A stretch of DNA of 64,000 bases. It comes from Candidatus Kaiserbacteria bacterium (GTDB lineage Bacteria; Patescibacteriota; Minisyncoccia; Phycocordibacterales; UBA918). Under the pieces are notes generated by a model. It was given only the letters and a program-made list of their open reading frames with translations. It did no database searches and was not told the origin of the DNA. Shown here piece after piece: positions 1 to 64,000 of the stretch (positions within the stretch are counted from its first letter, which is position 1; each line of letters begins with the position of its first letter). The position numbers and the translations under genes were made by a program. The stretch is from contig JANPCG010000013.1 in the NCBI GenBank assembly GCA_031430855.1, positions 26,347 to 90,346 of the forward strand. Reading direction: 5' to 3'.

Positions 1-15
1 TATACTAATTAGTAT

Positions 16-1251
16 ATGAAGCAAATTAGTAGTATAAACGGAAAAGTTGTAGGGGTAGTTTTAACAGTAATTGTTGGTGTTGTAATGCTGGTGCCCGTTG
101 GCGCCAGTGCCGCATCATGTAGTTTTACTCGAGATTTACAAATGGGGGTAATGGGGGACGATGTAAAGTGTCTTCAGCAGTACTTAAATGGAGCGGGCTT
201 TAAAATTGCTGAGACAGGACCAGGATCGGTCGGTAAAGAAACGGGTGAATACAAAACCCTGACTGAAGCTGCAGTGGTTGCCTGGCAGAAAGCCAATCAG
301 CTGTCGCCAGCAAGTGGCTACTTTGGACCAAAATCACGTCAAATGTATGCGAGTCTATCAACGGGTGTGTCAACCAAGCCGGTCGTTCCGACGACTCCCG
401 GTACCGTCTCGCTAGAAGCACAAGTAGAGTTACTTAAAAAACAACTAGAGGCAGCAGGTAAACCCGTAGTAGTAAAACCGGTACCAGCCAAACCTGTTGA
501 CAGGGGTGAAGAGCAGGGTGTTGAAGATCTGATGTTGCAGGCTCTTGATGATATGGAAGAGGTTCAGGATGGAATAGATGATAGTAATGACGCAGATATT
601 ATTGAAGAGGCAGAAGACTCACTCAAAGATGCACAGGCCGATTTCTTTGATGCTTTGCGGGCATACGTAGATGAGGATTATGGTGATGCTAAAGATTTCT
701 TTAATGATGCCCTAGATTCGCTCGAAGATGCGCTTGATGCCGTTGGAGCCGGCTCCGATAAAAGTGACGCGGAAGATTTGATTGACGAGGTCGATAACCA
801 AATTGATGAAGTTGAAGTTTTAATTGAGGAGGCTGATGCTGATGGGGAAGCTACGAGTGATGCTGAAGATTTGCTTGATGAGGCAAAAGATTTGCTTGAT
901 GAAGCAGAAACCGCTCTTGATGAAGGGGAGTATGAAGACGCACTTGATTTAGCTGAAGAGGCTGAGGATGTAGTAAAAGATGCCGAAGATGCAATTGGAG
1001 AAGATGGCAATAGTTCAGACGTAGGAGATCTCCTTGATGACGCACGAGATGACCTCGATGACGCCCGAGATGCCGTCGATACTGCTCTTGATGACGATGA
1101 AGATGTAGGAGAAGCGGAAGATCTCTTGGACGAAGCGGAAGATCTCCTCGATGACGCCGAAGATGCTCTTGATGATGACGACGAAGACGAGGCTGAAGAT
1201 TTAATTGATGAAGCGCTTGATTTAATTGATGAGGCACTAGATGAGTTCTAG
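16..1251 (+). CDS. Secreted/membrane-anchored protein with peptidoglycan-binding-like domain and long acidic D/E-rich repeat tail
   Basis: ORF. N-terminal hydrophobic segment, then a PG_binding_1-like segment (DDVKCLQQYL...TGEYKTLTEAAVVAWQ). The C-terminal ~250 aa are EDLLDEA-type acidic low-complexity repeats. Confidence 0.55.
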   Translation: MKQISSINGKVVGVVLTVIVGVVMLVPVGASAASCSFTRDLQMGVMGDDVKCLQQYLNGAGFKIAETGPGSVGKETGEYKTLTEAAVVAWQKANQLSPASGYFGPKSRQMYASLSTGVSTKPVVPTTPGTVSLEAQVELLKKQLEAAGKPVVVKPVPAKPVDRGEEQGVEDLMLQALDDMEEVQDGIDDSNDADIIEEAEDSLKDAQADFFDALRAYVDEDYGDAKDFFNDALDSLEDALDAVGAGSDKSDAEDLIDEVDNQIDEVEVLIEEADADGEATSDAEDLLDEAKDLLDEAETALDEGEYEDALDLAEEAEDVVKDAEDAIGEDGNSSDVGDLLDDARDDLDDARDAVDTALDDDEDVGEAEDLLDEAEDLLDDAEDALDDDDEDEAEDLIDEALDLIDEALDEF

Positions 1252-1267
1252 ATTTACCTAAATAGAC

Positions 1268-1303
1268 AAAAAACAACGAGATAATAATCTCGTTGTTTTT
1301 TTG
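1268..1303. terminator. Bidirectional rho-independent terminator between convergent genes
   Basis: Hairpin aacaacgag-ataataat-ctcgttgtt flanked by A-run and T-run. Confidence 0.6.
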
Positions 1304-1315
1304 TTTAGGGAGTTA

Positions 1316-2200
1316 TTATATGGTGCTCGTAGCGGTAGTTGTCGAAACGTCAGTTGAGGTGGCGCTGGTATCAGTAGGAGGGGTATCGTTTGCGGTCTTG
1401 GTCTCACGGTATTCTGTACCAAGGTAAGTCGCCGCTGTAATAATTCTATATGTTTCGCCGATTGCTAATATGGCTTTAGTAATATTTCCGCTCGCTACGG
1501 CTGGTTCTACGCGGTCAAGATAGTTTTCACTACTCCGCATCGTGCTGGTTGAAAAATCTGTGACGGCGAGTGCCTGTTCTACAGTTTGGAGTTGTTCCGT
1601 CAAATAGGTATAGGCTGTTTCTACTGATTCGGTCGCAACAAAACTCTCGGCCCGATCACGGTAGAGACGTACTGCCTCTTGACGAATGTCTTCCATGCTA
1701 TCTCCTGCGCGGAGCAGTTTGGGATCATTTTCGGTTAATTCTTCCATTGCTGAAGCGATACCGGCAAACTCATTGACGGTATTGAGGAGGTCTGTTTTAG
1801 GGAACGCGCTGTCAATTGATGAGCTTGCAATAGATGAGAGGCTGTTCCAGTGTGAGGTTGAATTTTTCATTAACACATCGAGAGCGGCATCAGACACAGT
1901 ATCTGCAAAGGTAAGCTGCTTTGCTTCTGCAAAGCGTTTCTGAAGTAAGGTAACTTGGTACGAGGCCTTACTAGCACTCCGCACATGGGTAGCTTCAATT
2001 CCTGTTTCGAGTACATTTGTTTTAAGTCCATATAAAGCTTCTCCTGGAAGGCTTTGTAGCGTCGCATAAACGCCAATCGAAAGACCAATAATGATAACTA
2101 TACTAATAACACCGATTGGGCGGGTGAGACGTAGTGGTCGGGAAGGGTTTGTGGGTAACGGTTCATGGATATTTTCGTCAGATTGTGGTGTTGTGGTCAT
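1316..2200 (-). CDS. Hypothetical single-pass membrane protein
   Basis: ORF with one N-terminal TM segment (IGVISIVIIIGLSIGVYATL) and a Thr-rich C-terminus. No recognised catalytic motif. Confidence 0.45.
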   Translation of the reverse strand: MTTTPQSDENIHEPLPTNPSRPLRLTRPIGVISIVIIIGLSIGVYATLQSLPGEALYGLKTNVLETGIEATHVRSASKASYQVTLLQKRFAEAKQLTFADTVSDAALDVLMKNSTSHWNSLSSIASSSIDSAFPKTDLLNTVNEFAGIASAMEELTENDPKLLRAGDSMEDIRQEAVRLYRDRAESFVATESVETAYTYLTEQLQTVEQALAVTDFSTSTMRSSENYLDRVEPAVASGNITKAILAIGETYRIITAATYLGTEYRETKTANDTPPTDTSATSTDVSTTTATSTI

Positions 2201-2540
2201 ACCTTTATGACGGCGTTAGTTTATTTGTATTACACTACTTTGTCTCGTCTGGTTTGTAATTAATCAGTCATTTTTTCGGCATAACAGAAGCCAGCGATGA
2301 ATCAAGTAGTGGAACACGTTACCGTATAAATTTCCATACAATACTTGAGCTCGTTGGTTTAGTCATCTAAACCCATTCTGTATGCAAGAGCAAAAAAAAG
2401 ACATGGGTATCAATAAAACCCCTGCGACACCCACACCACTTCCAAAAAAGGAAGATGGCACTCACAAGAACTAACGCTTTGAGTTCTCTTAAAAACACCC
2501 GTCAGGGTGTTTTTAAGGTATGGTTTGGGTATGATACTAT

Positions 2541-2933
2541 ATGAATACTATGGAACAAAAATTGGATACAGTAGCTGAGTTTTCTTTGATAAAGCGAGCC
2601 AAGAGTTTTAGTCATGCTGGTCGTGGGCTGTGGGTATTTGTGCGTACTACGCATAATGCCTGGATACATCTGCTTATTTTAATCGTGGCTATTACCCTCG
2701 GGTGGTATTTCGAGATTACTACGACTGAATGGTTATTTCTTATTTTTGCCGGTGGATTTGTTTTGTGTGCAGAAGCGTTTAATACGGCAATTGAAATTGA
2801 TATCGATTTAACGTCACCTGAGTATCATCCGTATGCTCGTGATACCAAAGATGTCGCTGCGGGAGCTGTTTTAATTGCCGCGCTGACTGCTCTACTGATT
2901 GGTGTCAGTATCTTTGTGCCGTATCTCGTCTAA
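2541..2933 (+). CDS. dgkA: Diacylglycerol kinase / undecaprenol kinase family protein (DgkA-like)
   Basis: 130 aa with 3 TM segments and the prokaryotic DAGK signature EAFNTAIE...D...ARDTKDVAAGAV. Confidence 0.7.
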   Translation: MNTMEQKLDTVAEFSLIKRAKSFSHAGRGLWVFVRTTHNAWIHLLILIVAITLGWYFEITTTEWLFLIFAGGFVLCAEAFNTAIEIDIDLTSPEYHPYARDTKDVAAGAVLIAALTALLIGVSIFVPYLV

Positions 2934-3995
2934 TTATTTACCTCTCCCAAACGCGGTTTTCAAAGCGGCAACGTGTTCGGCGTAGGTTTCAGTGCAGGTA
3001 AATGCGCCGTCATTAGTATGAAAGTAAAAGAGGCAGTTCGTGTCTCGGGGATTGAGGGCGGCAATGATAGCATCAATTGAAGGGTTGGCAATTGGTCCTG
3101 GAGGGAGACCAGCTTTTTTGTAGGTGTTGTAAGGGGATTCGATGGCTTTATCAGCGGGTATTGGTACGGGCCACCAGTTGGCAAGGTTGGGTGTTTTTTT
3201 GTTTGTGCTCTTGGCATATTGCATAGTAGCATCGAGTTGAAGACGCATATCAATAAAGAGTCGGTTCCAAATAATGCCAGAAATGTAGCGCATATCTTCA
3301 AAGTCATACGCCTCGCGTTCAATTAAAGACGCGATAATAAGCGCGTCGCGCAGCGGTACTACTGCTTCAATGTCACTACTGTAGCGAGACCGAACTTCTG
3401 CATTAAATCGGTCGGCAATCACGCGAGCCACGGTATCTCCGTCGGCATTTTTATCGACGACATACGTTCCTGGATACAGTTTTCCATCAGCGAGGACTGG
3501 TACCTCACTTTCAATTTGCTCTAAAAAAAGTGTTTGCTCAACCTTATTCCAACCTAATATTTTGGTGAAATTGGCAATAACTTCTTCTTTTCGTTGTCCC
3601 GATTCAATTACGAGTACGCGACTAATTGGAGAAGCGAGGTTTTGATACCAATCCATCAATGCTAGGCGGGCCACCAATCTAGTTCGCCAACTATTTTCTA
3701 GTGTTGGTGGGGTGTAATTAGAGGCAACATAGGTATTGAGATAGGTTTCTATGTCAGGGTTTTCGGTAACTGTTTTTGTCTCCGGATCAACCCCAATTGG
3801 AAATATACGTGAATTTATTTCAACGCCACTCATTTTTGTAATGGGCATCTCACCTATGGCTGTTGTTTTAGTGCCAATTAAAAATACTAACCCAATCGTG
3901 ACGAGTACAGAGAGAAGTACCGCCAACCAAATTAGTGGTCGCCAGTACCAGCCAAGTAGTTTGGTTTGTGGCTTTGCATTAAAACTAGGTCGCAT
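2934..3995 (-). CDS. mltG: Endolytic murein transglycosylase MltG (YceG-like)
   Basis: N-terminal TM anchor. YceG motifs (YNTYKKAGLPPGPIANPSIDAIIAALNP). Confidence 0.8.
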   Translation of the reverse strand: MRPSFNAKPQTKLLGWYWRPLIWLAVLLSVLVTIGLVFLIGTKTTAIGEMPITKMSGVEINSRIFPIGVDPETKTVTENPDIETYLNTYVASNYTPPTLENSWRTRLVARLALMDWYQNLASPISRVLVIESGQRKEEVIANFTKILGWNKVEQTLFLEQIESEVPVLADGKLYPGTYVVDKNADGDTVARVIADRFNAEVRSRYSSDIEAVVPLRDALIIASLIEREAYDFEDMRYISGIIWNRLFIDMRLQLDATMQYAKSTNKKTPNLANWWPVPIPADKAIESPYNTYKKAGLPPGPIANPSIDAIIAALNPRDTNCLFYFHTNDGAFTCTETYAEHVAALKTAFGRGK

Positions 3996-4072
3996 AATGG
4001 TTTAAATTATGGCATAGACATCGCAAGATTGTAAGTAATTTTATACGCTTTCTGAGTGGTATACTTGAAAAT

Positions 4073-4495
4073 ATGTTTAAAAAAATACTGATTGGGTTCT
4101 TTGCGTCGTTAGGAATAATTTTCTTCTGTATCCTGGTTGGTCTCGCGTATCTAATTATCGCTGATCCTTTCAATCTACGCCCGATGGTCTCATTGTTGCT
4201 TCAAACTCAAGCCGAACAGTCGGAAAGTAGTGGGGGTACTATCATAAAAGACGAGTTGCGAGGTGCCCCGGTGCCGACTGGAGAAAGTGATATTTCGGTG
4301 GAGTCGGCTACTGATATTTCTGTTACGAGCGAGCAGTCGAAGGCAATGGAATCAGTTGGTCTTTCTCCGAATTCAATTTCAGCAGATCAAGAGGCTTGTT
4401 TTGTGGGTATTCTCGGACAGGCTCGTGTTGATGAGGTTAAAGCCGGAGCTGTACCTTCAGCGAGTGAGTTCTTCAGTGCGCGTGAGTGCTTGTAA
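4073..4495 (+). CDS. Hypothetical small exported/membrane protein
   Basis: ORF with N-terminal TM segment. Low complexity, no recognised domain. Confidence 0.35.
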   Translation: MFKKILIGFFASLGIIFFCILVGLAYLIIADPFNLRPMVSLLLQTQAEQSESSGGTIIKDELRGAPVPTGESDISVESATDISVTSEQSKAMESVGLSPNSISADQEACFVGILGQARVDEVKAGAVPSASEFFSARECL

Positions 4496-4539
4496 GATGC
4501 AATCATTTTTCGGTATCGAAAATCAAATTTTATGCTAGT

Positions 4540-5307
4540 ATGAGCGCCATGCAACAAGAAATTGTCTATATATTTGGCAAACACGCGGTGGCCGAAGCCC
4601 TTCAGTATCGGCCCGGGGTGGTTCGTGAACTTTACATCGAACATGGTTTTAATGACGAGGGTATCTTTGCTCATCTATCACATGCTCCAGTACCTCCTAA
4701 AGTGCTCAATCCAAAACGTTTGCCTGGTGGTTTACGGGGTGACGCTGTTCATCAGGGGATTATTGCGGGTATCGCCATTTCTGAGCTGATGGTGCCCTAC
4801 GCTGATTTTATTTCAGGTCATGCCCCTACGCCTGATACCTGCGTACTCATTCTGGGAGAGGTTCAAGATCCCCATAATGTAGGGGCGGTAATCAGGAGTG
4901 CTGCTGCCTTTGGAGTAAGTGCGGTAATGATTCCCCCACATAATCAGTCGCCAGTCACGGGGACGGTCGTTAAAGTATCTGCGGGAATGGCATTTCGGAT
5001 TCCTTTGGTTGAAATTAGTAATGTAAACAGCACGATTCGTGATCTTCAAAATCGAGGTTTTTGGGTTTATGGATTAGCGGGCGAAGGGTCTGTTTCAGTT
5101 ACTACAGAAGAGTTTACGAAGCCAACGGCGTTTGTGGTAGGGAATGAAGGTATGGGGTTACGAGAAAAAACTCGAGAAGTATGCGATATATTAGTAAATA
5201 TCCCTATGCATGCCCGTTGTGAGTCATTAAATGCAGCGGCTTCGGCGGCAATTGTCATGTATGCCTGGAGTACGCAACATCCGCATGCTTTGTCCCCGAG
5301 CCGGTAA
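4540..5307 (+). CDS. SpoU/TrmH-family RNA 2'-O-methyltransferase (RlmB-like)
   Basis: Motifs VVGNEGMGLR and CESLNAAASAAIVMY (SPOUT fold). Start moved to MSAMQQ to avoid overlap with the upstream ORF. Confidence 0.8.
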   Translation: MSAMQQEIVYIFGKHAVAEALQYRPGVVRELYIEHGFNDEGIFAHLSHAPVPPKVLNPKRLPGGLRGDAVHQGIIAGIAISELMVPYADFISGHAPTPDTCVLILGEVQDPHNVGAVIRSAAAFGVSAVMIPPHNQSPVTGTVVKVSAGMAFRIPLVEISNVNSTIRDLQNRGFWVYGLAGEGSVSVTTEEFTKPTAFVVGNEGMGLREKTREVCDILVNIPMHARCESLNAAASAAIVMYAWSTQHPHALSPSR

Positions 5308-5395
5308 ATTTGTGGGGTACCGAGGAAGGGCCAAATGTGCTACCCTAATGAGCATACAACGGAGGTTATTTTGTCATTATATTTAACGTAATCGT

Positions 5396-6385
5396 ATGGG
5401 AGAAAATACAGAAACTAATAAAACACAGACTGACAGTACTACCAGTGGATCAACTCCTGAATTGGAAACGGAAGTGACGTCAACTGAAACCTCTTCAAAT
5501 CCAGGAGATGTTACTAGTTCCTCGTCTGATACAGAAATCAATACACAGGTTCCTGTACCAGATGTAACTGAATCTGCCGAACCAGTTGTTACGGAAGAAG
5601 TTGCATCTGAAGAAGTGGCGCCTATTACCACTGCCGAAGTTGCACCAGAGGCTAGTTCACCAGAGTTGTCAAACGTACGTCAGCGAGTAATTACCCAGTA
5701 TGCCATCGCAACTATTATTATTTTGGTTATGGGAGCAGGACTTTTGTATGCACTTGAAGAGCAGGGTCGAGTATCAACAGGAGTGTTTGATTCTGTTACC
5801 GAATTAGTTAAGCCTGCGCCTGCAGCGGCTATTGTTAATGGGGTAAAAATTCCATTAGCACAATACGAAAAGAATCGAGAGCAGCTTATCCAAACTGCTA
5901 CCCTGCAAGGACTTGATCCAACCAATGAAAGTATCGCTACTCAAATTAACGCGCAAGCTTTAGATGTGCTCGTGAACACTGAGTTGCTTCGTCAGGCTGC
6001 TCTGGCTGACGGAATTACGGTGACGAAAGAGGATATCGATACTCGATATGAAGAAATTGTAGCTACCTTAGGCGGCGAAGAGCAGCTTGCAACTAAAATG
6101 ACCGAGCTCAACATTACTCCGGAAAGCTTACGGGTTGATATTGAAGGTGAAATCTTAATTAAAAAACACCTCGATACAGCGGTTGACCTAAGTTCTGTCA
6201 CTATCGATCAAAAGGAAGTGCAAGCGGTGTATGATCAGGCTAATACACCAGGAGCTGATATTCCACCATTCGCTGAAGTAAAAGCTCAAATTGAAGCTCA
6301 GCTAAAAGCGACGAAAGAACAAGAGAAAATTGGTAAATACATTGAAACTTTAAAAACAGAGGCTGAGATTGAAACGAAGATTTAA
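5396..6385 (+). CDS. Membrane-anchored protein with S/T/E-rich N-terminus and SurA-N/PpiD-like chaperone domain
   Basis: ORF with low-complexity N-terminus, one TM segment and a periplasmic-chaperone-like C-terminal region. Confidence 0.35.
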   Translation: MGENTETNKTQTDSTTSGSTPELETEVTSTETSSNPGDVTSSSSDTEINTQVPVPDVTESAEPVVTEEVASEEVAPITTAEVAPEASSPELSNVRQRVITQYAIATIIILVMGAGLLYALEEQGRVSTGVFDSVTELVKPAPAAAIVNGVKIPLAQYEKNREQLIQTATLQGLDPTNESIATQINAQALDVLVNTELLRQAALADGITVTKEDIDTRYEEIVATLGGEEQLATKMTELNITPESLRVDIEGEILIKKHLDTAVDLSSVTIDQKEVQAVYDQANTPGADIPPFAEVKAQIEAQLKATKEQEKIGKYIETLKTEAEIETKI

Positions 6386-6420
6386 TCACGTAGAAATCAA
6401 CAGGGTGTAACAAAAAAACT

Positions 6421-7674
6421 TTGAAACACACATTAGCAGAGGTAATTCAAGATATAACCTATCATCCCGAAGATCGGACTGAGCGCCTGCGCGCACTCTC
6501 GCTTCCGGAGCAAAGCGCCACCGTAGTGGCGCTTTCGCCGTATGTGCAACAGCAACTCCTGCAAGAACTAAAAACAGGAGAGATAGTGAACATCCTTGAT
6601 CACCTGGACTTATTAGCGGCACAAATTGTCCTGCGTAGAATTAAAGACATCAGGCGTCGACAAAAAATTGTGCAACAATTAAAATCCGAAGTAAAAGAAA
6701 AAGTTGAACATTTTTTACGATTTCACCCCAAAGCCACTCTTTCATTGGTACACTTTAATTATGTGTTGCTACCAGCTAAGAGCACTATTGGAGACGCAGG
6801 TGATATTATTGATATACACTATAAGCAAACGGGTAAATTTCCTGAAGTTCTCGTCCAGTATGACGGGACGCTGGTGGGTGAGGTCTCGCTTGCGACTTTG
6901 GTACGCGAGCGTAATACGTTGTTGCTAGAGCATTTCATAAGTCCGGTAACGACCCTTTCGTTTCATGCAGAGATGTCAGAAATTATCGAGACGTTAACTG
7001 TTTCTAAACGAAAAAAGGTAATTGTGCTTGATGCTGATGAAAGTGTCCTGGGAATTATTTATGCTGATGATGCGATTGACCTCTTTGGAAAAATGCCGGC
7101 TGAATCACTCTATAGTTTCGCCGGAGTGGACAGTAGTGAACGACCATTTGATAGTTCCTATGATAAGTTCCGAAATCGATATAAATGGCTGGTACTCAAC
7201 TTAGCGACCGCTTTTTTTGCTGGGTCAGTCATTTTACTGTTTCAAGACACAGTTGAAGCATTGGCCATTCTTGCGGTGTATATTCCGATTGTAGCAGGGA
7301 TGGGTGGTAATGCGGCGAGTCAGACGTTTGCAGTTATGTTACGTGGTATTACCTTGGGAACTGTATCATTAAAAATTGCGGGTCCTGCCATCCTGCGAGA
7401 ATCGATAGCGGGACTTTACAACGGCTTGGCAATTGGAGCTATTGTATCCGTTATCTCCGTTCTCTTTAATGGAAGTGCATTGCTTGGTGTGGTCGTTGCG
7501 CTCGCCATGATAGCTGTACATGTGGTAGCTGGATTCTTTGGTGCACTGGTGCCACTTCTCGTCAAAGTGGCAGGAAAAGATCCCGCTGCTGTCTCAATGA
7601 TTTTTATTACCACTGCGACTGATGTATTCGGTCTCTTGGCCCTCCTCGGTTTTGGTGCCCTCCTTTTGATGTAG
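6421..7674 (+). CDS. mgtE: Magnesium transporter MgtE
   Basis: MgtE-N region, CBS-like region, and C-terminal TM domain with GMGGNAASQTFAVMLRGITLG. TTG start in the ORF track. Confidence 0.85.
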   Translation: MKHTLAEVIQDITYHPEDRTERLRALSLPEQSATVVALSPYVQQQLLQELKTGEIVNILDHLDLLAAQIVLRRIKDIRRRQKIVQQLKSEVKEKVEHFLRFHPKATLSLVHFNYVLLPAKSTIGDAGDIIDIHYKQTGKFPEVLVQYDGTLVGEVSLATLVRERNTLLLEHFISPVTTLSFHAEMSEIIETLTVSKRKKVIVLDADESVLGIIYADDAIDLFGKMPAESLYSFAGVDSSERPFDSSYDKFRNRYKWLVLNLATAFFAGSVILLFQDTVEALAILAVYIPIVAGMGGNAASQTFAVMLRGITLGTVSLKIAGPAILRESIAGLYNGLAIGAIVSVISVLFNGSALLGVVVALAMIAVHVVAGFFGALVPLLVKVAGKDPAAVSMIFITTATDVFGLLALLGFGALLLM

Positions 7675-7684
7675 TCAAAAAACG

Positions 7685-8038
7685 TTATTGCGTGTGTTTG
7701 CAGGTTCCGCGAACCGTTAGTTCTAGTCCAGTAATAGAAAATTCCTTCAATCCAAGCAAAGCCTTGATTTTTTCATCAGGCGCGTCAAAGTGAATTACTT
7801 TTTTGCAGTCACTGCAAACAGCGTGGTGATGGGGACGGGCTTGGTATTCGTATGTAGCTTCGTTGCCGTCTAGGTGTAATTTTTTAATAATGCCCTCGGC
7901 TACAAACAAATCAAGGTTACGATAAATAGTTACTTGGTCGATCGCCGGCAGCAGTTTGTGAATAGTACTTGCCGACAGTGTCCCGTGACTTTTTTCGAGC
8001 GTCGCAATAATTTCTTTACGGTGTTTAGTGAGTCGCAT
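7685..8038 (-). CDS. zur: Fur-family metalloregulator (probably Zur)
   Basis: 117 aa with HHHAVCxxC...C metal sites and a winged-helix N-terminus. Divergent from the ZIP transporter gene. Confidence 0.75.
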   Translation of the reverse strand: MRLTKHRKEIIATLEKSHGTLSASTIHKLLPAIDQVTIYRNLDLFVAEGIIKKLHLDGNEATYEYQARPHHHAVCSDCKKVIHFDAPDEKIKALLGLKEFSITGLELTVRGTCKHTQ

Positions 8039-8070
8039 AGTATGAATAGTGTATCGTTAAGTGTGTATAA

Positions 8071-8116
8071 ATGCAATTTATTTGCATATTTATAGTGAAT
8101 TTGGTAGTATGCAAAT
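8071..8116. promoter_or_regulatory. Candidate Fur/Zur operator in the divergent promoter
   Basis: Palindrome ATGCAA-tttat-TTGCAT (8071-8087) plus an extra half-site ATGCAAAT (8109-8116), lying between zur and the ZIP gene. Confidence 0.4.
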
Positions 8117-8162
8117 CAGTTGCGTTTGGCTGATTAATACGTTTTTAATTTATAGTGAGTAT

Positions 8163-9026
8163 ATGTTAATAGAGATTTTATTGGCGGCTGGCGCGATTAC
8201 TGTGGCGTCACTCGTGGGGGTATTGTTTACCGCCAAAGTGGCGCGGGAGTTTTTGTCCAGTCGGTTATCATTCTTGGTGTCTTTTTCAGCGGGAGTTTTT
8301 TTAGTCACTTCAGGAGCTTTAGCGCTTGAGGTGTTTGAAATTTACGAGGGTGCACTATGGCAAGGGATTGGATTAATTTTAGTGGGGTATGGTCTCGCGT
8401 GGTTTGTAGAAAAAATGCTACCTGAGTCACACCATCATCATGATCCTTATGATCATGATGGACATACGCATACAAAAGTCGGAGCACGCAAACTTTTGAT
8501 TGGTGACGCAATTCATAATATCGGAGACGGAATTATTTTGGTGCCAGCCTTTTTAGTTTCGCCGGCACTCGGATTGGCGGTCACTGCATCGATTTTTATT
8601 CACGAAACACTACAGGAAATTTCTGAATTTTTTGTCCTTAAACAAGCTGGCTATAGTACGAGACGAGCGCTGACGTTAAACTTCCTGACCGCCAGTACTA
8701 TTTTTATTGGAGTAGCGTTAAGCTACGCCGCTATTGCAACCGAAGAAATGGAGGGGCTTTTGCTTGCGGTTGCGGCTGGATTTTTTATTCATGTGGTGGT
8801 GCACGACTTATTGCCACGTCCCCACCATCACGAAACTACCAAACGATTTTTTCAGCATGTGATATTTGTAGCCGTAGGCTTAATGTTGATGGCAGGTATT
8901 GCAAGCGCCCTCAGCGAAAGTCATACTCATGGTGTCGAGTCTGGAGTAGAACATACTGACGGCACACTACACAGTGAGGGAGATAGTCATGTGGATCATG
9001 AAAGTGAGGCGCAGGTTGGAGGGTAG
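8163..9026 (+). CDS. zupT: ZIP-family zinc/metal transporter (ZupT-like)
   Basis: Multi-TM protein with His-rich loops (HHHHDPYDHDGHTHT) and the ZIP signature HNIGDGIIL. Start placed at MLIEILLAAG. Confidence 0.8.
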   Translation: MLIEILLAAGAITVASLVGVLFTAKVAREFLSSRLSFLVSFSAGVFLVTSGALALEVFEIYEGALWQGIGLILVGYGLAWFVEKMLPESHHHHDPYDHDGHTHTKVGARKLLIGDAIHNIGDGIILVPAFLVSPALGLAVTASIFIHETLQEISEFFVLKQAGYSTRRALTLNFLTASTIFIGVALSYAAIATEEMEGLLLAVAAGFFIHVVVHDLLPRPHHHETTKRFFQHVIFVAVGLMLMAGIASALSESHTHGVESGVEHTDGTLHSEGDSHVDHESEAQVGG

Positions 9027-9045
9027 AATAGGTCATCTACAGATT

Positions 9046-9077
9046 AAAAAAGGGACGGGCATGGCCCGTCCCTTTTT
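9046..9077. terminator. Rho-independent terminator
   Basis: aaaaaagggacgggc-atg-gcccgtcccttttt. Confidence 0.6.
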
Positions 9078-9114
9078 GCTATACTGTGTCCATATTCATT
9101 AAGTTACATTACGT

Positions 9115-9996
9115 ATGTTTTGGTTTATCGTTCTACTGATTGCTGTCGTATTACTGCCGTCGATGGTGTATGTGGTGAAGGGGAAGACGGCGGCGATTTT
9201 GGAAACGTTTGGTCGGCCACACACGAACGCCGTGTTTCCAGGATTGCATGTAAAAATGCCCTGGCCAATTACTACTATTGTTTCCCGGGTAAATCTGCAG
9301 CTCCAAGAGATACACGCGGATGTATCAGTAAAAACCAGCGACAATGCTTTTATGATGTTGCCGGTTAAAGTGCAATATAAAGCCAGTGATGATGCTGCTG
9401 GTGCAGTTAAGGCGCATTATGAACTTGAGGCGCCAGAGAAACAGATTACGTCGTACGTCCTTAATAATGTGCGCCAAACTGCGTCAGGCATGGAGATGAC
9501 CGAACTCTACGCGAATCGTGATGCGGTTGAATCCCAGGTACAAACCGCACTCTCGGAACAGTTTGCACGGTTTGGGTACAGTATTGAGAATGTCCTCGTC
9601 GATGAACCGCAGCCAAGTGTTGAGGTGCGCGACGCTTTTAATAAAGTGATTGCGAGTAAGCGTTTGATGGAGGCTGCGCGTAACGAGGCTGAAGCAGCTC
9701 GCATTAAATTGGTTGGTGCAGCTCAGGCTGAAGCTGAGAGTAAGAAGCTTCAGGGTGAAGGTATGGCTGAGATGCGGACGGCAATTGCACGTGGGCTCGA
9801 AGAAGCTATGGAGACAATGAAAAAGGCTGGGTTGCAAAATGAAGTCGCTATCCAATTTCTCACTGACACCAACAGACTTGATACGATTACAAGTGCCGCG
9901 AGTCATGGGAATACCATTATTATCGATGCGGGTCCTGGAGGAATTAAGGATTTGGCTGGCATGGCAGCGATGCTTGAATCAATTAAAAATAAGTAA
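9115..9996 (+). CDS. SPFH/band-7 (stomatin/prohibitin-like) membrane protein
   Basis: N-terminal TM segment, SPFH core, and an Ala/Glu-rich coiled-coil tail. Confidence 0.75.
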   Translation: MFWFIVLLIAVVLLPSMVYVVKGKTAAILETFGRPHTNAVFPGLHVKMPWPITTIVSRVNLQLQEIHADVSVKTSDNAFMMLPVKVQYKASDDAAGAVKAHYELEAPEKQITSYVLNNVRQTASGMEMTELYANRDAVESQVQTALSEQFARFGYSIENVLVDEPQPSVEVRDAFNKVIASKRLMEAARNEAEAARIKLVGAAQAEAESKKLQGEGMAEMRTAIARGLEEAMETMKKAGLQNEVAIQFLTDTNRLDTITSAASHGNTIIIDAGPGGIKDLAGMAAMLESIKNK

Positions 9997-10007
9997 TTAA
10001 ATAATGT

Positions 10008-10046
10008 GTCGAGCAAATCGAGACAGGCGTAGCCTGTCTCGATTTG
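10008..10046. terminator. Terminator hairpin
   Basis: gagcaaatcgagacaggc-gta-gcctgtctcgatttgct, a perfect 18-bp stem. Confidence 0.55.
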
Positions 10047-10053
10047 CTATACT

Positions 10054-10464
10054 GTGAGTATGAATATACAAACATTTTTGACGCTGTACGCAGTTTCAGT
10101 GCCGGTCTTTTTTGCGATTGATATGGTGTGGCTCGGTTTTGTCGCGAGTAATTTTTATAAATCTCGGTTGGGTCATTTAATGGGGGATATTCATTGGCCG
10201 GCAGCAATTATATTCTACTTAGTATTTTTAGTAGGGCTCACCTTTTTTGCGACGTATCCCGCCTTGTTTAAAAATTCACTGATGACAGCAGCTATCCTTG
10301 GCGGACTATTTGGCTTCTTTACCTACGCTACCTACGATTTGACTAATCTCGCCACCCTCCGTGACTGGCCACTGTCCGTTACTATTGTCGACATGGTTTG
10401 GGGGACTATTCTCGGGGCATCAGTTTCTGTGGTAACGGTGTTGGTCTATGGGTTCTTTAACTAA
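10054..10464 (+). CDS. Small integral membrane protein (DUF2177-like)
   Basis: 136 aa, 4 predicted TM helices. Confidence 0.45.
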   Translation: MSMNIQTFLTLYAVSVPVFFAIDMVWLGFVASNFYKSRLGHLMGDIHWPAAIIFYLVFLVGLTFFATYPALFKNSLMTAAILGGLFGFFTYATYDLTNLATLRDWPLSVTIVDMVWGTILGASVSVVTVLVYGFFN

Positions 10465-10957
10465 GGTAGGCTTAGCTCTCTCTATAGCTGGATTAATGTT
10501 TTTTGTATATATGCAATATAAGCAAAATGTGGTTGGTGTTGTGCCGGTTGAAAACACCTCGGATATTTCAGTGGGGGAGTTTACTAATCTTGTGTCATTT
10601 ACCATCGGCCGAATTTCAATGTTGGGTTCAATTGCTGATACTGATGCAGAGCGTACCCAAGGATTGTCTGACACTAAAGAAATTCCCATTGGTGTGGCCA
10701 AAGTGTTTATTTTTGATTCGTCAGAAAAATGGAGCTTCTGGATGAAAGATATGAATTACTCAATTGATATTTTCTGGCTCGATGAGAACGGGACTGTCGT
10801 GCACGTGGTTGAGTCCGTAACCCCGGACACCTATCCCGATACCTCATTTGCTCCATCGGTGCCAGCTCGTTACGTCATCGAAACCAAAGCTGGCTTTGCT
10901 AAAGAAAATAATATTGGTGTAGGTGCAGTAGTAAATGTGGCACCATTCAGTCGTTAA
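10448..10957 (+). CDS. DUF192 domain protein
   Basis: N-terminal TM segment. C-terminal region matches the DUF192/COG1430 pattern (KVFIFD...WMKDMNYSIDIFWLDENGTVV). Confidence 0.55.
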   Translation: MGSLTKVGLALSIAGLMFFVYMQYKQNVVGVVPVENTSDISVGEFTNLVSFTIGRISMLGSIADTDAERTQGLSDTKEIPIGVAKVFIFDSSEKWSFWMKDMNYSIDIFWLDENGTVVHVVESVTPDTYPDTSFAPSVPARYVIETKAGFAKENNIGVGAVVNVAPFSR

Positions 10958-10965
10958 AGTGAAAG

Positions 10966-10994
10966 CTTGTTAAATGTTATTAATATTGTATAAT
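10966..10994 (+). promoter_or_regulatory. Sigma70-like promoter for the RNase P RNA
   Basis: TTGTTA -35 and TATAAT -10 (10989-10994) with ~16-nt spacing, a few nt upstream of the ncRNA. Confidence 0.4.
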
Positions 10995-11002
10995 TGTAAC
11001 GC

Positions 11003-11385
11003 ATGGTAATCGCCCTGTTCAGTATTGAACGGGGAGGAAAGTCCGGACACACCCATGGTGCGCAAGTGCCAAGGAGACAGGTAGCGGGTAACGCCCGTCT
11101 GAGGTAGGGTCGTAAGATTTTGTCTCACGAGATGCGAGCAGAGACGTCCCGAGCGAAAGTGACGGAATTCCTTGGTTTACTAAGGAATAGCCCGATTGGT
11201 AACAATGGGGGTGAAACGGCTAAACTCTTACCCGTGTGCAAGGCCGCGCAGTCGAGGGCAAAAATCGTACATAGTATTGTTTTTGCCCTCGACTGAGAGC
11301 CGCATGAGGTGGTTGGTAACAATCATCCTAGGTATATGATTATCCGGTGGTGCAAGCCACTGACAGAATCCGGCTTATATGCACA
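11003..11385 (+). ncRNA. rnpB: RNase P RNA (bacterial type A)
   Basis: Conserved motifs GGAAAGTCCGGAC (P4 5' strand region) and ACAGAATCCGGCTTAT (P4 3' strand). GNRA-capped helices, no ORF, own promoter and terminator. Ends are approximate. Confidence 0.85.
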
Positions 11386-11416
11386 AAAACCACCAGTCTT
11401 TGGACTGGTGGTTTTT
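11386..11416 (+). terminator. Terminator of rnpB
   Basis: aaaaaccaccagtc-tttg-gactggtggttttt. Confidence 0.6.
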
Positions 11417-11457
11417 GATTGTGGTATTATGGTAAATACTATTCGTAAGTATTTAAT

Positions 11458-13950
11458 ATGGAACCAACTTCTTTCTTGCCTAAATTACCCGCCAAATCAG
11501 ATGCGATAAGTCGGTCACTCATGCGCGTTGCTCGGATAACTCTGGGTATCGGAATGGTGTTATCTCTCCTGCTTTTTATTCCTGGAGCGCCGGGATTGCT
11601 TGGCCCAAGTAAAGTCTATTTCCTCCTCGCTGCCATTTTGTTGGTGGTGGTATGTACGAGCCTCGCTATCTTACGGAGTGGTGCAGTTGCTGTTCGGTTT
11701 GTACCGGTATTAATGGGCTGGTGGGCACTGGTCCTTGCTGGTGTCATTTCAGCGTTGCTCTCGCCAACACTCCTACCGTCGCTTTTTGGTGATGCGCTCG
11801 AGATCCATACGGTTGGGTTTATTGCGCTCTTAGGGCTGGTTATGACGCTCGTACCGGTAGTTGGGATGAGTAAGCGGGCGATTGTTTATGTGTATGGAGG
11901 AATTCTAGGAGTGACTGCACTTTTAGTTGCATATCACTACATCAGATTGTTCACTGGTCCAGCATTCCTCTCATTTGGCCAATTTAACAATGCGGCGAGT
12001 ACCCTTATTGGAAGTTTTAACGATCTCGGATTATTAGTTGGTTCTATGATACTGCTCCTATTGGTGGCGGTGTTACAGTTACAATTAACTACTCGAGTAT
12101 TAGGTTGTATTGCTGTTGCGACGGCATTACTCCTCGGGCTGCTTACGATTGTTAATTTCTTTATCATTTGGTTAATACTCGGACTCTTTAGTTTGCTTGT
12201 TTTAATGTACAGCCTTACCAAAGACCGTTTTGGTGTTTCGGTTGGGGAGCGACCAGTGGGAGCGACAAAAACATCCATTGGGACAATTGGAATTATTGCG
12301 ATGGTTTTTGTAGTGTCGACAGTGTTTATGATTGGGGGAACCAATCTTGGGACTGCAGTATCAAATCTTACTGGTGTGAGTTATCTTGAGGTTCGACCTT
12401 CGGTTACCGCCACTATTAGTATTATGAGGGAAGTGTATAGTGAAAACCTTTTGACTGGATCGGGTCCAAATCGGTTTGTTGAAATGTGGCAGCTCCATAA
12501 AGATCCGGCCATTATGCAGACAATCTTTTGGGATACGCCATTTAATGCGGGAAGTGGGTATGTGCCAACCTGGTTTATCGCTACTGGCGCGCTTGGTTTA
12601 ATTGCGTGGGTATTTTTCCTCTTTCAGTTCTGTTACACCGGTATTACTATGTTGGTTCGCGGCCAATCAACGGATGAGTTTTGGTACTTTGTAGGGACGT
12701 CTTCGTTTGTACTCGGATTTTTCGTCTGGTTAATGTCAGTCGTGTATGTACCAGGACCAGCGATATTAATTTTTGGGGCGGTTTGTACCGGGATAATGCT
12801 GGTAGCACATCAAGCCTTACTTCCGAAGCGCATGGCGGTATTTAATATGTTGACGACTGCTCGGACGGGATTTATTCTCATTGCGATCGTGATGGTGGTG
12901 ATTATTAGTAGTGTTGCGGTAGGTTATGGAGCGATGCGACAAGGTACCGCAGCCTACACCTTTGTGACAGCAGCTACTGCCGTTACTCCCGGGAGCCAAA
13001 ACCCCGCCGGTGAGATTACTGGTCGAATTATCGAAGCCTTCCGCTTGCATCAGTCTGATACCTTTGCACGAGAAATTGCCCTTTATAACCAGCTCCAACT
13101 CAATGCACTCTTATCTCTTCCATCTGTAACTGCAGAACAGCAGCAGCAGGTAGAAGCTACTGTGGCAACCGGGCTTACTGCGGCTCGTGACGCAGTGGCA
13201 CTAAAGCCAACTGATGCCCGGAACGCTAAAATTCTAGGAGATCTATATGCCGTCTTGGCAGTTAATAACATTGAAGGGGCGCGTGAACGTGCAAACGAAG
13301 CTTTCTCGCTGGCCGAGAGTCGAGATCCGCAAAACCCCTATTATGTACTCCAAAAATCTATCATGGCGTACCGCGCAAATGACGTAGATTCAGCACGGAG
13401 TTTAGTCATGCAAGCAATTGCCTTAAAACCAAATTATACTGAGGCTATCTTTCTCCTGTCGCAAATTGATATTGCCGCTAATGATGTAAAAAAGGCGATT
13501 GATACAACGCTCGCCTTAGTCCAGCTCGAGCCACAAAATCCTGCTCGTTATTACCAACTCGGAGTTCTCTATTCGGCTGATAATAATCGAGAGGGAGCAT
13601 TGGCAGCATTTGGAGAAGCGATTGTCCGAGAGCCTGCCTATGCGAATGCGCTCTACTTGCGCGGTCTAGAGTATGTCCGGGCTGGAGAGACAGAGCGAGC
13701 GCTCGCTGATCTTGAAAAGGTGCGAGATCTCAATCCCGACAATGACTCAATTAAAGGGCTTGTAGATCAGGTTCGTCAAGGCACGGTGTCTACGACAAGT
13801 ACGCCTGTTGGAGAAACTATTCCTGAAGGAAATAGTGTATCTAGTGAAAATGAAGTCACAACAAGTGATACGGTACCTGATACCAATCTTTTGACTCCAG
13901 TGAACACGCCAACCGAATCAGCTATTCCGGGTTCAGAAACCACCGAATAG
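11458..13950 (+). CDS. O-antigen-ligase-like polytopic membrane protein fused to C-terminal TPR repeats
   Basis: About 12 TM helices over the N-terminal 450 aa. The C-terminal ~300 aa are TPR-like repeats (YYQLGVLYS..., ALYLRGLEY...). Confidence 0.6.
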   Translation: MEPTSFLPKLPAKSDAISRSLMRVARITLGIGMVLSLLLFIPGAPGLLGPSKVYFLLAAILLVVVCTSLAILRSGAVAVRFVPVLMGWWALVLAGVISALLSPTLLPSLFGDALEIHTVGFIALLGLVMTLVPVVGMSKRAIVYVYGGILGVTALLVAYHYIRLFTGPAFLSFGQFNNAASTLIGSFNDLGLLVGSMILLLLVAVLQLQLTTRVLGCIAVATALLLGLLTIVNFFIIWLILGLFSLLVLMYSLTKDRFGVSVGERPVGATKTSIGTIGIIAMVFVVSTVFMIGGTNLGTAVSNLTGVSYLEVRPSVTATISIMREVYSENLLTGSGPNRFVEMWQLHKDPAIMQTIFWDTPFNAGSGYVPTWFIATGALGLIAWVFFLFQFCYTGITMLVRGQSTDEFWYFVGTSSFVLGFFVWLMSVVYVPGPAILIFGAVCTGIMLVAHQALLPKRMAVFNMLTTARTGFILIAIVMVVIISSVAVGYGAMRQGTAAYTFVTAATAVTPGSQNPAGEITGRIIEAFRLHQSDTFAREIALYNQLQLNALLSLPSVTAEQQQQVEATVATGLTAARDAVALKPTDARNAKILGDLYAVLAVNNIEGARERANEAFSLAESRDPQNPYYVLQKSIMAYRANDVDSARSLVMQAIALKPNYTEAIFLLSQIDIAANDVKKAIDTTLALVQLEPQNPARYYQLGVLYSADNNREGALAAFGEAIVREPAYANALYLRGLEYVRAGETERALADLEKVRDLNPDNDSIKGLVDQVRQGTVSTTSTPVGETIPEGNSVSSENEVTTSDTVPDTNLLTPVNTPTESAIPGSETTE

Positions 13951-13965
13951 TTCTCTTTTGCGGGT

Positions 13966-15642
13966 ATGGTAACGCGCGTTATAAGTCTCTTTTATCGCGA
14001 AGTTCGCGGTCTTCATCAAGCGGCGTATATTCTTGCACTCTTTGCTCTGGCTTCACAAGTCCTGGCTATTGTTAGGGATCGCATTCTCGCTAATCAGTTT
14101 GGAGCAGGGAGTGAGCTCGATATTTATTATGCCGCTTTTCGACTGCCTGACTTACTGTTTGTACTCTTTGCTTCTGTCTTGTCAGTCTATGTCCTTCTGC
14201 CGTTTGTCACCAAAGCTCGAGAAGTAAATGAGGAGAAGGCCCAGGCCATACTCAGTCAAATGCTCACCCTCTTTTGTATTGGGTACACATTTGTGGCGAT
14301 TCTGAGCTTTGCCTTGGCTCCGATGATTGTCCGCGTTCTGTATCCCGATTTACCATTCGTCGATCAAGCATCAGTAGTGAGTTTAATGCGTGTATTATTG
14401 TTGCAGCCTTTATTGCTTGGTATGTCGAGTCTTTTTGGGGTGGTTACACAGCTGCAGCACCGTTTTGTCATCTACGCTATTTCACCCCTGTTGTATAACA
14501 TGGGAATTATTATTGGCGCAACGTTATTCTATTCGTTGTTTGGTCTGGTAGGAATTGTCTATGGAGTTGTCTTGGGAGCCTTGGGACATGTTTTGATTCA
14601 AGTTCCTTTGGTATACAAGAGTACGCTTCAGTTTGGGTTTACCCTTCGCATTGACTGGCGGCTTATCTGGCAAGTAGCACTAGTGGCGCTGCCGCGAGCA
14701 ATCACACTTTCCTTGAGTCAACTGCAACTCTTGCTGTTTGTGAGTTTGGCGAGCACGATGGTAGTTGGTTCCGTTTCGGTCTTACAATTTGCGTTTAATT
14801 TACAATCAGTTCCGCTGGCTATTATCGGTATGAGTTACTCGGTAGCGGCATTCCCAACTCTGGCTGAACTTTTAGCCCAAAAGAAGTTTCAAGAATTTAA
14901 CGCCTTTGTCCTGACCGCATTACGACATATTATTTTTTGGTCCCTCCCGGTGGTTGTGCTCGTCATTGTATTACGAGCTCAGATTGTCCGTGTGTTATTA
15001 GGGAGTGGGTCGTTCGATTGGGCTGACACGCGTCTGACTGCTGCGGTACTGGCACTTTTTGTGGTGTCTCTCACGGCACAGGCAATGGCACTGCTTATTG
15101 TCCGGGCCTTTTATGCCGGAGGGTATACCCGTTTACCTTTAGTGTTAACACTTGTTGGTACTACTATTGGTTCACTCGGTGCGTATAGTAGTTACGTTTG
15201 GTTTCAAAGTAGTCCTTTCATTGCAATGGAATTTGCTTCCTTGTTACGTCTTGAAGGTGTGACTGGTGCGGAAGTTTTAATGTTGCCGCTCGGCTATACC
15301 GTAGGGGTTATTGTGCAAGTGTTATTAATGATTTACTTTCTTGCGCGTACCTATTCGCTGTCGCTCACCGGTTTGTGGTCGCATTTCTTTGAATCATGTA
15401 TTGCTTCAGTGATCGGTGGTTTCGTGGCCTACGCTACTTTGATTTTTGTCGTAGAAGGAGTAAATCAGGACCGTTTTTTAGGCATTCTGATGCAAGGACT
15501 TTTGGCTGGGGTTCTTGGTGTTATTACAGTTGTTGCCGTCTATAGGATTCTTGGGTCACCAGAACTTCATGAAATTTATCAAGCGTTTAGGAGTCGAATC
15601 TTTAAGACAGAGGTGATTGCGCCTCAACCCGACGTCCTCTAG
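13966..15642 (+). CDS. murJ: Lipid II flippase MurJ (MviN family)
   Basis: 14-TM MOP-superfamily protein with N-terminal ILANQFGAGSELDIYYAAFRLPDL. Confidence 0.8.
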   Translation: MVTRVISLFYREVRGLHQAAYILALFALASQVLAIVRDRILANQFGAGSELDIYYAAFRLPDLLFVLFASVLSVYVLLPFVTKAREVNEEKAQAILSQMLTLFCIGYTFVAILSFALAPMIVRVLYPDLPFVDQASVVSLMRVLLLQPLLLGMSSLFGVVTQLQHRFVIYAISPLLYNMGIIIGATLFYSLFGLVGIVYGVVLGALGHVLIQVPLVYKSTLQFGFTLRIDWRLIWQVALVALPRAITLSLSQLQLLLFVSLASTMVVGSVSVLQFAFNLQSVPLAIIGMSYSVAAFPTLAELLAQKKFQEFNAFVLTALRHIIFWSLPVVVLVIVLRAQIVRVLLGSGSFDWADTRLTAAVLALFVVSLTAQAMALLIVRAFYAGGYTRLPLVLTLVGTTIGSLGAYSSYVWFQSSPFIAMEFASLLRLEGVTGAEVLMLPLGYTVGVIVQVLLMIYFLARTYSLSLTGLWSHFFESCIASVIGGFVAYATLIFVVEGVNQDRFLGILMQGLLAGVLGVITVVAVYRILGSPELHEIYQAFRSRIFKTEVIAPQPDVL

Positions 15643-15675
15643 GAATTCCCAAAAAATATTTCATCTGCTTTGTTG

Positions 15676-15737
15676 GGTGGCGAAAAATATTTCTCACTGT
15701 ACGTTCAAGTACACCTCATAATATTTTCCGCCACCCG
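15676..15737. terminator. Large inverted repeat downstream of murJ
   Basis: gggtggcgaaaaatattt ... aatattttccgccaccc with a 27-nt spacer, followed by CGCCACC repeats and a T-run. Confidence 0.35.
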
Positions 15738-15884
15738 CCACCCGCCACGCACCTAAAACATTTTTTGAAAATCCCCATAGCCTAAATCGCAGCTGCTGTC
15801 TCTTTGAACCAAATAGAATCAATTTAAAGGTGCTTTCTAAACGCTGGTACTTTGAGCTATTTTCGGGTACAGTAGGCTCATTCT

Positions 15885-17678
15885 ATGAGTATTCCAATCA
15901 GAAATTTTAGTATTATTGCGCACATTGACCACGGTAAGTCTACCTTGGCTGACCGTATGCTCGAAACCACACGAACCGTTGAGGCGCGTAAAATGCAGGC
16001 CCAGGTGCTTGATTCGATGGAACTCGAGCGGGAGCGTGGTATTACTATAAAAATGCAGCCGGTGCGGATGCACTATGTTCATGCAGGTGTGGACTATCAG
16101 TTAAACCTGATTGATACACCGGGACATATCGATTTTTCTTACGAAGTATCTCGCGCCCTAAAAGCGGTAGAAGGTGTGCTCTTGTTGGTTGACAGTACCC
16201 AAGGTATTCAGGCTCAGACACTCACGACGCTCCAGATGGCCAAAGAGCAGGGACTCACTATTATCCCGGTTCTTACCAAGACCGACATGGGTCACTCACG
16301 TCCCGAGGAGGTAGGAGAGTCAGTTATGAAGTTGTTGGGGTGTGCGCGTGAAGATATTCTGTTAGTGTCAGGAAAAACGGGCGCTGGGGTTCCTGAACTA
16401 TTGGAGGCAATCTGTGAACGGATTCCCGCACCACGTCCGAGTGAGCTTGATGCGTATCGGGGACTCATTTTTGACTTCACCTACTCGAATCATCGAGGAG
16501 TAATTGTCTTTATGCGGGTGTTTGATGGTGAAGTGCGTAAGGGAGACCAGGTGTGTTTTGTGGCGGGTGGAAAGAGTTTTACTGCGCTTGAGGTAGGAAT
16601 GGTAACTCCAAACGAAGTACCCTGTGAACGAATTAGTGCCGGTGAAATTGGATATATCGTAACGGGAATTAAAGAGCCAGGAGTAGCAACGGTGGGAGAT
16701 ACCTTAACGCTTGAGAAAAAGCCGGCGCCGCCACTTGCCGGCTATGCTCCCGCTCGTCCCGTTGTCTGGGCCTCCATCTTTCCTGACAGTCAGGACGACT
16801 TCACGATTCTGCGTCAAGCCCTCGATCGTCTAAAGCTCTCTGATTCATCACTCTCCTACGAAGAAGAGTCCTCAGGTGTGTTAGGTCGGGGATTCCGCTG
16901 TGGTTTTCTCGGAATGCTCCATCTCGAAATTGTAACCGAACGTTTGAAGCGCGAATTTAATATTGAAATTATTATTACTGCGCCGTCTATTGCGTACGAG
17001 GTAACCTATGACGATGGAACGGTAGAATCAATTTACGCCGCTTCGCGTTTTCCAGAACATGGAGTAAGCGCATCAATTCGTGAACCGTGGCTCTTGGGAC
17101 AAATTATTGCCCCGCCTGAGTACGTCGGTAATATCATGAACCTCTTGTTTGATCATGAGGGAAGTGTGCTTGAAACGGAGGTGTTAACTGACGGTCGTAA
17201 CTTGGTTACGATTGAGATGCCTCTCCGAGAACTAATGCGGAACTTTTTTGATAAGCTTAAAAATGCGAGTAGTGGGTACGCGTCACTCTCTTATGAAATT
17301 GCTGAGATGCGACCGGCTTCAGTCGTACGTCTTGATGTCTTGGTGGCGGAAGAGTTGATTACCGCGTTTTCTCGAGTAGTCGGTGAACGGCGAGCTGAAT
17401 TTGATGCTCGCGCGACAGTAGAAAAGTTGTATGAGATTTTACCGCGGCAGCAATTTGTCACCAAAATCCAAACCAAAGTGCGCGGCAAGATTATTGCCTC
17501 AAAGACGATTTCTGCCCTCAAAAAAGATGTAACCGGCTACCTCTACGGTGGAGACATTACGCGGAAGATGAAGCTCCGAGATAAACAAAAGAAGGGCAAG
17601 AAGAAGGCGTTGGAGTTGGGGAAGGGGAGGGTGAATATATCACAAGATGTATTTATGAAAATGCTGAAAAGTGACTAA
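15885..17678 (+). CDS. lepA: Elongation factor 4 (LepA)
   Basis: GTPase motifs AHIDHGKST and DTPGH, plus the LepA-specific C-terminal domain. Confidence 0.9.
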   Translation: MSIPIRNFSIIAHIDHGKSTLADRMLETTRTVEARKMQAQVLDSMELERERGITIKMQPVRMHYVHAGVDYQLNLIDTPGHIDFSYEVSRALKAVEGVLLLVDSTQGIQAQTLTTLQMAKEQGLTIIPVLTKTDMGHSRPEEVGESVMKLLGCAREDILLVSGKTGAGVPELLEAICERIPAPRPSELDAYRGLIFDFTYSNHRGVIVFMRVFDGEVRKGDQVCFVAGGKSFTALEVGMVTPNEVPCERISAGEIGYIVTGIKEPGVATVGDTLTLEKKPAPPLAGYAPARPVVWASIFPDSQDDFTILRQALDRLKLSDSSLSYEEESSGVLGRGFRCGFLGMLHLEIVTERLKREFNIEIIITAPSIAYEVTYDDGTVESIYAASRFPEHGVSASIREPWLLGQIIAPPEYVGNIMNLLFDHEGSVLETEVLTDGRNLVTIEMPLRELMRNFFDKLKNASSGYASLSYEIAEMRPASVVRLDVLVAEELITAFSRVVGERRAEFDARATVEKLYEILPRQQFVTKIQTKVRGKIIASKTISALKKDVTGYLYGGDITRKMKLRDKQKKGKKKALELGKGRVNISQDVFMKMLKSD

Positions 17679-17756
17679 ATGTCACTTTGAAGACCTTGCC
17701 TGCTACTTTTGAATTTATGAAAAAGTAGTGACAAGGTGTACTGACGACTGTAAGGC
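17671..17756 (+). repeat. Structured repeat element (GTGAC-N5-GTCAC dyad plus hairpin), copy 1, overlapping the lepA stop codon
   Basis: Shares a ~75-nt architecture with 20134-20210. The dyad and flanks are conserved, and the hairpin stem differs by compensatory changes. Confidence 0.5.
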
Positions 17757-17894
17757 GAAAAGCGACTGATTTCAGCCCATCTACTTTGTCGGCATTCAAA
17801 AAATGTCAGTCGCCGTATAGAAATACGTCTTCCTACATTTTTATCTGCCTTCTCGTAGCTGGACTAAAATCCCTCACTTTTAAACTCAAAGAGA

Positions 17895-17927
17895 AAAAGC
17901 AGTCACTGAGGGTGACTGCTTTTTCGC
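17895..17927 (+). terminator. Rho-independent terminator
   Basis: aaaagcagtcac-tgag-ggtgactgcttttt. Confidence 0.55.
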
Positions 17928-18068
17928 GTGGTTACGTTACGCCTGATTTATGCTCCTCCAACGCCTCCAGAATACGCAAAAACCATACTAATAATGATAA
18001 TAATGGCTAATACCCCCCAAATCCATTTAATGGTAGTTTTTGTTCGTTTGTGAAAAAGAAAACTCATA

Positions 18069-18467
18069 ATGCTACAATACTATCACATGCTTGAATTTTA
18101 CCAACAGAAGTCCCTGCGCAGCTATTTGCGGTCACCTCTGGCCCTCTTTGTGCTGGCTGTCATTTGTTTGTTTTTTGCCCGAATTGTGTACGAGCGGTAC
18201 ACCATTTCGCGTGATATGGCGACGAGAACTGATGATGCGCAGGCCGAATTAGAGTCACTGATGGAGCGTAAAGAACAACTTACCGAAAAGGTTGAGTACC
18301 TCAGCAATGACCGAGGGATTGAAGCAGAAATGCGTCGTAATTTTGATGTGGCGCGAGCGGGTGAGCAGGTGGTAATTATTCTTGATAAAGAAGTCGATGA
18401 GAACACTATCGAGCCCATGCAAGCAATGCCGACAGAAGAGCCTCCGTGGTACCAATTTTGGCGCTAA
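18069..18467 (+). CDS. Septum formation initiator FtsB/DivIC-like protein
   Basis: N-terminal TM segment followed by a coiled coil (AQAELESLMERKEQLTEKVEYL). Confidence 0.5.
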   Translation: MLQYYHMLEFYQQKSLRSYLRSPLALFVLAVICLFFARIVYERYTISRDMATRTDDAQAELESLMERKEQLTEKVEYLSNDRGIEAEMRRNFDVARAGEQVVIILDKEVDENTIEPMQAMPTEEPPWYQFWR

Positions 18468-18514
18468 AGGAAATATGCTATACTAGCAAAGCTTATACGT
18501 AATTATATTTTTGT

Positions 18515-18751
18515 ATGAATAAAACCGTAACCATCTACAGTACTCCCGTCTGCCATTTCTGCCACATGGCCAAAGAATTTTTTACTGAAAATAACATTGC
18601 ATACGTTGAACATGATGTGGCGTCAAATCAGGAAAAGCGCGCTGAGATGATTGATATGTCAGGTCAGATGGGAGTTCCAGTGATTGTGATTGGTGATGAC
18701 CTCATCATTGGATTTGATGAACCAAAGGTCAAAGAGATATTAGGGATGTAA
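18515..18751 (+). CDS. Glutaredoxin-like protein (NrdH/YruB type)
   Basis: 78 aa with CHFC active site and a thioredoxin-fold pattern. Confidence 0.7.
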   Translation: MNKTVTIYSTPVCHFCHMAKEFFTENNIAYVEHDVASNQEKRAEMIDMSGQMGVPVIVIGDDLIIGFDEPKVKEILGM

Positions 18752-18780
18752 GCTAAATTGTAACGTGTTAAAAAATCGGC

Positions 18781-18807
18781 CACGGGCCGATTTTTTAAAT
18801 CTTAAAA
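18781..18807. terminator. Bidirectional terminator
   Basis: aaaaaatcggcc-acgg-gccgatttttt. Confidence 0.55.
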
Positions 18808-19247
18808 TTTTTGCCCCAAGCATACCAGGGTAGAGTGAGTTTCGTGTTGGGTACTAGGTTGAGTAACCAAGCGGTGTAAGTATTACAATTCGGTCCGATA
18901 ACCATATTGTAGGTGTGTACATAGGGATAATTTATAGCTTCATTCTGAATCGCTATATGTAGTTTATGGGCAAGTGAATCGGTCTCCCCAGTGAGCTCCT
19001 CTAACACTCGACCAATTTGTCTCTTAGCTAGATTATTAGGATTGGCAATTGGAGACCAGGTTGTTCCGAGGTGGTCCGGGAAAATATTCCTATAAATATA
19101 TCCATTAATGGGCTCTATAGAAAGTCCCGGGTATCCCCAAAAATCGTAGCGTTCGAGTGTATTGCTGTCAGAAATTTCTACCCACGTATGAACGGTGAAG
19201 TTAAAAGGAAATGACATCGGAGTGGCATAGAGTTTGACGCTGTACAT
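18795..19247 (-). CDS. Hypothetical protein
   Basis: 150-aa ORF with no recognised motif. Confidence 0.4.
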   Translation of the reverse strand: MYSVKLYATPMSFPFNFTVHTWVEISDSNTLERYDFWGYPGLSIEPINGYIYRNIFPDHLGTTWSPIANPNNLAKRQIGRVLEELTGETDSLAHKLHIAIQNEAINYPYVHTYNMVIGPNCNTYTAWLLNLVPNTKLTLPWYAWGKNFKI

Positions 19248-19249
19248 TG

Positions 19250-19321
19250 TGCCCGCACCCGGAATCGAACCAGGATCCTCTCCTTAGGACGGAGTAGCTC
19301 TATCCATTGAGCTATGTGGGC
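19250..19321 (-). tRNA. tRNA-Arg (anticodon CCT)
   Basis: Cloverleaf with T-loop GGTTCGATTCC and anticodon loop gtCCTaa. One A.C mismatch at acceptor pair 5:68. Confidence 0.8.
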
Positions 19322-19389
19322 AATTAGGGCCTAGGATAGCATATTTGAGCCATTACAGCAGGTGAGGGGTCTGGTATACTATACCGAAT

Positions 19390-19689
19390 ATGGAACCTGA
19401 GACTCAAACTGATCATGACTGCATGCGTAGTCTCTTGGAGGCTAATAATGCGCTTTTGGTCGAAAATAATGCCCTTCTAAAAAAAATTGATCGGCGAGAT
19501 ATCCGAGCGATGTGGTTTAAATTTATCTGGATTGCCTTATTAATCGGGCTACCACTGCTGTTTATGTCGTACTTCATAAATACGTATATGGGCATGTTGG
19601 GGTTAGGAAGTAATAGTGCAGATTCCCCGAGTATTTTAGAGAGCTTAAGTGAGGCGCAGCGGACCCTCGATGAACTTCGAGGACAATAG
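19390..19689 (+). CDS. Hypothetical small membrane protein
   Basis: 99 aa with one TM segment and a coiled-coil N-terminus. Confidence 0.35.
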   Translation: MEPETQTDHDCMRSLLEANNALLVENNALLKKIDRRDIRAMWFKFIWIALLIGLPLLFMSYFINTYMGMLGLGSNSADSPSILESLSEAQRTLDELRGQ

Positions 19690-19788
19690 TAATCCCTCTT
19701 GGGGTAGGTTGAAAATAAGTCAAAACCAGGTACAATGCTGACTATCGCTCCTTAGGAAAAGGGCAATAAAATAGATGAAGATTCACCC

Positions 19789-19861
19789 GCTTGGGTAGCT
19801 CAGTTGGTAGAGCATTTCCCTGAAGAGGAAGGGGTCGGCGGTTCGAGCCCGCCCCCAAGCA
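19789..19861 (+). tRNA. tRNA-Phe (anticodon GAA)
   Basis: GCTTGGG acceptor, D-loop AGTTGGTA, anticodon loop ctGAAga, T-loop GGTTCGAGC, discriminator A. Confidence 0.9.
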
Positions 19862-20133
19862 CCGCGTACAGAAAGCCCCGCAAGGGGCTATTTCTGTACC
19901 CGGTGCTTGGGGAGTAAAGCGCCTGCGCGCTTTACGTGCGGGCTCGAAAGGCGCAGACATGTGTTGCTCGTAAGAGCAACAAGTCGAGCCGGGGTCGCGA
20001 ACACTTTGTAGATTATGAGCGTAGCGAAATAATGTACTTAGTGATTCGTGACCGGGCCCACCCCACAAGGGGCTATTTCTGTACCCGGTGCTTGAGGAGC
20101 AACTTACTAATATCAGTTGCGTGCGGGTGAGGA

Positions 20134-20210
20134 GTGACTTAATGTCACTCCGCAAGACCTTGCCAGCTCTTTTGGAAAAAGAGCTGGCAAGGTATACAGT
20201 TTCTGTAAGA
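20134..20210 (+). repeat. Structured repeat element (GTGAC-N5-GTCAC dyad plus hairpin), copy 2
   Basis: Paralogous to 17671-17756, with perfect hairpin ccttgccagctcttt-tggaa-aaagagctggcaagg. Confidence 0.5.
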
Positions 20211-20272
20211 TCGGCGCGTCGGGGTCGAGAGTACTTACTAGAATTAGAGCCGAAGGCGAACAAATATAGTTA

Positions 20273-20301
20273 GGCAAAACATAATGGGATTATGTTTTGC
20301 C
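20273..20301 (+). terminator. Hairpin ending the non-coding region upstream of the NUDIX gene
   Basis: ggcaaaacataat-ggga-ttatgttttgcc. Confidence 0.4.
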
Positions 20302-20341
20302 GTGACCGCCCCCGCCCCAAAATTTGCTATACTGACAATCT

Positions 20342-20758
20342 ATGGAAATTAAAAACGGTTACTACAGGCTCAGCGTAAAGGCACTTATTTTTGACTATAC
20401 GCTAACAAAATTTCTACTAGTTCAAGAAGATAACGGTAAATGGGAGCTACCTGGAGGTGGTTTAGATTGGGGAGAGAGTCCCGAGGAGGGAATCCGGCGC
20501 GAGATAAAAGAAGAGATGGGGCTTACAGTTACTTGTGTCGCAAGTCAGCCGACATATCTCACAACTGTCGCCCGGGATAGTGATGGTAGGTGGATAGCAA
20601 ATGTGCTATTTGAAACAGAAGTGAAAGACTTTAATTTCACTCCATCAAATGAATGTGTGGCATTAAAATTTGTTACGCCAGAAGAAGCAAAAAATTTACC
20701 TTTGTTTATTACGTTTAAAAAATTCTTAGAAGTTTTTGATGTAAATAATCATCTTTAG
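20342..20758 (+). CDS. NUDIX hydrolase
   Basis: Nudix box GGGLDWGESPEEGIRREIKEEMGL. Confidence 0.8.
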   Translation: MEIKNGYYRLSVKALIFDYTLTKFLLVQEDNGKWELPGGGLDWGESPEEGIRREIKEEMGLTVTCVASQPTYLTTVARDSDGRWIANVLFETEVKDFNFTPSNECVALKFVTPEEAKNLPLFITFKKFLEVFDVNNHL

Positions 20759-20831
20759 ATCACTTACTAAGATCGACTCCAACCTTTTTGCCTTTCTCGT
20801 AGTTCTAATCTATAGAAGCCAAAGGAGTTAA

Positions 20832-21164
20832 ATGATGAAACAACAACAACTCACTTTCACCGGAACCAGATTTTCAGCAGAAAGAAATAACCTCGAGGTC
20901 GGGCACGCGTATGTCTATCTGCTCCATAACGATTTACATGCCGAACCGTTTGCGCTGATTGAAGATATTCAGGTAGATGAAACTCATCAGGGTGAAGGAG
21001 TGGGTCGTGAGCTGATTGAGGCAGTTATGTCACATTCTCGCGAACGTGGTTGTTATAAAATCATTGCGACAAGTCGTAATGACGGCACTCGAGCAAGTGT
21101 TCACGATTGGTATGGGAGACTTGGATTCCAATCCTACGGAACCGAATTCAGAATGGATCTGTGA
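20832..21164 (+). CDS. GNAT-family N-acetyltransferase (small)
   Basis: Motif A VDETHQGEGVGRELIE. Confidence 0.65.
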   Translation: MMKQQQLTFTGTRFSAERNNLEVGHAYVYLLHNDLHAEPFALIEDIQVDETHQGEGVGRELIEAVMSHSRERGCYKIIATSRNDGTRASVHDWYGRLGFQSYGTEFRMDL

Positions 21165-21242
21165 AAACCTGACCTGCCTCCTTGACTAAAGTGTAAAGTC
21201 TTATATTGTATTTTCATACAGCATTTATGGGAGAAGTATAAA

Positions 21243-21620
21243 ATGCTCGATGGTAAGACGGATGGTTCTTTTGCTGACATCGCGCGTCAGTTGAGCGCCA
21301 ACAACAGCACGGCTGCGTTTGGTCGACTGATGGAAATGATGTATCAGGTTCAGTTTCTGTCACCAGAGGAAGTTGTTCCTCTCTGGCGCGTCTTGTACCT
21401 GATTCATCCGACTCTGCCTGCTAATTCCGTCGAGTGGAATGCCTGCAAGCAGATGCGTGATCTGGCCTGGGTGAGAATGCTCGACATCCTCCATTCCGCA
21501 GATTTCTATGACTACAACACGACGCAGGTCAGGGCAATCATTGGCGAATATTCGGAAAAGCCGGTGGAAAAAACTCGGACGAAGCTTCGATTCCTCGCTC
21601 ACGTGTTTGGCAGGAGATGA
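21243..21620 (+). CDS. Hypothetical protein with compositionally atypical (higher GC) sequence
   Basis: 125-aa ORF. GC-rich third positions unlike its neighbours. Confidence 0.4.
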   Translation: MLDGKTDGSFADIARQLSANNSTAAFGRLMEMMYQVQFLSPEEVVPLWRVLYLIHPTLPANSVEWNACKQMRDLAWVRMLDILHSADFYDYNTTQVRAIIGEYSEKPVEKTRTKLRFLAHVFGRR

Positions 21621-21627
21621 CACAGAC

Positions 21628-21662
21628 GAAAGAGGCGGTCCCACGGGACCGCCTCTTTTTCC
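21628..21662. terminator. Bidirectional terminator
   Basis: aaagaggcggtcc-cacg-ggaccgcctcttttt. Confidence 0.6.
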
Positions 21663-22184
21663 TTACGGCTTGTGTACCTGAGACTTCACCTTGAGTTGCG
21701 TACTGCGGTTCTTGTCGAGCTTCGGTAGTCTAATCTCGAGCAGTCCATGCTTCTCTTGCGCATCAGCTTCGTCAATAATCACTTCTTCGGGGAGCAGTAG
21801 AGTGCGAGTGAAGCTGCCCCAGAACAGTTCACGGTGGAAGTAGTTATCATCTGACGCTTCCTGATATTCCTCGCGGATACCACGAATGGTTACCATATCG
21901 CGGGTAATAGCGATATCAAGATCATTTGGGCTGACTCCCGCTACTAAGGCCCGAATGATGATAGCATCATTGGTTTGGTACATATCAACCGGTAGCTCAC
22001 CTTCTTGCGGAGTATGGTCTTCGTTCGGGTCGTCGTGCCATGATTCTTCTTGGTCGCTGTAGGGCTGTTGAGCACGAGGCGCATCTTCTTCAGCGCCAAA
22101 TTCATGCTCATCATCAAGAATACGATCGTATTCGCTTGCGCTAACGCCGCCCGTAAGTCGTTCTAAAAATGATGGTTTTTTCAT
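21663..22184 (-). CDS. Hsp20/alpha-crystallin family small heat-shock protein
   Basis: ACD domain pattern (VDMYQTNDAIIIRA..., ...LLEIRLPK) with an acidic N-terminal region. Confidence 0.8.
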   Translation of the reverse strand: MKKPSFLERLTGGVSASEYDRILDDEHEFGAEEDAPRAQQPYSDQEESWHDDPNEDHTPQEGELPVDMYQTNDAIIIRALVAGVSPNDLDIAITRDMVTIRGIREEYQEASDDNYFHRELFWGSFTRTLLLPEEVIIDEADAQEKHGLLEIRLPKLDKNRSTQLKVKSQVHKP

Positions 22185-22187
22185 AGT

Positions 22188-22886
22188 TTATTGTAGGGGA
22201 TAGGATTTCGCTTCAATGTGTTTTATTTTTTCAAATAGCAAGAAGAGAATAATGATTCCAATCCAGACGAAGAGAAACACTCCAAGGATAGTTTCTCCGC
22301 TTGCATCCATTATAAAAAAGTTAAACAGGGCATGCAATACGATAGCAAGGCATAACCCCAGCATACCATAGAGTAACTTAGCCGCATTTGATTTATAAAA
22401 GGCAAAAGCTAAGAATACTCCCACGGTACCCGAGGCTAATACATGCAGGAGGGTAGCACCTAAGAAACGGAATGAACCAGTCAAGGTTGAGTTTAGGTAG
22501 TCACCAATAGTAATCGGATTAAGTATAAACAGAGCATTTTCAAGAGCCGCAAATCCTAACGCAATCGTAACCATGTAAATCACCATATCAATTGGTTCAT
22601 CAACGGCTCTATTCCAAAAGATGATAGCGAGAGCGAGAGCATATTTTAATACTTCTTCAATGATAACCCAAACATAAATCAAGTTATGTCCAGCGTAGAG
22701 GTCAATGGCGAGTCGCTGGAGGGGGAGTGCGAGAGGTACTACTGCCATACCCGCGATAAAGGTGATGGCAATCAGCAGGTATGGTTCGGGATGTTTTTTG
22801 TCTTCACGCAGCCAAAACCAAAGCCAAAATAAGGCGGGGATTAATCCGCTTACAATTGCAATTGCAAAGTGCGTTGAGTCAACCAT
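22188..22886 (-). CDS. prsW: PrsW-family intramembrane protease
   Basis: Polytopic membrane protein with EEVLKYALA and GFAALENALF motifs. Start placed at MVDSTHF, because the longer ORF start lies inside a GC palindrome. Confidence 0.6.
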   Translation of the reverse strand: MVDSTHFAIAIVSGLIPALFWLWFWLREDKKHPEPYLLIAITFIAGMAVVPLALPLQRLAIDLYAGHNLIYVWVIIEEVLKYALALAIIFWNRAVDEPIDMVIYMVTIALGFAALENALFILNPITIGDYLNSTLTGSFRFLGATLLHVLASGTVGVFLAFAFYKSNAAKLLYGMLGLCLAIVLHALFNFFIMDASGETILGVFLFVWIGIIILFLLFEKIKHIEAKSYPLQ

Positions 22887-22906
22887 ATGAGACGTCTTTA
22901 TTGTAG

Positions 22907-22940
22907 CAAGAAAGTGTGCGGCCGGGCGGCCGCACACTGT
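22907..22940 (-). terminator. valS terminator (perfect GC palindrome)
   Basis: gtgtgcggccg-ggc-ggccgcacac, followed on the minus strand by a T-rich run. Confidence 0.5.
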
Positions 22941-22970
22941 ACATCTGGTGTAGCCAGAAGCGCGAAAAGG

Positions 22971-25160
22971 TTACTTCGAACCTGGCCATTTTGCGACCAT
23001 AATCATGTCAGAGTCTTTCATTTCAGCTGGTAATTCCTGCCAAATAGCTTCGGTGATAAACGGCATGTATGGATGCAAAACCTTTAGTGAAGTAATGAGG
23101 TGTGTAACCAAGAGGCGTTTTTGTGACTGCACAACCTTTACATCAGTGGAAGCGAGGAGTGGTTTTGAAGCTTCAATTAACTCATCGGCAAAATAGGTCC
23201 AGACAAAGTGGTAAATTCTCTCAGATGCCAAATCAAACCGGTTGTTGTCCATTAGTGAACTAATTTCAGTAATCTGTGCCGTTAAGATTGTATTGATGAT
23301 TTCAGCATCGGTTTCAGTGAAAGGAGCGTTCGGTTGGTACTCTTCTGTTGAAGAGAGAACAAAGCGAGTGATATTCCAAATCTTGTTCGCAAATTTCTTG
23401 TAGGCGTTGACCTTGTCTGGGTCGAGATTCATGTCAGACCCTGGCGCATTATTTACCATCAGTGCCATCCGTAAGGCGTCAGTTCCATATTTATCTTGAA
23501 TCTCACTCGGAGCAATGACATTTCCCTTACTCTTACTCATTTTTTTACCGTGTTTGTCTCGGACCATACCATGGAGGTACACGTACTTAAATGGCACATT
23601 GCCTGTCCGGTAGAGTCCCAGCATAATCATGCGAGCTACCCAGAAGAAAATGATGTCTTTACCGGTTTCCATGACTGAAGTTGGGTAGTAGTTTTTGAAA
23701 TCAGTACTGTCGGGGTAGTTAAGAGTTGCTAATGGCCATTGCCCGCTACTAAACCAGGTATCAAAGGTATCAGGGTCAGCCACGACTGTACCTCCGCACG
23801 CAGTACATTCAGTTACCGTGTTAGCTAAATCCACCATCCCGGCATCACAATCAACACAGATTTTGGCCGGAATCGGAATGCCCCAAATGACCTGGCGGGA
23901 AATGTTCCAGTCTTCGATTTTGTCCATCCAATCACGGAACACACGTTCATCCCGGTCAGTTGAGAAGGAAAACGCTTTGGCGTTGACCGCTGCTACGGCT
24001 TTTTCCGCTAAAGGTTTGGTTTTAACAAACCACTGTGCCCGGATTTGCGGTTCAATTTCTCGGTCACACTTGTAGCAACAGGGAACTGAGTGAGTATAAT
24101 TTTCATCAACTCGCACCAGCAGTCCCTTCTCGGCTAATTTCTCGACAATTTTTTCGCGCGCCTCCTTGATATTCATTCCCGTAAACTCACCGGCAATCGG
24201 TAAGAGTTTACCTTGCCAGTTTATAATTTGTTCGTAGTCGAGGTTGTGGCGTTTTGCTACCTGAAAGTCGATACCTGAATGCCAGGGCGTGATGGTCATT
24301 GCCCCGGAACCCATCTCAGGATCACCAGCCTCATCTTTAATAACCGTTGCGGTAATTGGACCATTAATCCATTCTAGTTCAATTTGTTGACCATGAGTGT
24401 ACTGCGCATACTGAGCATCATCAGGATGCATCACTACGTACTTGTCACCAAATTTCGTTTCAGGGCGGGCCGTTCCAATCACAAATGGTCCATATTGAAA
24501 ATAATAGAATTTATCGACGCGTTCAATGTGTTCAGTCTCGAGGTTTGAAAGCGAGGTCTGATGTTTTGAACACCAGTTCACAATCCGAGCACCCCGGTAG
24601 AGGAGATTATCTTTTTCGAGCTGTAGGAACGTATCGTAGACTGTTTTAATCACTCGGTCATCAAGCGTAAAAAGAGCACGTGACCAATCACATGAGGCAC
24701 CAAGCGCTCGGATTTGTCCTTCCATAAATGATTTGTTGGACAGCGTAAAATCCATGATTTCCTTGTAGAGGTCCTTGGGGTCCATCGTAAATCGTGAACG
24801 CCCCTCCTTTTCGAGCTTCTTTTCATATACCACTTGTGTTTCAAAGCCAGCGTGGTCAGCACCAGGTAGCCACAGGGTTCGTTTTCCTTGCATACGAGCA
24901 TAGCGAATCATAATGTCTTGTATGGTCACAAAGAGTGCGTGTCCAGCATGGAGAGAACCATTTGCGTTTGGCGGTGGCATGACAATCGAAAATGTTTCAG
25001 CATCAGAGGCAGTGATGCCTTTCTCAATACAGACATCAGGATTAAAATACCCCGAATTTTCCCACATCGCGTATAGCTTGTTCTCGTAGTCTTGAGCACT
25101 AAAGGGCTTTAGAAAGATTGGCGGAATATTAGGGATTTCAGCGTTATTTTGTGGGTTCAT
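22971..25160 (-). CDS. valS: Valine--tRNA ligase
   Basis: HIGH region PPPNANGSLHAGHA...LWLPGADHAGFETQ, KMSKS (KMSKSKGNV), and the editing domain. Start placed at MNPQNN. Confidence 0.9.
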   Translation of the reverse strand: MNPQNNAEIPNIPPIFLKPFSAQDYENKLYAMWENSGYFNPDVCIEKGITASDAETFSIVMPPPNANGSLHAGHALFVTIQDIMIRYARMQGKRTLWLPGADHAGFETQVVYEKKLEKEGRSRFTMDPKDLYKEIMDFTLSNKSFMEGQIRALGASCDWSRALFTLDDRVIKTVYDTFLQLEKDNLLYRGARIVNWCSKHQTSLSNLETEHIERVDKFYYFQYGPFVIGTARPETKFGDKYVVMHPDDAQYAQYTHGQQIELEWINGPITATVIKDEAGDPEMGSGAMTITPWHSGIDFQVAKRHNLDYEQIINWQGKLLPIAGEFTGMNIKEAREKIVEKLAEKGLLVRVDENYTHSVPCCYKCDREIEPQIRAQWFVKTKPLAEKAVAAVNAKAFSFSTDRDERVFRDWMDKIEDWNISRQVIWGIPIPAKICVDCDAGMVDLANTVTECTACGGTVVADPDTFDTWFSSGQWPLATLNYPDSTDFKNYYPTSVMETGKDIIFFWVARMIMLGLYRTGNVPFKYVYLHGMVRDKHGKKMSKSKGNVIAPSEIQDKYGTDALRMALMVNNAPGSDMNLDPDKVNAYKKFANKIWNITRFVLSSTEEYQPNAPFTETDAEIINTILTAQITEISSLMDNNRFDLASERIYHFVWTYFADELIEASKPLLASTDVKVVQSQKRLLVTHLITSLKVLHPYMPFITEAIWQELPAEMKDSDMIMVAKWPGSK

Positions 25161-25206
25161 AGTTTTGAAATCGTAGCATGAAATACTAGGGAGAGAAAGG
25201 AAAACC

Positions 25207-25232
25207 CGCACGCGCTCACGCGTGCGGGGGAA
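25207..25232 (-). terminator. Hairpin between the small ORF and valS (terminator or attenuator)
   Basis: cccgcacgcg-ctca-cgcgtgcggg, a perfect 10-bp stem, followed on the minus strand by ttttcctttctct. Confidence 0.45.
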
Positions 25233-25239
25233 GACCTCA

Positions 25240-25410
25240 TTAGAGGTCAGTCACAAACTCATCGTCCGGTCTTTTCCAGCCCGAAAAAGGGTTGGGTGCC
25301 GTTTTTTCGGCAGGATCGAGAACTGGTTTCTTTTTGTCTTCACCAGCGCCCTCTTTGGCATTAGTGGGAAAGACGGGTGATTGGTTGCCTTCAGGAACAA
25401 ACGTGGTCAT
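25240..25410 (-). CDS. Small hypothetical ORF (56 aa) in the valS leader
   Basis: ORF from MTTFVPEG. The upstream part of the longer ORF overlaps a hairpin, so the longer form is not credible. Confidence 0.25.
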   Translation of the reverse strand: MTTFVPEGNQSPVFPTNAKEGAGEDKKKPVLDPAEKTAPNPFSGWKRPDDEFVTDL

Positions 25411-25496
25411 GATATTTTCCTTTCCCTCATTCGACACGCCTTTTGCGGGTCGAGGGGGCAGGTTTTGTATAAAACAATCCGGCTCGACCAACAAAA

Positions 25497-25530
25497 AACG
25501 GGGTTCCCGTTTTGGGAACCCCGTTTCGTT
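25497..25530 (-). promoter_or_regulatory. Leader hairpin with an alternative pairing partner (candidate attenuator)
   Basis: aacggggttccc-gtttt-gggaaccccgtt, then a T-run on the minus strand. Upstream GGGAACCC can pair with the 5' arm. Confidence 0.4.
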
Positions 25531-25872
25531 TGGTGTGATAGTTATTTTGACATCACGAACACAAACCCAGGGTTCCCGGTGGTAAACCAAAAAAAGAAAT
25601 AGGCAACTGCGTGTGCTGTCTGCATGTTTTTAGATAGTATCACAAAAATAAAAAAGACAAAATTAAGTCCTAGGGGTACCCAATAGAACCAGGAAGGGTT
25701 CAAAAGTTTAAATTACAATACACATTTACCAGGTACGAGGCCTTGCCTCGTACTTACAAAAAATGTGGTGTAATATTTAAAAACTCTATCTAGAGTGAGC
25801 GGTTGCCTTTGGTTTGTAAATTATGATAAAAATCAGACTTTGTAATTAGTGATGATTATTTTATAAAAACAT

Positions 25873-25922
25873 AAACCGCTTTGATGAAACGGCATATGTC
25901 CGTTTTCATCAAAGCGGCTTTT
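25873..25922 (-). terminator. Terminator of the 25923-26684 gene
   Basis: ccgctttgatgaaacgg-catatg-tccgttttcatcaaagcgg, a 17-bp stem with a T-run on both sides. Confidence 0.55.
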
Positions 25923-26684
25923 TCACCAGTAGGCGGTTGGATTGTGACGTAGAGGGAAATGCTGGTCTGCATAAGCCAGAGCATTCAGAGACGTCTGTTG
26001 CTTCGAAGCGGTGTCTCGGTGATAGTGCCACGCGCCCCACTCGGCTTTCTTGCGGTCGAGAAAGAAAACATCGATACCGTCGCAACCCTCGTCGTTTGAC
26101 CAAGGCACCAGTTTAACTGCCGGTACGAGCGTCAGTTCCCCGATCCAGTTGGGGTCGAAATATCCCCGGACCTGTCCCTTTTCATCTTGAAGACAGGCCT
26201 TTGGCAAATATTTCAACCATGAACCACCACGTATTGCCACAGACCAGGTTTCGGGAATGGTGCCGTCGACCGACGTTGCATTTTCGTGGGTTTTTCCGAG
26301 TGTGATACCCCACCGAGCTAGCAGCTCCTGATTTGTCACGCCTGTGTAGATGGGATGTTCGTTGAGTCTCCATGGCATTTCAGATCTTGTCAGTATATCA
26401 GAACGCCTACGAACTATGATCCTGAAGTTTTCTTCAGAAGTTAGAGCTCGCTTTTCGGTGGTTTCGAGCTTTGCTTCTGTTTCAGTAAGACTCTCCATCA
26501 ACCCCGCAATTTTTACCTCAGCAACAATGTATTTGAACGTGACCGAGCGCGGGTGGAATGTTTTCTTGGTTGTTGTGTTGGTGACGGACAGAAAGTCAGT
26601 TTCCAGACCTTCTAGCGCTCGCCAATCGGCACGTATGTCCCACACAACACCGTCTACTTTAAGCGGACGGGTTATTTCTACCAT
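25923..26684 (-). CDS. Hypothetical protein (no recognised domain)
   Basis: 254-aa ORF from MVEITRPL, flanked by an AT-rich intergenic region. Confidence 0.45.
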   Translation of the reverse strand: MVEITRPLKVDGVVWDIRADWRALEGLETDFLSVTNTTTKKTFHPRSVTFKYIVAEVKIAGLMESLTETEAKLETTEKRALTSEENFRIIVRRRSDILTRSEMPWRLNEHPIYTGVTNQELLARWGITLGKTHENATSVDGTIPETWSVAIRGGSWLKYLPKACLQDEKGQVRGYFDPNWIGELTLVPAVKLVPWSNDEGCDGIDVFFLDRKKAEWGAWHYHRDTASKQQTSLNALAYADQHFPLRHNPTAYW

Positions 26685-26762
26685 GGCGTATCTCCCAATT
26701 TTTATGACATGTTGCCACAAATCTATTTCGTATTAAAACAAATAAATATATGAATGTCAATT

Positions 26763-27950
26763 TTATAGACTACGGTTGCCTTCTGCTTGAATAAGAGGAA
26801 TAGCGCCTGCCGTACGGGCGGTAGTTGCGTGCGCGTGACCGGCCAAAGCAATCATTATGCTGTTATCAGTTGAGAGTTTTCGCTTAGGTAAATAGATTTC
26901 AACATCAGGGTGAGTGGTAAGGAGCGTCGTTTCAAAACTGCGGCGAATATATTCGTTTGCACTTACGCCACCACCTATGACTAACGTGTGAGCATTATGA
27001 GTATCAATGGCGGTCGAAGTTTTTTTAATCAAGACTTCGGTCACGGCATCTTCAAAATCTCTGGCGAGAGCATTTTTATCCGTCTCAGTCATGACCGTGT
27101 CACCGATGGAGTTACGGACGGCTGTTTTGATTCCCGAAAATGAGAAATCAAGGTCACCTGACTGCAGCATCGGACGCGGGAGCTTGTCTCTAAATGGTGG
27201 CAGATTTCCGGTTCGTGCAATGGCAGCTCGTTTTCCAACCTCTGGCCCACCAGGGTAGTCTAGTCCCATCATACGCGCGACTTTATCAAAGGCTTCACCA
27301 ACTGCGTCATCCCGGGTCTCACCAATTTTTTCGTATTTGACCCAATCGCGCATGAGAACCAGTTCGGTGTGTCCACCAGAAATCAAAAGGGCAATCGCGG
27401 GGAACTGAATTGGGGCGAGTCCGTCATCAACTTCGACATCAAATACGGACGCGAGCACATGTCCCTCCATGTGATTAACTGGGGAGACCGGACACTTTAA
27501 AACTGCTGCTAATGCCTTCGCGAAACTCACGCCGACCCATAAGGCTGGTGCAAGTCCGGGACCTGAGGTAACGGCAATCAAATCAATTTCAGGCAGTTCG
27601 TAGTCGGTGAGAAAGGTTAGCAGTGCATCACTGAGTCCGTCTTCACGTTCAAGCAAGGTAGAGATATTTTGTAGAATGCTTTCTGATACGGCAGTAGTGG
27701 CAGGAATGAGTAGTTCTGCTTCACTCAGGGCTTCTTTGAGGATAGGAACTAATTTAAGCGCGTGTTCACGCTTAGCGACCTGAGGAAAGACACCGCCAAA
27801 TTCTTTATGGATATCGATTTGTGAAAACAGGGCGTTCCCTAAAATTTCATAGGTTGCACTCGGAAAATCTCCGGTGGCCCGGACGAGGCTGATGGCCGTT
27901 TCATCACAGCTTGTTTCAATTGAGAGAATTAACATACAGGTATCCGCCAC
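26763..27950 (-). CDS. tsaD: tRNA N6-adenosine threonylcarbamoyltransferase TsaD (Kae1/Gcp)
   Basis: ILSIETSCDETAISLV N-terminus, HMEGH motif, ASKHA fold. Confidence 0.85.
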   Translation of the reverse strand: MADTCMLILSIETSCDETAISLVRATGDFPSATYEILGNALFSQIDIHKEFGGVFPQVAKREHALKLVPILKEALSEAELLIPATTAVSESILQNISTLLEREDGLSDALLTFLTDYELPEIDLIAVTSGPGLAPALWVGVSFAKALAAVLKCPVSPVNHMEGHVLASVFDVEVDDGLAPIQFPAIALLISGGHTELVLMRDWVKYEKIGETRDDAVGEAFDKVARMMGLDYPGGPEVGKRAAIARTGNLPPFRDKLPRPMLQSGDLDFSFSGIKTAVRNSIGDTVMTETDKNALARDFEDAVTEVLIKKTSTAIDTHNAHTLVIGGGVSANEYIRRSFETTLLTTHPDVEIYLPKRKLSTDNSIMIALAGHAHATTARTAGAIPLIQAEGNRSL

Positions 27951-27989
27951 TATAGCAGAAAACCTCGTTTCTACTAGATGTACTCTCTT

Positions 27990-28889
27990 TTATGACAAAA
28001 AGGTAAAGGGGAGGGAAGAAAAGTCAGGGACGCGAATGCTGGCAGCGTTTTTGTGGCCACCACCACCAAACTTTTCAGCTATCGTGCGTGCATCGACTTC
28101 TTTACTGCTCCGGAGCGAGCAATGAACGGCACCATCATAACGATAGTACACAATTCCAAGGCCGATGCGACCTTCTTGTTTGTTTAAGTCTGCCAGATGG
28201 TGTCCAACAATTGACCGGTAGAGTCGCTCCGCATTCACGACGTATAGCTCATGTCCTTCGAATGAGACACGTTCCCGGAACCCTACAATCTTTTCGACGA
28301 TGGTATCTTCGAAGCGTGAAATGATATCACCATGTTCAATAAATTTATTAAAATGCAGGCGGTCCTCGAGGTTTTGGTTTAGCTGATGCCAGGTTTCAAA
28401 ATCCTGAGTGTATTCACCTAAGGCGGCAGAAAATTCGCGAGTATGTTCCATCGATTTTTTCCAAATATCTTGGTCTTCAATATATAAGAGTAATTTAGGG
28501 ACGGGTGTATCAGGGTGGAAATACTGCCAGGTCAATACAGCACCAGAGTGGTTGTTATCAAATACGTTGCCGGGGAAGCTCGTGACTGCGTCTTGTCCAC
28601 TTTCATGGTGATCAATCACGACTACTTTTTTATTGGTCGCGACGAGTTCGTCTAAAATTTCTTTACTATAGCTATAGTCAACAATGTAGAGCTCTTTGTT
28701 CGTCAGTCCCTCTGGTCGATCGTCTTGGGTTTTGACGGGAATGTATGAGGCTTCGTCTCCGAACACGGTCCACGCAGCATAGGCTGAGCCAAATCCGTCG
28801 CGGCATTGGGCATGGTAAATAATAACGATGTCTTTAAGATGTGGTGAAGTCATATGGGAATTAGTATACCATCCAAAAAATTGAGACAA
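27990..28889 (-). CDS. nrnA: DHH-family phosphoesterase with DHHA1 domain (NrnA-like nanoRNase/pAp phosphatase)
   Basis: Motifs DGFGSA, IDHH and GGGH. Alternative start MTSPHL at 28853. Confidence 0.7.
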   Translation of the reverse strand: MSQFFGWYTNSHMTSPHLKDIVIIYHAQCRDGFGSAYAAWTVFGDEASYIPVKTQDDRPEGLTNKELYIVDYSYSKEILDELVATNKKVVVIDHHESGQDAVTSFPGNVFDNNHSGAVLTWQYFHPDTPVPKLLLYIEDQDIWKKSMEHTREFSAALGEYTQDFETWHQLNQNLEDRLHFNKFIEHGDIISRFEDTIVEKIVGFRERVSFEGHELYVVNAERLYRSIVGHHLADLNKQEGRIGLGIVYYRYDGAVHCSLRSSKEVDARTIAEKFGGGGHKNAASIRVPDFSSLPFTFLS

Positions 28890-29053
28890 AAATAAAGCGC
28901 GTTCCAGGGAGACGCGCCTTGTGGTAGGAGAGGGGTGGACCGCTAAGGCCCGTGGGTGTCAAAGCAGTAGTCTGCCTCTCCTCCAAATATAATACTCCTT
29001 ATTATTTATATGTAAAGGGGAGGTGGGGATAACGTATTACTGGTCGTCCTGAC

Positions 29054-29102
29054 GGTCACAAATTCGCTTGCGCTCATAAGTGCCGTGGGACACGACTCGC
29101 GG
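29054..29102 (+). repeat. Degenerate copy of the GGTCAC...TAAGTG repeat family (A-unit)
   Basis: ggtcacaaattcgcttgcgctcataagtgccgtggg. Shares TTCGCT-N2-CGCTC-ATAAGTGC with the 36.4-kb copies. tcctgacggtcac is also found at 34473-34485. Confidence 0.35.
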
Positions 29103-29175
29103 TTTCGGCATTAGGAATAGCCGAAACAACGCTCCGTCGTTCGATCCCTGGACGAAACATGCGCAGGCATGTTTC

Positions 29176-29231
29176 TTATGCGCACAAAATAAAACCGCCC
29201 AGGAGGGCGGTTTTATTTTGTGCGCATACCA
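29176..29231. terminator. 52-nt perfect palindrome that includes the tRNA-Val 3' acceptor end and acts as its terminator
   Basis: tatgcgcacaaaataaaaccgccc-agga-gggcggttttattttgtgcgcata. Confidence 0.5.
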
Positions 29232-29294
29232 GGGATCGAACCTGGGACCTTCCGCATGTCATGCGGACGCTCTAACCAGCTGAGCTATACGCGC
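29221..29294 (-). tRNA. tRNA-Val (anticodon GAC)
   Basis: Acceptor GCGCGTA/TATGCGC, T-loop GGTTCGATCC, anticodon arm tccgc-atGACat-gcgga. Confidence 0.85.
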
Positions 29295-29370
29295 GGTAGT
29301 GGACAGTATACTCAAGTCTTTTAAATCTGCAAAGTAAAACCCACCCAAGTCTGGCGTGACAAGGGTGGGG

Positions 29371-29565
29371 CTAGTAGTTACGGAGATATTCCGTAACTGC
29401 GGCATGGGCAATCTCAGTTGCCGACATGTTGAGTTTTGCTTCAATCTCAAGGAGGCGATTACGAACCGAGTCGTTACCAGCTGCAAGAGCTGCCACGAGC
29501 TGGGCGTGTTCAATCACCAGGTACTTCTTCTCGCTGTCATCCATGATTTCGTCCTTACTTGACAT
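29371..29565 (-). CDS. Small hypothetical protein (64 aa), downstream partner of an overlapping two-gene module
   Basis: ORF overlaps the upstream gene by ~11 nt. Helical and acidic. Confidence 0.4.
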   Translation of the reverse strand: MSSKDEIMDDSEKKYLVIEHAQLVAALAAGNDSVRNRLLEIEAKLNMSATEIAHAAVTEYLRNY

Positions 29566-30004
29566 ACATTGAATATGTTAGCATAATTGCAAACTTTCCG
29601 CAAGCGGCTCGTTCAACCTGTCCTGCTGGGGCTAAAACCCGCATCCATGAGTTATCGCGTTCGGCGTCATTCAGTTTGCGGGAGAGGATTTTAATACTAT
29701 CAATAAGAGTGTTATGTAAGCGGGTGCGCTCGCTGTCCATTTGGGGAAATATTTCTCGCCATTCTTCATCAGTGTAGATTGCTCTGTTTTTGAGCGCTTC
29801 TCCCATTTTCCAGACATCGTTACTGTAGCGAATTGCATAGTTTTTAAACTGTTCAAGTGCCCGTTCACAGAAATCGTCTCCAGCACAAAGAGTTTCAAGT
29901 TCAGCGTAGGTAATAGGGAGATCGAGTTTTAAGCCTTTTTCTACCTTCGTGTTCATATTATCAATGAACGCAGGTGATGGGGTTGGTGTACCTTCTGTTG
30001 TCAT
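29555..30004 (-). CDS. Hypothetical protein (~150 aa), upstream partner of the two-gene module
   Basis: ORF from MTTEGTP with no recognised motif. A Cys pair (CAGDDFC) is present. Confidence 0.4.
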   Translation of the reverse strand: MTTEGTPTPSPAFIDNMNTKVEKGLKLDLPITYAELETLCAGDDFCERALEQFKNYAIRYSNDVWKMGEALKNRAIYTDEEWREIFPQMDSERTRLHNTLIDSIKILSRKLNDAERDNSWMRVLAPAGQVERAACGKFAIMLTYSMYVK

Positions 30005-30095
30005 ATCGCAATAGTATACACGAGAGTGTGCGTAACTTTGAAACAAATACTACGGTACTATATAGCATAGACGCTATACATTATTTTAAATTTTT

Positions 30096-31913
30096 ATGTG
30101 CGGAATTTTTGGATACATTGGAAAAAAGAATGCTACTGAAGTTTTGATTAGTGGATTACGTCTCCTCGAGTATCGTGGGTATGATTCAGCTGGAATCTAT
30201 GTGGCGAGTGGTGGTATCGTCAAAGCAGTCGGTAAGGTTTCATCGCTTGAAGCAAAATTAGCGGAGAATCCGGTTGTTGGTTGTGCGGGGATTGCGCATA
30301 CGCGGTGGGCGACCCATGGAGTGCCATGTGAGGTAAATGCGCATCCTCACACTGAAGCGAGTGAGACGATTTTTCTTGTTCATAATGGCATTATTGAAAA
30401 TTGGCGACAACTCAAAGATGGTTTGGCGGTGCAAGGTATTACCATGGTGGGTGAGACTGATACTGAGGTTCTCACAAAACTGATTGGTAGTTTTTATACC
30501 GGTAACTTGAAACAAGCTGTCGTTGCTGCCCTAGCTCACGTACATGGCACCTATGGTATTGCCGTAATGAGTACTAAAAATCCAAAGGAAATCGTCGTGG
30601 CGCGGATGGGAAGTCCGATTGTTTTGGGTGTAGGTCAACATGAAATGTTTATTTCGTCTGATCCGTCTGCACTGCTTTCCCATACGAAAGAGGTGGTGTA
30701 TCTCGACGATGGTGAAATTGCTGTTGTAACGAATGCTGCCTATGTAGTCACTAGTATTGCTGGGGAATCTCGCCCGAAAGTGTCAGAGATGATGGATTGG
30801 GATGCGTCGGTCGTACAAAAAAATGGATACGCTCATTTTATGTTAAAGGAAATTCACGAAGCTGCAGAGGTGATAGAAAACACCACTCGGGGTCGTCTTT
30901 TAACTGAATCCGGAACAGTAAAGCTGGGCGGCCTCGAGTCAGTCCTCGGGCGGTTGTCGACGATTCGCCGACTCATGATTGTAGGCTGTGGTTCTGCCTA
31001 TTATTCCGGACTCATTGGTCGCTTAATGATAGAAGAGTATGCAGGCTTGCCGGTTGAGGTTGAGCTTGGTAGTGAGTATCGCTATAAACGAAATTTTGGT
31101 GACGTACACACCGCGGTCTTGGCGGTCACGCAATCGGGTGAGACCGCTGATACGTTGGCTTCTGTCCGTTTGGCTAAAGAACTAGGGCTGCTTTCCTTAG
31201 GAATCGTCAACACAGTAGGCTCTACGATATCTCGTGAGACGGATGCTGGCGTTCATAATCACGCCGGTCCAGAGATTGCGGTTGCTTCAACGAAGGCTTT
31301 TATTTCTCAGTTGACGGTGTTTGTGATGCTTACGGTATTTTTAGGTAGACAGCGCAATATGAGTGAGGCTCAGGCCCAGGAGATACTTGCTGCACTTGAA
31401 GCATTGCCACAGGTGCTTGAGGCGATGCTTTCCGACACTACGGCAATTGAGACGGTGGCAAAAAAATACGCATCTGCAAGGGACATTATGTACATCGGCC
31501 GCCAAATGCACGCACCGCTTGCATACGAAGGCTCACTTAAGGTAAAAGAGGTGTCATATATCCACGCTGAAGCGTATGCGGGTGGAGAATTGAAACATGG
31601 TTCGATTGCTATGTTAGGACCAGATTTTCCCGTGTTTGCCATTGCTCCCGAAGACGCGGTTTATGAGAAAATGCTCTCTAATATTGAGGAGGTGAAAGCG
31701 AGACGAGCTCCGGTGATTCTCTTGACTACTGAGGGTGCTCCAGGAGCACGTGAAGTCACGGATGATGTTATCTATGTTCCCAAAGTGCATCCGCTACTCC
31801 AACCAATAGTCACAATCATTCCGCTTCAATTGTTTGCTTACTATATCGGGGTGGCTCGCGGACTTGATGTCGATCAGCCGCGTAATTTAGCCAAGAGTGT
31901 TACGGTTGAGTAG
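30096..31913 (+). CDS. glmS: Glutamine--fructose-6-phosphate aminotransferase
   Basis: MCGIFGYIG N-terminal nucleophile. Two SIS domains. Confidence 0.9.
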   Translation: MCGIFGYIGKKNATEVLISGLRLLEYRGYDSAGIYVASGGIVKAVGKVSSLEAKLAENPVVGCAGIAHTRWATHGVPCEVNAHPHTEASETIFLVHNGIIENWRQLKDGLAVQGITMVGETDTEVLTKLIGSFYTGNLKQAVVAALAHVHGTYGIAVMSTKNPKEIVVARMGSPIVLGVGQHEMFISSDPSALLSHTKEVVYLDDGEIAVVTNAAYVVTSIAGESRPKVSEMMDWDASVVQKNGYAHFMLKEIHEAAEVIENTTRGRLLTESGTVKLGGLESVLGRLSTIRRLMIVGCGSAYYSGLIGRLMIEEYAGLPVEVELGSEYRYKRNFGDVHTAVLAVTQSGETADTLASVRLAKELGLLSLGIVNTVGSTISRETDAGVHNHAGPEIAVASTKAFISQLTVFVMLTVFLGRQRNMSEAQAQEILAALEALPQVLEAMLSDTTAIETVAKKYASARDIMYIGRQMHAPLAYEGSLKVKEVSYIHAEAYAGGELKHGSIAMLGPDFPVFAIAPEDAVYEKMLSNIEEVKARRAPVILLTTEGAPGAREVTDDVIYVPKVHPLLQPIVTIIPLQLFAYYIGVARGLDVDQPRNLAKSVTVE

Positions 31914-31957
31914 GGAGAAAGAAGAGTGATATAATCGTAACGTAATAAAATTTTAGT

Positions 31958-32455
31958 ATGTTAAAAATTAGACGAAAAGCACCGACCTTTACCTTGTTAG
32001 ACCAAGATGCTGAAACCCGAAAATTAAAAGAGTATCTCGGGAAGTGGATGGTGATATATTTCTACCCAAAAGATGACACGCCAGGCTGTACCAAAGAGGC
32101 GTGTATGATTACCGAAGTCTACAAAGATTTTAAAAAGCTCGGGGTGGCAGTCGTTGGGGTGAGTAAAGATACACCCAGGTCACACAAAAAGTTTGCTGAG
32201 AAATACAGTTTACCGTTTACCTTGCTCTCTGATCCGACCATGGAAATGATGGTCAAATATGGCGCCGTCGTAGAAAAGAAAATGTATGGCAAAACCGTCC
32301 GAGGTACCAATCGCATCACATACCTCATTTCACCAGACGGAAAAATTGCAAACGTGTATCCCAATGTTGATCCGGCCGGACATGCGCTCGAACTTTTGAC
32401 CGATATAAAACGCATGCAAAAGGAAGCTAAGAAGGCAGCCAAGGCAGTAGTGTAG
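31958..32455 (+). CDS. bcp: Thiol peroxidase Bcp (peroxiredoxin)
   Basis: YFYPKDDTPGCTKEAC motif. Confidence 0.85.
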   Translation: MLKIRRKAPTFTLLDQDAETRKLKEYLGKWMVIYFYPKDDTPGCTKEACMITEVYKDFKKLGVAVVGVSKDTPRSHKKFAEKYSLPFTLLSDPTMEMMVKYGAVVEKKMYGKTVRGTNRITYLISPDGKIANVYPNVDPAGHALELLTDIKRMQKEAKKAAKAVV

Positions 32456-32460
32456 ATAAC

Positions 32461-32492
32461 AAAAAGCGTTGACTTAGAATCAACGCTTTTTG
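32461..32492. terminator. Rho-independent terminator
   Basis: aaaaagcgttga-cttagaa-tcaacgcttttt. Confidence 0.6.
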
Positions 32493-32565
32493 TATAGGTA
32501 CAAGAATGCGAATCCAAAAATCGGTATAGAAATGGCCGCCTTGTGACGGGCGGCCGCACATCCTG

Positions 32566-33000
32566 TTAGGGTGTGGTAATCAGTTGTTGCCAACGTCGGT
32601 GACGGTGGTGGTAGAAATTTTGGGCAAAAAACCAAATCAGAAGCGTTTGCCATCCCGCTTCGATGTCGATTGTGTCTACGAGGCGACACTCTCCGGGGTA
32701 ATCTTCAAGTAATTGCATGGTGTGATTCCATTTTGTTACGGAACCACCTTTTTCATGGGTGACGATTTTGTGCTCGTCATCACTCCGCGAGATCACGGTA
32801 ACAAAATGATCTCCTTGGGGCTTTCCCCACAGTCGCGGCCGGAGGTTGATCGTTTTCCCGACTTCCCATTCGGTTGGGAGATCTATGGTGTCGTATGTCA
32901 TCACTCCTTCCGTCACAAACCGAAGGGTTTCGGTTTGTTTGAGCTTTTCCCAGACTGCTCCAATTGGAGCTTGCAGGGTTGAAGTTACGGTAACTCTCAT
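32566..33000 (-). CDS. SRPBCC-like (polyketide cyclase/AHSA1-like) small protein
   Basis: 144-aa ORF with a fold-family pattern only. Confidence 0.4.
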   Translation of the reverse strand: MRVTVTSTLQAPIGAVWEKLKQTETLRFVTEGVMTYDTIDLPTEWEVGKTINLRPRLWGKPQGDHFVTVISRSDDEHKIVTHEKGGSVTKWNHTMQLLEDYPGECRLVDTIDIEAGWQTLLIWFFAQNFYHHRHRRWQQLITTP

Positions 33001-33144
33001 CGATGTTCTCCGGGATGGTTGATGCGCAGGGGATCCCTGTTCTCAATGTATCATAGCATAAAAGTCTTAATAAGACAACATCTTTATAAAAAAGCAATAG
33101 ACTTTGTAAAGTCATTGTCAGATAAAATGTATATACAAGGGAAT

Positions 33145-33176
33145 AAAAAAAGGGCGCCACACGTGCGCCCTTTCGG
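33145..33176 (-). terminator. Terminator of the GC-rich gene
   Basis: aaaaaaagggcgc-cacacg-tgcgccctttcgg. Confidence 0.55.
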
Positions 33177-33212
33177 TGCTTATGTGACGACCTAGGGTCG
33201 TGGCAGCCTGAT

Positions 33213-34061
33213 TCAGGCGGCCTTGGTTTCTTTGTCCGTCGACTCGCCGACTTCGGCTTCGTCGATTGGGTCAAGGATCTTGGCCGAGATGATCGTGCCG
33301 ATACCTTTCTGCTGCATCTTGAGCAGAACACGACGAGGGTCGCCGTCACCGTATGCGGCGATTGCTTGCCGCACTTCTTCTTCCACCTTGGCGCGAATGG
33401 GATCGTCCAGTGCAGCAAGGGTCGCGATCTGGTCGGCCGTCAGGTCGCCGGTATACGGCTCGGCGGACATTTCGGCTCGGCGCCCGCGTACCATCGACTG
33501 CAGCATTGCCATGAAGTCAGACGGTCCGTTTTCTTCGTCACCTGCAGCTGCGAGGACATCGAATTCGACGTCCGCGCCATCCTTGATAGCTGTGGTCTTG
33601 ATTCGGCTGGGGTCGTTGTTCGCCCGCGAGGCGATTAGCTTCCGTAACGCTTCTTCCACCTCGGTCTGAATGTCTTCATTCGCTTCGGCAAGGGTCGCGA
33701 TCTGGTCGGCCGTCAGGTCGCCTGCGTACGGTTCGACTTCTTTTTCGCGCAGCATCGCCCGCATCATGGTAGCGAACGGGCTGAGGTTCTTTTCCCGGTC
33801 TGGGGAGAAGGCATCCTCAAACAGCTGCTCCATAAAACCGCCGAGGTTCGGTCCCTTCGACGACTTTGGACGCTGGTCCGATTTGCCGTCGAGTTTGCCG
33901 GCCTTCTTGATCTTCTTCAGGCGTTTCTTAGCGCCTTTTTCGATCATGTGCGTGAACATGCTCTTTTGCGCTTCGCTGAGCGAATCAGAGAAGACTTTGG
34001 CGCAGATACATCCTTCGCCGCAGCCGATTCCAGCCGCTGCCATCATTTTGGTAAGGTTCAT
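33213..34061 (-). CDS. Hypothetical protein with internal tandem repeat, markedly GC-rich relative to the window
   Basis: 282-aa ORF with N-terminal GIGCGEGCICAK. Two ~45-aa repeats (EPY[AT]GDLTADQIATLA...) are encoded by near-identical 36-nt DNA segments. GC3 is high. Confidence 0.5.
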   Translation of the reverse strand: MNLTKMMAAAGIGCGEGCICAKVFSDSLSEAQKSMFTHMIEKGAKKRLKKIKKAGKLDGKSDQRPKSSKGPNLGGFMEQLFEDAFSPDREKNLSPFATMMRAMLREKEVEPYAGDLTADQIATLAEANEDIQTEVEEALRKLIASRANNDPSRIKTTAIKDGADVEFDVLAAAGDEENGPSDFMAMLQSMVRGRRAEMSAEPYTGDLTADQIATLAALDDPIRAKVEEEVRQAIAAYGDGDPRRVLLKMQQKGIGTIISAKILDPIDEAEVGESTDKETKAA

Positions 34062-34230
34062 TTTGGTATATCCTCCGATGTTGGTACCAAGGGTAATAAA
34101 TTATCACATTATTGAAAAATGTCAAATGGGGGTGGGTGGCGTTTGGGTATTATTTGAGCGCGAAATTGAAGCCTTTTGCTCTGTGGTCATCACTCGAGTA
34201 CGAAACTGAAGCAGTTCAGAAAGCCCTCGT

Positions 34231-34321
34231 GGTCACGAATCACTAAGTATATTTGTTCACTGCGTTCCAAATCTACTAAGTGTTCTCGACCCGAGAAACA
34301 GTGTTTAGACACTGTTTCTCC
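34231..34321 (+). repeat. Modular intergenic repeat, units A+B
   Basis: A-unit: ggtcacgaatcactaagtatatttgttcactgcgttccaaatctactaagtgttctcgaccc. B-unit hairpin: gagaaacagtg-tttagac-actgtttctcc. The units recur at 56.7 kb, 57.1 kb and 36.4-36.7 kb. Confidence 0.55.
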
Positions 34322-34380
34322 GACGGTTTCTTTTTTCTATAAATGAAAAAGAAACATCGCTGCGGTTATCACAACGGCCC

Positions 34381-34447
34381 GCAAGTGACGCAGGTCACTT
34401 GCTAGATTAGAAAATACCCCAGCATTTGCTGGGGTATTTTCTAATCT
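34381..34447. repeat. Pair of perfect hairpins (GCAG-loop hairpin plus 20-bp AT-flanked hairpin)
   Basis: gcaagtgac-GCAG-gtcacttgc, then tagattagaaaataccccagc-attt-gctggggtattttctaatcta. Confidence 0.5.
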
Positions 34448-34830
34448 GCCGTTGTGTTCCCACGGGTAATGATCCTGACGGTCACCAAGCTATATTTTTT
34501 CATTTCATTCAAAATCTAGCAGGTGCCGCGGGACACGCCTCATTCATAGCAAAGCTATATCATTCCGGCGTTTCGATTACCGCAAAAGACACGCAGATGT
34601 CTTTTTCGTGGGATCACGCAACAAAAACGGCATTCACAGATGTGAATGCTCGTTTTTGTACGCGTGATCCCACGGGTAATCGAAACCCGATTTTCAGGAT
34701 GAAAACCTGATGTCCTAACCGTTAGACGATGGGACCCTAATTCCTAGGGTTTGTAACTTCATTCCTTAGGTGCGCACTATAATACCAAAAAAGTCAAAAA
34801 AAGCTAGTCATAAGGACAAGTTTTCTCTGT

Positions 34831-34870
34831 TGCGGAAGCGAGAGGATTCGAACATTACATGTTCGGTACA
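34831..34870 (-). repeat. Partial direct copy of the tRNA-Ser 3' end (23 nt) plus conserved junction palindrome
   Basis: tgcggaagcgagaggattcgaac matches 34953-34975 exactly. It is followed by ATTACATGTTCGGTACA, forming GAACAT-TAC-ATGTTC. Confidence 0.6.
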
Positions 34871-34954
34871 CCTTTCGTATCGTACCCACTCCGTTCCGTG
34901 CGATGTACTTAAGGTCTTCAAATCCTCTTTTGAAACTGACGTTTCAAATTCCTG

Positions 34955-35042
34955 CGGAAGCGAGAGGATTCGAACCTCCGAGGAGCTTTCACCCCTGCCG
35001 CTTTTCGAGAGCGGTACCTTCAGCCAGCTCAGACACGCTTCC
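34955..35042 (-). tRNA. tRNA-Ser (anticodon CGA)
   Basis: Class-II tRNA. Acceptor GGAAGCG/CGCTTCC, anticodon arm ccgct-ctCGAaa-agcgg, long variable arm, T-loop GGTTCGAATCC. Confidence 0.85.
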
Positions 35043-35324
35043 AAGCGTATAGCTAACAAGTATAACATTGCGGGCAAATATTTCGGAATTTGGAGGCAGA
35101 TTTCACTAACAGTTATACAGCTATTTATATACCTAGTTTTACCCCTAGTTATCCTCTGGCTTTTCCCCATGATATACACAGGTACTATTAAAAATATGGG
35201 TTTTATACTTTATTGACGAGAGTTTCCTATGTGAGATGCTTATTGCAGGTTTGCATGGTGGTGATTTTCTCCATACTAAAACTCTTTTGGGTTGGGGCAT
35301 GCAAGCCAAATCTCTACGTTGTAC

Positions 35325-35363
35325 AAAAGCAAAACGCTTCCCTTGGGAAGCGTTTTGCTTTTT
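35325..35363 (-). terminator. trxB terminator
   Basis: aaagcaaaacgcttccc-ttg-ggaagcgttttgcttttt, a perfect 17-bp stem. Confidence 0.6.
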
Positions 35364-35372
35364 ATGCTTAGA

Positions 35373-36296
35373 TTAATGGGCCATCAGCGTGACGTAGATA
35401 TCCTCTAGCGCCTTGACACCATCACCTGCGGAGATGTTGTTTTGGTGGTATTTAACATTAGTACAGTCACCGGCAGCCCATACTCCCGGAGTCGCGGTTT
35501 TTTGAGTCCAGGGATCAATTTCAATCCGACCGTAGGTATCAAGCGCTACCACGTCTTTAGCAAATGAGGTATTTGGAATCATGCCAATTTCAACAAAGAT
35601 TCCAGTGACTGGGAGGGTTTCAGTTGTCCCTTCAGCTGTGGTGTAGGTGAGTCCATTTACAAATTTTTCGGCTACTACAGCAGTTGGTTTAACATTTAAG
35701 AGGGCACGCATGTTAGGGTGAGCGAGAACTTTTTCGGTGGTGACCGCGTCAGCTTTAAAGGCAGGGCCTTTATGGAGTAGGGTAACAGATTTCGCGTAGG
35801 CAAGAAGTTGCGCGGCGGTTTCAAAACCGGCGTTACCGCCACCAATTACGGCGACGTCTTGTCCTGCAAAAATCGGACCGTCGCAGCTGGCGCAGTAGGT
35901 CACTCCTTTATGTTCAAAGGCATCAGCGCCGGGTACATCGAGACGACGGCGACTCGAACCGCTTGCAATCAAAATTGCTCGGGCAGTGTGAGTTTCACTG
36001 TTGTCTAGCGTGACCGTAAATGTCCCATCACTTTCTTTTAATAGGTGCTGCGCTGTGCGGCCAGCAGTAATCGTGACATATCCATCAGCGTAGGCTTCGA
36101 GGTGAGTTTTTAAATCGTTTGCGAGTTTGGTTCCGGCTATGGCAGGGGTTCCTATCCAGTTTTGGATTTCAACGGAGACTGTACTCTGTCCGCCCCAGTC
36201 AGTCGTGATAAAAAGAGTTTTAAGTCGTTTGCGCGCTGCGTATACTCCAGCTGAAATTCCGGCTGGTCCACCACCAATGATAATCAAATCGTACAT
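35373..36296 (-). CDS. trxB: Thioredoxin-disulfide reductase
   Basis: MYDLIIIGGGPAG FAD motif, CASCDG redox centre, GGGNAG NADPH motif. Start placed at MYDLII. Confidence 0.85.
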   Translation of the reverse strand: MYDLIIIGGGPAGISAGVYAARKRLKTLFITTDWGGQSTVSVEIQNWIGTPAIAGTKLANDLKTHLEAYADGYVTITAGRTAQHLLKESDGTFTVTLDNSETHTARAILIASGSSRRRLDVPGADAFEHKGVTYCASCDGPIFAGQDVAVIGGGNAGFETAAQLLAYAKSVTLLHKGPAFKADAVTTEKVLAHPNMRALLNVKPTAVVAEKFVNGLTYTTAEGTTETLPVTGIFVEIGMIPNTSFAKDVVALDTYGRIEIDPWTQKTATPGVWAAGDCTNVKYHQNNISAGDGVKALEDIYVTLMAH

Positions 36297-36425
36297 ACAA
36301 AAACTGAAATTGCTAAGTGAAGAGTAGTTTAGCATATTTTGATGAGAGGGATGTGGGAATAAGAAAACCAGCCGGGTGGGCTGGGTTTCTTGGTCTGAAG
36401 ATTTTTGGAAAGAAATACCGGCACC

Positions 36426-36487
36426 GGTCACAAGTTACTAACCATAATCATTCGCTACGCTCTGATTCTAGTAAGTACTTGCGACCC
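36426..36487 (+). repeat. A-unit repeat copy (36.4 kb, a)
   Basis: ggtcacaagttactaaccataatcattcgctacgctctgattctagtaagtacttgcgacccc. Confidence 0.5.
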
Positions 36488-36603
36488 CGGCGGGCTGGTT
36501 CAGGGCATTAGTAATAGCCCTTCACATCGCTCCGCCTCGCCGTTCCGGCTTCTTGCTAGTCAAAACTTATTTAAGTTTTGATCGACGCAAGAAAGCCGGC
36601 ACC

Positions 36604-36665
36604 GGTCACGAGTCACTAATCATAATGGTTCGTTTCACTCCCCTTCTGATAAGTGCTCGCGACCC
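36604..36665 (+). repeat. A-unit repeat copy (36.6 kb, b), in the ftsZ 3' region
   Basis: ggtcacgagtcactaatcataatggttcgtttcactccccttctgataagtgctcgcgacccc. The terminal stem covaries with copy a (caag/cttg versus cgag/ctcg). Confidence 0.5.
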
Positions 36666-36715
36666 CGCCTTGCTGTCTCGGCTTCGCCTCGTATCGCTGC
36701 GGCCGGCAGTGCCTT

Positions 36716-37954
36716 TTATTTCAGCTTGCTTCGCCGCAGAAATGCAGGTACTGCCCCCCAATCGTCCTCTTCCTCATCAATTGGGTCAACGGGCTTTGGG
36801 TCGCGACGGGGAAGCTCTGGCTTTGGTTCCATAGTCTCTACTCGAGCAATTGGCGTCTGTGCCTCTTCGACGTCACGTCGTGGATTGGTGAGTGAATTGA
36901 AAATTCGTCCCCGGGTATCAGGAGCCTTCTCTTCTACTTCAGGTTCCATTGGTGCTGCCATCGGAGCTCGCCTCGAGATGGCATGATTGTGAGCCATTTC
37001 TTCCGGGAAGCCGGTAGCAATAACGGTCACCTTGATTTCATTTTTCTTAAGCTTCTCGTCTTTAATAGCTCCAAAGATTACGCGTGCTTGTGGGTCAATT
37101 GATTCAGTAATTACGCGTGCTGCATCTTGAATCTCGAGCATTCCGAGATCGTCACCACCAGCAATCGCAAATAGGACGCCTTTCGCTCCGGTGATTGAGA
37201 CTTCAAGGAGGGGAGAGTTAATAGCTGATTGAGCCGCTTCTTCAGCGCGCTTCTCACCAGTGGAAACACCAACACCCATGAGGGCTGAACCGGCATTTTC
37301 CATAACTGAACGGATGTCGGCAAAGTCGACGTTAATGATACCAGGCATCGTGATGAGGTCAGAGATACCTTCCACCGCTTGTTTGAGGACGTTATCACAT
37401 TGTTGGAACGCATTTTGAACGGTGGTTTCTTTATCAACAATTGCAAGGAGGCGATCATTAGGAATGATGATGAGAGCATCAACTTCCTTTTTAAGTTCTT
37501 CAATACCCTGAAGAGCCAAACGCATTCGTTCTTGTCCTTCAAAGAGGAAAGGTTTAGTGACCACACCAACCGTCAAGGCACCACTCTCTCGTGCGATCTT
37601 TGCAATTACGGGAGCAGCTCCAGTTCCGGTTCCACCACCCATACCACAGGTGATGAAAATCATGTCAGAACCCTTGATGGCATTATTGATTTCTTCACGG
37701 GTTTCTTCGGCAGCACGACGTCCCATGTCGGGATTACCACCAGCTCCAAGACCACGGGTAAGGTTCTTACCAATGTGGATTTTTTTCTTGGCGAGCGAGT
37801 GGTGAAGGTCTTGCGCATCACTGTTAATGGCAATAAATTCTACTCCTTTCACTTTAGCGCCCACCATGTAGTTCACGGCATTGTTGCCTGAACCCCCGGC
37901 TCCTACGACTCGGATTCGTGCAAAAGATTCAACGTCTGATTTTATTTGTTCCAT
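36716..37954 (-). CDS. ftsZ: Cell division GTPase FtsZ
   Basis: GGGTGTG tubulin signature. Long acidic C-terminal linker. Confidence 0.9.
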
Positions 37955-38095
37955 AAATAAATAGTGATAAAAAATGTAATACCTCCAGTCCTACAGCGTC
38001 GCGACTGTTAAGTAGTGGTATCATACAGTGAATTACTAGAGCTGTCACATATTGACAGCTCTCACTTGTGTGTGTTTGACGTATTTGTTAAAACG

Positions 38096-39265
38096 TTATG
38101 GAAGGAACTGACTGAGCCACTCCAGGACTGATTTCTTGGTTTGTTTGACGACGCCAATAGCTGTTGTGTCAGCGCCATCGCTCGCGCCAATCATACAGAG
38201 ACCGTAGGCAACCGCCCAGGAGGCATCGCGAACCTTGGTATTTTTGCCAACCTCAAGAGTTGCAATTCGGGCTGGTAAATTAAGACTGGTGCGTGCTAAT
38301 TCTTGGATTCCAAGAGTAGTTGATCCTCCGCCCGTTAAAATAATTCCAGCGGGCAAGAGACCATCCTTTTTAATTTTTTTGAGATGGATATCAATGAGTT
38401 CAAAGATGTCTCCCAGGCGAGCATTAATGATTTCCTCAAGCTTTTTCTTGGGGTAGTTCGTGGTGGTCATATTGCCTCGCTTGATTTTCTCTGCTTCCTC
38501 TAACGGAATCTTGAGGCCGAGGGCGATATCGTTCGTGATATCGTTTGAGCCAATTGGGAAGACCTTAAGTGAAATGGGTGTCATATCTTCAAATACCACC
38601 ACGGAGACGGTTTCGGCGCCGATGTTGGCCATGATGCAGCCGGCACGTCTTTGTGTCTTTGAGAGGATCACATAACTCGCTGCTAAGGGCGAAGCCATCA
38701 CATCCTCGACATAAACTCCTGTTCGTTCAACTGCGCCAATGAGGTCGTTTAAGTGTTGTTCAAAGGTGGTAATAAACAACGTATCAACTTCAAGTTTTGT
38801 GCCGCGCATGCCTTGAGGCTTACCCATTACTTCTTCACCGTCAACGCGGTAGCGCAGGGGAATAGCATGAATAATTTTTCGATTTGGAATATGGTCAATG
38901 ATTCGTTCCTCACTATCATTAGCTGCTTTTTCAATATCAATTTGGGTAATTTCGGAATCAGCGCGCGAGGTAATTACTTCACCGGTTGAGACAATCTCAT
39001 CGAGACCAATACTCCCGATAGAGAGGTAAGCCTTTTTAACTAATACACCCGCCGCCTTCTCTGCTTGAGCCACGGCACTCCTGATACTGCGAATGACGTC
39101 CGTCTCGTTGATGATGTAGCCATTACGGAGCCCGCGACTCTCGGCGTATCCGGTGCCAATTATTTGAGGGAGACCACGTTCATCTCGTAATTTTGCCACA
39201 CGAACAATCGCTACCTTTACTTGGTAGGTGCCGACGTCAATTCCGGTGATGATGTGTTCTGACAT
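38096..39265 (-). CDS. ftsA: Cell division protein FtsA
   Basis: Actin-like ATPase with ITGIDVGT N-terminus, immediately upstream of ftsZ. Confidence 0.85.
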   Translation of the reverse strand: MSEHIITGIDVGTYQVKVAIVRVAKLRDERGLPQIIGTGYAESRGLRNGYIINETDVIRSIRSAVAQAEKAAGVLVKKAYLSIGSIGLDEIVSTGEVITSRADSEITQIDIEKAANDSEERIIDHIPNRKIIHAIPLRYRVDGEEVMGKPQGMRGTKLEVDTLFITTFEQHLNDLIGAVERTGVYVEDVMASPLAASYVILSKTQRRAGCIMANIGAETVSVVVFEDMTPISLKVFPIGSNDITNDIALGLKIPLEEAEKIKRGNMTTTNYPKKKLEEIINARLGDIFELIDIHLKKIKKDGLLPAGIILTGGGSTTLGIQELARTSLNLPARIATLEVGKNTKVRDASWAVAYGLCMIGASDGADTTAIGVVKQTKKSVLEWLSQFLP

Positions 39266-39283
39266 GGTGGTATTCGATGTATC

Positions 39284-39721
39284 TTATGTGACGTCATACT
39301 TATGTACAAACCGTTTTTCTAATCGTTCCATTTCGGGGCTGTGGTCATGGCCTTTAAGGTGCAAGAGACCATGAATATACAAAAACGCGATATATCCAGG
39401 TACCGAGAGGTTATATTCATGTGCCTCTTTAACTGCGATATTAGGGCAAATGACTATCTCACCAGTAGTTTCATCTAGTGGAAAAGAGAGGACGTTTGGA
39501 GTGTAGTCTTTTTTTCGATATGTCTGATTGAGTTTCTGGGCCCGGGTTGGTCCCACAAAGCTGAGAGAGAGGGTATAACGTTTACCTAGTATGTCATTTT
39601 TCATGGTCTCATAGGGCCAGGTGGGATAACTTTTAACGGTGTGAGATAAAGAAAAAGGTGGCATAGGGGACATGCGTATAGTACGTAGTATGTCACGTTT
39701 TATGACATAAGATAACCCCAC
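39284..39721 (-). CDS. ybeY: Endoribonuclease YbeY
   Basis: HGLLHLKGHDH metal-binding motif. Confidence 0.8.
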   Translation of the reverse strand: MGLSYVIKRDILRTIRMSPMPPFSLSHTVKSYPTWPYETMKNDILGKRYTLSLSFVGPTRAQKLNQTYRKKDYTPNVLSFPLDETTGEIVICPNIAVKEAHEYNLSVPGYIAFLYIHGLLHLKGHDHSPEMERLEKRFVHKYDVT

Positions 39722-39747
39722 TGCTGTGAGTGGGGTTATCTATGAGG

Positions 39748-39996
39748 TTAGCGTCGTGTGCCGCGAGTTTGTTCTTGAACTTTACCGAGTTTGAGAAGCT
39801 TTTCGTATGTCTCTTTCTTGGCAATTTTCTTGAGTTTCGCAAATCGTTGGACGTTGCTACTCTTGACTCGTTCATGGTACCGACCATCTCGGACTTTACG
39901 GATAATACCTGCTCCCTGCACACGCTTCTGGAAGCGTCGCATTACGTTTGCGCTACTCTCGTTGTTATTTTTTACGACTTCTACGTTTATTGCCAT
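39748..39996 (-). CDS. rpsU: 30S ribosomal protein S21
   Basis: MAINVEVVKNNNES...RRFQKRVQGAGI...KRK-rich tail. Start placed at MAINV. Confidence 0.75.
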   Translation of the reverse strand: MAINVEVVKNNNESSANVMRRFQKRVQGAGIIRKVRDGRYHERVKSSNVQRFAKLKKIAKKETYEKLLKLGKVQEQTRGTRR

Positions 39997-40038
39997 ATGT
40001 GGGCAAGATAGTATCATTTCCGCTCAAAAAACGCAACA

Positions 40039-40255
40039 AATTTCATTCAAAAACGCACTATCTACTTTGTTGGCTGTGCAATTATCACATTCACCGTATT
40101 TAAATACGGCTCAAGCTCAAATTGCTGGCCTTTCTTACAGGAACGGTCTACTCATTTGCTGCCTTGGCTGCGCTTTCAGCTGGCAGGCGGCTAAATGAGC
40201 CTTGCGCGAGCTAAACGCTCGCTCACTCGTATCTGGTGCGTTTTTGAATGAAATT
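40039..40255. repeat. MITE-like element with 20-bp perfect terminal inverted repeats, between hisS and rpsU
   Basis: Left TIR aatttcattcaaaaacgcac (40039-40058). Right TIR gtgcgtttttgaatgaaatt (40236-40255). The structured interior is flanked by AAATT on both sides. Confidence 0.4.
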
Positions 40256-40315
40256 AATTAATTTATCTCTATAAAAAACCACCCGAGCTATCGGGTGGTC
40301 TCTTTTGCTTCTATT

Positions 40316-41491
40316 TTACGCAGCAACCGGGGAGTTTTTCTTGAGTTTTCGGACCAGTTGATCGTGGGGGATGGGCTCTTGTTTGCGGGCGTCCATATCG
40401 CGCAGGATGACAGTGCCGTCAACAAACTCTTTTTGTCCGATAATGACGACGTATTTTACACCACGCTTTTCAGCATCACGTAGTTGGGCCGAGAGAGAAT
40501 CGTTCGCCAGGTCTTGGAAGACCGAGATGCCGGCTTTGCGCAATTCATCAATAATCATCAAGCTGCGGACCTTGGGGCCAAACCCGAGTTGAATAATGGA
40601 AACGGTTGGAGTTGAGAGCTTAAAGCGGGGAGTCCGAGCCGGAGCCTTCTGCTCACGCAAGATGGCGACAGCTCCGACTGCTGGAGTACGCTTACGCGTC
40701 TTTCGTTCGACAAAGGTATCAAAGCGCCCACCCCGGATTAAGAGTGCGTGTGGTTCAGTATCAACGTCGTGAGGGATATCGAGTGAAAAGAGTGCGTCCG
40801 AGTAGTATTCGTGATGACCGAGCATTTTTGGGTCAATTTCATACGGCGTCTCACTCATGTCGAGATATTCGATAATATCTCGAAAATGTTTTCGACTCTG
40901 ATCGCTCAGGTACTCGAGTGGGTTGGGGCTTTTAAAGGCGAGATCGTGTCCTTGCGTCACAAGGTCTTGGAGTGCAATGAGGGCATGCTGCTTCATCAGT
41001 TCGCGCGACGTGTCTGGCATCAGGTCGAGTCGTTTTCGGAGGAAATTTGTTAATTCACGACTGTATCGTACCATTGAGTCAGTGTCACCAAGTGAGTTAA
41101 TGCGGATGGTGTGATCAGTGTATCCAAGTTCGTTAGCGAGCGCCCGGCTGGTTTGAATCAGAATTGCTTCGGCGATACTTTTGCTGACATTAAAAATATG
41201 AAAAGCGACAGCGGTTTCACCGTTCTGGTCCGAAGTGTCGATTGAATATAGGAGTACCGGTCCACCAAGCGCGTGCAGTCTCTCGTCGCAGTATTGCGCC
41301 AGGCCGCGTGTCATCAGTCCTTGGACGGCGTCAAGTTCATTGTCAGCCTCAATGATGGAGTGTGGCAAAGAGGTGGTGCAGTCTTTACATAATGGATCTT
41401 TACGTAATGCCTCTACGGTTTTGAAACCAAAGTGTTCGGCGGTATGGGCCGCAATTCTTAAAAATTCTGTTGGACTACATTCGGTACGCAT
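40316..41491 (-). CDS. hisS: Class-II aaRS HisS-family protein (histidine--tRNA ligase-like) with divergent N-terminus
   Basis: Motif-3-like LLIRGGRFDTF and a class-IIa anticodon-binding domain (KYVVIIGQKE). The N-terminal motifs are atypical. Confidence 0.55.
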   Translation of the reverse strand: MRTECSPTEFLRIAAHTAEHFGFKTVEALRKDPLCKDCTTSLPHSIIEADNELDAVQGLMTRGLAQYCDERLHALGGPVLLYSIDTSDQNGETAVAFHIFNVSKSIAEAILIQTSRALANELGYTDHTIRINSLGDTDSMVRYSRELTNFLRKRLDLMPDTSRELMKQHALIALQDLVTQGHDLAFKSPNPLEYLSDQSRKHFRDIIEYLDMSETPYEIDPKMLGHHEYYSDALFSLDIPHDVDTEPHALLIRGGRFDTFVERKTRKRTPAVGAVAILREQKAPARTPRFKLSTPTVSIIQLGFGPKVRSLMIIDELRKAGISVFQDLANDSLSAQLRDAEKRGVKYVVIIGQKEFVDGTVILRDMDARKQEPIPHDQLVRKLKKNSPVAA

Positions 41492-41503
41492 AGTGTTGGT
41501 GAC

Positions 41504-42157
41504 TTATGGTGAACTAGTAATCACGGCTGGTGTGGTAACTCCAGGGAGGTAGTCAAATTCTTTGGGAGGGAAAAGTCGGACATACGCGCGGCCAACAATT
41601 CGATCTTCTTGGAGGACTCCCCACACGCGCGAATCAGAACTCTGGTCTCGGTTATCACCCATCACGAAGTACTCGCGTTCTCCTAATTTTTCGGTAATGG
41701 TTGGTCCGGGGGTCATTTTGGCAATGTATGGCTCATCGAGGATAAACCCGTTAGGGTAAGTGGCGTTCGTGATGCGGACGGTGTTGCCTTCAATTGATAT
41801 AGTGTCTCCTGGTACCCCGATTACTCGTTTAATAAAAAACTTTGATGGGTCTTTGGGATAGCGGAATACAATTACTTCACCACGTTTCGCGGTGCGTGCG
41901 TGGTAGGTCAGTTGATCAACAATTAAATATTCTCCAGTGTGGAAGGTTTGTTCCATCGAAGCACCGGAAACGATAAATGGCTGTGCTACAAACATTCGAA
42001 TCGGCACGACGATAATGAGCGCAATGAGTGAAAATCGTAGTATTTCAATCAAGGGGTTTTCTGAGTAGACTGTCTGAGTCAAAGTCGTTTCTCCGTTCGT
42101 TTCGCTGATGACATTTTCATCGTGCTGCTGATTTTTTCGAGAAGAGAACAAATTCAT
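41504..42157 (-). CDS. lepB: Signal peptidase I
   Basis: GASMEQTF (SGSMxPTL box B) and GDNRDQSSDSR (box E). Confidence 0.8.
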   Translation of the reverse strand: MNLFSSRKNQQHDENVISETNGETTLTQTVYSENPLIEILRFSLIALIIVVPIRMFVAQPFIVSGASMEQTFHTGEYLIVDQLTYHARTAKRGEVIVFRYPKDPSKFFIKRVIGVPGDTISIEGNTVRITNATYPNGFILDEPYIAKMTPGPTITEKLGEREYFVMGDNRDQSSDSRVWGVLQEDRIVGRAYVRLFPPKEFDYLPGVTTPAVITSSP

Positions 42158-42274
42158 AACGTGAAATTTTTACTAGTATACGTGATAAAAATATGCGACG
42201 CAAACTTGCGCCACTCACCATATAAAATTATTTTGTATACAGTACGCGTCCCATAATTGTGGTATGCTTTTTCT

Positions 42275-42871
42275 ATGTACTACATCGTTGGTTTAGGAAA
42301 TCCGGGCGAGCAATATGCTCACACGCGACATAATATTGGCTGGCTTGTCCTCGACGATTTCAGTAAAAAAAATAATCTGCCTCACGCCATTGCTGCTCGT
42401 CATGTGAGTGGTCGAGTTGCAGAAGGAAATGTAGCTGGTGTACCAATCACTCTGTTATATCCAGATACGTTTATGAATCATTCCGGTACCGCAGTGCGCA
42501 AATTAGTGCCAAAAGGTGCTGAAGCGACCCTGGTGGTGGTGTGTGATGATGTTGATATTCCCTTAGGCGAGGTAAAAATCTCATTCGGACGGGGAAGTAG
42601 TGGACATAATGGTGTCACCTCAATTATCAACAGTATTGGTACCAAAGATTTCATTCGCGTGCGCATTGGTATTGCAAAATCAGGTATTTGGCCGTGGGAT
42701 AAGGGAGAAATTAAACGACCGAAAGGTGGTGCTGCCTTAGAGCGCCATGTGTTGGGTGTCTTTTCACGACGTGAAGACGAAGTACTTTCAGGCGTGCTTA
42801 CTACAGGTACGGCCGCGCTCAAAACAATTATTGAAGGAGGCTATGTTCTGGCTATGAATCAGTACAACTAA
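42275..42871 (+). CDS. pth: Peptidyl-tRNA hydrolase
   Basis: MYYIVGLGNPGEQYAHTRHNIGW. Confidence 0.85.
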   Translation: MYYIVGLGNPGEQYAHTRHNIGWLVLDDFSKKNNLPHAIAARHVSGRVAEGNVAGVPITLLYPDTFMNHSGTAVRKLVPKGAEATLVVVCDDVDIPLGEVKISFGRGSSGHNGVTSIINSIGTKDFIRVRIGIAKSGIWPWDKGEIKRPKGGAALERHVLGVFSRREDEVLSGVLTTGTAALKTIIEGGYVLAMNQYN

Positions 42872-42885
42872 GATTTTTTGATACA

Positions 42886-42918
42886 AAAAAAGACCCCGCG
42901 TGCGGGGTCTTTTTTGTT
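42886..42918. terminator. Bidirectional terminator between pth and rpsA
   Basis: aaaaaaagaccccgc-gtg-cggggtcttttttg. Confidence 0.6.
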
Positions 42919-42920
42919 GG

Positions 42921-44015
42921 TTATTTTACCGGATTGGCTTCTTTGAATGAGAGAGTCATTCGTTGTTCAGTTGGTTCAAAGAGTGAAATCTTGAATTGGT
43001 ATACATTACCAAGCGAAAGCGCTGCTTTCATCTTTTCCTCAGTTTCAAACTCAGAGATGTGGACGAGTCCAGCAACCCCTTCTTGAATAGATGCAAGGGC
43101 GCCGTGCTTGTTGTACTTAATTACAACACCTGGTACGACCTGATCCTTCTTGAATTTACCTGAGGCTTCGGTCCATGGATTCTCACGGAGTTGTTTGATG
43201 GAAAGTGAAATCTTATCGTCTTTTACTTCGATTACTTTCACTTTTACCTTGTCACCAACTTTGTAGAGGGCGCGGGTGTCTTCTACTAAGCCCCAATCGA
43301 GCTCAGAGATGTGGACGAGTCCTTCAAGACCTTGTTCAATTTTCACGAAGATTCCGAAGTCAACCGCACCGGTTACTTCACCGTTTAAGACGGCCCCAAC
43401 TTCGTACTTACCAACTTTTACCTCCTTCTCTTCTTTTTCTTGTGGTCCCTTTTCAGAGAAGATAAGTTTGTGCTCCTTTTGGTCAGCTGTGATAATGACG
43501 ACACTTAAGTGTTTGCCGATGAGGGAGTTAAGCGCAGAGAGGATTTTATCCTTATCGCCATTATCAACGCGTGGGTAATTGTCACTACCGAGCTGTGACG
43601 CTGGGAGGAAGCCTTGGATACCCTGCCATTCAATGATAAGCCCACCTTTGTTGGCTTCTTTAACTTCGAGACTGAGGATGGTGCCTTTTTTGGCTGCCTC
43701 TTCAGCATCAGCCCAAATCAGCGCTTGGCGGGCTTCCTTGAGTGATAATTCGATGTACCCATCTTCGTTCGTTACGTCAACGACTTTGGCTGCAATCGTG
43801 TCTCCAACACTGACTTTTCGCAGAATATCGCGGGCATTCATGTATTCACGACCGAAAATGAGACCAGTACCAAATGGTGCGAGCTCTACATAGACGCGGG
43901 CGCGGCCAATGGCTGATACCGTTCCTTCTACTAATGATCCTTCTTTAGGGGCGTCTGGAATGGTGGCTGACAGGGTCGCCATTATTCCGGTACCGACAAC
44001 AGTTTCTTCAGACAT
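42921..44015 (-). CDS. rpsA: 30S ribosomal protein S1 (four S1 domains)
   Basis: Repeated S1 OB-fold motifs (G.V.G.V..I..FG.FV). Confidence 0.85.
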   Translation of the reverse strand: MSEETVVGTGIMATLSATIPDAPKEGSLVEGTVSAIGRARVYVELAPFGTGLIFGREYMNARDILRKVSVGDTIAAKVVDVTNEDGYIELSLKEARQALIWADAEEAAKKGTILSLEVKEANKGGLIIEWQGIQGFLPASQLGSDNYPRVDNGDKDKILSALNSLIGKHLSVVIITADQKEHKLIFSEKGPQEKEEKEVKVGKYEVGAVLNGEVTGAVDFGIFVKIEQGLEGLVHISELDWGLVEDTRALYKVGDKVKVKVIEVKDDKISLSIKQLRENPWTEASGKFKKDQVVPGVVIKYNKHGALASIQEGVAGLVHISEFETEEKMKAALSLGNVYQFKISLFEPTEQRMTLSFKEANPVK

Positions 44016-44153
44016 ATTCTATATATGTGTTTATTCCGACGACACGCGTCTGGACAACCGTTTCGCAATTCATCCACCAGGTGGATGAGGGCCGTTGTTC
44101 ATGAGTCCAGGGTTAACGTGTGCCGCTAGGAAACTAATAATCTTCTTACGAAG

Positions 44154-44867
44154 TTGGGGAATAATAGTATAGAAAAGGGTATGTGTCCAGTGTTTGAAGT
44201 TGGCTTTTCAATATTCAATATTCTCTATTCCGTGTATACTACTCACATTATGGTAATCACACATCACGGTGGGCAGGCATTTCGGGTTTCCTTTGGAAAC
44301 ACCACTTTGGCCTTTGACCCAGTCAGTAAGTCATCAAAATTAGCTTCTACGAAATTCGGTTCAGATGTGGCTTTTATTTCAATGAATCACCCCGATTTTA
44401 ATGGCGCTGATCAGGTGGCGTTGGGGAATAAACAGCCCTTTGTAGTCTCTGGCCCGGGAGAATATGAAATTGGTGATGTGGTCGCGCGTGGCTATGGAGT
44501 AAAAACAACGTACGACAAGGTTGAACGTTATAACACGATTTATCAGGTGAAACTCGAGGATATGAATCTTGTATTTTTAGGCGCCCTCAGTACACCGGAA
44601 ATTGACCCCAAGATCCTCGGTGAATTTGGCGACGTAGATGTGTTGTTTGTGCCGGTTGGAGGAGGAGACGTCCTTGAGGTCCCGCAGGCAGCTAAATTAG
44701 CCCTTAAGCTTGAGGCTAAGTTAATTATCCCGATGCATTACGACAAGACCTCCCTCACGGCTTTTTTGAAAGAAATGGGAAGTACTGTGAGTCCAGTTGA
44801 CAAGCTGACCTTGAAGAAAAAAGATGTAAATGAAATGGAGGGTGACGTGATGGTGTTATCGGTGTAA
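44154..44867 (+). CDS. MBL-fold metallo-hydrolase
   Basis: HHGGQAF... beta-lactamase-fold pattern. Alternative start MVITHHG at 44253. Confidence 0.6.
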   Translation: MGNNSIEKGMCPVFEVGFSIFNILYSVYTTHIMVITHHGGQAFRVSFGNTTLAFDPVSKSSKLASTKFGSDVAFISMNHPDFNGADQVALGNKQPFVVSGPGEYEIGDVVARGYGVKTTYDKVERYNTIYQVKLEDMNLVFLGALSTPEIDPKILGEFGDVDVLFVPVGGGDVLEVPQAAKLALKLEAKLIIPMHYDKTSLTAFLKEMGSTVSPVDKLTLKKKDVNEMEGDVMVLSV

Positions 44868-44875
44868 GTAATTTT

Positions 44876-45319
44876 TTGGGCGTCTTAATTATGTTATTTC
44901 AAACGCTCGATGTCATTCGCCAAAAATCAAAACCAGTTCGTGATCAATACGCATTATTATTTGCGGTTGTCAGTACGCTCGTGATTGGTGGGGTGTGGTC
45001 ATTGTCCTTGCCGTCAAAATTGCAGTCTACCGATATTGCAGCGGTCGCCGGGGCGAGTACCACCGCCCCTTTTGGTGGTATCTGGGCTGAGTTTCGTTCG
45101 AAATTTACCCCACCACCGATTACTCTCGAAGGAGTAATGCTAGCGACTACGAGCGCCACGGGTACCAATACTGCTATTAACTTCCAACTCAGTCCCGAGA
45201 ACGTTGCGTCGGTTAATGCCTCGAGTACTCCGTATTTCTCCCCTGAACTAGAAAATCTCCCCGTTACCATTCTGATAGGCACAACATCGACTGAGCGCGT
45301 CTCAACAAGTACTCCCTAA
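44876..45319 (+). CDS. Hypothetical membrane-anchored protein
   Basis: ORF with one TM segment and a Thr/Ser-rich tail. Confidence 0.35.
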   Translation: MGVLIMLFQTLDVIRQKSKPVRDQYALLFAVVSTLVIGGVWSLSLPSKLQSTDIAAVAGASTTAPFGGIWAEFRSKFTPPPITLEGVMLATTSATGTNTAINFQLSPENVASVNASSTPYFSPELENLPVTILIGTTSTERVSTSTP

Positions 45320-45366
45320 TGTGGTATACTAGCGCCATTATTTAAAGGTAACTCGTAATTTCAGTT

Positions 45367-47850
45367 ATGCCGAAGAAGACCATCGCCCCCGAAGCTATCC
45401 CTTTGCCTGAGCGGGGTATTGTTGCCCAAAGTATCACCTCCGAAATGGAGTCGTCATACCTCGACTACGCGATGTCGGTAATTACGCAACGAGCGCTGCC
45501 TGATATTCGTGATGGATTAAAGCCAGTACACCGACGTATTTTATATTCGATGCGGTTAAACGGACTTAATGCTGGTGGTAAATTCAAAAAATCAGCAACC
45601 GTCGTAGGAGATGTGCTCGGTAACTTTCACCCGCATGGAGACGCCGCTGTGTATGAATCGATGGTAAAATTGGTGCAACCATTTGCAACGCGTTACCCTC
45701 TCGTGTTAGGGCAAGGAAACTTTGGGTCAATTGATGGAGACTCGGCCGCGGCGTACCGATACACCGAAGCCAAGATGTCACGCTTGGCCGAAGAAATGTT
45801 GCGTGATCTCGAGAAAGATACGGTTGATTGGAGACCTAACTTTGACGGCAGTAAACAAGAACCGATTGTATTGCCAGCTGCTGTCCCGAACCTCTTATTG
45901 ATGGGAACTTTAGGTATTGCAGTTGGGATGGCGACGAATATTCCACCGCATAACTTGCGTGAAATATCTGCTGCCGTGGAATATTTGATTGATAATCCTG
46001 GAGCTACGACGGATGATTTGCTTAAGTTTGTAAAAGGTCCTGATTTTCCACTAGGCGCCGTTGCCTTTAATCAGAAAGATATCCAGCATGCCTATACCCA
46101 CGGACGTGGCGGTGTGGTCGTGCGGGGGGAGGCCGAAATCGTTGAAGACAAAAAAGGAGCATTTTCTATTATTATTACCTCGATTCCATTCCGGGTGAAC
46201 AAGGCCGACATGCAAGAGAAAATTGCAGATCTCGTGCGTGATAAAAAGATTGAAGGTATCCGTGAGATGCGTGACGAATCAACGAATGATATTCGCGTGG
46301 TGATTGACCTGAAATCAGGCGCTCAGCCACAGACCATTTTAAATAAACTCTACAAACATACGCAGCTCGAGGACACTTTCCATTACAACATGGTGGCACT
46401 GGTTGACGGTGTGCCGCAGACGGTCTCGCTCAAGCTGATTCTTGAAGAGTACGTGAAGCACCGGGCTGAAGTCGTGCGTCGTCGCACCCAATATGATTTA
46501 ACAAAGGCGCAAGACCGCGAACATATTTTGCTTGGTCTCAAAAAAGCACTTGACCACATTGATGCAATTATAAAACTTATTCGGGCCTCGAAAGATGTGC
46601 CTACCGCCCATGCTGCCTTGATGAAAGAATTTAAATTCTCGGCTATTCAGGCGCAGGCGATTTTGGATATGCGCTTGCAAAAGCTCGCTGGTCTTGAACG
46701 TAAAAAAATCGAAGACGAATTAGCTGAGGTCCAGAAGTTAATCAAGGCGCTTGAAGCCATTCTCAAGAGTAAGGCGAAGATGTTGGCGCTCGTGAAGTCA
46801 GAACTGATGGAGATTGCGGAGAAATTCGGTGATGATAGACGTACCAAAATTGTGAAAGGGGGAGTAAAAATGATGAGTCAAGAAGACTTGATTCCCGATG
46901 ATGAGAGTGTGTTGGTGTTAACTGCCGGCGGCTACGTCAAGCGAACGAATCCGGACGAATATCGGACCCAGAAACGAGGCGGAGTCGGCGTGATTGACCT
47001 CAATACCAAAGAAGAAGACGTGGTGACAAGTTTGATTACTACCTCAGCCCATAGTGACCTCCTCTTCTTTACCGATAAAGGTAAGGTCTATCAGAGCAAG
47101 ATGTATGAAATACCTGAAGGTCGTCGGGCGACCAAGGGTAAGTCCATCATGAATTTCCTCAGTATGAGTGCCGAAGAGCGCGTTACCTCAGTATTAGCGG
47201 TACGGAAAGAAGAGTGGACAGGAGAATGGAGTCTTATGATGGTGACAAAAAATGGTATTGCAAAGAAATCAGATGCCGCTGCGTTTAAAGACGTGCGCCG
47301 CAGTGGACTCATTGCTATTACGCTGCGAGATGATGATTCGCTCATTACTGCTATGTTTGTCGGCAAGGGTGACGAAGCGTCTCTGGTTACTAAGAAAGGA
47401 CAGGCGATTCGCTTTAAAGAGAGTGACGTTCGTGAAATGGGTCGGACTGCAAGTGGTGTGGCGGCGATGAAACTCGGTAAGGGTGATTGTATTGTTTCTG
47501 CTGATGTTATAAAGAAGGGCGCTAAAGATATGGAGATTCTCGTGGTGACCGAACATGGGTATGGAAAGACGACGCCCGTTAAAGAGTACAAAGTGCAGAA
47601 GCGTGGCGGGTCCGGCATCAAAACGGCAAAAGTAACTGATAAAACCGGCACTATCGTCGGAGCTAACGTGATTGGTGGCGAGGAGCGAACGGAAGGTGAG
47701 CTCGTGATTATGAGTAAGAAAGGGCAGGTAATTAAATTACCGCTTAAGGACGTTCCAACATTAGGTCGTCAGACCCAAGGAGTCCGAGTAATGAAGATGC
47801 GGGCGGGGGATTCTATTGCCTCCATTGTCTTCGTAGCAGCACAAAGCTAA
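45367..47850 (+). CDS. gyrA: DNA gyrase subunit A
   Basis: [12 protein letters not shown] active-site Tyr region. C-terminal beta-pinwheel repeats. Confidence 0.9.
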
Positions 47851-48120
47851 ACTATTCCAAAAACGGCCAGCTTCGTTGTTGACTTCGTCACTCAGATGCT
47901 CACCGTACAAAAAGTACGACTCGCCTCTTCGTAACTCGTCGCCTAGAATCTGACTCGTTTTAGAAATAGTTAAAAACTCACATTCTTTGTCTTTCAAGAC
48001 AATTAACTCACTATGAACATCATCATCCTGCAAGGCTTAGTGCCTGCAGGATGATGATGTTTTAGGGCTCTGCACAGCGATTTGCGTACATTTTCTGAAT
48101 CTACGATATAATAAAGACGT

Positions 48121-48669
48121 ATGACAGTAACTACCCGGAGCCGTTTTGCAGTACCTGAATTAATCGTGAGTCATTTTCATGTTCGTGATGGAGATTTGGT
48201 AGCAGATTTTGGCGCTGGGGCCGGTGAATATGTCCCACACTTGGTTAAAAAAGTTGGACCCCGCGGACGGGTGTATGCGTGCGAAATACAACGAACCTTG
48301 GTAGATAAAATTGGCACCTTAATTCGAGAAAAAGGCTACCATAATGTTGATCCTCTTTGGTGTGATATCGAAGCTGACCGGGGAATAAAAATTGCCGACG
48401 AGACACTCGATGTGGCGATTCTAGTAAATACTTTATTTCAACTTGAACAAAAAGAAAAAGCTATCCAGGAAAAAAGACGGACCCTGCGGACTGGTGGTGT
48501 AATCTACGTCGTTGATTGGGAGGAGTCTTTTGGGGGCGTTGGTCCCCATCCAAATTGTGTGGTTTGTAAACAAGTCGCTATCAATCTTTTTGAATCCTGC
48601 GGTTTTGTGCTTGAGCGTGAATACCCGGCGGGTGAATATCATTATGGGCTAGCCTTTCGGGTTATATGA
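48121..48669 (+). CDS. Class I SAM-dependent methyltransferase
   Basis: Motif I LVADFGAGAGEY. Confidence 0.7.
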   Translation: MTVTTRSRFAVPELIVSHFHVRDGDLVADFGAGAGEYVPHLVKKVGPRGRVYACEIQRTLVDKIGTLIREKGYHNVDPLWCDIEADRGIKIADETLDVAILVNTLFQLEQKEKAIQEKRRTLRTGGVIYVVDWEESFGGVGPHPNCVVCKQVAINLFESCGFVLEREYPAGEYHYGLAFRVI

Positions 48670-49973
48670 TGAAGCTGCGTCCTTTTGAATTAGCGTTGGT
48701 GTGTATCTTTAGTGCGCTTATTCTCGTGGCGTTATATTTGATGGCCAACCCCAACATGAGCAACAATAAGCTTCCGCCCCAATTTGGTACTTCGGTCGTT
48801 ATTTGGGGTACTGAGCCACAGGCCGCCTTTCAAGCCGTGTTTGACGGGATTCAAGACGTTAATGAAGATTTTGAAGTAGTGTCCTACGTGCAAAAGGATG
48901 CGCGCACCTTTGATAATGAGGTTATTAATGCGCTAGCTGAAAATCGCGGTCCAGATATTCTTTTCCTACCCCACGAAAAACTCCTCCAGTATCGGAGCAA
49001 AATCCAACCCCTGTCTGAACAAACCCTTCCCGTGCCGGATTTTAAGCGAAATTTTATTGATGGATCCGAGATCTTTATTTTACCGGATGGTATCTATGCG
49101 TTCCCGGCAGCAGTTGATCCATTAGTGCTATACTTTAATCGCGATATCCTCAGTACCAAAAATTTTATCAACCCTCCGGCTACGTGGGAGTCAGTTGTCA
49201 ATGAGTTAGTTCCGAGTCTCGTTGAGCGTGATTTTGGGAGAAATATAATCCGAAGTCCGCTCGCGTTTGGGGAGTATCGTAACGTAACCAACGCCTTTGA
49301 CATAATCTCAATGCTATTTTTGCAGGGGGGGAGTGGGCTGGTTGTTCAAGTGGGAAATAACTACCGTATTCAACTCAATCAAAGTCTGAGTGGCATCGGG
49401 GTGCCGCTTCAAAATGCGGTCACGTTCTATACAAATTTTGCGAGTCCGAGTAACCCACTCTATAGTTGGAATCGGGCCCAAGGGAACGACCGAGAAGAAT
49501 TTTTAGGCGAGGAGCTTGCTTTGTACTTTGGCAAGGGGAGCGAAGCTCGTGATATTGCCGTTGATAATCCGAACCTAAATTTCGACATTGCCGAAGTACC
49601 ACAAGGAGCCGCCGCCACTGTCCGGCGTACGTATGGTACCGTATATGGCTTTACCTTATTGCGGTCAGCCCAGAATCCAGCTGGAGCAGTACAGACGATG
49701 TATGAACTGACCAAGCCAGCTAATAGCGTTCTCTTGGCCAATAATCTCACGATGGCGCCGGCTAGTCGCTCTGGATTAAGTAGTGGTTCAAATGATGAGT
49801 ATGGTAGAGTAATTTACAGCGCTGCAACTGTAGCGCGCGGCTGGCTCAACCCGGAACCGCAAGTAGCCAATGACATCTTTACACAAATGGTGGAGGATGT
49901 TCTCGCAAACCGAGCCCGGCCGAGCGATGCTGCAGTAGATGCGGTTGGACGGTTGCGTGATGTGTATAAATAG
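48666..49973 (+). CDS. Membrane-anchored extracellular solute-binding-protein-like protein
   Basis: N-terminal TM segment followed by an SBP_bac_1-like periplasmic domain pattern. Low certainty. Confidence 0.4.
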   Translation: MMKLRPFELALVCIFSALILVALYLMANPNMSNNKLPPQFGTSVVIWGTEPQAAFQAVFDGIQDVNEDFEVVSYVQKDARTFDNEVINALAENRGPDILFLPHEKLLQYRSKIQPLSEQTLPVPDFKRNFIDGSEIFILPDGIYAFPAAVDPLVLYFNRDILSTKNFINPPATWESVVNELVPSLVERDFGRNIIRSPLAFGEYRNVTNAFDIISMLFLQGGSGLVVQVGNNYRIQLNQSLSGIGVPLQNAVTFYTNFASPSNPLYSWNRAQGNDREEFLGEELALYFGKGSEARDIAVDNPNLNFDIAEVPQGAAATVRRTYGTVYGFTLLRSAQNPAGAVQTMYELTKPANSVLLANNLTMAPASRSGLSSGSNDEYGRVIYSAATVARGWLNPEPQVANDIFTQMVEDVLANRARPSDAAVDAVGRLRDVYK

Positions 49974-49974
49974 T

Positions 49975-50385
49975 ATGGTTAAAACATTTTTTTCAAAAAT
50001 TTATTTCTTAGGGCTACTAGCTCTGCTTTCTGTACAATCAGTATATGCACAAGGGACAGGTGGCGGTAGTGCAGGCAGTGGTGGTACTGGCGGTGGCGGC
50101 GCAGGCTCGGTACGAATGGAGAACTATCTCTCGGTAGATACTATTCAAGACCTACTTGTTGCAATTCTCAATATCGTTATTATTTTGATGATTCCAATCA
50201 TTGTGTTCTTTATCATTCTGGCTGGTTTCAAATACGTGACGGCGCGCGGTAACGCGTCCCAGGTCGAGGAAGCAACGCGAGCGCTTACCTATGCGATTAT
50301 CGGCGGCGTCTTAGTGCTTGGTGCGGTGGCTCTCAGTGAGATTATTGCAAACGTCGTTGGACAATTTTCTAATACTACTCCATGA
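49975..50385 (+). CDS. T4SS-pilin-like (TrbC/VirB2-like) small membrane protein, paralog 1
   Basis: Signal peptide, Gly-rich linker, then TM-loop(KYVTARGNASQVEEATR)-TM. Confidence 0.5.
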   Translation: MVKTFFSKIYFLGLLALLSVQSVYAQGTGGGSAGSGGTGGGGAGSVRMENYLSVDTIQDLLVAILNIVIILMIPIIVFFIILAGFKYVTARGNASQVEEATRALTYAIIGGVLVLGAVALSEIIANVVGQFSNTTP

Positions 50386-50642
50386 CCCCTTCAACTCCTA
50401 CTACTTTAGCAGAACTCGTAAACTTTATCATTGGTCTCATCAACCAGTTTATCCCGCTGTTAATTGCAATCACGTTTTTATTTATCGTGTGGAAACTGAT
50501 TGACGCCTGGATAATTCACGCTGATGATGAAACGCGGCGAAGTGATGGCAAAATGATTGCCTTTGTAGGCTTTGTGGTGGTTTTTATAATGATTAGTATC
50601 TGGGGAATCCTGTCGTTTCTTCAATCAACGTTGGCCGGCTAA
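50382..50642 (+). CDS. T4SS-pilin-like small membrane protein, paralog 2
   Basis: TM-loop(HADDETRRSDGK)-TM. Its start overlaps the paralog 1 stop. Confidence 0.45.
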   Translation: MTPSTPTTLAELVNFIIGLINQFIPLLIAITFLFIVWKLIDAWIIHADDETRRSDGKMIAFVGFVVVFIMISIWGILSFLQSTLAG

Positions 50643-50732
50643 AGTTGTACACAGCCCCCTAAAAACCCTTTATGGTAAACGTTTTTTAGTGTATACTGTA
50701 GGGAATTAATATTTTATTTAATTAATTACGTC

Positions 50733-51110
50733 ATGAAAAAAATTCTGTCATTATTAGGTGTATTTGCCCTCGCGGTTGTGCCTGCGATTACTTCAGCACA
50801 GATTGTGGACGGTTCTGCGGGTGATCTCGGAACAACCATCTCTGGTCTCGTTGATATTATCAATACGTATTTGATTCCGTTTGTTCTTGCCCTCGCTTTC
50901 CTCGTGTTTGTGTGGGGTATGTTCAAATTTTTTATCCTTGGCGGTGCCAATGATGAAGCGAAAGAATCAGGCAAGAGTTTGATTATCTATGCTTTGGCTG
51001 GATTTGTACTCATTGTTATCTTCTGGGGACTTGTTAACTTCTTGGTTGACCTCATCGGAGTTGATACGGCGGGACCAATTACACCACCGACAGGACCGAC
51101 GGTACCGTAA
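50733..51110 (+). CDS. T4SS-pilin-like small membrane protein, paralog 3
   Basis: Sec signal peptide (cleavage near AITSAQ), then TM-loop(GGANDEAKESGK)-TM and a Pro-rich tail. Confidence 0.5.
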   Translation: MKKILSLLGVFALAVVPAITSAQIVDGSAGDLGTTISGLVDIINTYLIPFVLALAFLVFVWGMFKFFILGGANDEAKESGKSLIIYALAGFVLIVIFWGLVNFLVDLIGVDTAGPITPPTGPTVP

Positions 51111-51146
51111 GCTGGTACGGCGAAGAATTCAAAAAAACTGCACAGG

Positions 51147-51524
51147 GTGCAGTTTTTTTGTGCTAGTTTCGCTGATATACTAAATACTATGATATTTACG
51201 ACCGCCTACGCTGCGAGCCCTGGAGCCGCCGAAACTGCCGAATTTGTTTTTCAGTTTAATGAAATTATTCTTTTCCCGGTAATTGTTTTGCTTACAACGA
51301 TTGCTCTTCTCGTCTTCCTTTATGGCTGTTTTATTTTTGTCGTCAATGCTGATAATCCATCTGGTCGAGAAGACGGAAGGCGGCATATCCTCTACGGTAT
51401 TATTGGTATGCTCGTGATGCTTATGGCGTACACGATCCTAACAGTAGCTGCCAACACTTTTGGACTAGATCGTGAATTAAATTGCGCTGATGATCCGACA
51501 TTAAGTGGCTGTTTTACCCCATAG
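51147..51524 (+). CDS. T4SS-pilin-like small membrane protein, paralog 4
   Basis: Signal-like N-terminus, then TM-loop(NADNPSGREDGRRH)-TM. Alternative start MIFTTAYAA at 51189. Confidence 0.45.
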   Translation: MQFFCASFADILNTMIFTTAYAASPGAAETAEFVFQFNEIILFPVIVLLTTIALLVFLYGCFIFVVNADNPSGREDGRRHILYGIIGMLVMLMAYTILTVAANTFGLDRELNCADDPTLSGCFTP

Positions 51525-51601
51525 TGTAAAAAAGAAACCCCCCGCTGGCCAAGATGGCACGTGCGGGGGGGGTTGAAGGTCCTTCGATTCGTCTGAAGAA
51601 C

Positions 51602-52564
51602 TTAAAGACAGCTGTTGCTACCAATCCGCCGTTCGGGGCTGATTACGACAACAGCTTCGCTGTCGTTGCGAAACCGGATCTGGTGTTGTTCTGGTTTCCA
51701 TCCCACCATCCACACGTTGTTCTTGTCTGCTGACAAGAGAGTAGGGTAGGGTCCACCAGTTACGTCCCAGTAGATGCAGCTGCCAATGAAATCGGTAATT
51801 GCAAGCGATTCTTGCCCCGGCTCGAGAGTAATCGGGGCGATGTATCCGTAAACCTTGCGGTCGACGGGTACATAGTTGGTTGTGGCTGAAGCGGGAGCAG
51901 AAACAGAGTCCCCGTCTTCTTTTCCTTCGAGCGTCTGGACGACCGATTCGGTCGCCCCGTCGATGACGGTGCCGACCCGAACGAGGGTGGGCGACGTGCT
52001 CGCGAGTGCCAAGAAGGCAACCCCGGCACAGTAGATCAGGACGCCACCAACGAGCCACTTGCCCGTGGTGATCCGGTAGAACTGCAGCAGTACCATCGCG
52101 GTGAGCGACGCTGCTGCTACATTGAAGAATGCACCAGGGCTGTTCGAGAAGGACCAGGTTGCGAGAAATCCCGCAATGATGAACCACCCGAGCAGCAATC
52201 CCCAGATGACCCGGCCAAGCATGGAAATGCCGCCAGCCATACCTTGCGAGATGTCGCGATCGTTGAGGAAGGCAGCAACACCACCAAGGGTGGTCGCGGC
52301 AGTAACGGCCCCAAGTGAGGTCGACACGGCCACGATTCCGATGGCGCCGAGGAAGAAGGGAATCAGGTTGATTCCCATCAAGCCGAAGACGTTCAGAATC
52401 CACATCACCAAGGTCACGATGACCAGGGCGATAAGGATGAAAGTGGTGAAGGCCATTCCCATGATGTTGGCGTGACCGATGGATTTCCTGATGTTTTGTC
52501 CAACTCCCGGACGGGGGTTGGACGCTACAACAAGTGCGGTGCCGGTACGAGGAGGAGTAGTCAT
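51602..52564 (-). CDS. Polytopic membrane protein with C-terminal extracytoplasmic domain, GC-rich (possible VirB6/TrbL-like)
   Basis: 320 aa with about 6 TM helices. GC content is well above the window average. It is convergent with the pilin-like array. Confidence 0.45.
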   Translation of the reverse strand: MTTPPRTGTALVVASNPRPGVGQNIRKSIGHANIMGMAFTTFILIALVIVTLVMWILNVFGLMGINLIPFFLGAIGIVAVSTSLGAVTAATTLGGVAAFLNDRDISQGMAGGISMLGRVIWGLLLGWFIIAGFLATWSFSNSPGAFFNVAAASLTAMVLLQFYRITTGKWLVGGVLIYCAGVAFLALASTSPTLVRVGTVIDGATESVVQTLEGKEDGDSVSAPASATTNYVPVDRKVYGYIAPITLEPGQESLAITDFIGSCIYWDVTGGPYPTLLSADKNNVWMVGWKPEQHQIRFRNDSEAVVVISPERRIGSNSCL

Positions 52565-52576
52565 TGGTGTTTCCTT

Positions 52577-53287
52577 TCAGAATGGATTGAAACGCGACAT
52601 GATGCGATAGAGGAACCCTTTGGGCTTCTCCTCGATCTTCTGTGCGTAATTGTTGATGTGTTGTTTGATACCTTCAGTCGGGTTGGCGCCGAGAATCCTC
52701 TTCTGCCAGTCCTCGATGGTGTCGATGTAGTCTTTTTCGCCCGGAGCGGGCATGCGTGGCAGTTGCGTCAAGTCGAAGTAGCTGAGCACCTTAAGGTAGC
52801 CCTCTTCTTCGTTTGGTGCGGTTTCAATCATCTCCACCACACTGATTATCCAATCCTTGGCGTGGTTTGTTTTGACCGAGAAAATCTGTTTGACCTCCTC
52901 GATCTTTTTCTGTTCGGCGTCTTTGGCGCCTGAAGTGACAGTTGTCTTCTTTTCACCAATCGAGACCTTTTGGTCCCAGCTGGTGATAAAGAGTCGCAGC
53001 TCTTTCAGTTTGCGCTCAGCTTTGATGGCACGCAGGCCAGTGTGCCCCTTATAGTTCTTGTTTATGAACCATCCCCAGCGAGCCAACACTTTTGGCTTGA
53101 GTTCAGAATGCAGCGTTTCAAGCTGGTGTTCGTCACCGTACCCTTTGCCAAAACCGCCAACGGCAGTTTCAGCTGCGCCAGCAGCCTTTTTGCCGAATAA
53201 TCCGGTTACCATGTCCCAGATGGAGTTTCCATGGGAGAGGGCAAGCATGCCTTCGGTCAGAAAGCCCTTAAACCGTTCGTTTGCCAT
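52577..53287 (-). CDS. Hypothetical protein, co-oriented and adjacent to the GC-rich membrane protein
   Basis: 236-aa ORF with no recognised motif. Confidence 0.4.
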   Translation of the reverse strand: MANERFKGFLTEGMLALSHGNSIWDMVTGLFGKKAAGAAETAVGGFGKGYGDEHQLETLHSELKPKVLARWGWFINKNYKGHTGLRAIKAERKLKELRLFITSWDQKVSIGEKKTTVTSGAKDAEQKKIEEVKQIFSVKTNHAKDWIISVVEMIETAPNEEEGYLKVLSYFDLTQLPRMPAPGEKDYIDTIEDWQKRILGANPTEGIKQHINNYAQKIEEKPKGFLYRIMSRFNPF

Positions 53288-53595
53288 GATATGGCTCCTT
53301 TGTGTTTATGTTGTCAACGAGCGAGACTCGTCGGTATGGTTGGGGTTTTCTGCAGTGGTACTTGTCCAGGCAGTAGTCGCCCCTTCTGCTACTATAATAG
53401 CATAAATAACTCTAAAAGTCAAGTTATGGGTAGCTAAACGAGCTATAAATAGCAACGTTAATTTGATGTTGTACATAACGTGAGCGACATGAGTACCGGC
53501 AAGACCTGTATAGAAGGCGAGGTTCTGCGTTAGTGATGAATATTGGAGTTGCGGTGCTGGTTACTGCGCGGTATCATTCCGGCACAATAGTTTAT

Positions 53596-54642
53596 ATGAA
53601 TCTCGAAACCCCAAGACAATTTCGTGATGCACGACCGCGCGATGAAAAGCGGGCTGCCATCTTGGCTGATGTGCGCACGCGTACGACGTTGTCGTTTTAC
53701 CGTTACGTAAAAATTACTGATCCGGTAGCGTTCCGCCTGCGACTGCTTAATGCGCTTGCCCAGTTTGAATGTCTGGGTCGTGTCTACGTCGCTCACGAGG
53801 GGATTAATGCTCAGATGAATGTGGTGAGCGAAAATTTTACTGCGCTTGATGCCTGGGTTCAGTCTCAGCCAGAATTGTCAGGGATATTGTATAAAATTGC
53901 CGTTGCAGAAAAGGATTTCTCTTCGTTCTATAAACTAACTATTAAAGTAAAGGAAAAGATTGTGGCTGATGGCCTTAATGATGCCAGTTTTGATGTCACG
54001 AACACTGGTGAGTACCTCACTGCCGCTGAGATGAATGAGTATATTGATGATCCAGATGCAATTGTCGTTGATATGCGGAATGCGTATGAGAGTGAAATTG
54101 GTCATTTTGTTGGTGCGGTTAAACCGGATGTTGATACCTTCCGCGAAGAATTAGCAATCGCGCCGTCTCTGTTGCGGGTCCATCAGAACAAAAAAATTGC
54201 CCTTTACTGTACCGGTGGAATACGATGCGAGAAGGCGAGTGCGTGGCTCAAGCATAATGGGTTTGAAAACGTGCGTCACCTCAAGGGTGGGATTATAGAC
54301 TATGCGCATCAAGTGAAAGAACAGGGGCTCGAGAATAAGTTCCTCGGTTCTAACTTTGTCTTTGATGAACGATTAGGAGAACGGGTAGGCGATGAAGTTA
54401 TTTCACACTGCCATTTGTGTAGCAAACAAAAAACGGATACCCACTATCACTGCAAAAATCAAATCTGCCACGTTTTGTTTCTTGGCTGTGATGATTGTGT
54501 AGCAAAGCGGCATGGCTATTGTTCTGGTCGGTGTGAAATGTCTGATAAATTACCGGTTAGTGTGAAAAAAGTATTTGCCCGATATTACAACCAGTATTTC
54601 CGCCGGCCGCAGTTCAAGAAAGCTCGATTTCGTGCCTTATAG
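53596..54642 (+). CDS. trhO: Rhodanese-domain tRNA uridine(34) hydroxylase TrhO (YceA/UPF0176)
   Basis: GRVYVAHEGINAQ, rhodanese loop CTGGIRCEKAS, C-terminal Cys cluster. Confidence 0.8.
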   Translation: MNLETPRQFRDARPRDEKRAAILADVRTRTTLSFYRYVKITDPVAFRLRLLNALAQFECLGRVYVAHEGINAQMNVVSENFTALDAWVQSQPELSGILYKIAVAEKDFSSFYKLTIKVKEKIVADGLNDASFDVTNTGEYLTAAEMNEYIDDPDAIVVDMRNAYESEIGHFVGAVKPDVDTFREELAIAPSLLRVHQNKKIALYCTGGIRCEKASAWLKHNGFENVRHLKGGIIDYAHQVKEQGLENKFLGSNFVFDERLGERVGDEVISHCHLCSKQKTDTHYHCKNQICHVLFLGCDDCVAKRHGYCSGRCEMSDKLPVSVKKVFARYYNQYFRRPQFKKARFRAL

Positions 54643-54676
54643 TCCTCAGGCTTGGTTGTGTTAGAGTAGAGATATT

Positions 54677-56191
54677 ATGGATACGAAAGGGTCTAATCCG
54701 AAGCGAATTACCTCTGTGTACTATGATGGGAGCTGTCCAATGTGTACGGCGTTTGTGGGAGCTACCGCGGCCAAAGACGAGACCTTATTTGCACTCCATG
54801 ATGTCATCATTGATTCACTGCCTGCAGACTTCACCAGAGAAGCGGTCCTGAAGGAAATGCATGTCGTTGGTGCCGATGGGACAGTATATACCAACGCCGA
54901 GGCGATACTGCAGATATTAGATACGGTGCAGTATTGGCGACGAATCACCTGGATTGGACGACTGCCGGTGGTGCGGAATGTATTGCCGGTGGGGTACGGT
55001 ATTGTGGCGCGTAACCGACACTTTATTTTCGGACCCGCGAGCCGGTTGTTTTGGGTGAAGAATGTCGCTTTGCTGGGGCTACTCTCCAGTATGGCGCTGT
55101 CGTTTCCTTTGTGGGTGCAAACGGATAGTATTGCAGCGGTACCTGTCTTTGGTCGACTTCCAATTCTCTCACCGTTAATTGAATGGGGAATGTATATAGG
55201 GGTGTTTTGTTTAGCCTTGGTTAGTTTGATTTCGCCTAGGCCACAGCGTTACTTGTGTGGACTATTGGGTATTGTGGCGGTATTTGTACTGTTTGATCAA
55301 TTGCGTCTTCAGCCATGGCTCTATCAGTATTGGTTTATGCTACTGCCACTTGCTGTGTATTCGTGGCAGTGGCGAGATAGGGTATCGACGAATGCGGTTC
55401 TCAATACCCTCCGGATTTTAATTGCGGGGATATATTTTTATAGTGGGCTACAGAAAATTAACCCAATGTTTTTCCAAGAGGTGTTTCCCTGGATGGTAGA
55501 ACCAATTGCCGCGTTTCTCCCGACCTCTCTTAATTTAATACCAGCGAGTTTTGGATTATTTGTCCCGTTTATTGAAATAGGGATTGGTATAGGATTGCTT
55601 ACAAAACGATTTAGGTTTGCTGCTTTGGTTGGAGTTATTTGCATGATGGTATTCGTTCTCATCACACTTGGACCTCTTGGTTATGGTTGGAATAGTGTCG
55701 TCTGGCCATGGAATTTAGCTATAGCGGCGTCAGCGTGGCTGTTGTATTACAAGACCGCTAATGTTTCTTTTAAAAACGTATTTAGAGTAAGGCACTTTCT
55801 GCCTCATAAAGTAATCATTTTACTTTTTCTTGTAATGCCTGCCTTCAGCTTTTTTGGGTATTGGGATTCGTACCCATCCTATTCGTTGTATTCGGGGAAC
55901 ATAACTGACGCCCAAGTATTCGTATCATCTAAATTGGTAAGTCCAGCTTTAGAAAATGCAGCGTTTTTAGCTTATGGTGGTATGGTCTGGATAGACCTCC
56001 AGACACTTTCGTTTAATGAACGTAATGTGCCGATGTATCCTGAGACAAGAATCTACACGAAAGTATTTGCTCAGCTATGTGAGACTGAGTTGCCAGTCAC
56101 GGCTGAACTCGTCGTGACGACCAAAACCACGTTGCTGCAACCCCAGAGAGAATTACGGTATAAGTGTGAAAATATGTTGAGTAGTGATTGA
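54677..56191 (+). CDS. DCC-family thiol-disulfide oxidoreductase (DUF393) fused to an HTTM-like polytopic membrane domain
   Basis: N-terminal VYYDGSCPMC (DCC motif), then ~10 TM helices rich in Trp and Tyr. Confidence 0.5.
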   Translation: MDTKGSNPKRITSVYYDGSCPMCTAFVGATAAKDETLFALHDVIIDSLPADFTREAVLKEMHVVGADGTVYTNAEAILQILDTVQYWRRITWIGRLPVVRNVLPVGYGIVARNRHFIFGPASRLFWVKNVALLGLLSSMALSFPLWVQTDSIAAVPVFGRLPILSPLIEWGMYIGVFCLALVSLISPRPQRYLCGLLGIVAVFVLFDQLRLQPWLYQYWFMLLPLAVYSWQWRDRVSTNAVLNTLRILIAGIYFYSGLQKINPMFFQEVFPWMVEPIAAFLPTSLNLIPASFGLFVPFIEIGIGIGLLTKRFRFAALVGVICMMVFVLITLGPLGYGWNSVVWPWNLAIAASAWLLYYKTANVSFKNVFRVRHFLPHKVIILLFLVMPAFSFFGYWDSYPSYSLYSGNITDAQVFVSSKLVSPALENAAFLAYGGMVWIDLQTLSFNERNVPMYPETRIYTKVFAQLCETELPVTAELVVTTKTTLLQPQRELRYKCENMLSSD

Positions 56192-56200
56192 GATAAATAT

Positions 56201-56236
56201 AAATAAATCCCTCATAAGAACGAGGGATTTATTTTT
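56201..56236. terminator. Bidirectional terminator
   Basis: aaataaatccctc-ataagaacg-agggatttattt. Confidence 0.55.
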
Positions 56237-56353
56237 ATGAGAGTAACACGAAGAGAGTGCGCGCGTGCGAGGTGACGGGGGCACCGCGCAAGACCATTTG
56301 AGCTTATTTTGACCGAAGGGAGTAAATGAGCCAAATGGTATACAGCTTCGGTA

Positions 56354-56386
56354 CGAAGAGGACTTGAATCTTACAGATTCTGTACA
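56354..56386 (-). repeat. Degenerate partial copy of the tRNA-Leu(TAG) 3' end plus covarying junction palindrome
   Basis: gaagaggacttgaatc, compared with the tRNA's gagaggacttgaacc. It is followed by TTACAGATTCTGTACA, forming GAATCT-TAC-AGATTC. Confidence 0.5.
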
Positions 56387-56432
56387 CCTTTTGGATATAT
56401 TCTCCCGCCGGTCGAATCTATCGCAAAAGGTT

Positions 56433-56485
56433 TTGAAACAGTTTCCCAAACTGTTTCAACCTCCACGGATTGCTCCATTAGTTCC
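56433..56485 (-). repeat. Perfect 12-bp hairpin plus a 28-nt exact copy of an internal tRNA-Leu(TAG) segment
   Basis: ttgaaacagttt-ccca-aactgtttcaa. aacctccacggattgctccattagttcc matches 56528-56555 exactly. Confidence 0.5.
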
Positions 56486-56509
56486 ATTTTGTTTGTAAAC
56501 CTTTCAAAG

Positions 56510-56591
56510 TGCGCGCGAGAGGACTTGAACCTCCACGGATTGCTCCATTAGTTCCTAAGACTAACGCGGCTACCAATTACGCCACACGCGC
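56510..56591 (-). tRNA. tRNA-Leu (anticodon TAG)
   Basis: Class-II tRNA. Acceptor GCGCGTG/CGCGCGC (one G-U pair), anticodon arm ttagt-ctTAGga-actaa, long variable arm, T-loop GGTTCAAGTCC. Confidence 0.85.
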
Positions 56592-56672
56592 ACTTTGAAA
56601 ACTTTACTGTGTCGACGAGTATAGCATGAAAATAGGGGTTTGCCAGGGTTGGTGGTCGCACCAAGATTCTGT

Positions 56673-56767
56673 GGTCACAGATAATTTCTTTCATAAATTT
56701 CCGCGACCCGAGAAACAGTGTTTAGACACTGTTTCTCCCACTGTCGCAGGGCGACATGTCTCCGTCT
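56673..56767 (+). repeat. Modular intergenic repeat, units A'(short)+B+C
   Basis: ggtcacagataatttctttcataaatttccgcgaccc + gagaaacagtgtttagacactgtttctcc + cactgtcgcagggcgacatgtctccgtct. Confidence 0.55.
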
Positions 56768-56780
56768 CGCACCAGAGCAC

Positions 56781-56845
56781 GTATCTGCCGCAGGGCAGAT
56801 ACCAAACAATAAATACCATTCATTTGAATGGTATTTTATTGTTTG
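56781..56845 (-). terminator. GCAG-loop hairpin plus 19-bp perfect hairpin terminator of tRNA-Lys
   Basis: gtatctgcc-GCAG-ggcagatac, then caaacaataaataccattc-attt-gaatggtattttattgtttg. Confidence 0.55.
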
Positions 56846-56848
56846 CTC

Positions 56849-56924
56849 TGGTGCGCCCTCAAGGATTCGAACCTTGGACCGTCTCCTTAAGAGGGAGCTA
56901 CTCTACCAACTGAGTTAAGGGCGC
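56849..56924 (-). tRNA. tRNA-Lys (anticodon CTT), CCA encoded
   Basis: Acceptor GCGCCCT/AGGGCGC, D-loop AGTTGGTA, anticodon loop ctCTTaa, T-loop GGTTCGAATCC, 3' ACCA. Confidence 0.8.
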
Positions 56925-57000
56925 ATTGCTATGTATTAGTACATACGACCCGGCGTTCTTAATGAGGGCAAAGTGCATGGGATGCAGTTTGCGCGACACT

Positions 57001-57020
57001 ACTGAGTTAAGGGTGCAATG
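57001..57020 (-). repeat. Partial copy of the tRNA-Lys 5' acceptor/D-arm segment
   Basis: actgagttaagggtgcaatg, compared with actgagttaagggcgcattg at 56909-56928 (18 of 20 identical). Confidence 0.45.
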
Positions 57021-57090
57021 TATTAAGTTGTGGGCCAAAGTGTACAAGATTATGACCAAATTAACAAGGTATTAGTAGGGGCGTGACTTG

Positions 57091-57186
57091 GTCGCAAATC
57101 ACTAAGTATATTTGTTCACTTCGTTCCAAATTTACTAAGTGTTTGCGACCCCGACTCAACTGTCGCAGAGCGACATGTTTCCGTCT
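57091..57186 (+). repeat. Modular intergenic repeat, units A+C
   Basis: ggtcgcaaatcactaagtatatttgttcacttcgttccaaatttactaagtgtttgcgacc + caactgtcgcagagcgacatgtttccgtct. Confidence 0.55.
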
Positions 57187-57299
57187 TTCAAGTCCCGCAC
57201 GCAAGCAAAGCAGTTTGCTTGCTCCCCGGCACAAAATACAACTACCGCAAGCTATTGCTTGCGGTAGTTGTATTTTGTGCCGGGGAGCGGGACTTGAAC
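57187..57299. repeat. ~110-nt palindrome made of two inverted copies of the tRNA-Leu(TAA) T-arm/acceptor 3' segment around a perfect 19-bp hairpin
   Basis: Left arm ttcaagtcccgc[gcaagcaaa-GCAG-tttgcttgc]tccccggcac. Centre aaaatacaactaccgcaagc-tatt-gcttgcggtagttgtatttt. Right arm gtgccggggagcgggacttgaa. Confidence 0.55.
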
Positions 57300-57316
57300 A
57301 TTACATGTTCGGTACA
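57277..57316 (-). repeat. Partial direct copy of the tRNA-Leu(TAA) 3' end (23 nt) plus junction palindrome
   Basis: gtgccggggagcgggacttgaac, compared with the tRNA's gtgccgggagcgggacttgaac. It is followed by ATTACATGTTCGGTACA. Confidence 0.6.
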
Positions 57317-57429
57317 GGTTGTCGCCACTTTACTTCGCTTCCAGCTCATAAAGTTGCAGGCAACCTTTTCAAGTCCCTGGGGCAAATGCAAAAACTCCCC
57401 AGATAAAAATCTGAAGAGTTTTTACATTG

Positions 57430-57513
57430 TGCCGGGAGCGGGACTTGAACCCGCACGGGCTTGCGCCCACAAAATTTTAAGTCTTGCGTGGCTACCGATT
57501 ACACCATCCCGGC
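57430..57513 (-). tRNA. tRNA-Leu (anticodon TAA)
   Basis: Class-II tRNA. Acceptor GCCGGGA/TCCCGGC, anticodon arm caaga-ctTAAaa-ttttg, variable arm with a GCAA tetraloop, T-loop GGTTCAAGTCC. Confidence 0.85.
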
Positions 57514-57618
57514 ACTGACTTTTTTATGGAATCTTCCGTTACACGGACCGTATCCGTTGTCGCTATATTATTTCACTTCGTTCATAATCTAGCAGCCAAC
57601 AGCTTCGATTCCCTTGTC

Positions 57619-57662
57619 ATATCTAAAACAAAACATAAAGAAATATGTTTTGTTTTAGATAT
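57619..57662 (-). terminator. Perfect 19-bp hairpin terminator abutting the tRNA-Cys 3' end
   Basis: atatctaaaacaaaacata-aagaaa-tatgttttgttttagatat. Confidence 0.55.
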
Positions 57663-57663
57663 G

Positions 57664-57735
57664 AGACCGGGACGGGAATCGAACCCGTGCATCGAGGTTT
57701 TGCAAACCACTGCGTTACCGCTTCGCCACCCGGTC
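57664..57735 (-). tRNA. tRNA-Cys (anticodon GCA)
   Basis: Acceptor GACCGGG/CCCGGTC, anticodon loop ttGCAaa, T-loop GGTTCGATTCC, discriminator U. One U.U mismatch in the anticodon stem. Confidence 0.75.
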
Positions 57736-57779
57736 TTATTTGGATGTGATCTACTGTAGCATTTTTGTCTGAGTTAGAC

Positions 57780-57820
57780 AAAACAAACCTGGGTGCGTCA
57801 TATCGCACCCAGGTTTGTTT
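57780..57820. terminator. Bidirectional terminator (rbfA 3' end)
   Basis: aaacaaacctgggtgcg-tcatat-cgcacccaggtttgttt. Confidence 0.6.
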
Positions 57821-57821
57821 A

Positions 57822-58229
57822 TTATTCAGCTGTAGGCTTCTCGCGGCCGGCGTCAAGGAGGCCTTCAATCACTTCTTCGGTTGATTTATCATGGTCAATT
57901 TCGCGCGCGATTTCATCAATGTGTTGGCGGTGCTTTTCTCCGTAATCATAGGCAAATTCGAGGTGGGGAATAATTTTGAGGTTACTTTTCTTTTTTACAA
58001 AACCACGCATCTCGCCGGCTGAACGCTTGAGGAATACTAAGGCATCTGATTCACGACCATCAGGGATGGTAGTGACGTACACGGTAACACGCCGATAGTC
58101 AGGGGAAACCGTTACGTGCGTCACGGTAATCATGGGATTCGTGTTCGCTTCTTGTTGAATGAATTTCGCTACAATCTCTTTAATGAGTGAAGCGGCACGG
58201 TCGTGACGATCGAAGGCAGGAGTGTTCAT
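57822..58229 (-). CDS. rbfA: Ribosome-binding factor A
   Basis: KH-like RbfA pattern (RVTVYVTTIP...). Immediately downstream of infB. Confidence 0.8.
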   Translation of the reverse strand: MNTPAFDRHDRAASLIKEIVAKFIQQEANTNPMITVTHVTVSPDYRRVTVYVTTIPDGRESDALVFLKRSAGEMRGFVKKKSNLKIIPHLEFAYDYGEKHRQHIDEIAREIDHDKSTEEVIEGLLDAGREKPTAE

Positions 58230-58235
58230 AAGAGA

Positions 58236-59735
58236 TTACGTTATCACAATTTCAAAGCCTTCGATAAGATCGCCGGGGGCGATTTCGGTTTTAGAATCAA
58301 CCTGCATACCAAATTCGCTCTCAGATACCTGCTTCACATCTGATTTTTGTTGCTGTAGGTTTTTAATCACTCCTCGCCCAACTTCAATATCACGGCGGGT
58401 GATGAGAACGCTCTGACCTAATTTCATAATGCCGTCCTCGACCCGAGCTCCTAGTACGTGTGTATATTTTTGGGTACTGAAATGTTTGATAACCTTCGCG
58501 TGACCAGTGACGACGCGCTCTTCCATCTTTGGGGTACGGTTTTTAAGTGCCGTATTAAGCCAATCGGACAATTCATAAATAATCGAAAAGGTGTCAATTT
58601 CTACTCCCTGACGTTCTGCGAGGTCTACTGCCGCTCGGTCGACAGTAACATTAAAGCCAACGATAATAGCGTCTTTTGTTGCGCTCACATTGCGGACGTC
58701 ACTTTCTGAAATTGAACCAACTCCAGTATCAATCACTCGGACAGAAATGCGATCTGATTCGAAGTTACCGAGTTCGTAGAGAATGGCATCAATCGTGCCG
58801 AGCATATCAGCTTTAATCAAGATTGGAATGGTTGGGAGATTGGTTTTTTTGTGGGTCACAATTGGAGCTGCATCAGTTCCGGAAATTGCCGATTCGGCTT
58901 CTTTTTTAGAGTCCACTGTGTAGAACGTGCTGCCGGCTTTTGGAATGCTATTAAAACCAACAATCCCAACCGGAGTAGAGAGCCCGGCCTCTTTGAGACT
59001 TTTTCCATTACTGTCTTCCATGATACGTACGGGAGCAAAGCTGTGTCCCGAAACCACAAACTGTCCTGCCTTGAGGGTACCGTTCGTGACAATAAGAGTA
59101 GCGGTATTGCCGCGTTTTGGATCAAGATTTCCGTCGATGATGGTTCCAGTGGCCGCTGCGTTTAGGTCTCCGGTGAGTTCTCCCAAGTCTGCAGCTAAAA
59201 TAATCAAATCGAGTAAATCACTTACACCGGCACCGGTTTTAGCTGAAATTGCTGCCCAGGGAATATCCCCCCCCATCCCTTCGATGTAAATTTCATTTTC
59301 AATGAGACTCGCTTGAGTCCGAGGAATGTCGGCTCCTGGTTTATCCATTTTGTTAATGGCAACAATCATCGGAATACCAGCGGCTTTAATGGATTCAAGC
59401 GCCTCAAGTGTCTGTGGCTTAACTCCGTCTTCAGCGGAAACGACTAATATGGCAATATCAGCCACGTCAGCGCCTCGGAGACGCATTTTTTGGAACGCAG
59501 CATGACCGGGAGTATCGAGAAATGTGATGCTTTCAGTAGCTCCGTCTTTAGTAGTATGAGGAACCACGTAGGCTGAGAGGTGTTGGGTGATGCCGCCGGC
59601 TTCACCATCTACCACATTACTCTTTCGGATATAGTCCAAAAGGGTTGATTTTCCGTGGTCAATATGACCCATAACCACCACAATAGGTGGCCGTTTGGTG
59701 ATTGCGGGTGCTGCAGTTTTTGTTTTTTTCGCCAT
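58236..59735 (-). CDS. infB: Translation initiation factor IF-2 (short form, ~499 aa)
   Basis: GTPase G1 [25 protein letters not shown], plus domains II-IV. No long N-terminal extension. Confidence 0.9.
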
Positions 59736-59846
59736 AGTAATTATTCGTTTCGTTAATTATTGTGCCCGGTCAGGGGAGACTGCTAAATAAGTACGGGGAG
59801 TATAGCAGATATTTACATATTTTTCACCTCGTGTCATGATTTCCGG

Positions 59847-61073
59847 ATGTTTAGGCCCTTCCGCTCAAAAACAGCCGATCACTCACCCGCAGCTCGGGTG
59901 TATTTAGATTATGCGTCAGCGACGCCGGTTTTGCCTGAAGTGATACAAGCCATGAGTCATTTCTGGTCGGAAGACTTTGGGAATGCGAGTGCGATTCATA
60001 GCGAAGGAGTGCGCGCCAAAACAGCGTTAATTCATGCCCGCGAAGCAGTGGCTAAAATACTCCAAGTTAAGCCTGACGGGATTACATTTACGAGCGGGGG
60101 GACTGAAAGTAATAACTTGGCTATCGTCGGTACGATTGAGCGTGTGCGTACAGAGGGTGTGCCATACTCCGACATGGAAATTATCACGACGCGTCTCGAA
60201 CATCCAGCCACGCTAAAAACAGTCGCTGCGCTTGAGTGTAAAGGAGTTACAGTGCGCTATGCACCAGTAGATGAGCGTGGACGAATCATTTTGGCTGAGT
60301 TTACTGAATTGCTGTCACTGCGCACCCGGATAGTCACCGTTGCCTATGTGAATAGTGAAATCGGCACTATTGAAGACATTGGTGCATTACATCGTCTCAT
60401 TGCCGCTAAGCGGCGTGAGGGGGGAACGGCGGCACTACTTCATGTTGATGCTGCTCAGGCACCGATGTGGCTCCCGTGCGAATTGCCTCGCCTGGGAGCG
60501 GACCTTCTTTCCCTCGATTCCGGAAAATTTGGTGGACCGAAAGGCGTTGGTATTTTAGCGCACGGTAAAGGTGTCGCAGTTGAGGCGGTTGTGTATGGCG
60601 GTGGACAGGAGGCAGGGCTTCGTCCTGGTACGGAAGCGGTTCCTCTCATTGTCGGATGCTCTACTGCTTTAGAGATTGTTCAGGCATGTTGGAAAGAGCG
60701 TCAAGAAGCAGTCTCACGTCTACGGGACGACGCAATCAAAGCGTTGCAAAATGCGATTCCAGGACTGTTTCTAAATGGCGCCCGAGGTGAAGAGCGCGTA
60801 GCAAACAATATTAATATTTCTATCCCGGGGCTCAGTAGTGAATTTGCGGTCATAAGTCTCGACGTAGCCGGGATTGCCTGTAGTACAAAAAGTGCCTGTA
60901 GTGCCGCCGGTGGTGGTGAGAGTACGGTGGTAAAAGCAGTAACGGGGGATAGTGCTCGCGCTGCTTCTACTTTGCGTTTTACTCTTGGTCCAGACACTAC
61001 AACTGCACAAATTAATCAGATGATAGTAGTACTTAAAACACATGCTGAATCCCAAAAAAGTACAATAGTATAA
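59847..61073 (+). CDS. Cysteine desulfurase (class V aminotransferase, IscS/NifS-like)
   Basis: DYASATPV N-terminus, PLP-Lys region SLDSGKFGGPKGVG, C-terminal catalytic Cys region (SACSAAG). Confidence 0.8.
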   Translation: MFRPFRSKTADHSPAARVYLDYASATPVLPEVIQAMSHFWSEDFGNASAIHSEGVRAKTALIHAREAVAKILQVKPDGITFTSGGTESNNLAIVGTIERVRTEGVPYSDMEIITTRLEHPATLKTVAALECKGVTVRYAPVDERGRIILAEFTELLSLRTRIVTVAYVNSEIGTIEDIGALHRLIAAKRREGGTAALLHVDAAQAPMWLPCELPRLGADLLSLDSGKFGGPKGVGILAHGKGVAVEAVVYGGGQEAGLRPGTEAVPLIVGCSTALEIVQACWKERQEAVSRLRDDAIKALQNAIPGLFLNGARGEERVANNINISIPGLSSEFAVISLDVAGIACSTKSACSAAGGGESTVVKAVTGDSARAASTLRFTLGPDTTTAQINQMIVVLKTHAESQKSTIV

Positions 61074-61196
61074 TTTTGACAGGGTCACAATTTTGTTGTA
61101 ATATATTAGCACCGTATTGATACCGGTCTACTATCTCCAGTTTTGGAATAAATCATCGTCACTCTGCGTAGTAAGTATCGTATAATCATTAGAGTC

Positions 61197-63911
61197 ATGC
61201 CAAATTTTCACAACTTCACATCAAAAGCAAAAGAAGCTATCCGCAAAGCCCATGAACTCGCCATTGAGCGTGGTCAAAACCATGTCAGTCCGGTCCATCT
61301 CCTCACTGCACTTTCGATGCAGGATGAGAGTATGGTAATTTCAGTTCTCGATAAACTTGATATAGATATCATTGCCTTTACTGACTTCTTATTAGAAGCG
61401 CTTGAAGGAGCTGAATCACAGTCAACGATTTCGCAGTCGTACCAACTCTACCTCACTCCTGAACTGGCGAAAGCGCTTGAGCATTCAGGTCAACTTGCCG
61501 AACAGCTCGGGGACTCATACGTTGGAGTTGAACATCTCTTTTTAGCAACGCTTGAACACCCAGGTCCGGCAAGTGAAATTATGTTGCGGGTGGGAATCGA
61601 TAAAACTCGGGTCATGAATGTTATCAAAGAGATTCGTGAACATCGCGTCACAGATGCTCAGAGTCCAAAGAAATTCCGAGCGCTTACAAAGTACACGCGC
61701 AACCTCACGAAGCTCGCACAAGACAATAAGCTTGATCCTGTAATTGGACGTGACGCTGAAGTACAGCGTGTCATTCAAATACTGTCGCGTCGTACTAAAA
61801 ATAACCCGGTCCTCATTGGAGAGGCGGGGGTAGGTAAAACGGCGATTGCTGAAGGCTTGGCACAGCAAATTGTGCAAGGTCAAGTCCCAGAATCAATCAA
61901 AGGGAAAGAAATCCTCTCGCTTGACCTTGGTCTCTTAGTAGCGGGGACAAAATTCCGTGGTGAATTTGAAGAGCGTCTCAAAGCAGTCATGAAAGAAGTA
62001 GAATCTGCCCAAGGCATGATCATTCTTTTTATTGATGAGCTCCATACCATTGTGGGTGCTGGTTCAGCCGAAGGATCTATGGATGCGTCAAATATGCTCA
62101 AGCCGGCGTTAGCGCGCGGTGAAATGCGCGTCATTGGCGCGACGACTCTCAAGGAATACCAAAAGCATATTGAACGTGACCCCGCCCTTACCCGACGTTT
62201 CCAGCCTGTGTATGTGAACGAGCCGAGTCAAGAAGATGCGATTGCTATCCTCCGTGGTATTGCAGAGAAATACGAACTCTTCCACGGCGTGCGCATTACT
62301 GATGATGCTATTGTCGCGGCAGTAAATCTTTCTTCACGCTACATTACTGACCGTTTTTTGCCTGATAAGGCAATTGACCTCATTGACGAAGCCGCTTCGG
62401 CACTCCGTATTTCGCTTGAAAATAAGCCGGATGAGTTAGTGGCTGCTGATCGTTTGATTACACGGCTCGAAATCGAACGTGAAGCCTTAAAGAAAGAGGA
62501 GGGCACTACTGAGCAGAAAAAGAAAATCAAAGACCGACTCAAAGAAATAGTGAGTGAAATTGGTGAACTGAAAGAAACGACGTCAGCCCTTGAAACGAAA
62601 TGGAATAATGAAAGAGAAGCTTTGGGTGAAATTAGTCGACTGAAAAAAGAATTAGAGGAACTTCGACTCGAGGCAGAAAGTGCCGAAGCGATGGCAGACC
62701 TCACCCGGGCGGCCGAAATCCGATATGACTCAATCCCGTCAGTCGAGCGAGAATTGGAAGTAAAGATTAAACGACTCAAGAAACTCCAGCGCAGTCGTCG
62801 TCTCCTCAAAGAAGAGGTGACCGAAGAAGAAATTGCAGGAGTCGTATCACGTTGGACGGGAATTCCGGTATCGCGGATGCTTGAAGCGGAGGCGAAAAAA
62901 TTAGCGCGTATGGAAGAAGACCTTAAAGAGAAGGTCGTGGGGCAAGATGCGGCAATTCAGTTGGTAGCAAACGCCGTGAAGCGGTCGCGTGCCGGAATTG
63001 CTGATCCTAATCGTCCGATTGGCTCGTTCTTATTCCTCGGTCCTACCGGAGTCGGTAAGACGGAACTTTCACGAGCGGTCGCACAATTTATGTTTAATGA
63101 CCCCGACGCTCTGTTGCGAATCGATATGTCTGAGTTCATGGAGAAACATTCCGTTTCTAAAATTATTGGTTCACCACCTGGATACGTCGGTCACGAAGAG
63201 GGAGGTAACTTTGCGGAACGAGTCCGACACCGACCATATTCAGTTATTCTTCTTGATGAGATTGAAAAGGCACATCCTGAGGTATTTAACATTCTCTTGC
63301 AGGTATTAGACTCTGGTCACTTAACTGATGCGAAGGGTCGAAAAATTAACTTCCGCAACACGGTCATTATCATGACCTCAAACATCGGGGCGGAACACAT
63401 TGACCGCATGTCAAACTTTGGCTTTGCGACCGACCGCGGTGCAGCGGCACAGTACACCCAAGCCAAGGATAAAGTTACCGAAAGTCTCAAGCATTTCTTC
63501 CGGCCGGAGTTTCTCAATCGTCTCGATGAGATTATTATCTTTGATATTCTCTCACCAGAAACTATTCGAAATATTGTCGGTATCCAAGTCGGTGAAGTAA
63601 TGGAACGACTCCGCCGAAAAGAAATCGCCCTCTCGATCAGTGATGAGGTCCTCGATTACTTGGCGCGCGAAGGGTATGATCCAAAATTTGGAGCACGACC
63701 ACTCAAGCGAGTAATTCAAAGCAAAATCCTGACCCCGGTTGCAACCATGATGGTAGAAGAAGGGATGCTGCGTGGTGGTACCGTACGAGTTGATATGAAG
63801 AAAGGCGAACTAAGTTTTGAAGTCAAGAAGCGCGCTCGAACTGCGCGAGAAGCGGGCGCCATTAAAAAAGGTTTTAAGAAATCTATCCCAACCAACGTGT
63901 CGCAGGGATAG
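61197..63911 (+). CDS. clpB: Chaperone ClpB (AAA+ disaggregase)
   Basis: Clp N-terminal repeats, two Walker A motifs (GEAGVGKTA and GPTGVGKTE), and a long coiled-coil middle domain. Confidence 0.9.
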
Positions 63912-63928
63912 GTACAGAAAGAAACATT

Positions 63929-63966
63929 AAAAAACACCATCCTCTTGCGGGGGATGGTGTTTTTTA
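63929..63966 (+). terminator. clpB terminator
   Basis: aaaacaccatcc-tcttgcggg-ggatggtgtttttt. Confidence 0.6.
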
Positions 63967-64000
63967 ATGATTACAGTTTCTTAAATTGCGCAAAGACCAA

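Follow-up and report, generated by a model that had tools for sequence, protein, structure and literature searches.

Integrative elements such as phages, integrative and conjugative elements and genomic islands can target the 3' half of tRNA genes; an intact tRNA is regenerated on one side, and a direct repeat of its 3' part is left on the other. The boundary can fall within the T-loop, and serial accretion occurs at the same tRNA. An archaeal example, in which tRNA fragments were left by an integrating element, has been described (PMC3293823). In Patescibacteria (CPR), tRNA genes are also known to harbor group I introns, which lie in the anticodon loop (position 35/36 or canonical), match Rfam family RF00028, and self-splice (PMC13011429). 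Here we describe a locus that shares features with these systems but differs from each of them. It lies in a 64,000-nucleotide stretch from a Candidatus Kaiserbacteria bacterium (GCA_031430855.1, contig JANPCG010000013.1), referred to below as the window. Behind its tRNA-Leu(TAG) gene are two old, decaying copies of an apparently undescribed folded repeat of 90-170 nt, which follows tRNA genes in these ultra-small bacteria and in which each copy ends in a copy of its own tRNA's tail. The insert carries no integrase or any other gene, includes an inverted as well as a direct copy of the tRNA 3' part, and has a conserved three-way-junction fold; the same body occurs behind many different tRNAs, with its arms re-tailored to each. 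In contrast to the group I introns, the elements lie downstream of complete tRNAs, do not interrupt any tRNA, and have no Rfam match.

Other comparisons are looser. REP/BIME/REPIN and MITE-type repeats, as generally understood, are also short, extragenic, hairpin-rich and multicopy, and are often transcribed at the 3' ends of genes; they have constant ends, however, and do not copy their neighbor. In the present elements the inverted arms change with the adjacent tRNA, and the duplicated segment varies in length from 21 to over 45 nt, so that there is neither a fixed terminal inverted repeat nor a short target duplication; no RAYT or transposase was identified among the recurrent ORFs of the loci. 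Folded single-strand recombination sites, such as CTX-phage attP (XerCD) and integron attC, likewise appear to conserve structure more than sequence, fold in a strand-specific manner, pair inverted segments to rebuild a duplex resembling the target, and accrete in tandem, but the target here is a tRNA T-loop, not dif or attI, no Xer-type or IntI-type partner has been shown, and the resemblance is an analogy only.

The tRNA-Leu(TAG) locus and its neighbors

ARAGORN identified nine tRNAs in the window, and placed tRNA-Leu(tag) at 56509-56591 on the minus strand (Rfam tRNA score, 53.4 bits). An earlier note, made from the sequence alone, had described a palindrome and several tRNA fragments downstream of this gene, and all five features were confirmed. 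AGAGGACTTGAA at 56356-56367 matches the T-stem/T-loop segment of the tRNA at 56518-56529 in 12 of 12 bases, 140 nt beyond the tRNA 3' end. The dyad GAATCT-TAC-AGATTC lies at 56366-56380 and is followed by TGTACA. A stretch at 56455-56485 matches 56525-56555 in 30 of 31 bases, of which 28 are exact, and a perfect 12-bp hairpin lies at 56433-56444/56448-56459. Finally, the first 10 bases of 56256-56281, AGTGCGCGCG, equal 56508-56517, corresponding to the trailer base, the discriminator and the acceptor 3' strand; GAGG follows after a 2-nt insertion. The locus is not an assembly artifact: contigs from three independent SRA runs are 100% identical over 54231-56572, and an NCBI MAG contig (GCA_043735715.1) is 99.98% identical.

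Read in the sense of the tRNA (minus strand), the element proximal to tRNA-Leu(tag) includes the 56455-56485 segment, a sense copy of tRNA positions about 36-58 that includes the 3' strand of the anticodon stem, the variable arm, the 5' strand of the T stem and part of the T-loop. It sits where other elements carry an antisense strand of helix P1, and its GGAGG supplies the 5' strand of P1 here; a simple 70-bp tandem duplication does not explain it, as the rest of the unit does not match. The 12-bp hairpin arm (56433-56459) is followed by helix P2 (56387-56430; CCUUUUGCGAUAG...CCAAAAGG), and then by the junction UGUACA and helix P3 (56366-56386), which is the dyad, GAAUCU-GUA-AGAUUC in tRNA sense. 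The element ends at 56354-56369 in a decayed copy of the tRNA 3' part from T54 (ATTCAAGTCCTCTTCG in sense; termed S2), in which the T-loop and T-stem strand are kept and the acceptor strand is lost. A second junction motif with a GTA-loop hairpin (GGTATACA GCTTCG GTA CGAAGA; 56339-56360, plus strand) abuts S2 head to head; together with a long, P2-like hairpin at 56294-56338 (CCATTTGAGC...GCCAAATGG), it forms an older, inverted or rearranged second element. The copy at 56256-56281 (minus strand; S3), interpreted as the oldest, retains the acceptor strand (CGCGCGCACT, 10 of 10), whereas its T region is decayed; it lies just upstream of an intrinsic-terminator-like hairpin at 56201-56234 (minus strand) that ends the tRNA-Leu(tag) unit. 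Both elements therefore lie between the tRNA, which has a promoter-like site, and its terminator, and are probably transcribed.

We examined the flanks of all nine tRNAs. Eight, with the exception of tRNA-Arg, are followed in tRNA sense by one or more structured repeats. The TGTAC...GTA hairpin junction is found in several of these (Ser, Leu(taa), Leu(tag), Cys, and the second unit after Phe); others carry related modules, namely CTGTCGCAGRGCGACATGT, the core hairpin GGTCRCRA...YGCGACC, and GTGACCGTCAGGA. The element behind tRNA-Ser(cga) (34831-34953, minus strand) is canonical, with S2 at 34831-34853 identical to the tRNA 3' end in 23 of 23 bases and P3 at 34850-34864. The canonical element behind tRNA-Leu(taa) (57277-57428, minus strand) has S2 at 57277-57299, which differs from the tRNA by one extra C, and P3 at 57296-57310. 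These two loci share the exact 21-mer GAACATTACATGTTCGGTACA at 34850 and 57296, where none is expected by chance; relative to them (GAACAU-GUA-AUGUUC, preceded by UGUACCG), the Leu(TAG) dyad differs by two base pairs changed on both sides, C-G to T-A and A-T to C-G. A variant element between tRNA-Cys and tRNA-Leu(taa) (57514-57662, minus strand) has GUCCGU-GUA-ACGGAA as P3 (57534-57548). A perfect 32-bp palindrome at 57221-57288 consists of the S2 acceptor strand plus a terminator stem and their inverse copy, and begins the next, older element, whose core hairpin is at 57089-57151.

Distribution, tRNA copying and fold of the repeat

One genome for each of 185,579 species was scanned for the canonical 19-mer ACATTACATGTTCGGTACA, which gave 33 sites in 29 stretches (numbered with the prefix L below). 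Every stretch whose title names a group is a Patescibacteria MAG (Kaiser-, Nomura-, Zambryski-, Pacei-, Parcu- or Saccharibacteria); the rest are labeled only as uncultured bacteria. No hit was obtained among 2.9 million viral contigs. The window is syntenic with L006, a 'Ca. Kaiserbacteria' MAG, at 74 to 78% nucleotide identity, and with several other hits at 66 to 72%; some of the hits are fairly close relatives, and the breadth of the clade is uncertain.

At 26 of 35 sites (the 33 plus the two in the window), a complete tRNA lies upstream in the same sense, usually 58-140 nt away; the tRNAs are Val, Leu-taa/gag/tag, Ser-cga/gct, Ala, Arg, Ile and Cys. The bases after TGTACCGAACATGTAATG are then a copy of that particular tRNA from T54 to the discriminator plus C, always starting at or near T54. 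The last 20 nt of the tRNA recur 97-181 nt downstream (with one second copy at 361 nt), with no mismatches for 15 tRNAs and at most 2 mismatches for 22. At orthologous tRNA-Leu(tag) loci in L026, L022 and L030 the acceptor sequences differ, and each copy follows its own tRNA; the window's copy is the decayed one. In L012, L016 and L029 the copy runs on for at least 25 nt into the tRNA's own, non-tRNA flank. Tandem units with periods of 139-168 nt are found in L007, L012 and L013 (139 and 166 nt in L007 and L012), and L033 has two different bodies in series.

In tRNA sense, an element comprises a short hairpin or terminator; often an antisense copy of the tRNA acceptor 3' strand (A), followed by a hairpin; an antisense copy of the T-loop plus the T-stem 3' strand, forming the P1 5' strand; two bases, RA; a variable hairpin, P2; UGUACYG; hairpin P3 with a GUA loop; and the sense copy S2. 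P3 reads GAA-NN-U-GUA-A-N'N'-UUC, in which UUC is T54-C56 of the tRNA copy. The P1 5' strand is truly antisense, except at the Leu(tag) and L028 loci, since tRNAs with the nonpalindromic T-loop TTCAAGT have GGACTTGAA there and not GGTTCAAGT; it matches in at least 9 of 12 bases in 33 of 52 elements. Many copies also have an inverted copy of the acceptor strand further upstream, separated by a hairpin; in L020 the inverted copy is a perfect 20-mer. RNAfold predicted the same cloverleaf-like fold for six copies from different genomes, with z-scores from -2.5 to -9: an outer acceptor-like helix, a hairpin, and helix P1 enclosing hairpins P2 and P3. RNAalifold on six copies found compensating changes in 15 of 38 pairs, and the tRNA-sense strand folds better than its complement in 37 of 53 elements (p = 3e-4).

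The earlier note had proposed that the dyad arms covary, as expected for a site recognized through its structure or by a protein, and this was supported. A pattern scan ([AG]TAC-N-6-GTA-6, at least 5 of 6 pairs) of the window and the 29 related loci found 54 sites, against 0-5 in shuffles, with about 17 arm pairs; the GAATCT/AGATTC variant recurs in L022 and L031. On 50 distinct sequences 96% of cells are paired, and 5 of the 6 pairs show changes on both sides; no shuffle or slid register comes close, although this set was preselected for pairing. We also scanned, without selecting for pairing, the 400 nt downstream of 63 tRNAs; 40 of 50 candidate sites had at least 5 of 6 pairs, and most of the rest are off-register overlaps with the true site. 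The junction bases GUAC.G are conserved, but the GTA loop was fixed by the search pattern, so its constancy is not evidence; an IS200/IS605-type TTAC target was rejected, as TTAC, on the antisense strand, is simply this loop plus its closing base. What the note could not see is that the dyad is one helix of a larger cloverleaf-like element, that half of its 3' arm (TTC) is the first three T-loop bases of the tRNA copy, and that the additional tRNA fragments fit as serial leftovers of successive elements, not as independent pseudo-tRNAs.

Known RNA families did not account for the element. Gathering-score scans of the window and of eight related loci with Rfam 15 found only tRNAs, and E-value scans of 56150-57800 and of a canonical locus (L012, 5900-6800) gave only weak miRNA-type hairpin hits. 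No hammerhead, HDV, twister, pistol or hatchet core was matched, by eye or by Rfam, and literature searches turned up no description of the repeat.

Possible origins of the element

Given that S2 copies the element's own tRNA, we tentatively favor a non-autonomous insertion element aimed at the T-loop. We infer that each insertion happens at T54 of the live tRNA, supplies a replacement 3' end with its own flank, and pushes the former 3' end and any older element downstream, where they decay; template switching between nearby inverted repeats would keep the antisense arms matched to the sense copies. On this reading the Leu(TAG) locus carries two old insertions, which accounts for its mutated but compensated P3 and for the decayed S2 and S3. 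In two clear cases the more distal copy is indeed the more decayed: the second S copy in L033 is degenerate, and at window Leu(taa) a nearly perfect S2 is followed by a degenerate S3 near 57075. The palindrome at 57221-57288 matches the private extra C of S2 and not the live tRNA, so the arms were homogenized at the DNA level after displacement. One MAG (JAYVPP01; L030 and L033) has paralogous elements behind tRNA-Leu(tag) and tRNA-Cys that share the P2 subtype and the flank hairpin, while both arms fit the local tRNA, which shows transfer between unrelated tRNA genes with re-tailoring of the arms; similarly, the P2 subtype behind window Leu(tag), found behind tRNA-Leu(tag) in L026, sits behind Leu(taa) in L011. 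Insertion itself is not shown, however, since no pair of empty and filled sites was seen in a comparison limited to identical strain-level contigs and to L006, which is about 75% identical and is also occupied. Clustering of 211 ORFs from the 29 loci gave only local synteny groups, with no recombinase, transposase or other protein recurrently linked to the elements; copies within one genome are not near-identical, apart from tandem units, so there is no sign of a recent burst; and the sense copy at 56455-56485, with a similar one in L028, does not fit the simple model.

A strong rival, somewhat less likely and not mutually exclusive with insertion, is a host-selected structured RNA in the tRNA 3' trailer, transcribed with the tRNA and acting in cis, for example in trailer processing, protection against 3' exonucleases, termination, or as a protein-binding or catalytic motif; its closing helices would imitate the acceptor and T stems, and gene conversion with the neighboring tRNA would keep S2 and the antisense arms matched. 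Selection is suggested by the conservation of elements at orthologous sites: the Leu(taa) element is about 85 to 90% identical between the window and L006 outside the tip of P2, with compensating changes in its flank hairpin, against 74 to 78% for adjacent genes, and the Lys-linked element is 79 to 80% identical to L011 and L026, against 66 to 72% for the genes. The better fold of the tRNA-sense strand, the covariation of P1, P2 and P3, the 4 G-U cells in P3 with no A-C among the mismatched arm pairs that we read, the position of both Leu(tag) elements ahead of the terminator, the occurrence of elements behind eight of nine tRNAs in the window, and an element in L032 with an intact P1-P2-P3 but no recognizable tRNA copy are in keeping with this view. 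On the other hand, in many loci (L010, L024, L025, L027, L029) a good intrinsic terminator stands between the tRNA and the element, so much of the transcription would stop before it; an RNA function does not need perfect 20-32-bp inverted repeats or duplicated non-tRNA flanks; decayed serial copies and tandem arrays look like accretion; and the closing helix pairs through N73 and C74 and has no T-loop, making it a poor RNase P-type tRNA mimic, in addition to the lack of any match to an Rfam family or known ribozyme.

Two further explanations appear unlikely. Attachment-site scars of large integrative elements, later deleted, would account for the classic attL/attR-like layout and for a boundary that fits integrases crossing over in the T-loop. 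Among the 22 tRNAs with a direct repeat, however, none has one beyond 400 nt in the 8-kb loci, no larger element flanked by S copies was found there, no integrase genes lie nearby, the motif is absent from the viral contigs searched, the same 70-120-nt structured body recurs in dozens of loci and genomes, and independent deletions would not leave the same conserved fold. Decaying tandem duplicates of tRNA genes combined with chance palindromes are the least likely; the sense copy of positions 36-58 and the degenerate S2 and S3 at Leu(tag) could be read in this way, but an identical 19-21-mer junction lies beside unrelated tRNAs, the P1 5' strand is antisense, and the excess of hairpin sites over shuffles and the covariation contradict it. 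Neither ARAGORN nor the Rfam tRNA model (RF00005) calls these regions as tRNAs. To examine whether the elements interrupt a tRNA gene, every upstream position was joined to S2 in silico and ARAGORN was run on the 157,648 constructs; only the intact upstream tRNA reappeared.

Implications for Patescibacteria genomes

Patescibacteria have very small genomes, yet these elements follow most of the tRNA genes in the window. If mobile, they are an unusual class, far smaller than any integrase-bearing element and encoding no protein; if they are selected trailer RNAs, they are a new conserved RNA motif tied to tRNA expression in a phylum whose RNA processing is poorly known. A more speculative, and in our view improbable, possibility is that in single-stranded form (ssDNA or RNA) each element folds so that its inverted arms rebuild a duplex copy of the T-loop-to-3'-end segment of the target tRNA gene, a fold that would guide insertion at T54, replace the 3' end and displace the old one. 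Such a self-targeting, tRNA-mimicking module might be catalytic or run by host tRNA or recombination enzymes, with the UGUACYG/GUA-hairpin junction as its active or recognized site. In practice, the elements create tRNA-like fragments that can mislead annotation and att-site or prophage prediction, and they break MAG assemblies; the NCBI contig ends inside the palindrome at 57221-57288.

Shared modules in and beyond the tRNA-linked elements

A repeated hairpin of roughly 63 nt, GGTCRCRA...(loop TATATTTGTTCACTTCGTTCCAAATCTA)...YGCGACC, is found at 34230-34292, 36425-36487, 36603-36665, and 57089-57151 of the window, and in inverted orientation at 19990-20055. Its G-U pairs fall on the tRNA-sense strand. 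Two copies lie between a thioredoxin-reductase-like gene and ftsZ with no tRNA nearby, so this module also occurs away from tRNAs. Two further shared modules were identified in the elements behind tRNA-Lys, tRNA-Leu(taa), and tRNA-Glu: CTGTCGCAGRGCGACATGTYTCCGTCT, at 56741-56767 and 57160-57186, and the hairpin GAGAAACAGTGTTTAGACACTGTTTCTC, at 34293-34320 and 56710-56737.

A perfect 32-bp palindrome with a 4-nt centre is located at 57221-57288; it is made of the displaced tRNA-Leu(taa) acceptor strand plus a terminator stem, and the NCBI MAG contig JAYTDW010000013.1 ends inside it.

Copies of tRNA segments at the Phe and Lys genes

tRNA-Phe, on the plus strand, is followed by two serial units (19864-20270), each of which begins with a terminator-like hairpin and antisense copies of the tRNA acceptor and T segments (CCGGTGCTTGGGG, GTGCGGGCTCGAA). 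The second unit has a degenerate junction, GGTATACAGTTTCTGTAAGAT, with only 3 of 6 pairs. A partial copy of the 5' part of tRNA-Lys (ACTGAGTTAAGGGTGCAATG, compared with 56909-56928) is found at 57001-57020, upstream of the gene; unlike the 3'-side copies, this is a 5'-side fragment.

Variant junctions and tRNA 3' copies in related loci

Among the related loci recovered from other genomes, a different junction, ...CGACTCCTGA|C or ...GGACTTGTGA|C, precedes the tRNA 3' copy in L009 (tRNA-Glu), L026 (tRNA-Leu-taa), and L029 (tRNA-Val-tac), and the copy there starts at about C56/G57. This suggests sister families with other junction motifs, to which the Glu and Val elements of the window with GTGACCGTCAGGA may belong. 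In L018, another of the related loci, the displaced copy of the tRNA 3' part (S2) after tRNA-Leu(taa) reads ...CCTGGACA-CCA-TTAAAA, whereas the gene is followed by CAAAC. A CCA that the live gene does not encode could hint at an origin from the mature tRNA, although this is a single case and may be chance.

An acidic repeat protein

The region at 540-1240 of the window is a coding region with a 21-nt periodic repeat rich in GAT/GAA/GCT, that is, an acidic Asp/Glu/Ala repeat protein.

What the first reader, a model, noticed from the sequence alone, without database searches (positions are those of the whole stretch)
57187..57513. tRNA-Leu(TAA) locus has a direct 3'-end copy with the same junction motif, plus an inverted copy forming a ~110-nt palindrome
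tRNA-Leu(TAA) occupies 57430-57513 on the minus strand. About 130 nt downstream is a 23-nt copy of its 3' end (57277-57299, with one extra G) abutting ATTACATGTTCGGTACA (57300-57316), identical to the Ser-locus junction. A few nt further on, a second, inverted copy of the T-arm/acceptor segment (57187-57232) carries an inserted GCAG-loop hairpin. The two copies face each other across a perfect 19-bp hairpin (57233-57275). The result is a long palindrome of tRNA-derived sequence. The intervening 57301-57428 segment contains yet another gggacttgaa fragment and a terminator-like hairpin. This nesting of direct and inverted tRNA 3'-end fragments could reflect repeated insertion or excision events at the site. 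Alternatively it could be a structured processing or termination element built from tRNA-like sequence.
Basis: seen in the sequence. Interest (0 to 1): 0.7.

Follow-up and report, generated by a model that had tools for sequence, protein, structure and literature searches.

The report
Nested insertion modules behind tRNA-Leu
The tRNA-Leu fragments and the palindrome are real; they are two nested copies of a widespread small structured element, which I could not find described, that sits at the 3' ends of tRNA and other genes in ultra-small Patescibacteria and carries both a copy and an antisense copy of the gene end it sits behind.

Summary
It is not peculiar to this locus: 8 of the 9 tRNA genes in the window, and ftsZ, are followed by the same kind of unit. 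Read in the direction of the host gene, a unit has five parts: a terminator hairpin; one or two segments antisense to the last 10-22 nt of the host gene, often split by a 9-bp hairpin with an invariant CUGC loop (GCAG on the + strand); a conserved folded core; and a second direct copy of the gene's 3' end. tRNA-Leu(TAA) carries a short unit nested in front of an older long unit. The core helices covary strongly and are strand-specific. The core motif gave 76 genome loci, almost all Patescibacteria, and 114 metagenome stretches. In the metagenome set 86 cores lie just downstream of a co-directional tRNA and none lies behind an opposed one. Units are present or absent between close relatives, stack in tandem and decay with distance from the gene, so they behave as insertion elements. 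No transposase, integrase or reverse transcriptase travels with them, no Rfam family matches, and five literature searches found nothing. How they insert is unknown; pairing between the antisense segment and the target is my leading, unproven guess.

The parts
57429..57513 (-). tRNA-Leu(TAA) gene, the host gene. Its last ~23 nt (57429-57451) are called 'X_A' here.
   Evidence: ARAGORN; Rfam tRNA, 55.7 bits.
57385..57428 (.). Hairpin T1, terminator-like, immediately after the tRNA. It is the first part of the younger, short unit.
   Evidence: I5: 20-nt arms, 85% complementary, 4 nt between them. Retained in L077 and L078.
57366..57377 (-). Antisense ('guide') segment of the short unit. On the minus strand it reads GGGACTTGAAAA, the reverse complement of the tRNA's T-loop plus T-stem 3' strand.
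   Evidence: exact GGGACTTGAA at 57368-57377, minus strand. It is one of the two 11-nt repeats that bound the 181-nt strain polymorphism.
57317..57365 (-). Core of the short unit: a closing helix GGTTGCC/GGCGACAACC around a hairpin of the P2 type (P2 is the inner helix of the core).
   Evidence: D2: 71% identical to the short unit behind tRNA-Cys (57539-57579). Same layout as the short units in L001, L006, L043 and L051.
57300..57316 (-). Terminal hairpin motif of the short unit (TGTACCGAACATGTAAT on the minus strand).
   Evidence: two exact copies, the other at 34854-34870 behind tRNA-Ser. Variants CTTACAGnnnCAGTAC end the short units in L001, L006, L043, L051 and L057, and a variant lies at window 56372-56385 (D1/D6).
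57277..57299 (-). X_B: a direct copy of the tRNA's 3' end (T-loop to ACA) with one extra C. I read it as the former 3' end, displaced by the short unit.
   Evidence: 57277-57301: 2 substitutions, 1 insertion, D9 (17 nt exact).
57233..57275 (.). Hairpin T2: a 19-bp perfect stem with A-run and T-run arms. It is the terminator-like hairpin of the older, long unit and the centre of a perfect palindrome with 32-nt arms (57221-57288).
   Evidence: I1; folds.
57223..57233 (-). Guide segment 2 of the long unit: antisense to the acceptor 3' strand, discriminator and CA. It shares the extra base with X_B.
   Evidence: I1. The same position in the Phe, Val and Glu units matches their own tRNAs.
57201..57222 (-). 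9-bp hairpin with a CUGC loop (GCAG on the + strand) that splits the guide.
   Evidence: In one search, 31 of 70 units have a perfect hairpin of at least 7 bp with a CTGC loop, 59-79 nt before the core in all but one case; 19 different stems are among those tallied.
57187..57198 (-). Guide segment 1 of the long unit: antisense to the T-loop plus T-stem 3' strand (GCGGGACTTGAA on the minus strand).
   Evidence: I18: 12 nt, 100% complementary to 57438-57449.
57158..57186 (-). P3 arm of the long unit: the conserved AGACGGAAACATGT followed by a variable hairpin (GTCGC/GCGAC).
   Evidence: D4: 93% identical to 56740-56767, the unit behind tRNA-Lys. Alignments.
57090..57157 (-). Conserved core of the long unit, made of an outer helix (P1) and an inner helix (P2).
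   Evidence: Covariance model R1: 93 bits on the minus strand against 35 bits on the plus strand. Covariation.
57075..57089 (-). X_C: a decayed third copy of the tRNA's 3' end (AAGTCACGCCCCTAC on the minus strand), directly after the long core.
   Evidence: In the predicted fold it pairs with guide segments 1 and 2.
34832..34953 (-). A young short unit behind tRNA-Ser(CGA): hairpin, guide GAGGATTTGAA, core, the same 17-nt terminal motif, and an exact copy of the tRNA's 3' end.
56592..56848 (-). A long unit behind tRNA-Lys(CTT). Here the hairpin with the CUGC loop comes before the guide GCTCTGGTGCG. The related species L086 has only 19 nt at this position.
   Evidence: (I15, I16, D4).
19864..20053 (+). 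A long unit behind tRNA-Phe, which lies on the + strand. The core is at 19986-20053, and a second, weaker core lies at 20216-20286.
   Evidence: 91.1 and 28.3 bits.
36426..36671 (-). Two tandem units directly after the stop codon of the ftsZ gene (cores at 36604-36671 and 36426-36493).
   Evidence: 74.6 and 76.1 bits; FtsZ Pfam domains.

Best explanation
The locus is a stack of two units of a repeated, non-coding, structured insertion element that colonises the 3' ends of genes in Patescibacteria, mainly tRNA genes.

Read in the direction of the host gene, a unit has four parts:
1. A terminator-like hairpin (T) placed directly after the gene's last bases (called X here).
2. One or two 'guide' segments that are the reverse complement of X. 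For a tRNA these correspond to the acceptor 3' strand and the T-stem 3' strand plus T-loop. They are often separated by a 9-bp hairpin with an invariant CUGC loop.
3. A conserved folded core. In the long type this is a P3 arm plus the nested helices P1 and P2. The P2 tip could form two G.A pairs and a C(GWA)G triloop. The short type lacks P3 and ends in the motif TGTACnGAAnnTGTAA.
4. A second, direct copy of X.

A new unit enters at the gene/terminator boundary. Equivalently, it enters within the T-loop while bringing a replacement 3' end. The tRNA therefore stays intact and terminated, and the old 3' end and any older unit are pushed downstream, where they decay.

At tRNA-Leu(TAA) the order on the minus strand is: tRNA, T1, short unit, old 3' end (57277-57299), T2, guide/hairpin/guide, long unit, decayed third copy. 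This accounts for the direct copy, the shared 17-mer, the inverted copy with its GCAG hairpin, the palindrome and the extra GGGACTTGAA.

Shown: the architecture, its recurrence, its strand, and its turnover between relatives.

Inferred: that the guide chooses the target by base pairing with X (as RNA or as folded single-stranded DNA); that insertion duplicates X; and that the unit is moved by a factor encoded elsewhere, or by uptake of foreign DNA plus recombination.

My confidence by step: nested units of one family, about 0.95; insertional or mobile, about 0.75; guide-directed targeting, about 0.3.
For: Recurrence within the window. Units of this design follow Phe, Val, Glu (two units), Ser, Leu(TAG) (two), Lys, Leu(TAA) (two), Cys and ftsZ (two).

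Distribution. The core motif gave 76 loci in GTDB species genomes, almost all Patescibacteria, and 114 metagenome stretches. In the metagenome set, 86 of 144 cores have a co-directional tRNA within 320 nt upstream and none has an opposed one. Eighteen isotypes are represented. In the genome set, 42 motif hits lie within 300 nt of a tRNA in that same relative orientation.

Structure. Twenty-two core pairs were counted on 56 copies. On the strand that runs with the host gene, 97.9% of cells form standard pairs. The covariation score is 0.315 against 0.136 for shuffles (0 of 500 reach it), and 10 pairs change on both sides. The opposite strand gives 92.6%, because about 70 G.U cells become A.C. 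As RNA, the host-direction strand folds better in 73 of 77 copies. R1 scores 93 bits against 35 bits on the two strands.

Matched segments. The 20 nt after the core have an exact direct match of at least 8 nt within 260 nt upstream in 43% of units (control 5.6%), and an exact inverted match in 34% (control 6.5%). A perfect hairpin with a CTGC loop precedes 31 of 70 cores, with 19 different stems among those tallied.

Turnover.
- The related species L086 has the same tRNA order but only 19 nt between Lys and Leu(TAG), against 257 nt in the window, and about 60 nt after Leu(TAG). Behind tRNA-Cys it has a long unit where the window has a short one, with a different terminator hairpin.
- Strains of the same species differ by a 181-nt block bounded by the 11-nt repeat GGGACTTGAAA.
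- In L061 and L039 the distal copy of X is followed by the hairpin and guide of a still older unit.
- The guide matches the tRNA end better than the distal copy does in 30 cases against 9.

The hairpin T travels with the unit. By eye, the T of the window's Lys unit resembles the T of the Ala(GGC) units in L011 and L044.
Against: - No transposase, integrase or reverse transcriptase is linked to the units. Clustering of ORFs within 600-900 nt of the cores gave only housekeeping genes. Pfam found no such protein among the 17 window ORFs scanned, of the 67 ORFs of at least 130 aa in the window. The agent of mobility is therefore unknown.
- No clean filled-versus-empty pair from one population was found. 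The one strain-level difference (181 nt) is best read as a deletion between repeats. The empty Lys site comes from a different species (RbfA, the ribosome-binding factor A protein, 87% identical).
- Each copy carries a guide matched to its own neighbour, so guides must be rewritten on moving to a new gene. I have no demonstrated mechanism for this.
- Some units lack a recognisable guide (L002).
- Units sit behind ftsZ in three genomes and behind the same kinds of genes in several. The core is highly conserved (89% mean column identity), although that sample was chosen with an exact 25-nt pattern. This would also fit a vertically kept, host-useful element.
- No expression data exist, so 'RNA' rests only on G.U asymmetry, which folded single-stranded DNA could also explain.
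Confidence: 0.6

Rival explanations
1. A host-beneficial, vertically inherited 3'-end module. In this reading the unit is a terminator/insulator or RNA-processing cassette. The hairpin T ends the upstream transcript. In read-through RNA the antisense segment clamps onto the gene's 3' end to make a long duplex, for example an RNase III site or a block to exonucleases. The conserved core binds a host protein. Copies would arise by local duplication, and differences between species would reflect loss.
For: - Every unit starts with a hairpin that has A-rich and U-rich arms, placed directly after the gene.
- Complementarity between the guide and the gene end is kept, while the distal copy decays.
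- Units follow ftsZ in three genomes, and in several contigs the gene upstream of a unit is a conserved housekeeping gene; the translations look like ribosomal proteins and EF-G, but Pfam was not run on those.
- The core sequence is strongly conserved and shows strand-specific constraint.
- Strain-level changes in the P2 helix are compensatory.
- A promoter-like site for tRNA-Leu(TAG) lies at the far end of the Lys unit, whereas L086 has only a 19-nt spacer and no unit there.
Against: - A second direct copy of the gene end has no role in this model.
- Units stack, with the freshest next to the gene and decayed ones further out.
- Different unit types and different terminator hairpins occupy the same tRNA in close relatives, and some orthologous sites are empty.
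- The strict terminator scan recognised only one of these hairpins.
Confidence: 0.22
2. The same insertion element, but the folded, functional form is single-stranded DNA recognised by a recombinase. The analogies are integron attC sites and the end hairpins of IS200/IS605. It would not be an RNA.
For: - Strand-specific helices with a conserved mismatch and a conserved bulge are the kind of feature that marks the active strand of attC sites and IS608 ends (from my own knowledge of those systems).
- The newest unit lies next to the anchor site, as in cassette arrays.
- No promoter was found for the unit.
Against: - No integron integrase or Y1 (HUH) transposase turned up near any unit.
- G.U-type wobble at a fixed position in 46 of 56 copies, and loops that could form tandem G.A pairs, are more typical of RNA.
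- attC sites conserve shape rather than sequence, whereas this core is sequence-conserved.
Confidence: 0.12
3. Scars (attL/attR) of ordinary integrase-driven genomic islands or prophages that integrated into tRNA genes and were later deleted, leaving duplicated tRNA 3' ends.
For: Direct repeats that run from the T-loop to the 3' end of a tRNA are the classic signature of tyrosine-integrase elements. Tandem accretion at tRNA genes is known for such elements (my own knowledge).
Against: - The repeats enclose only 100-250 nt, with a conserved non-coding core shared by units behind tRNAs of 18 isotypes and behind protein genes.
- There is no integrase nearby.
- Internal antisense segments and a hairpin with an invariant loop are not features of att sites.
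- The motif is absent from 2.9 million viral contigs.
Confidence: 0.04
4. An assembly artefact: palindromic fold-back or repeat collapse in a metagenome-assembled genome.
For: One NCBI contig of the same species ends in a fold-back of the tRNA at this exact point (L079). The short Logan contigs seen end close to these loci.
Against: The flanks, the T1 hairpin and the long unit are identical in two independent ENA assemblies. The same architecture, with locus-specific sequences, occurs in more than 200 cores from unrelated assemblies. The 11-nt repeat at the strain difference is too short to cause k-mer collapse.
Confidence: 0.02

Closest known systems
Integrative elements that target tRNA genes with tyrosine integrases, including non-autonomous remnants (CIMEs) and tandem accretion
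   Same: Insertion is at the T-loop or 3' end of tRNA genes. The tRNA is restored by a carried copy of its 3' end. The displaced 3' end is left as a direct repeat. Successive elements stack at one tRNA.
   Different: Units are 100-250 nt, non-coding and have no integrase. They have a conserved, covarying, strand-specific fold and an internal antisense copy of the target. They also sit behind protein-coding genes, and they bring their own terminator hairpin.
Bacterial class C group II introns (IIC)
   Same: They lie just after terminator hairpins, in the orientation of the upstream gene. The target is recognised partly by base pairing between internal element segments and the flanking upstream sequence (EBS-IBS pairing).
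   Different: There is no match to the group II intron model or to any other Rfam family. The size is about 70-200 nt rather than 600 nt or more. There is no reverse-transcriptase ORF. The flanking target is duplicated, which introns do not do.
IS110/IS1111 elements with bridge or seek RNAs
   Same: A structured non-coding RNA encoded by the element carries programmable segments, split around a stem, that are complementary to the insertion site.
   Different: No DEDD/serine recombinase gene lies in or near the units. There are no separate donor and target loops. A 10-40 nt duplication flanks the unit rather than a 2-nt core. Guides differ from copy to copy within one genome.
REP/REPIN/BIME elements and MITEs (small non-autonomous repeats in intergenic regions)
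   Same: Many short, non-coding, hairpin-rich copies per genome, concentrated at the 3' ends of genes. There is no coding capacity, and they are presumably moved in trans.
   Different: There are no terminal inverted repeats and no fixed short target duplication. Each copy contains locus-specific segments (antisense plus direct copy of the neighbouring gene end). Orientation relative to the upstream gene is strict (86 to 0).
Integron gene-cassette arrays and attC sites
   Same: A folded single strand with conserved unpaired bases. Arrays grow at one anchor point, with the newest unit nearest the anchor.
   Different: There is no integron integrase or attI. The core is conserved in sequence. 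The anchor is whichever gene end the unit's own internal segment matches.

Membership tests
tRNA gene or pseudogene | Cloverleaf detectable by tRNA finders | tested here: not met
   ARAGORN and Rfam call only the 9 intact tRNAs. None of the fragments at 57187-57299 or 34832-34857 is called.
Any curated RNA family (Rfam 15) | A covariance-model match at or near the gathering score | tested here: not met
   The gathering-threshold search of the whole window gave only tRNAs. At E <= 10 over 56200-57800, only chance hits to microRNA-hairpin models fell on the palindromes, and nothing fell on the core.
Tyrosine-integrase island att sites | Direct repeats of the tRNA 3' end flanking the element | tested here: met
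   57277-57299 against 57429-57451, and 34832-34857 against 34954-34980. Many related loci show the same.
Tyrosine-integrase island att sites | An integrase gene, or a kilobase-scale island, between the repeats | tested here: not met
   The repeats enclose about 100-250 nt with no ORF. No integrase family appears among neighbouring ORFs.
MITE | Terminal inverted repeats matching those of a parent IS | tested here: not met
   A unit begins with a locus-specific hairpin and ends with GTGACC (long type) or TGTAC..TGTAA (short type), with no terminal inverted repeats. An IS with an rve transposase in L089 shares only 10-11-nt strings with unit motifs.
MITE | A short target-site duplication of fixed length | tested here: not met
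   The flanking repeats range from about 10 to about 40 nt and equal the end of the neighbouring gene.
Group II intron (class C) | Catalytic domains V/VI and the six-domain fold | tested here: not met
   No group II intron family appears among the Rfam matches. The core is 68 nt with two nested helices.
Group II intron (class C) | Position just after a terminator hairpin, in the sense orientation | tested here: met
   The layout is hairpin T, then the unit, always co-directional with the upstream gene.
IS110-family bridge RNA | An adjacent IS110-type recombinase gene | tested here: not met
   No recurrent recombinase lies near about 260 cores.
IS110-family bridge RNA | Internal segments complementary to the insertion site | tested here: met
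   An exact inverted match of at least 8 nt between the flank and the unit interior occurs in 34% of units against 6.5% of controls.
Intrinsic terminator | A GC-rich stem followed by a T-run | tested here: inconclusive
   The hairpins have A-run and T-run arms and look bidirectional by eye. The strict scan flagged only the Lys hairpin and one other in 56100-57900.
TIGR-Tas guide arrays (reported in Parcubacteria) | Alternating 8-12-nt repeats with 9-nt spacers next to a Nop-domain gene | tested here: not met
   The array layout described in PMC12045711 does not resemble the 100-250-nt units. No such gene was seen nearby.

The most novel reading that the evidence does not exclude
The units are a self-contained insertion system guided by nucleic-acid pairing. 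A small structured RNA (or folded DNA strand) with one or two exchangeable 'guide slots', flanked by fixed hairpins, pairs with the last 10-22 nt of a gene and directs its own integration there. It duplicates the target and rewrites the slots when it lands at a new gene end, for example by copying across its own terminator hairpin. It does this without any element-encoded protein. This would be a programmable mobile element of a kind not yet described, operating in bacteria with minimal genomes.
Probability: 0.18. Interest if true: 0.95.

Novelty: new variant of a known kind. Interest (0 to 1): 0.78.

Why it matters
If these units are what they appear to be, Patescibacteria carry a very successful non-coding element. 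By my tally there are about 14 units in this 64-kb window, roughly 3-4% of the sequence. The element has found a way to live at the ends of essential genes without harming them: it brings its own terminator and a replacement gene end.

The locus-specific antisense segments set between fixed hairpins resemble guide slots. That makes a concrete, testable case for target recognition by base pairing in a new context.

There are also practical consequences:
- The units create long perfect palindromes that break and fold back metagenome assemblies at tRNA genes.
- They produce tRNA-end fragments that can confuse annotation.
- They offer a strand-specific 68-nt covariance model that marks this lineage.

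Even if the units turn out to be host-kept terminator or insulator cassettes, they would be a new conserved RNA structure behind most tRNA genes of a major bacterial radiation.

Tried and rejected
1. My first reading took the conserved motif as the sense strand of a small RNA gene convergent to the tRNA. G.U/A.C counts and folding energies reversed this: the folded strand runs with the tRNA.

2. Bacteroidetes-type or sigma-70 promoters inside the core, with each tRNA fragment having its own promoter. The best candidate (TAGATT, 18 nt, TATACT) has its two hexamers on opposite arms of the P2 helix, and the scan did not flag it. Not supported.

3. A retro-origin signature, meaning an encoded CCA that arrives with the unit. 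The window's tRNA-Lys (with a unit) has CCA and L086's (without) does not. Across 96 tRNAs, however, CCA is no commoner with units (8 of 49) than without (7 of 47).

4. A fold mimicking the acceptor and T arms of a tRNA, formed by the guide with the distal copy, as an RNase P/Z substrate. It is predicted for young tRNA-linked units. But the distal copy decays, and units behind protein genes have unrelated sequence there.

5. An H/ACA-like or box C/D-like guide RNA. There is no pocket of unpaired target bases and there are no box motifs. By eye only.

6. TIGR-Tas arrays and group I introns in Patescibacteria tRNA genes. Both are different objects.

7. The odd 'acceptor' of the fragment behind tRNA-Leu(TAG) (TTCGTACCGAAGC) as evidence of transfer from another tRNA. 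It is another copy of the terminal hairpin motif of the short unit.

8. An HTH protein with a LAGLIDADG-like stretch (my reading of the sequence; Pfam found only the HTH), seen in 14 loci near cores. It is tied only to tRNA-Gly(GCC), so this is synteny, not an element protein.

9. An IS with an rve transposase as the parent element. It is inserted beside one unit in one assembly and shares only short strings with unit motifs.

10. Viral origin. The motif is absent from the viral contig collection.

11. Three exact-protein look-ups returned nothing on record or only the window's own source contig. A second strain-level comparison at the Phe and Val loci could therefore not be made.
Full report
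**1. Checking the observation**

- tRNA-Leu(TAA) lies at 57429-57513 on the minus strand.
- A copy of its last ~23 nt lies at 57277-57299, with one extra base.
- The copy abuts ATTACATGTTCGGTACA (57300-57316). This 17-mer occurs exactly once more in the window, at 34854-34870, where it abuts a copy of the 3' end of tRNA-Ser(CGA). About 0.12 matches are expected by chance even with 3 mismatches allowed.
- The inverted copy (57187-57198, then 57223-57233) is split by the hairpin gcaagcaaa-GCAG-tttgcttgc.
- The central hairpin is part of a perfect palindrome with 32-nt arms, 57221-57288.
- Either strand of 57066-57280 folds about 11-12 standard deviations better than shuffled sequence.

**2. The locus is not special**

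Searching each tRNA's 3' end against the window, and reading the other loci, showed the same design behind Phe, Val, Glu, Ser, Leu(TAG), Lys and Cys. Only tRNA-Arg lacks it; an ORF starts directly after that gene.

Each case contains a conserved block of about 70 nt. A 25-nt degenerate pattern from that block gave these results:

| Collection | Result |
|---|---|
| One genome per GTDB species | 76 loci, almost all Patescibacteria (Kaiserbacteria, Paceibacteria/Parcubacteria, Yonathbacteria and MAGs labelled Saccharibacteria) |
| JGI metagenome contigs | 114 stretches |
| Viral contigs | none |

The window itself comes from a Patescibacteria MAG, GCA_043735715.1, contig JAYTDW010000013.1.

**3. 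Which strand is folded**

The block forms two nested helices, P1 (outer) and P2 (inner), with abundant compensatory changes. For example, one pair is A-U in 38 copies and G-C in 17, and another is G-C in 38 and U-A in 18.

- On the strand that runs with the neighbouring gene, 97.9% of 1232 cells are standard pairs. This includes a G.U at one position in 46 of 56 copies.
- On the other strand those cells become A.C, and pairing drops to 92.6%.
- As RNA, the host-direction strand folds better in 73 of 77 copies (mean -39.4 against -31.7 kcal/mol).
- A covariance model of the core (R1) scores 93 bits on that strand and 35 on the other for the copy next to tRNA-Leu(TAA).

In that orientation the P2 tip reads GA[RC-GWA-GY]GAA. 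By inspection, this could form two sheared G.A pairs and a triloop.

No Rfam family matches the core on either strand, even at E <= 10.

**4. Anatomy of a unit, in the host direction**

1. The last bases of the gene (X).
2. A hairpin T with A-rich and U-rich arms.
3. Segments that are the reverse complement of X.
4. A P3 arm, in the long type.
5. The P1/P2 core.
6. A second, direct copy of X.

For tRNAs, X runs from about position 56/57 of the T-loop to the discriminator plus CA or CCA. The antisense part is frequently split between the acceptor part and the T-arm part by a 9-bp hairpin with a CUGC loop.

A perfect hairpin of at least 7 bp with a CTGC loop precedes 31 of 70 cores. It lies 59-79 nt upstream in all but one tallied case (126 nt), and 19 different stems were counted. 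The next commonest tetraloop occurs 7 times.

A short type lacks P3, has a different closing helix and ends in TGTACnGAAnnTGTAA. That motif is the 'junction motif'.

The matching of unit segments to the neighbouring gene is statistical as well as anecdotal:

| Measure | Units | Controls |
|---|---|---|
| Exact direct match (>= 8 nt) of the 20 nt after the core, within 260 nt upstream | 43% | 5.6% |
| Exact inverted match (>= 8 nt) | 34% | 6.5% |

The element is not tRNA-specific.
- Two units follow the ftsZ stop codon in the window.
- ftsZ also carries units in L005 and L042, and other protein-coding genes do so elsewhere. In each case the antisense and direct segments match that gene's 3' region.

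Orientation is absolute. In the metagenome set, 86 cores have a co-directional tRNA within 320 nt upstream and none has an opposed one. Eighteen isotypes are represented.

**5. Reading the Leu(TAA) locus with this key (minus strand)**

| Coordinates | Part |
|---|---|
| 57513-57429 | tRNA-Leu(TAA) |
| 57428-57385 | hairpin T1 |
| 57377-57366 | guide GGGACTTGAAAA of the short unit |
| 57365-57317 | short core |
| 57316-57300 | terminal motif of the short unit |
| 57299-57277 | former 3' end of the tRNA (X_B) |
| 57275-57233 | hairpin T2 |
| 57233-57223 | guide 2 of the long unit |
| 57222-57201 | hairpin with the CUGC loop |
| 57198-57187 | guide 1 of the long unit |
| 57186-57158 | P3 arm |
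| 57157-57090 | long core |
| ~57089-57075 | decayed third copy of the 3' end |

The extra base shared by X_B and guide 2, inside a perfect 32-nt palindrome, suggests that these two arms were made from, or corrected against, each other.

**6. Evidence that units come and go**

- A related species (L086; RbfA, the ribosome-binding factor A protein, 87% identical) has the same order Cys-Leu(TAA)-Lys-Leu(TAG). It has only 19 nt between Lys and Leu(TAG), where the window has a 257-nt spacer holding a unit, and about 60 nt after Leu(TAG). Behind tRNA-Cys it has a long unit where the window has a short one, with a different hairpin T.
- By eye, the hairpin T of the window's Lys unit resembles the T of the Ala(GGC) units in other genomes. 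T therefore appears to belong to the unit and not to the host gene.
- In young copies the distal copy of X is exact, and it is followed by the hairpin and guide of an older unit (L061, L039). Tandem pairs occur behind Glu, Phe and ftsZ in the window.
- Guides match the tRNA end better than the distal copies do, in 30 cases against 9. The newest unit therefore sits next to the gene, and older material decays outward.
- Two other assemblies of the same species lack a 181-nt block: the short core, X_B, T2, guide 2 and the hairpin with the CUGC loop. The block is bounded by the 11-nt repeat GGGACTTGAAA. This is a real polymorphism, most simply a deletion between the two guide copies.
- Between strains, the P2 region of the Cys and Glu units differs at many positions, with compensatory changes, while the flanking tRNAs are identical.

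**7. What moves them**

This is unknown.
- ORFs within 600-900 nt of about 260 cores were clustered. Only housekeeping families recur.
- The one recurrent oddity is an HTH protein with a LAGLIDADG-like stretch (my reading; Pfam found only the HTH). It is tied to tRNA-Gly(GCC) alone.
- Pfam found no such protein among the 17 window ORFs scanned, of the 67 ORFs of at least 130 aa in the window.
- An IS with an rve transposase is inserted exactly at the end of the Glu unit's core in one assembly. It shares only 10-11-nt strings with unit motifs.
- Encoded CCA does not track units, so there is no retro-copy signature.

**8. Interpretation**

I conclude that the finding is a nested pair of units from a family of non-autonomous, structured elements that target gene 3' ends.

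The steps shown are the architecture, its strand, its covariation, its distribution, its orientation rule, its stacking and its turnover.

The steps inferred are three. The antisense segment selects the site by pairing with the gene end. Insertion duplicates that end. The unit's own hairpin keeps the host gene terminated.

The weakest point is how each copy comes to carry a guide for its own neighbour. Copying or correction across the unit's hairpin would do it, and the perfect X-T-antisense palindromes hint at that. This is speculation.

The main rival is a host-kept terminator or insulator cassette. It explains the hairpin, the maintained clamp and the conservation, but not the second direct copy, the stacking, or the empty orthologous sites.

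**9. Comparison with known systems**

The units behave like integrase-type tRNA-targeting elements (restored 3' end, displaced repeat, accretion). They are positioned like class C group II introns. They resemble IS110 bridge RNAs and group II introns in having internal segments complementary to the target. They resemble REP elements and MITEs in being small, numerous and non-coding. They fail at least one defining test for each of these (see the membership table).

Five literature searches in the held library found no description of them. That library is incomplete, so prior description cannot be excluded.

Noticed in passing
window 56925-57030 (minus strand); also L086 4120-4231: Upstream of tRNA-Lys(CTT) there is a second copy of the gene's promoter-proximal sequence and first ~16 nt (57001-57020 against 56909-56928, 90%; 57014-57025 against 56927-56938). 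A hairpin lies between the copy and the real gene. The same arrangement is conserved in the related species. It looks like a different small insertion, this time at the 5' end of a tRNA gene.
   Followed up: partly
window 56455-56485 and 56525-56555: A 31-nt internal piece of tRNA-Leu(TAG), covering the anticodon-stem 3' side, the variable arm and the start of the T arm, is duplicated (97%) just downstream of the gene, ahead of the short unit's hairpin. At least two decayed short units and the original gene end plus native terminator follow (about 56256-56201).
   Followed up: partly
L089 7482-8506 (same species, ENA ERZ27315211): An IS of about 1 kb with an rve-type DDE transposase (ends TGTCC...GGACA) is inserted exactly after the core of the Glu unit, and the contig continues into different genes. 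Its end shares CATGTAATGT with the short unit's terminal motif and TGTCTAAACAC with the P3 hairpins at about window 56710-56737 and 34300-34330. This could be chance or a relationship.
   Followed up: partly
window 57564-57591 against L078 about 3630-3670; window 34505-34535 against L089 7430-7460: Between strains whose flanking tRNAs are identical, the P2 hairpin of a unit differs at 8-10 positions with compensatory changes (ATTAT/ATAAT or ATTTT/AAAAT becoming ATTGT/ACAAT). This suggests gene conversion among units or very fast constrained evolution.
   Followed up: partly
L079 3800-3930; ends of the Logan contigs L081-L085 and L095-L097: Assemblies break or fold back at these loci. One NCBI contig ends as tRNA, hairpin, reverse-complemented tRNA. 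Several short-read contigs stop a few hundred nt after rbfA or about 830 nt before the gene at window 30096, i.e. close to tRNA-Val. Many metagenome hits also lie within 100 nt of a contig end.
   Followed up: partly
window 56646-56618 (minus strand): A promoter-like site with a TG-extended -10 (CTGGCA, 17 nt, TATACT) lies at the distal end of the Lys unit, just ahead of tRNA-Leu(TAG). In L086 the two tRNAs are 19 nt apart with no unit. A unit that brings a terminator may therefore also bring, or require, a new promoter for the next gene.
   Followed up: no
L111, L112, L118, L124, L143, L161, L162, L204, L207, L211, L028, L104: A gene for a ~220-aa protein lies 5-30 nt upstream of tRNA-Gly(GCC), co-directional, in many Patescibacteria contigs. 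It has an N-terminal HTH (Pfam HTH_23) and a stretch that looks LAGLIDADG-like to me but was not detected by Pfam. Two tandem paralogues occur in L111 and L161. It may be a free-standing homing-endonuclease-like gene.
   Followed up: partly
L068 276-300; L047 about 5823-5847: A hairpin carrying the same P2 loop motif, but with different surrounding helices, lies directly upstream of dnaK (overlapping its start codon) and of mraZ in two MAGs labelled Saccharibacteria. Its orientation is opposite to that of the units. The P2 hairpin may be a module used in other contexts.
   Followed up: no
window 58236-59735: Translation initiation factor IF-2 is only 499 aa, so it lacks the long N-terminal region of most bacterial IF-2 proteins. 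Most tRNA genes here do not encode the full CCA end.
   Followed up: no
L118, L009 and seven other loci: A UPF0102/YraN-type nuclease gene lies just downstream of units in 9 loci. This is probably conserved synteny with a tRNA gene, but it is a nuclease of the Holliday-junction-resolvase fold and may deserve a look as a host factor.
   Followed up: no
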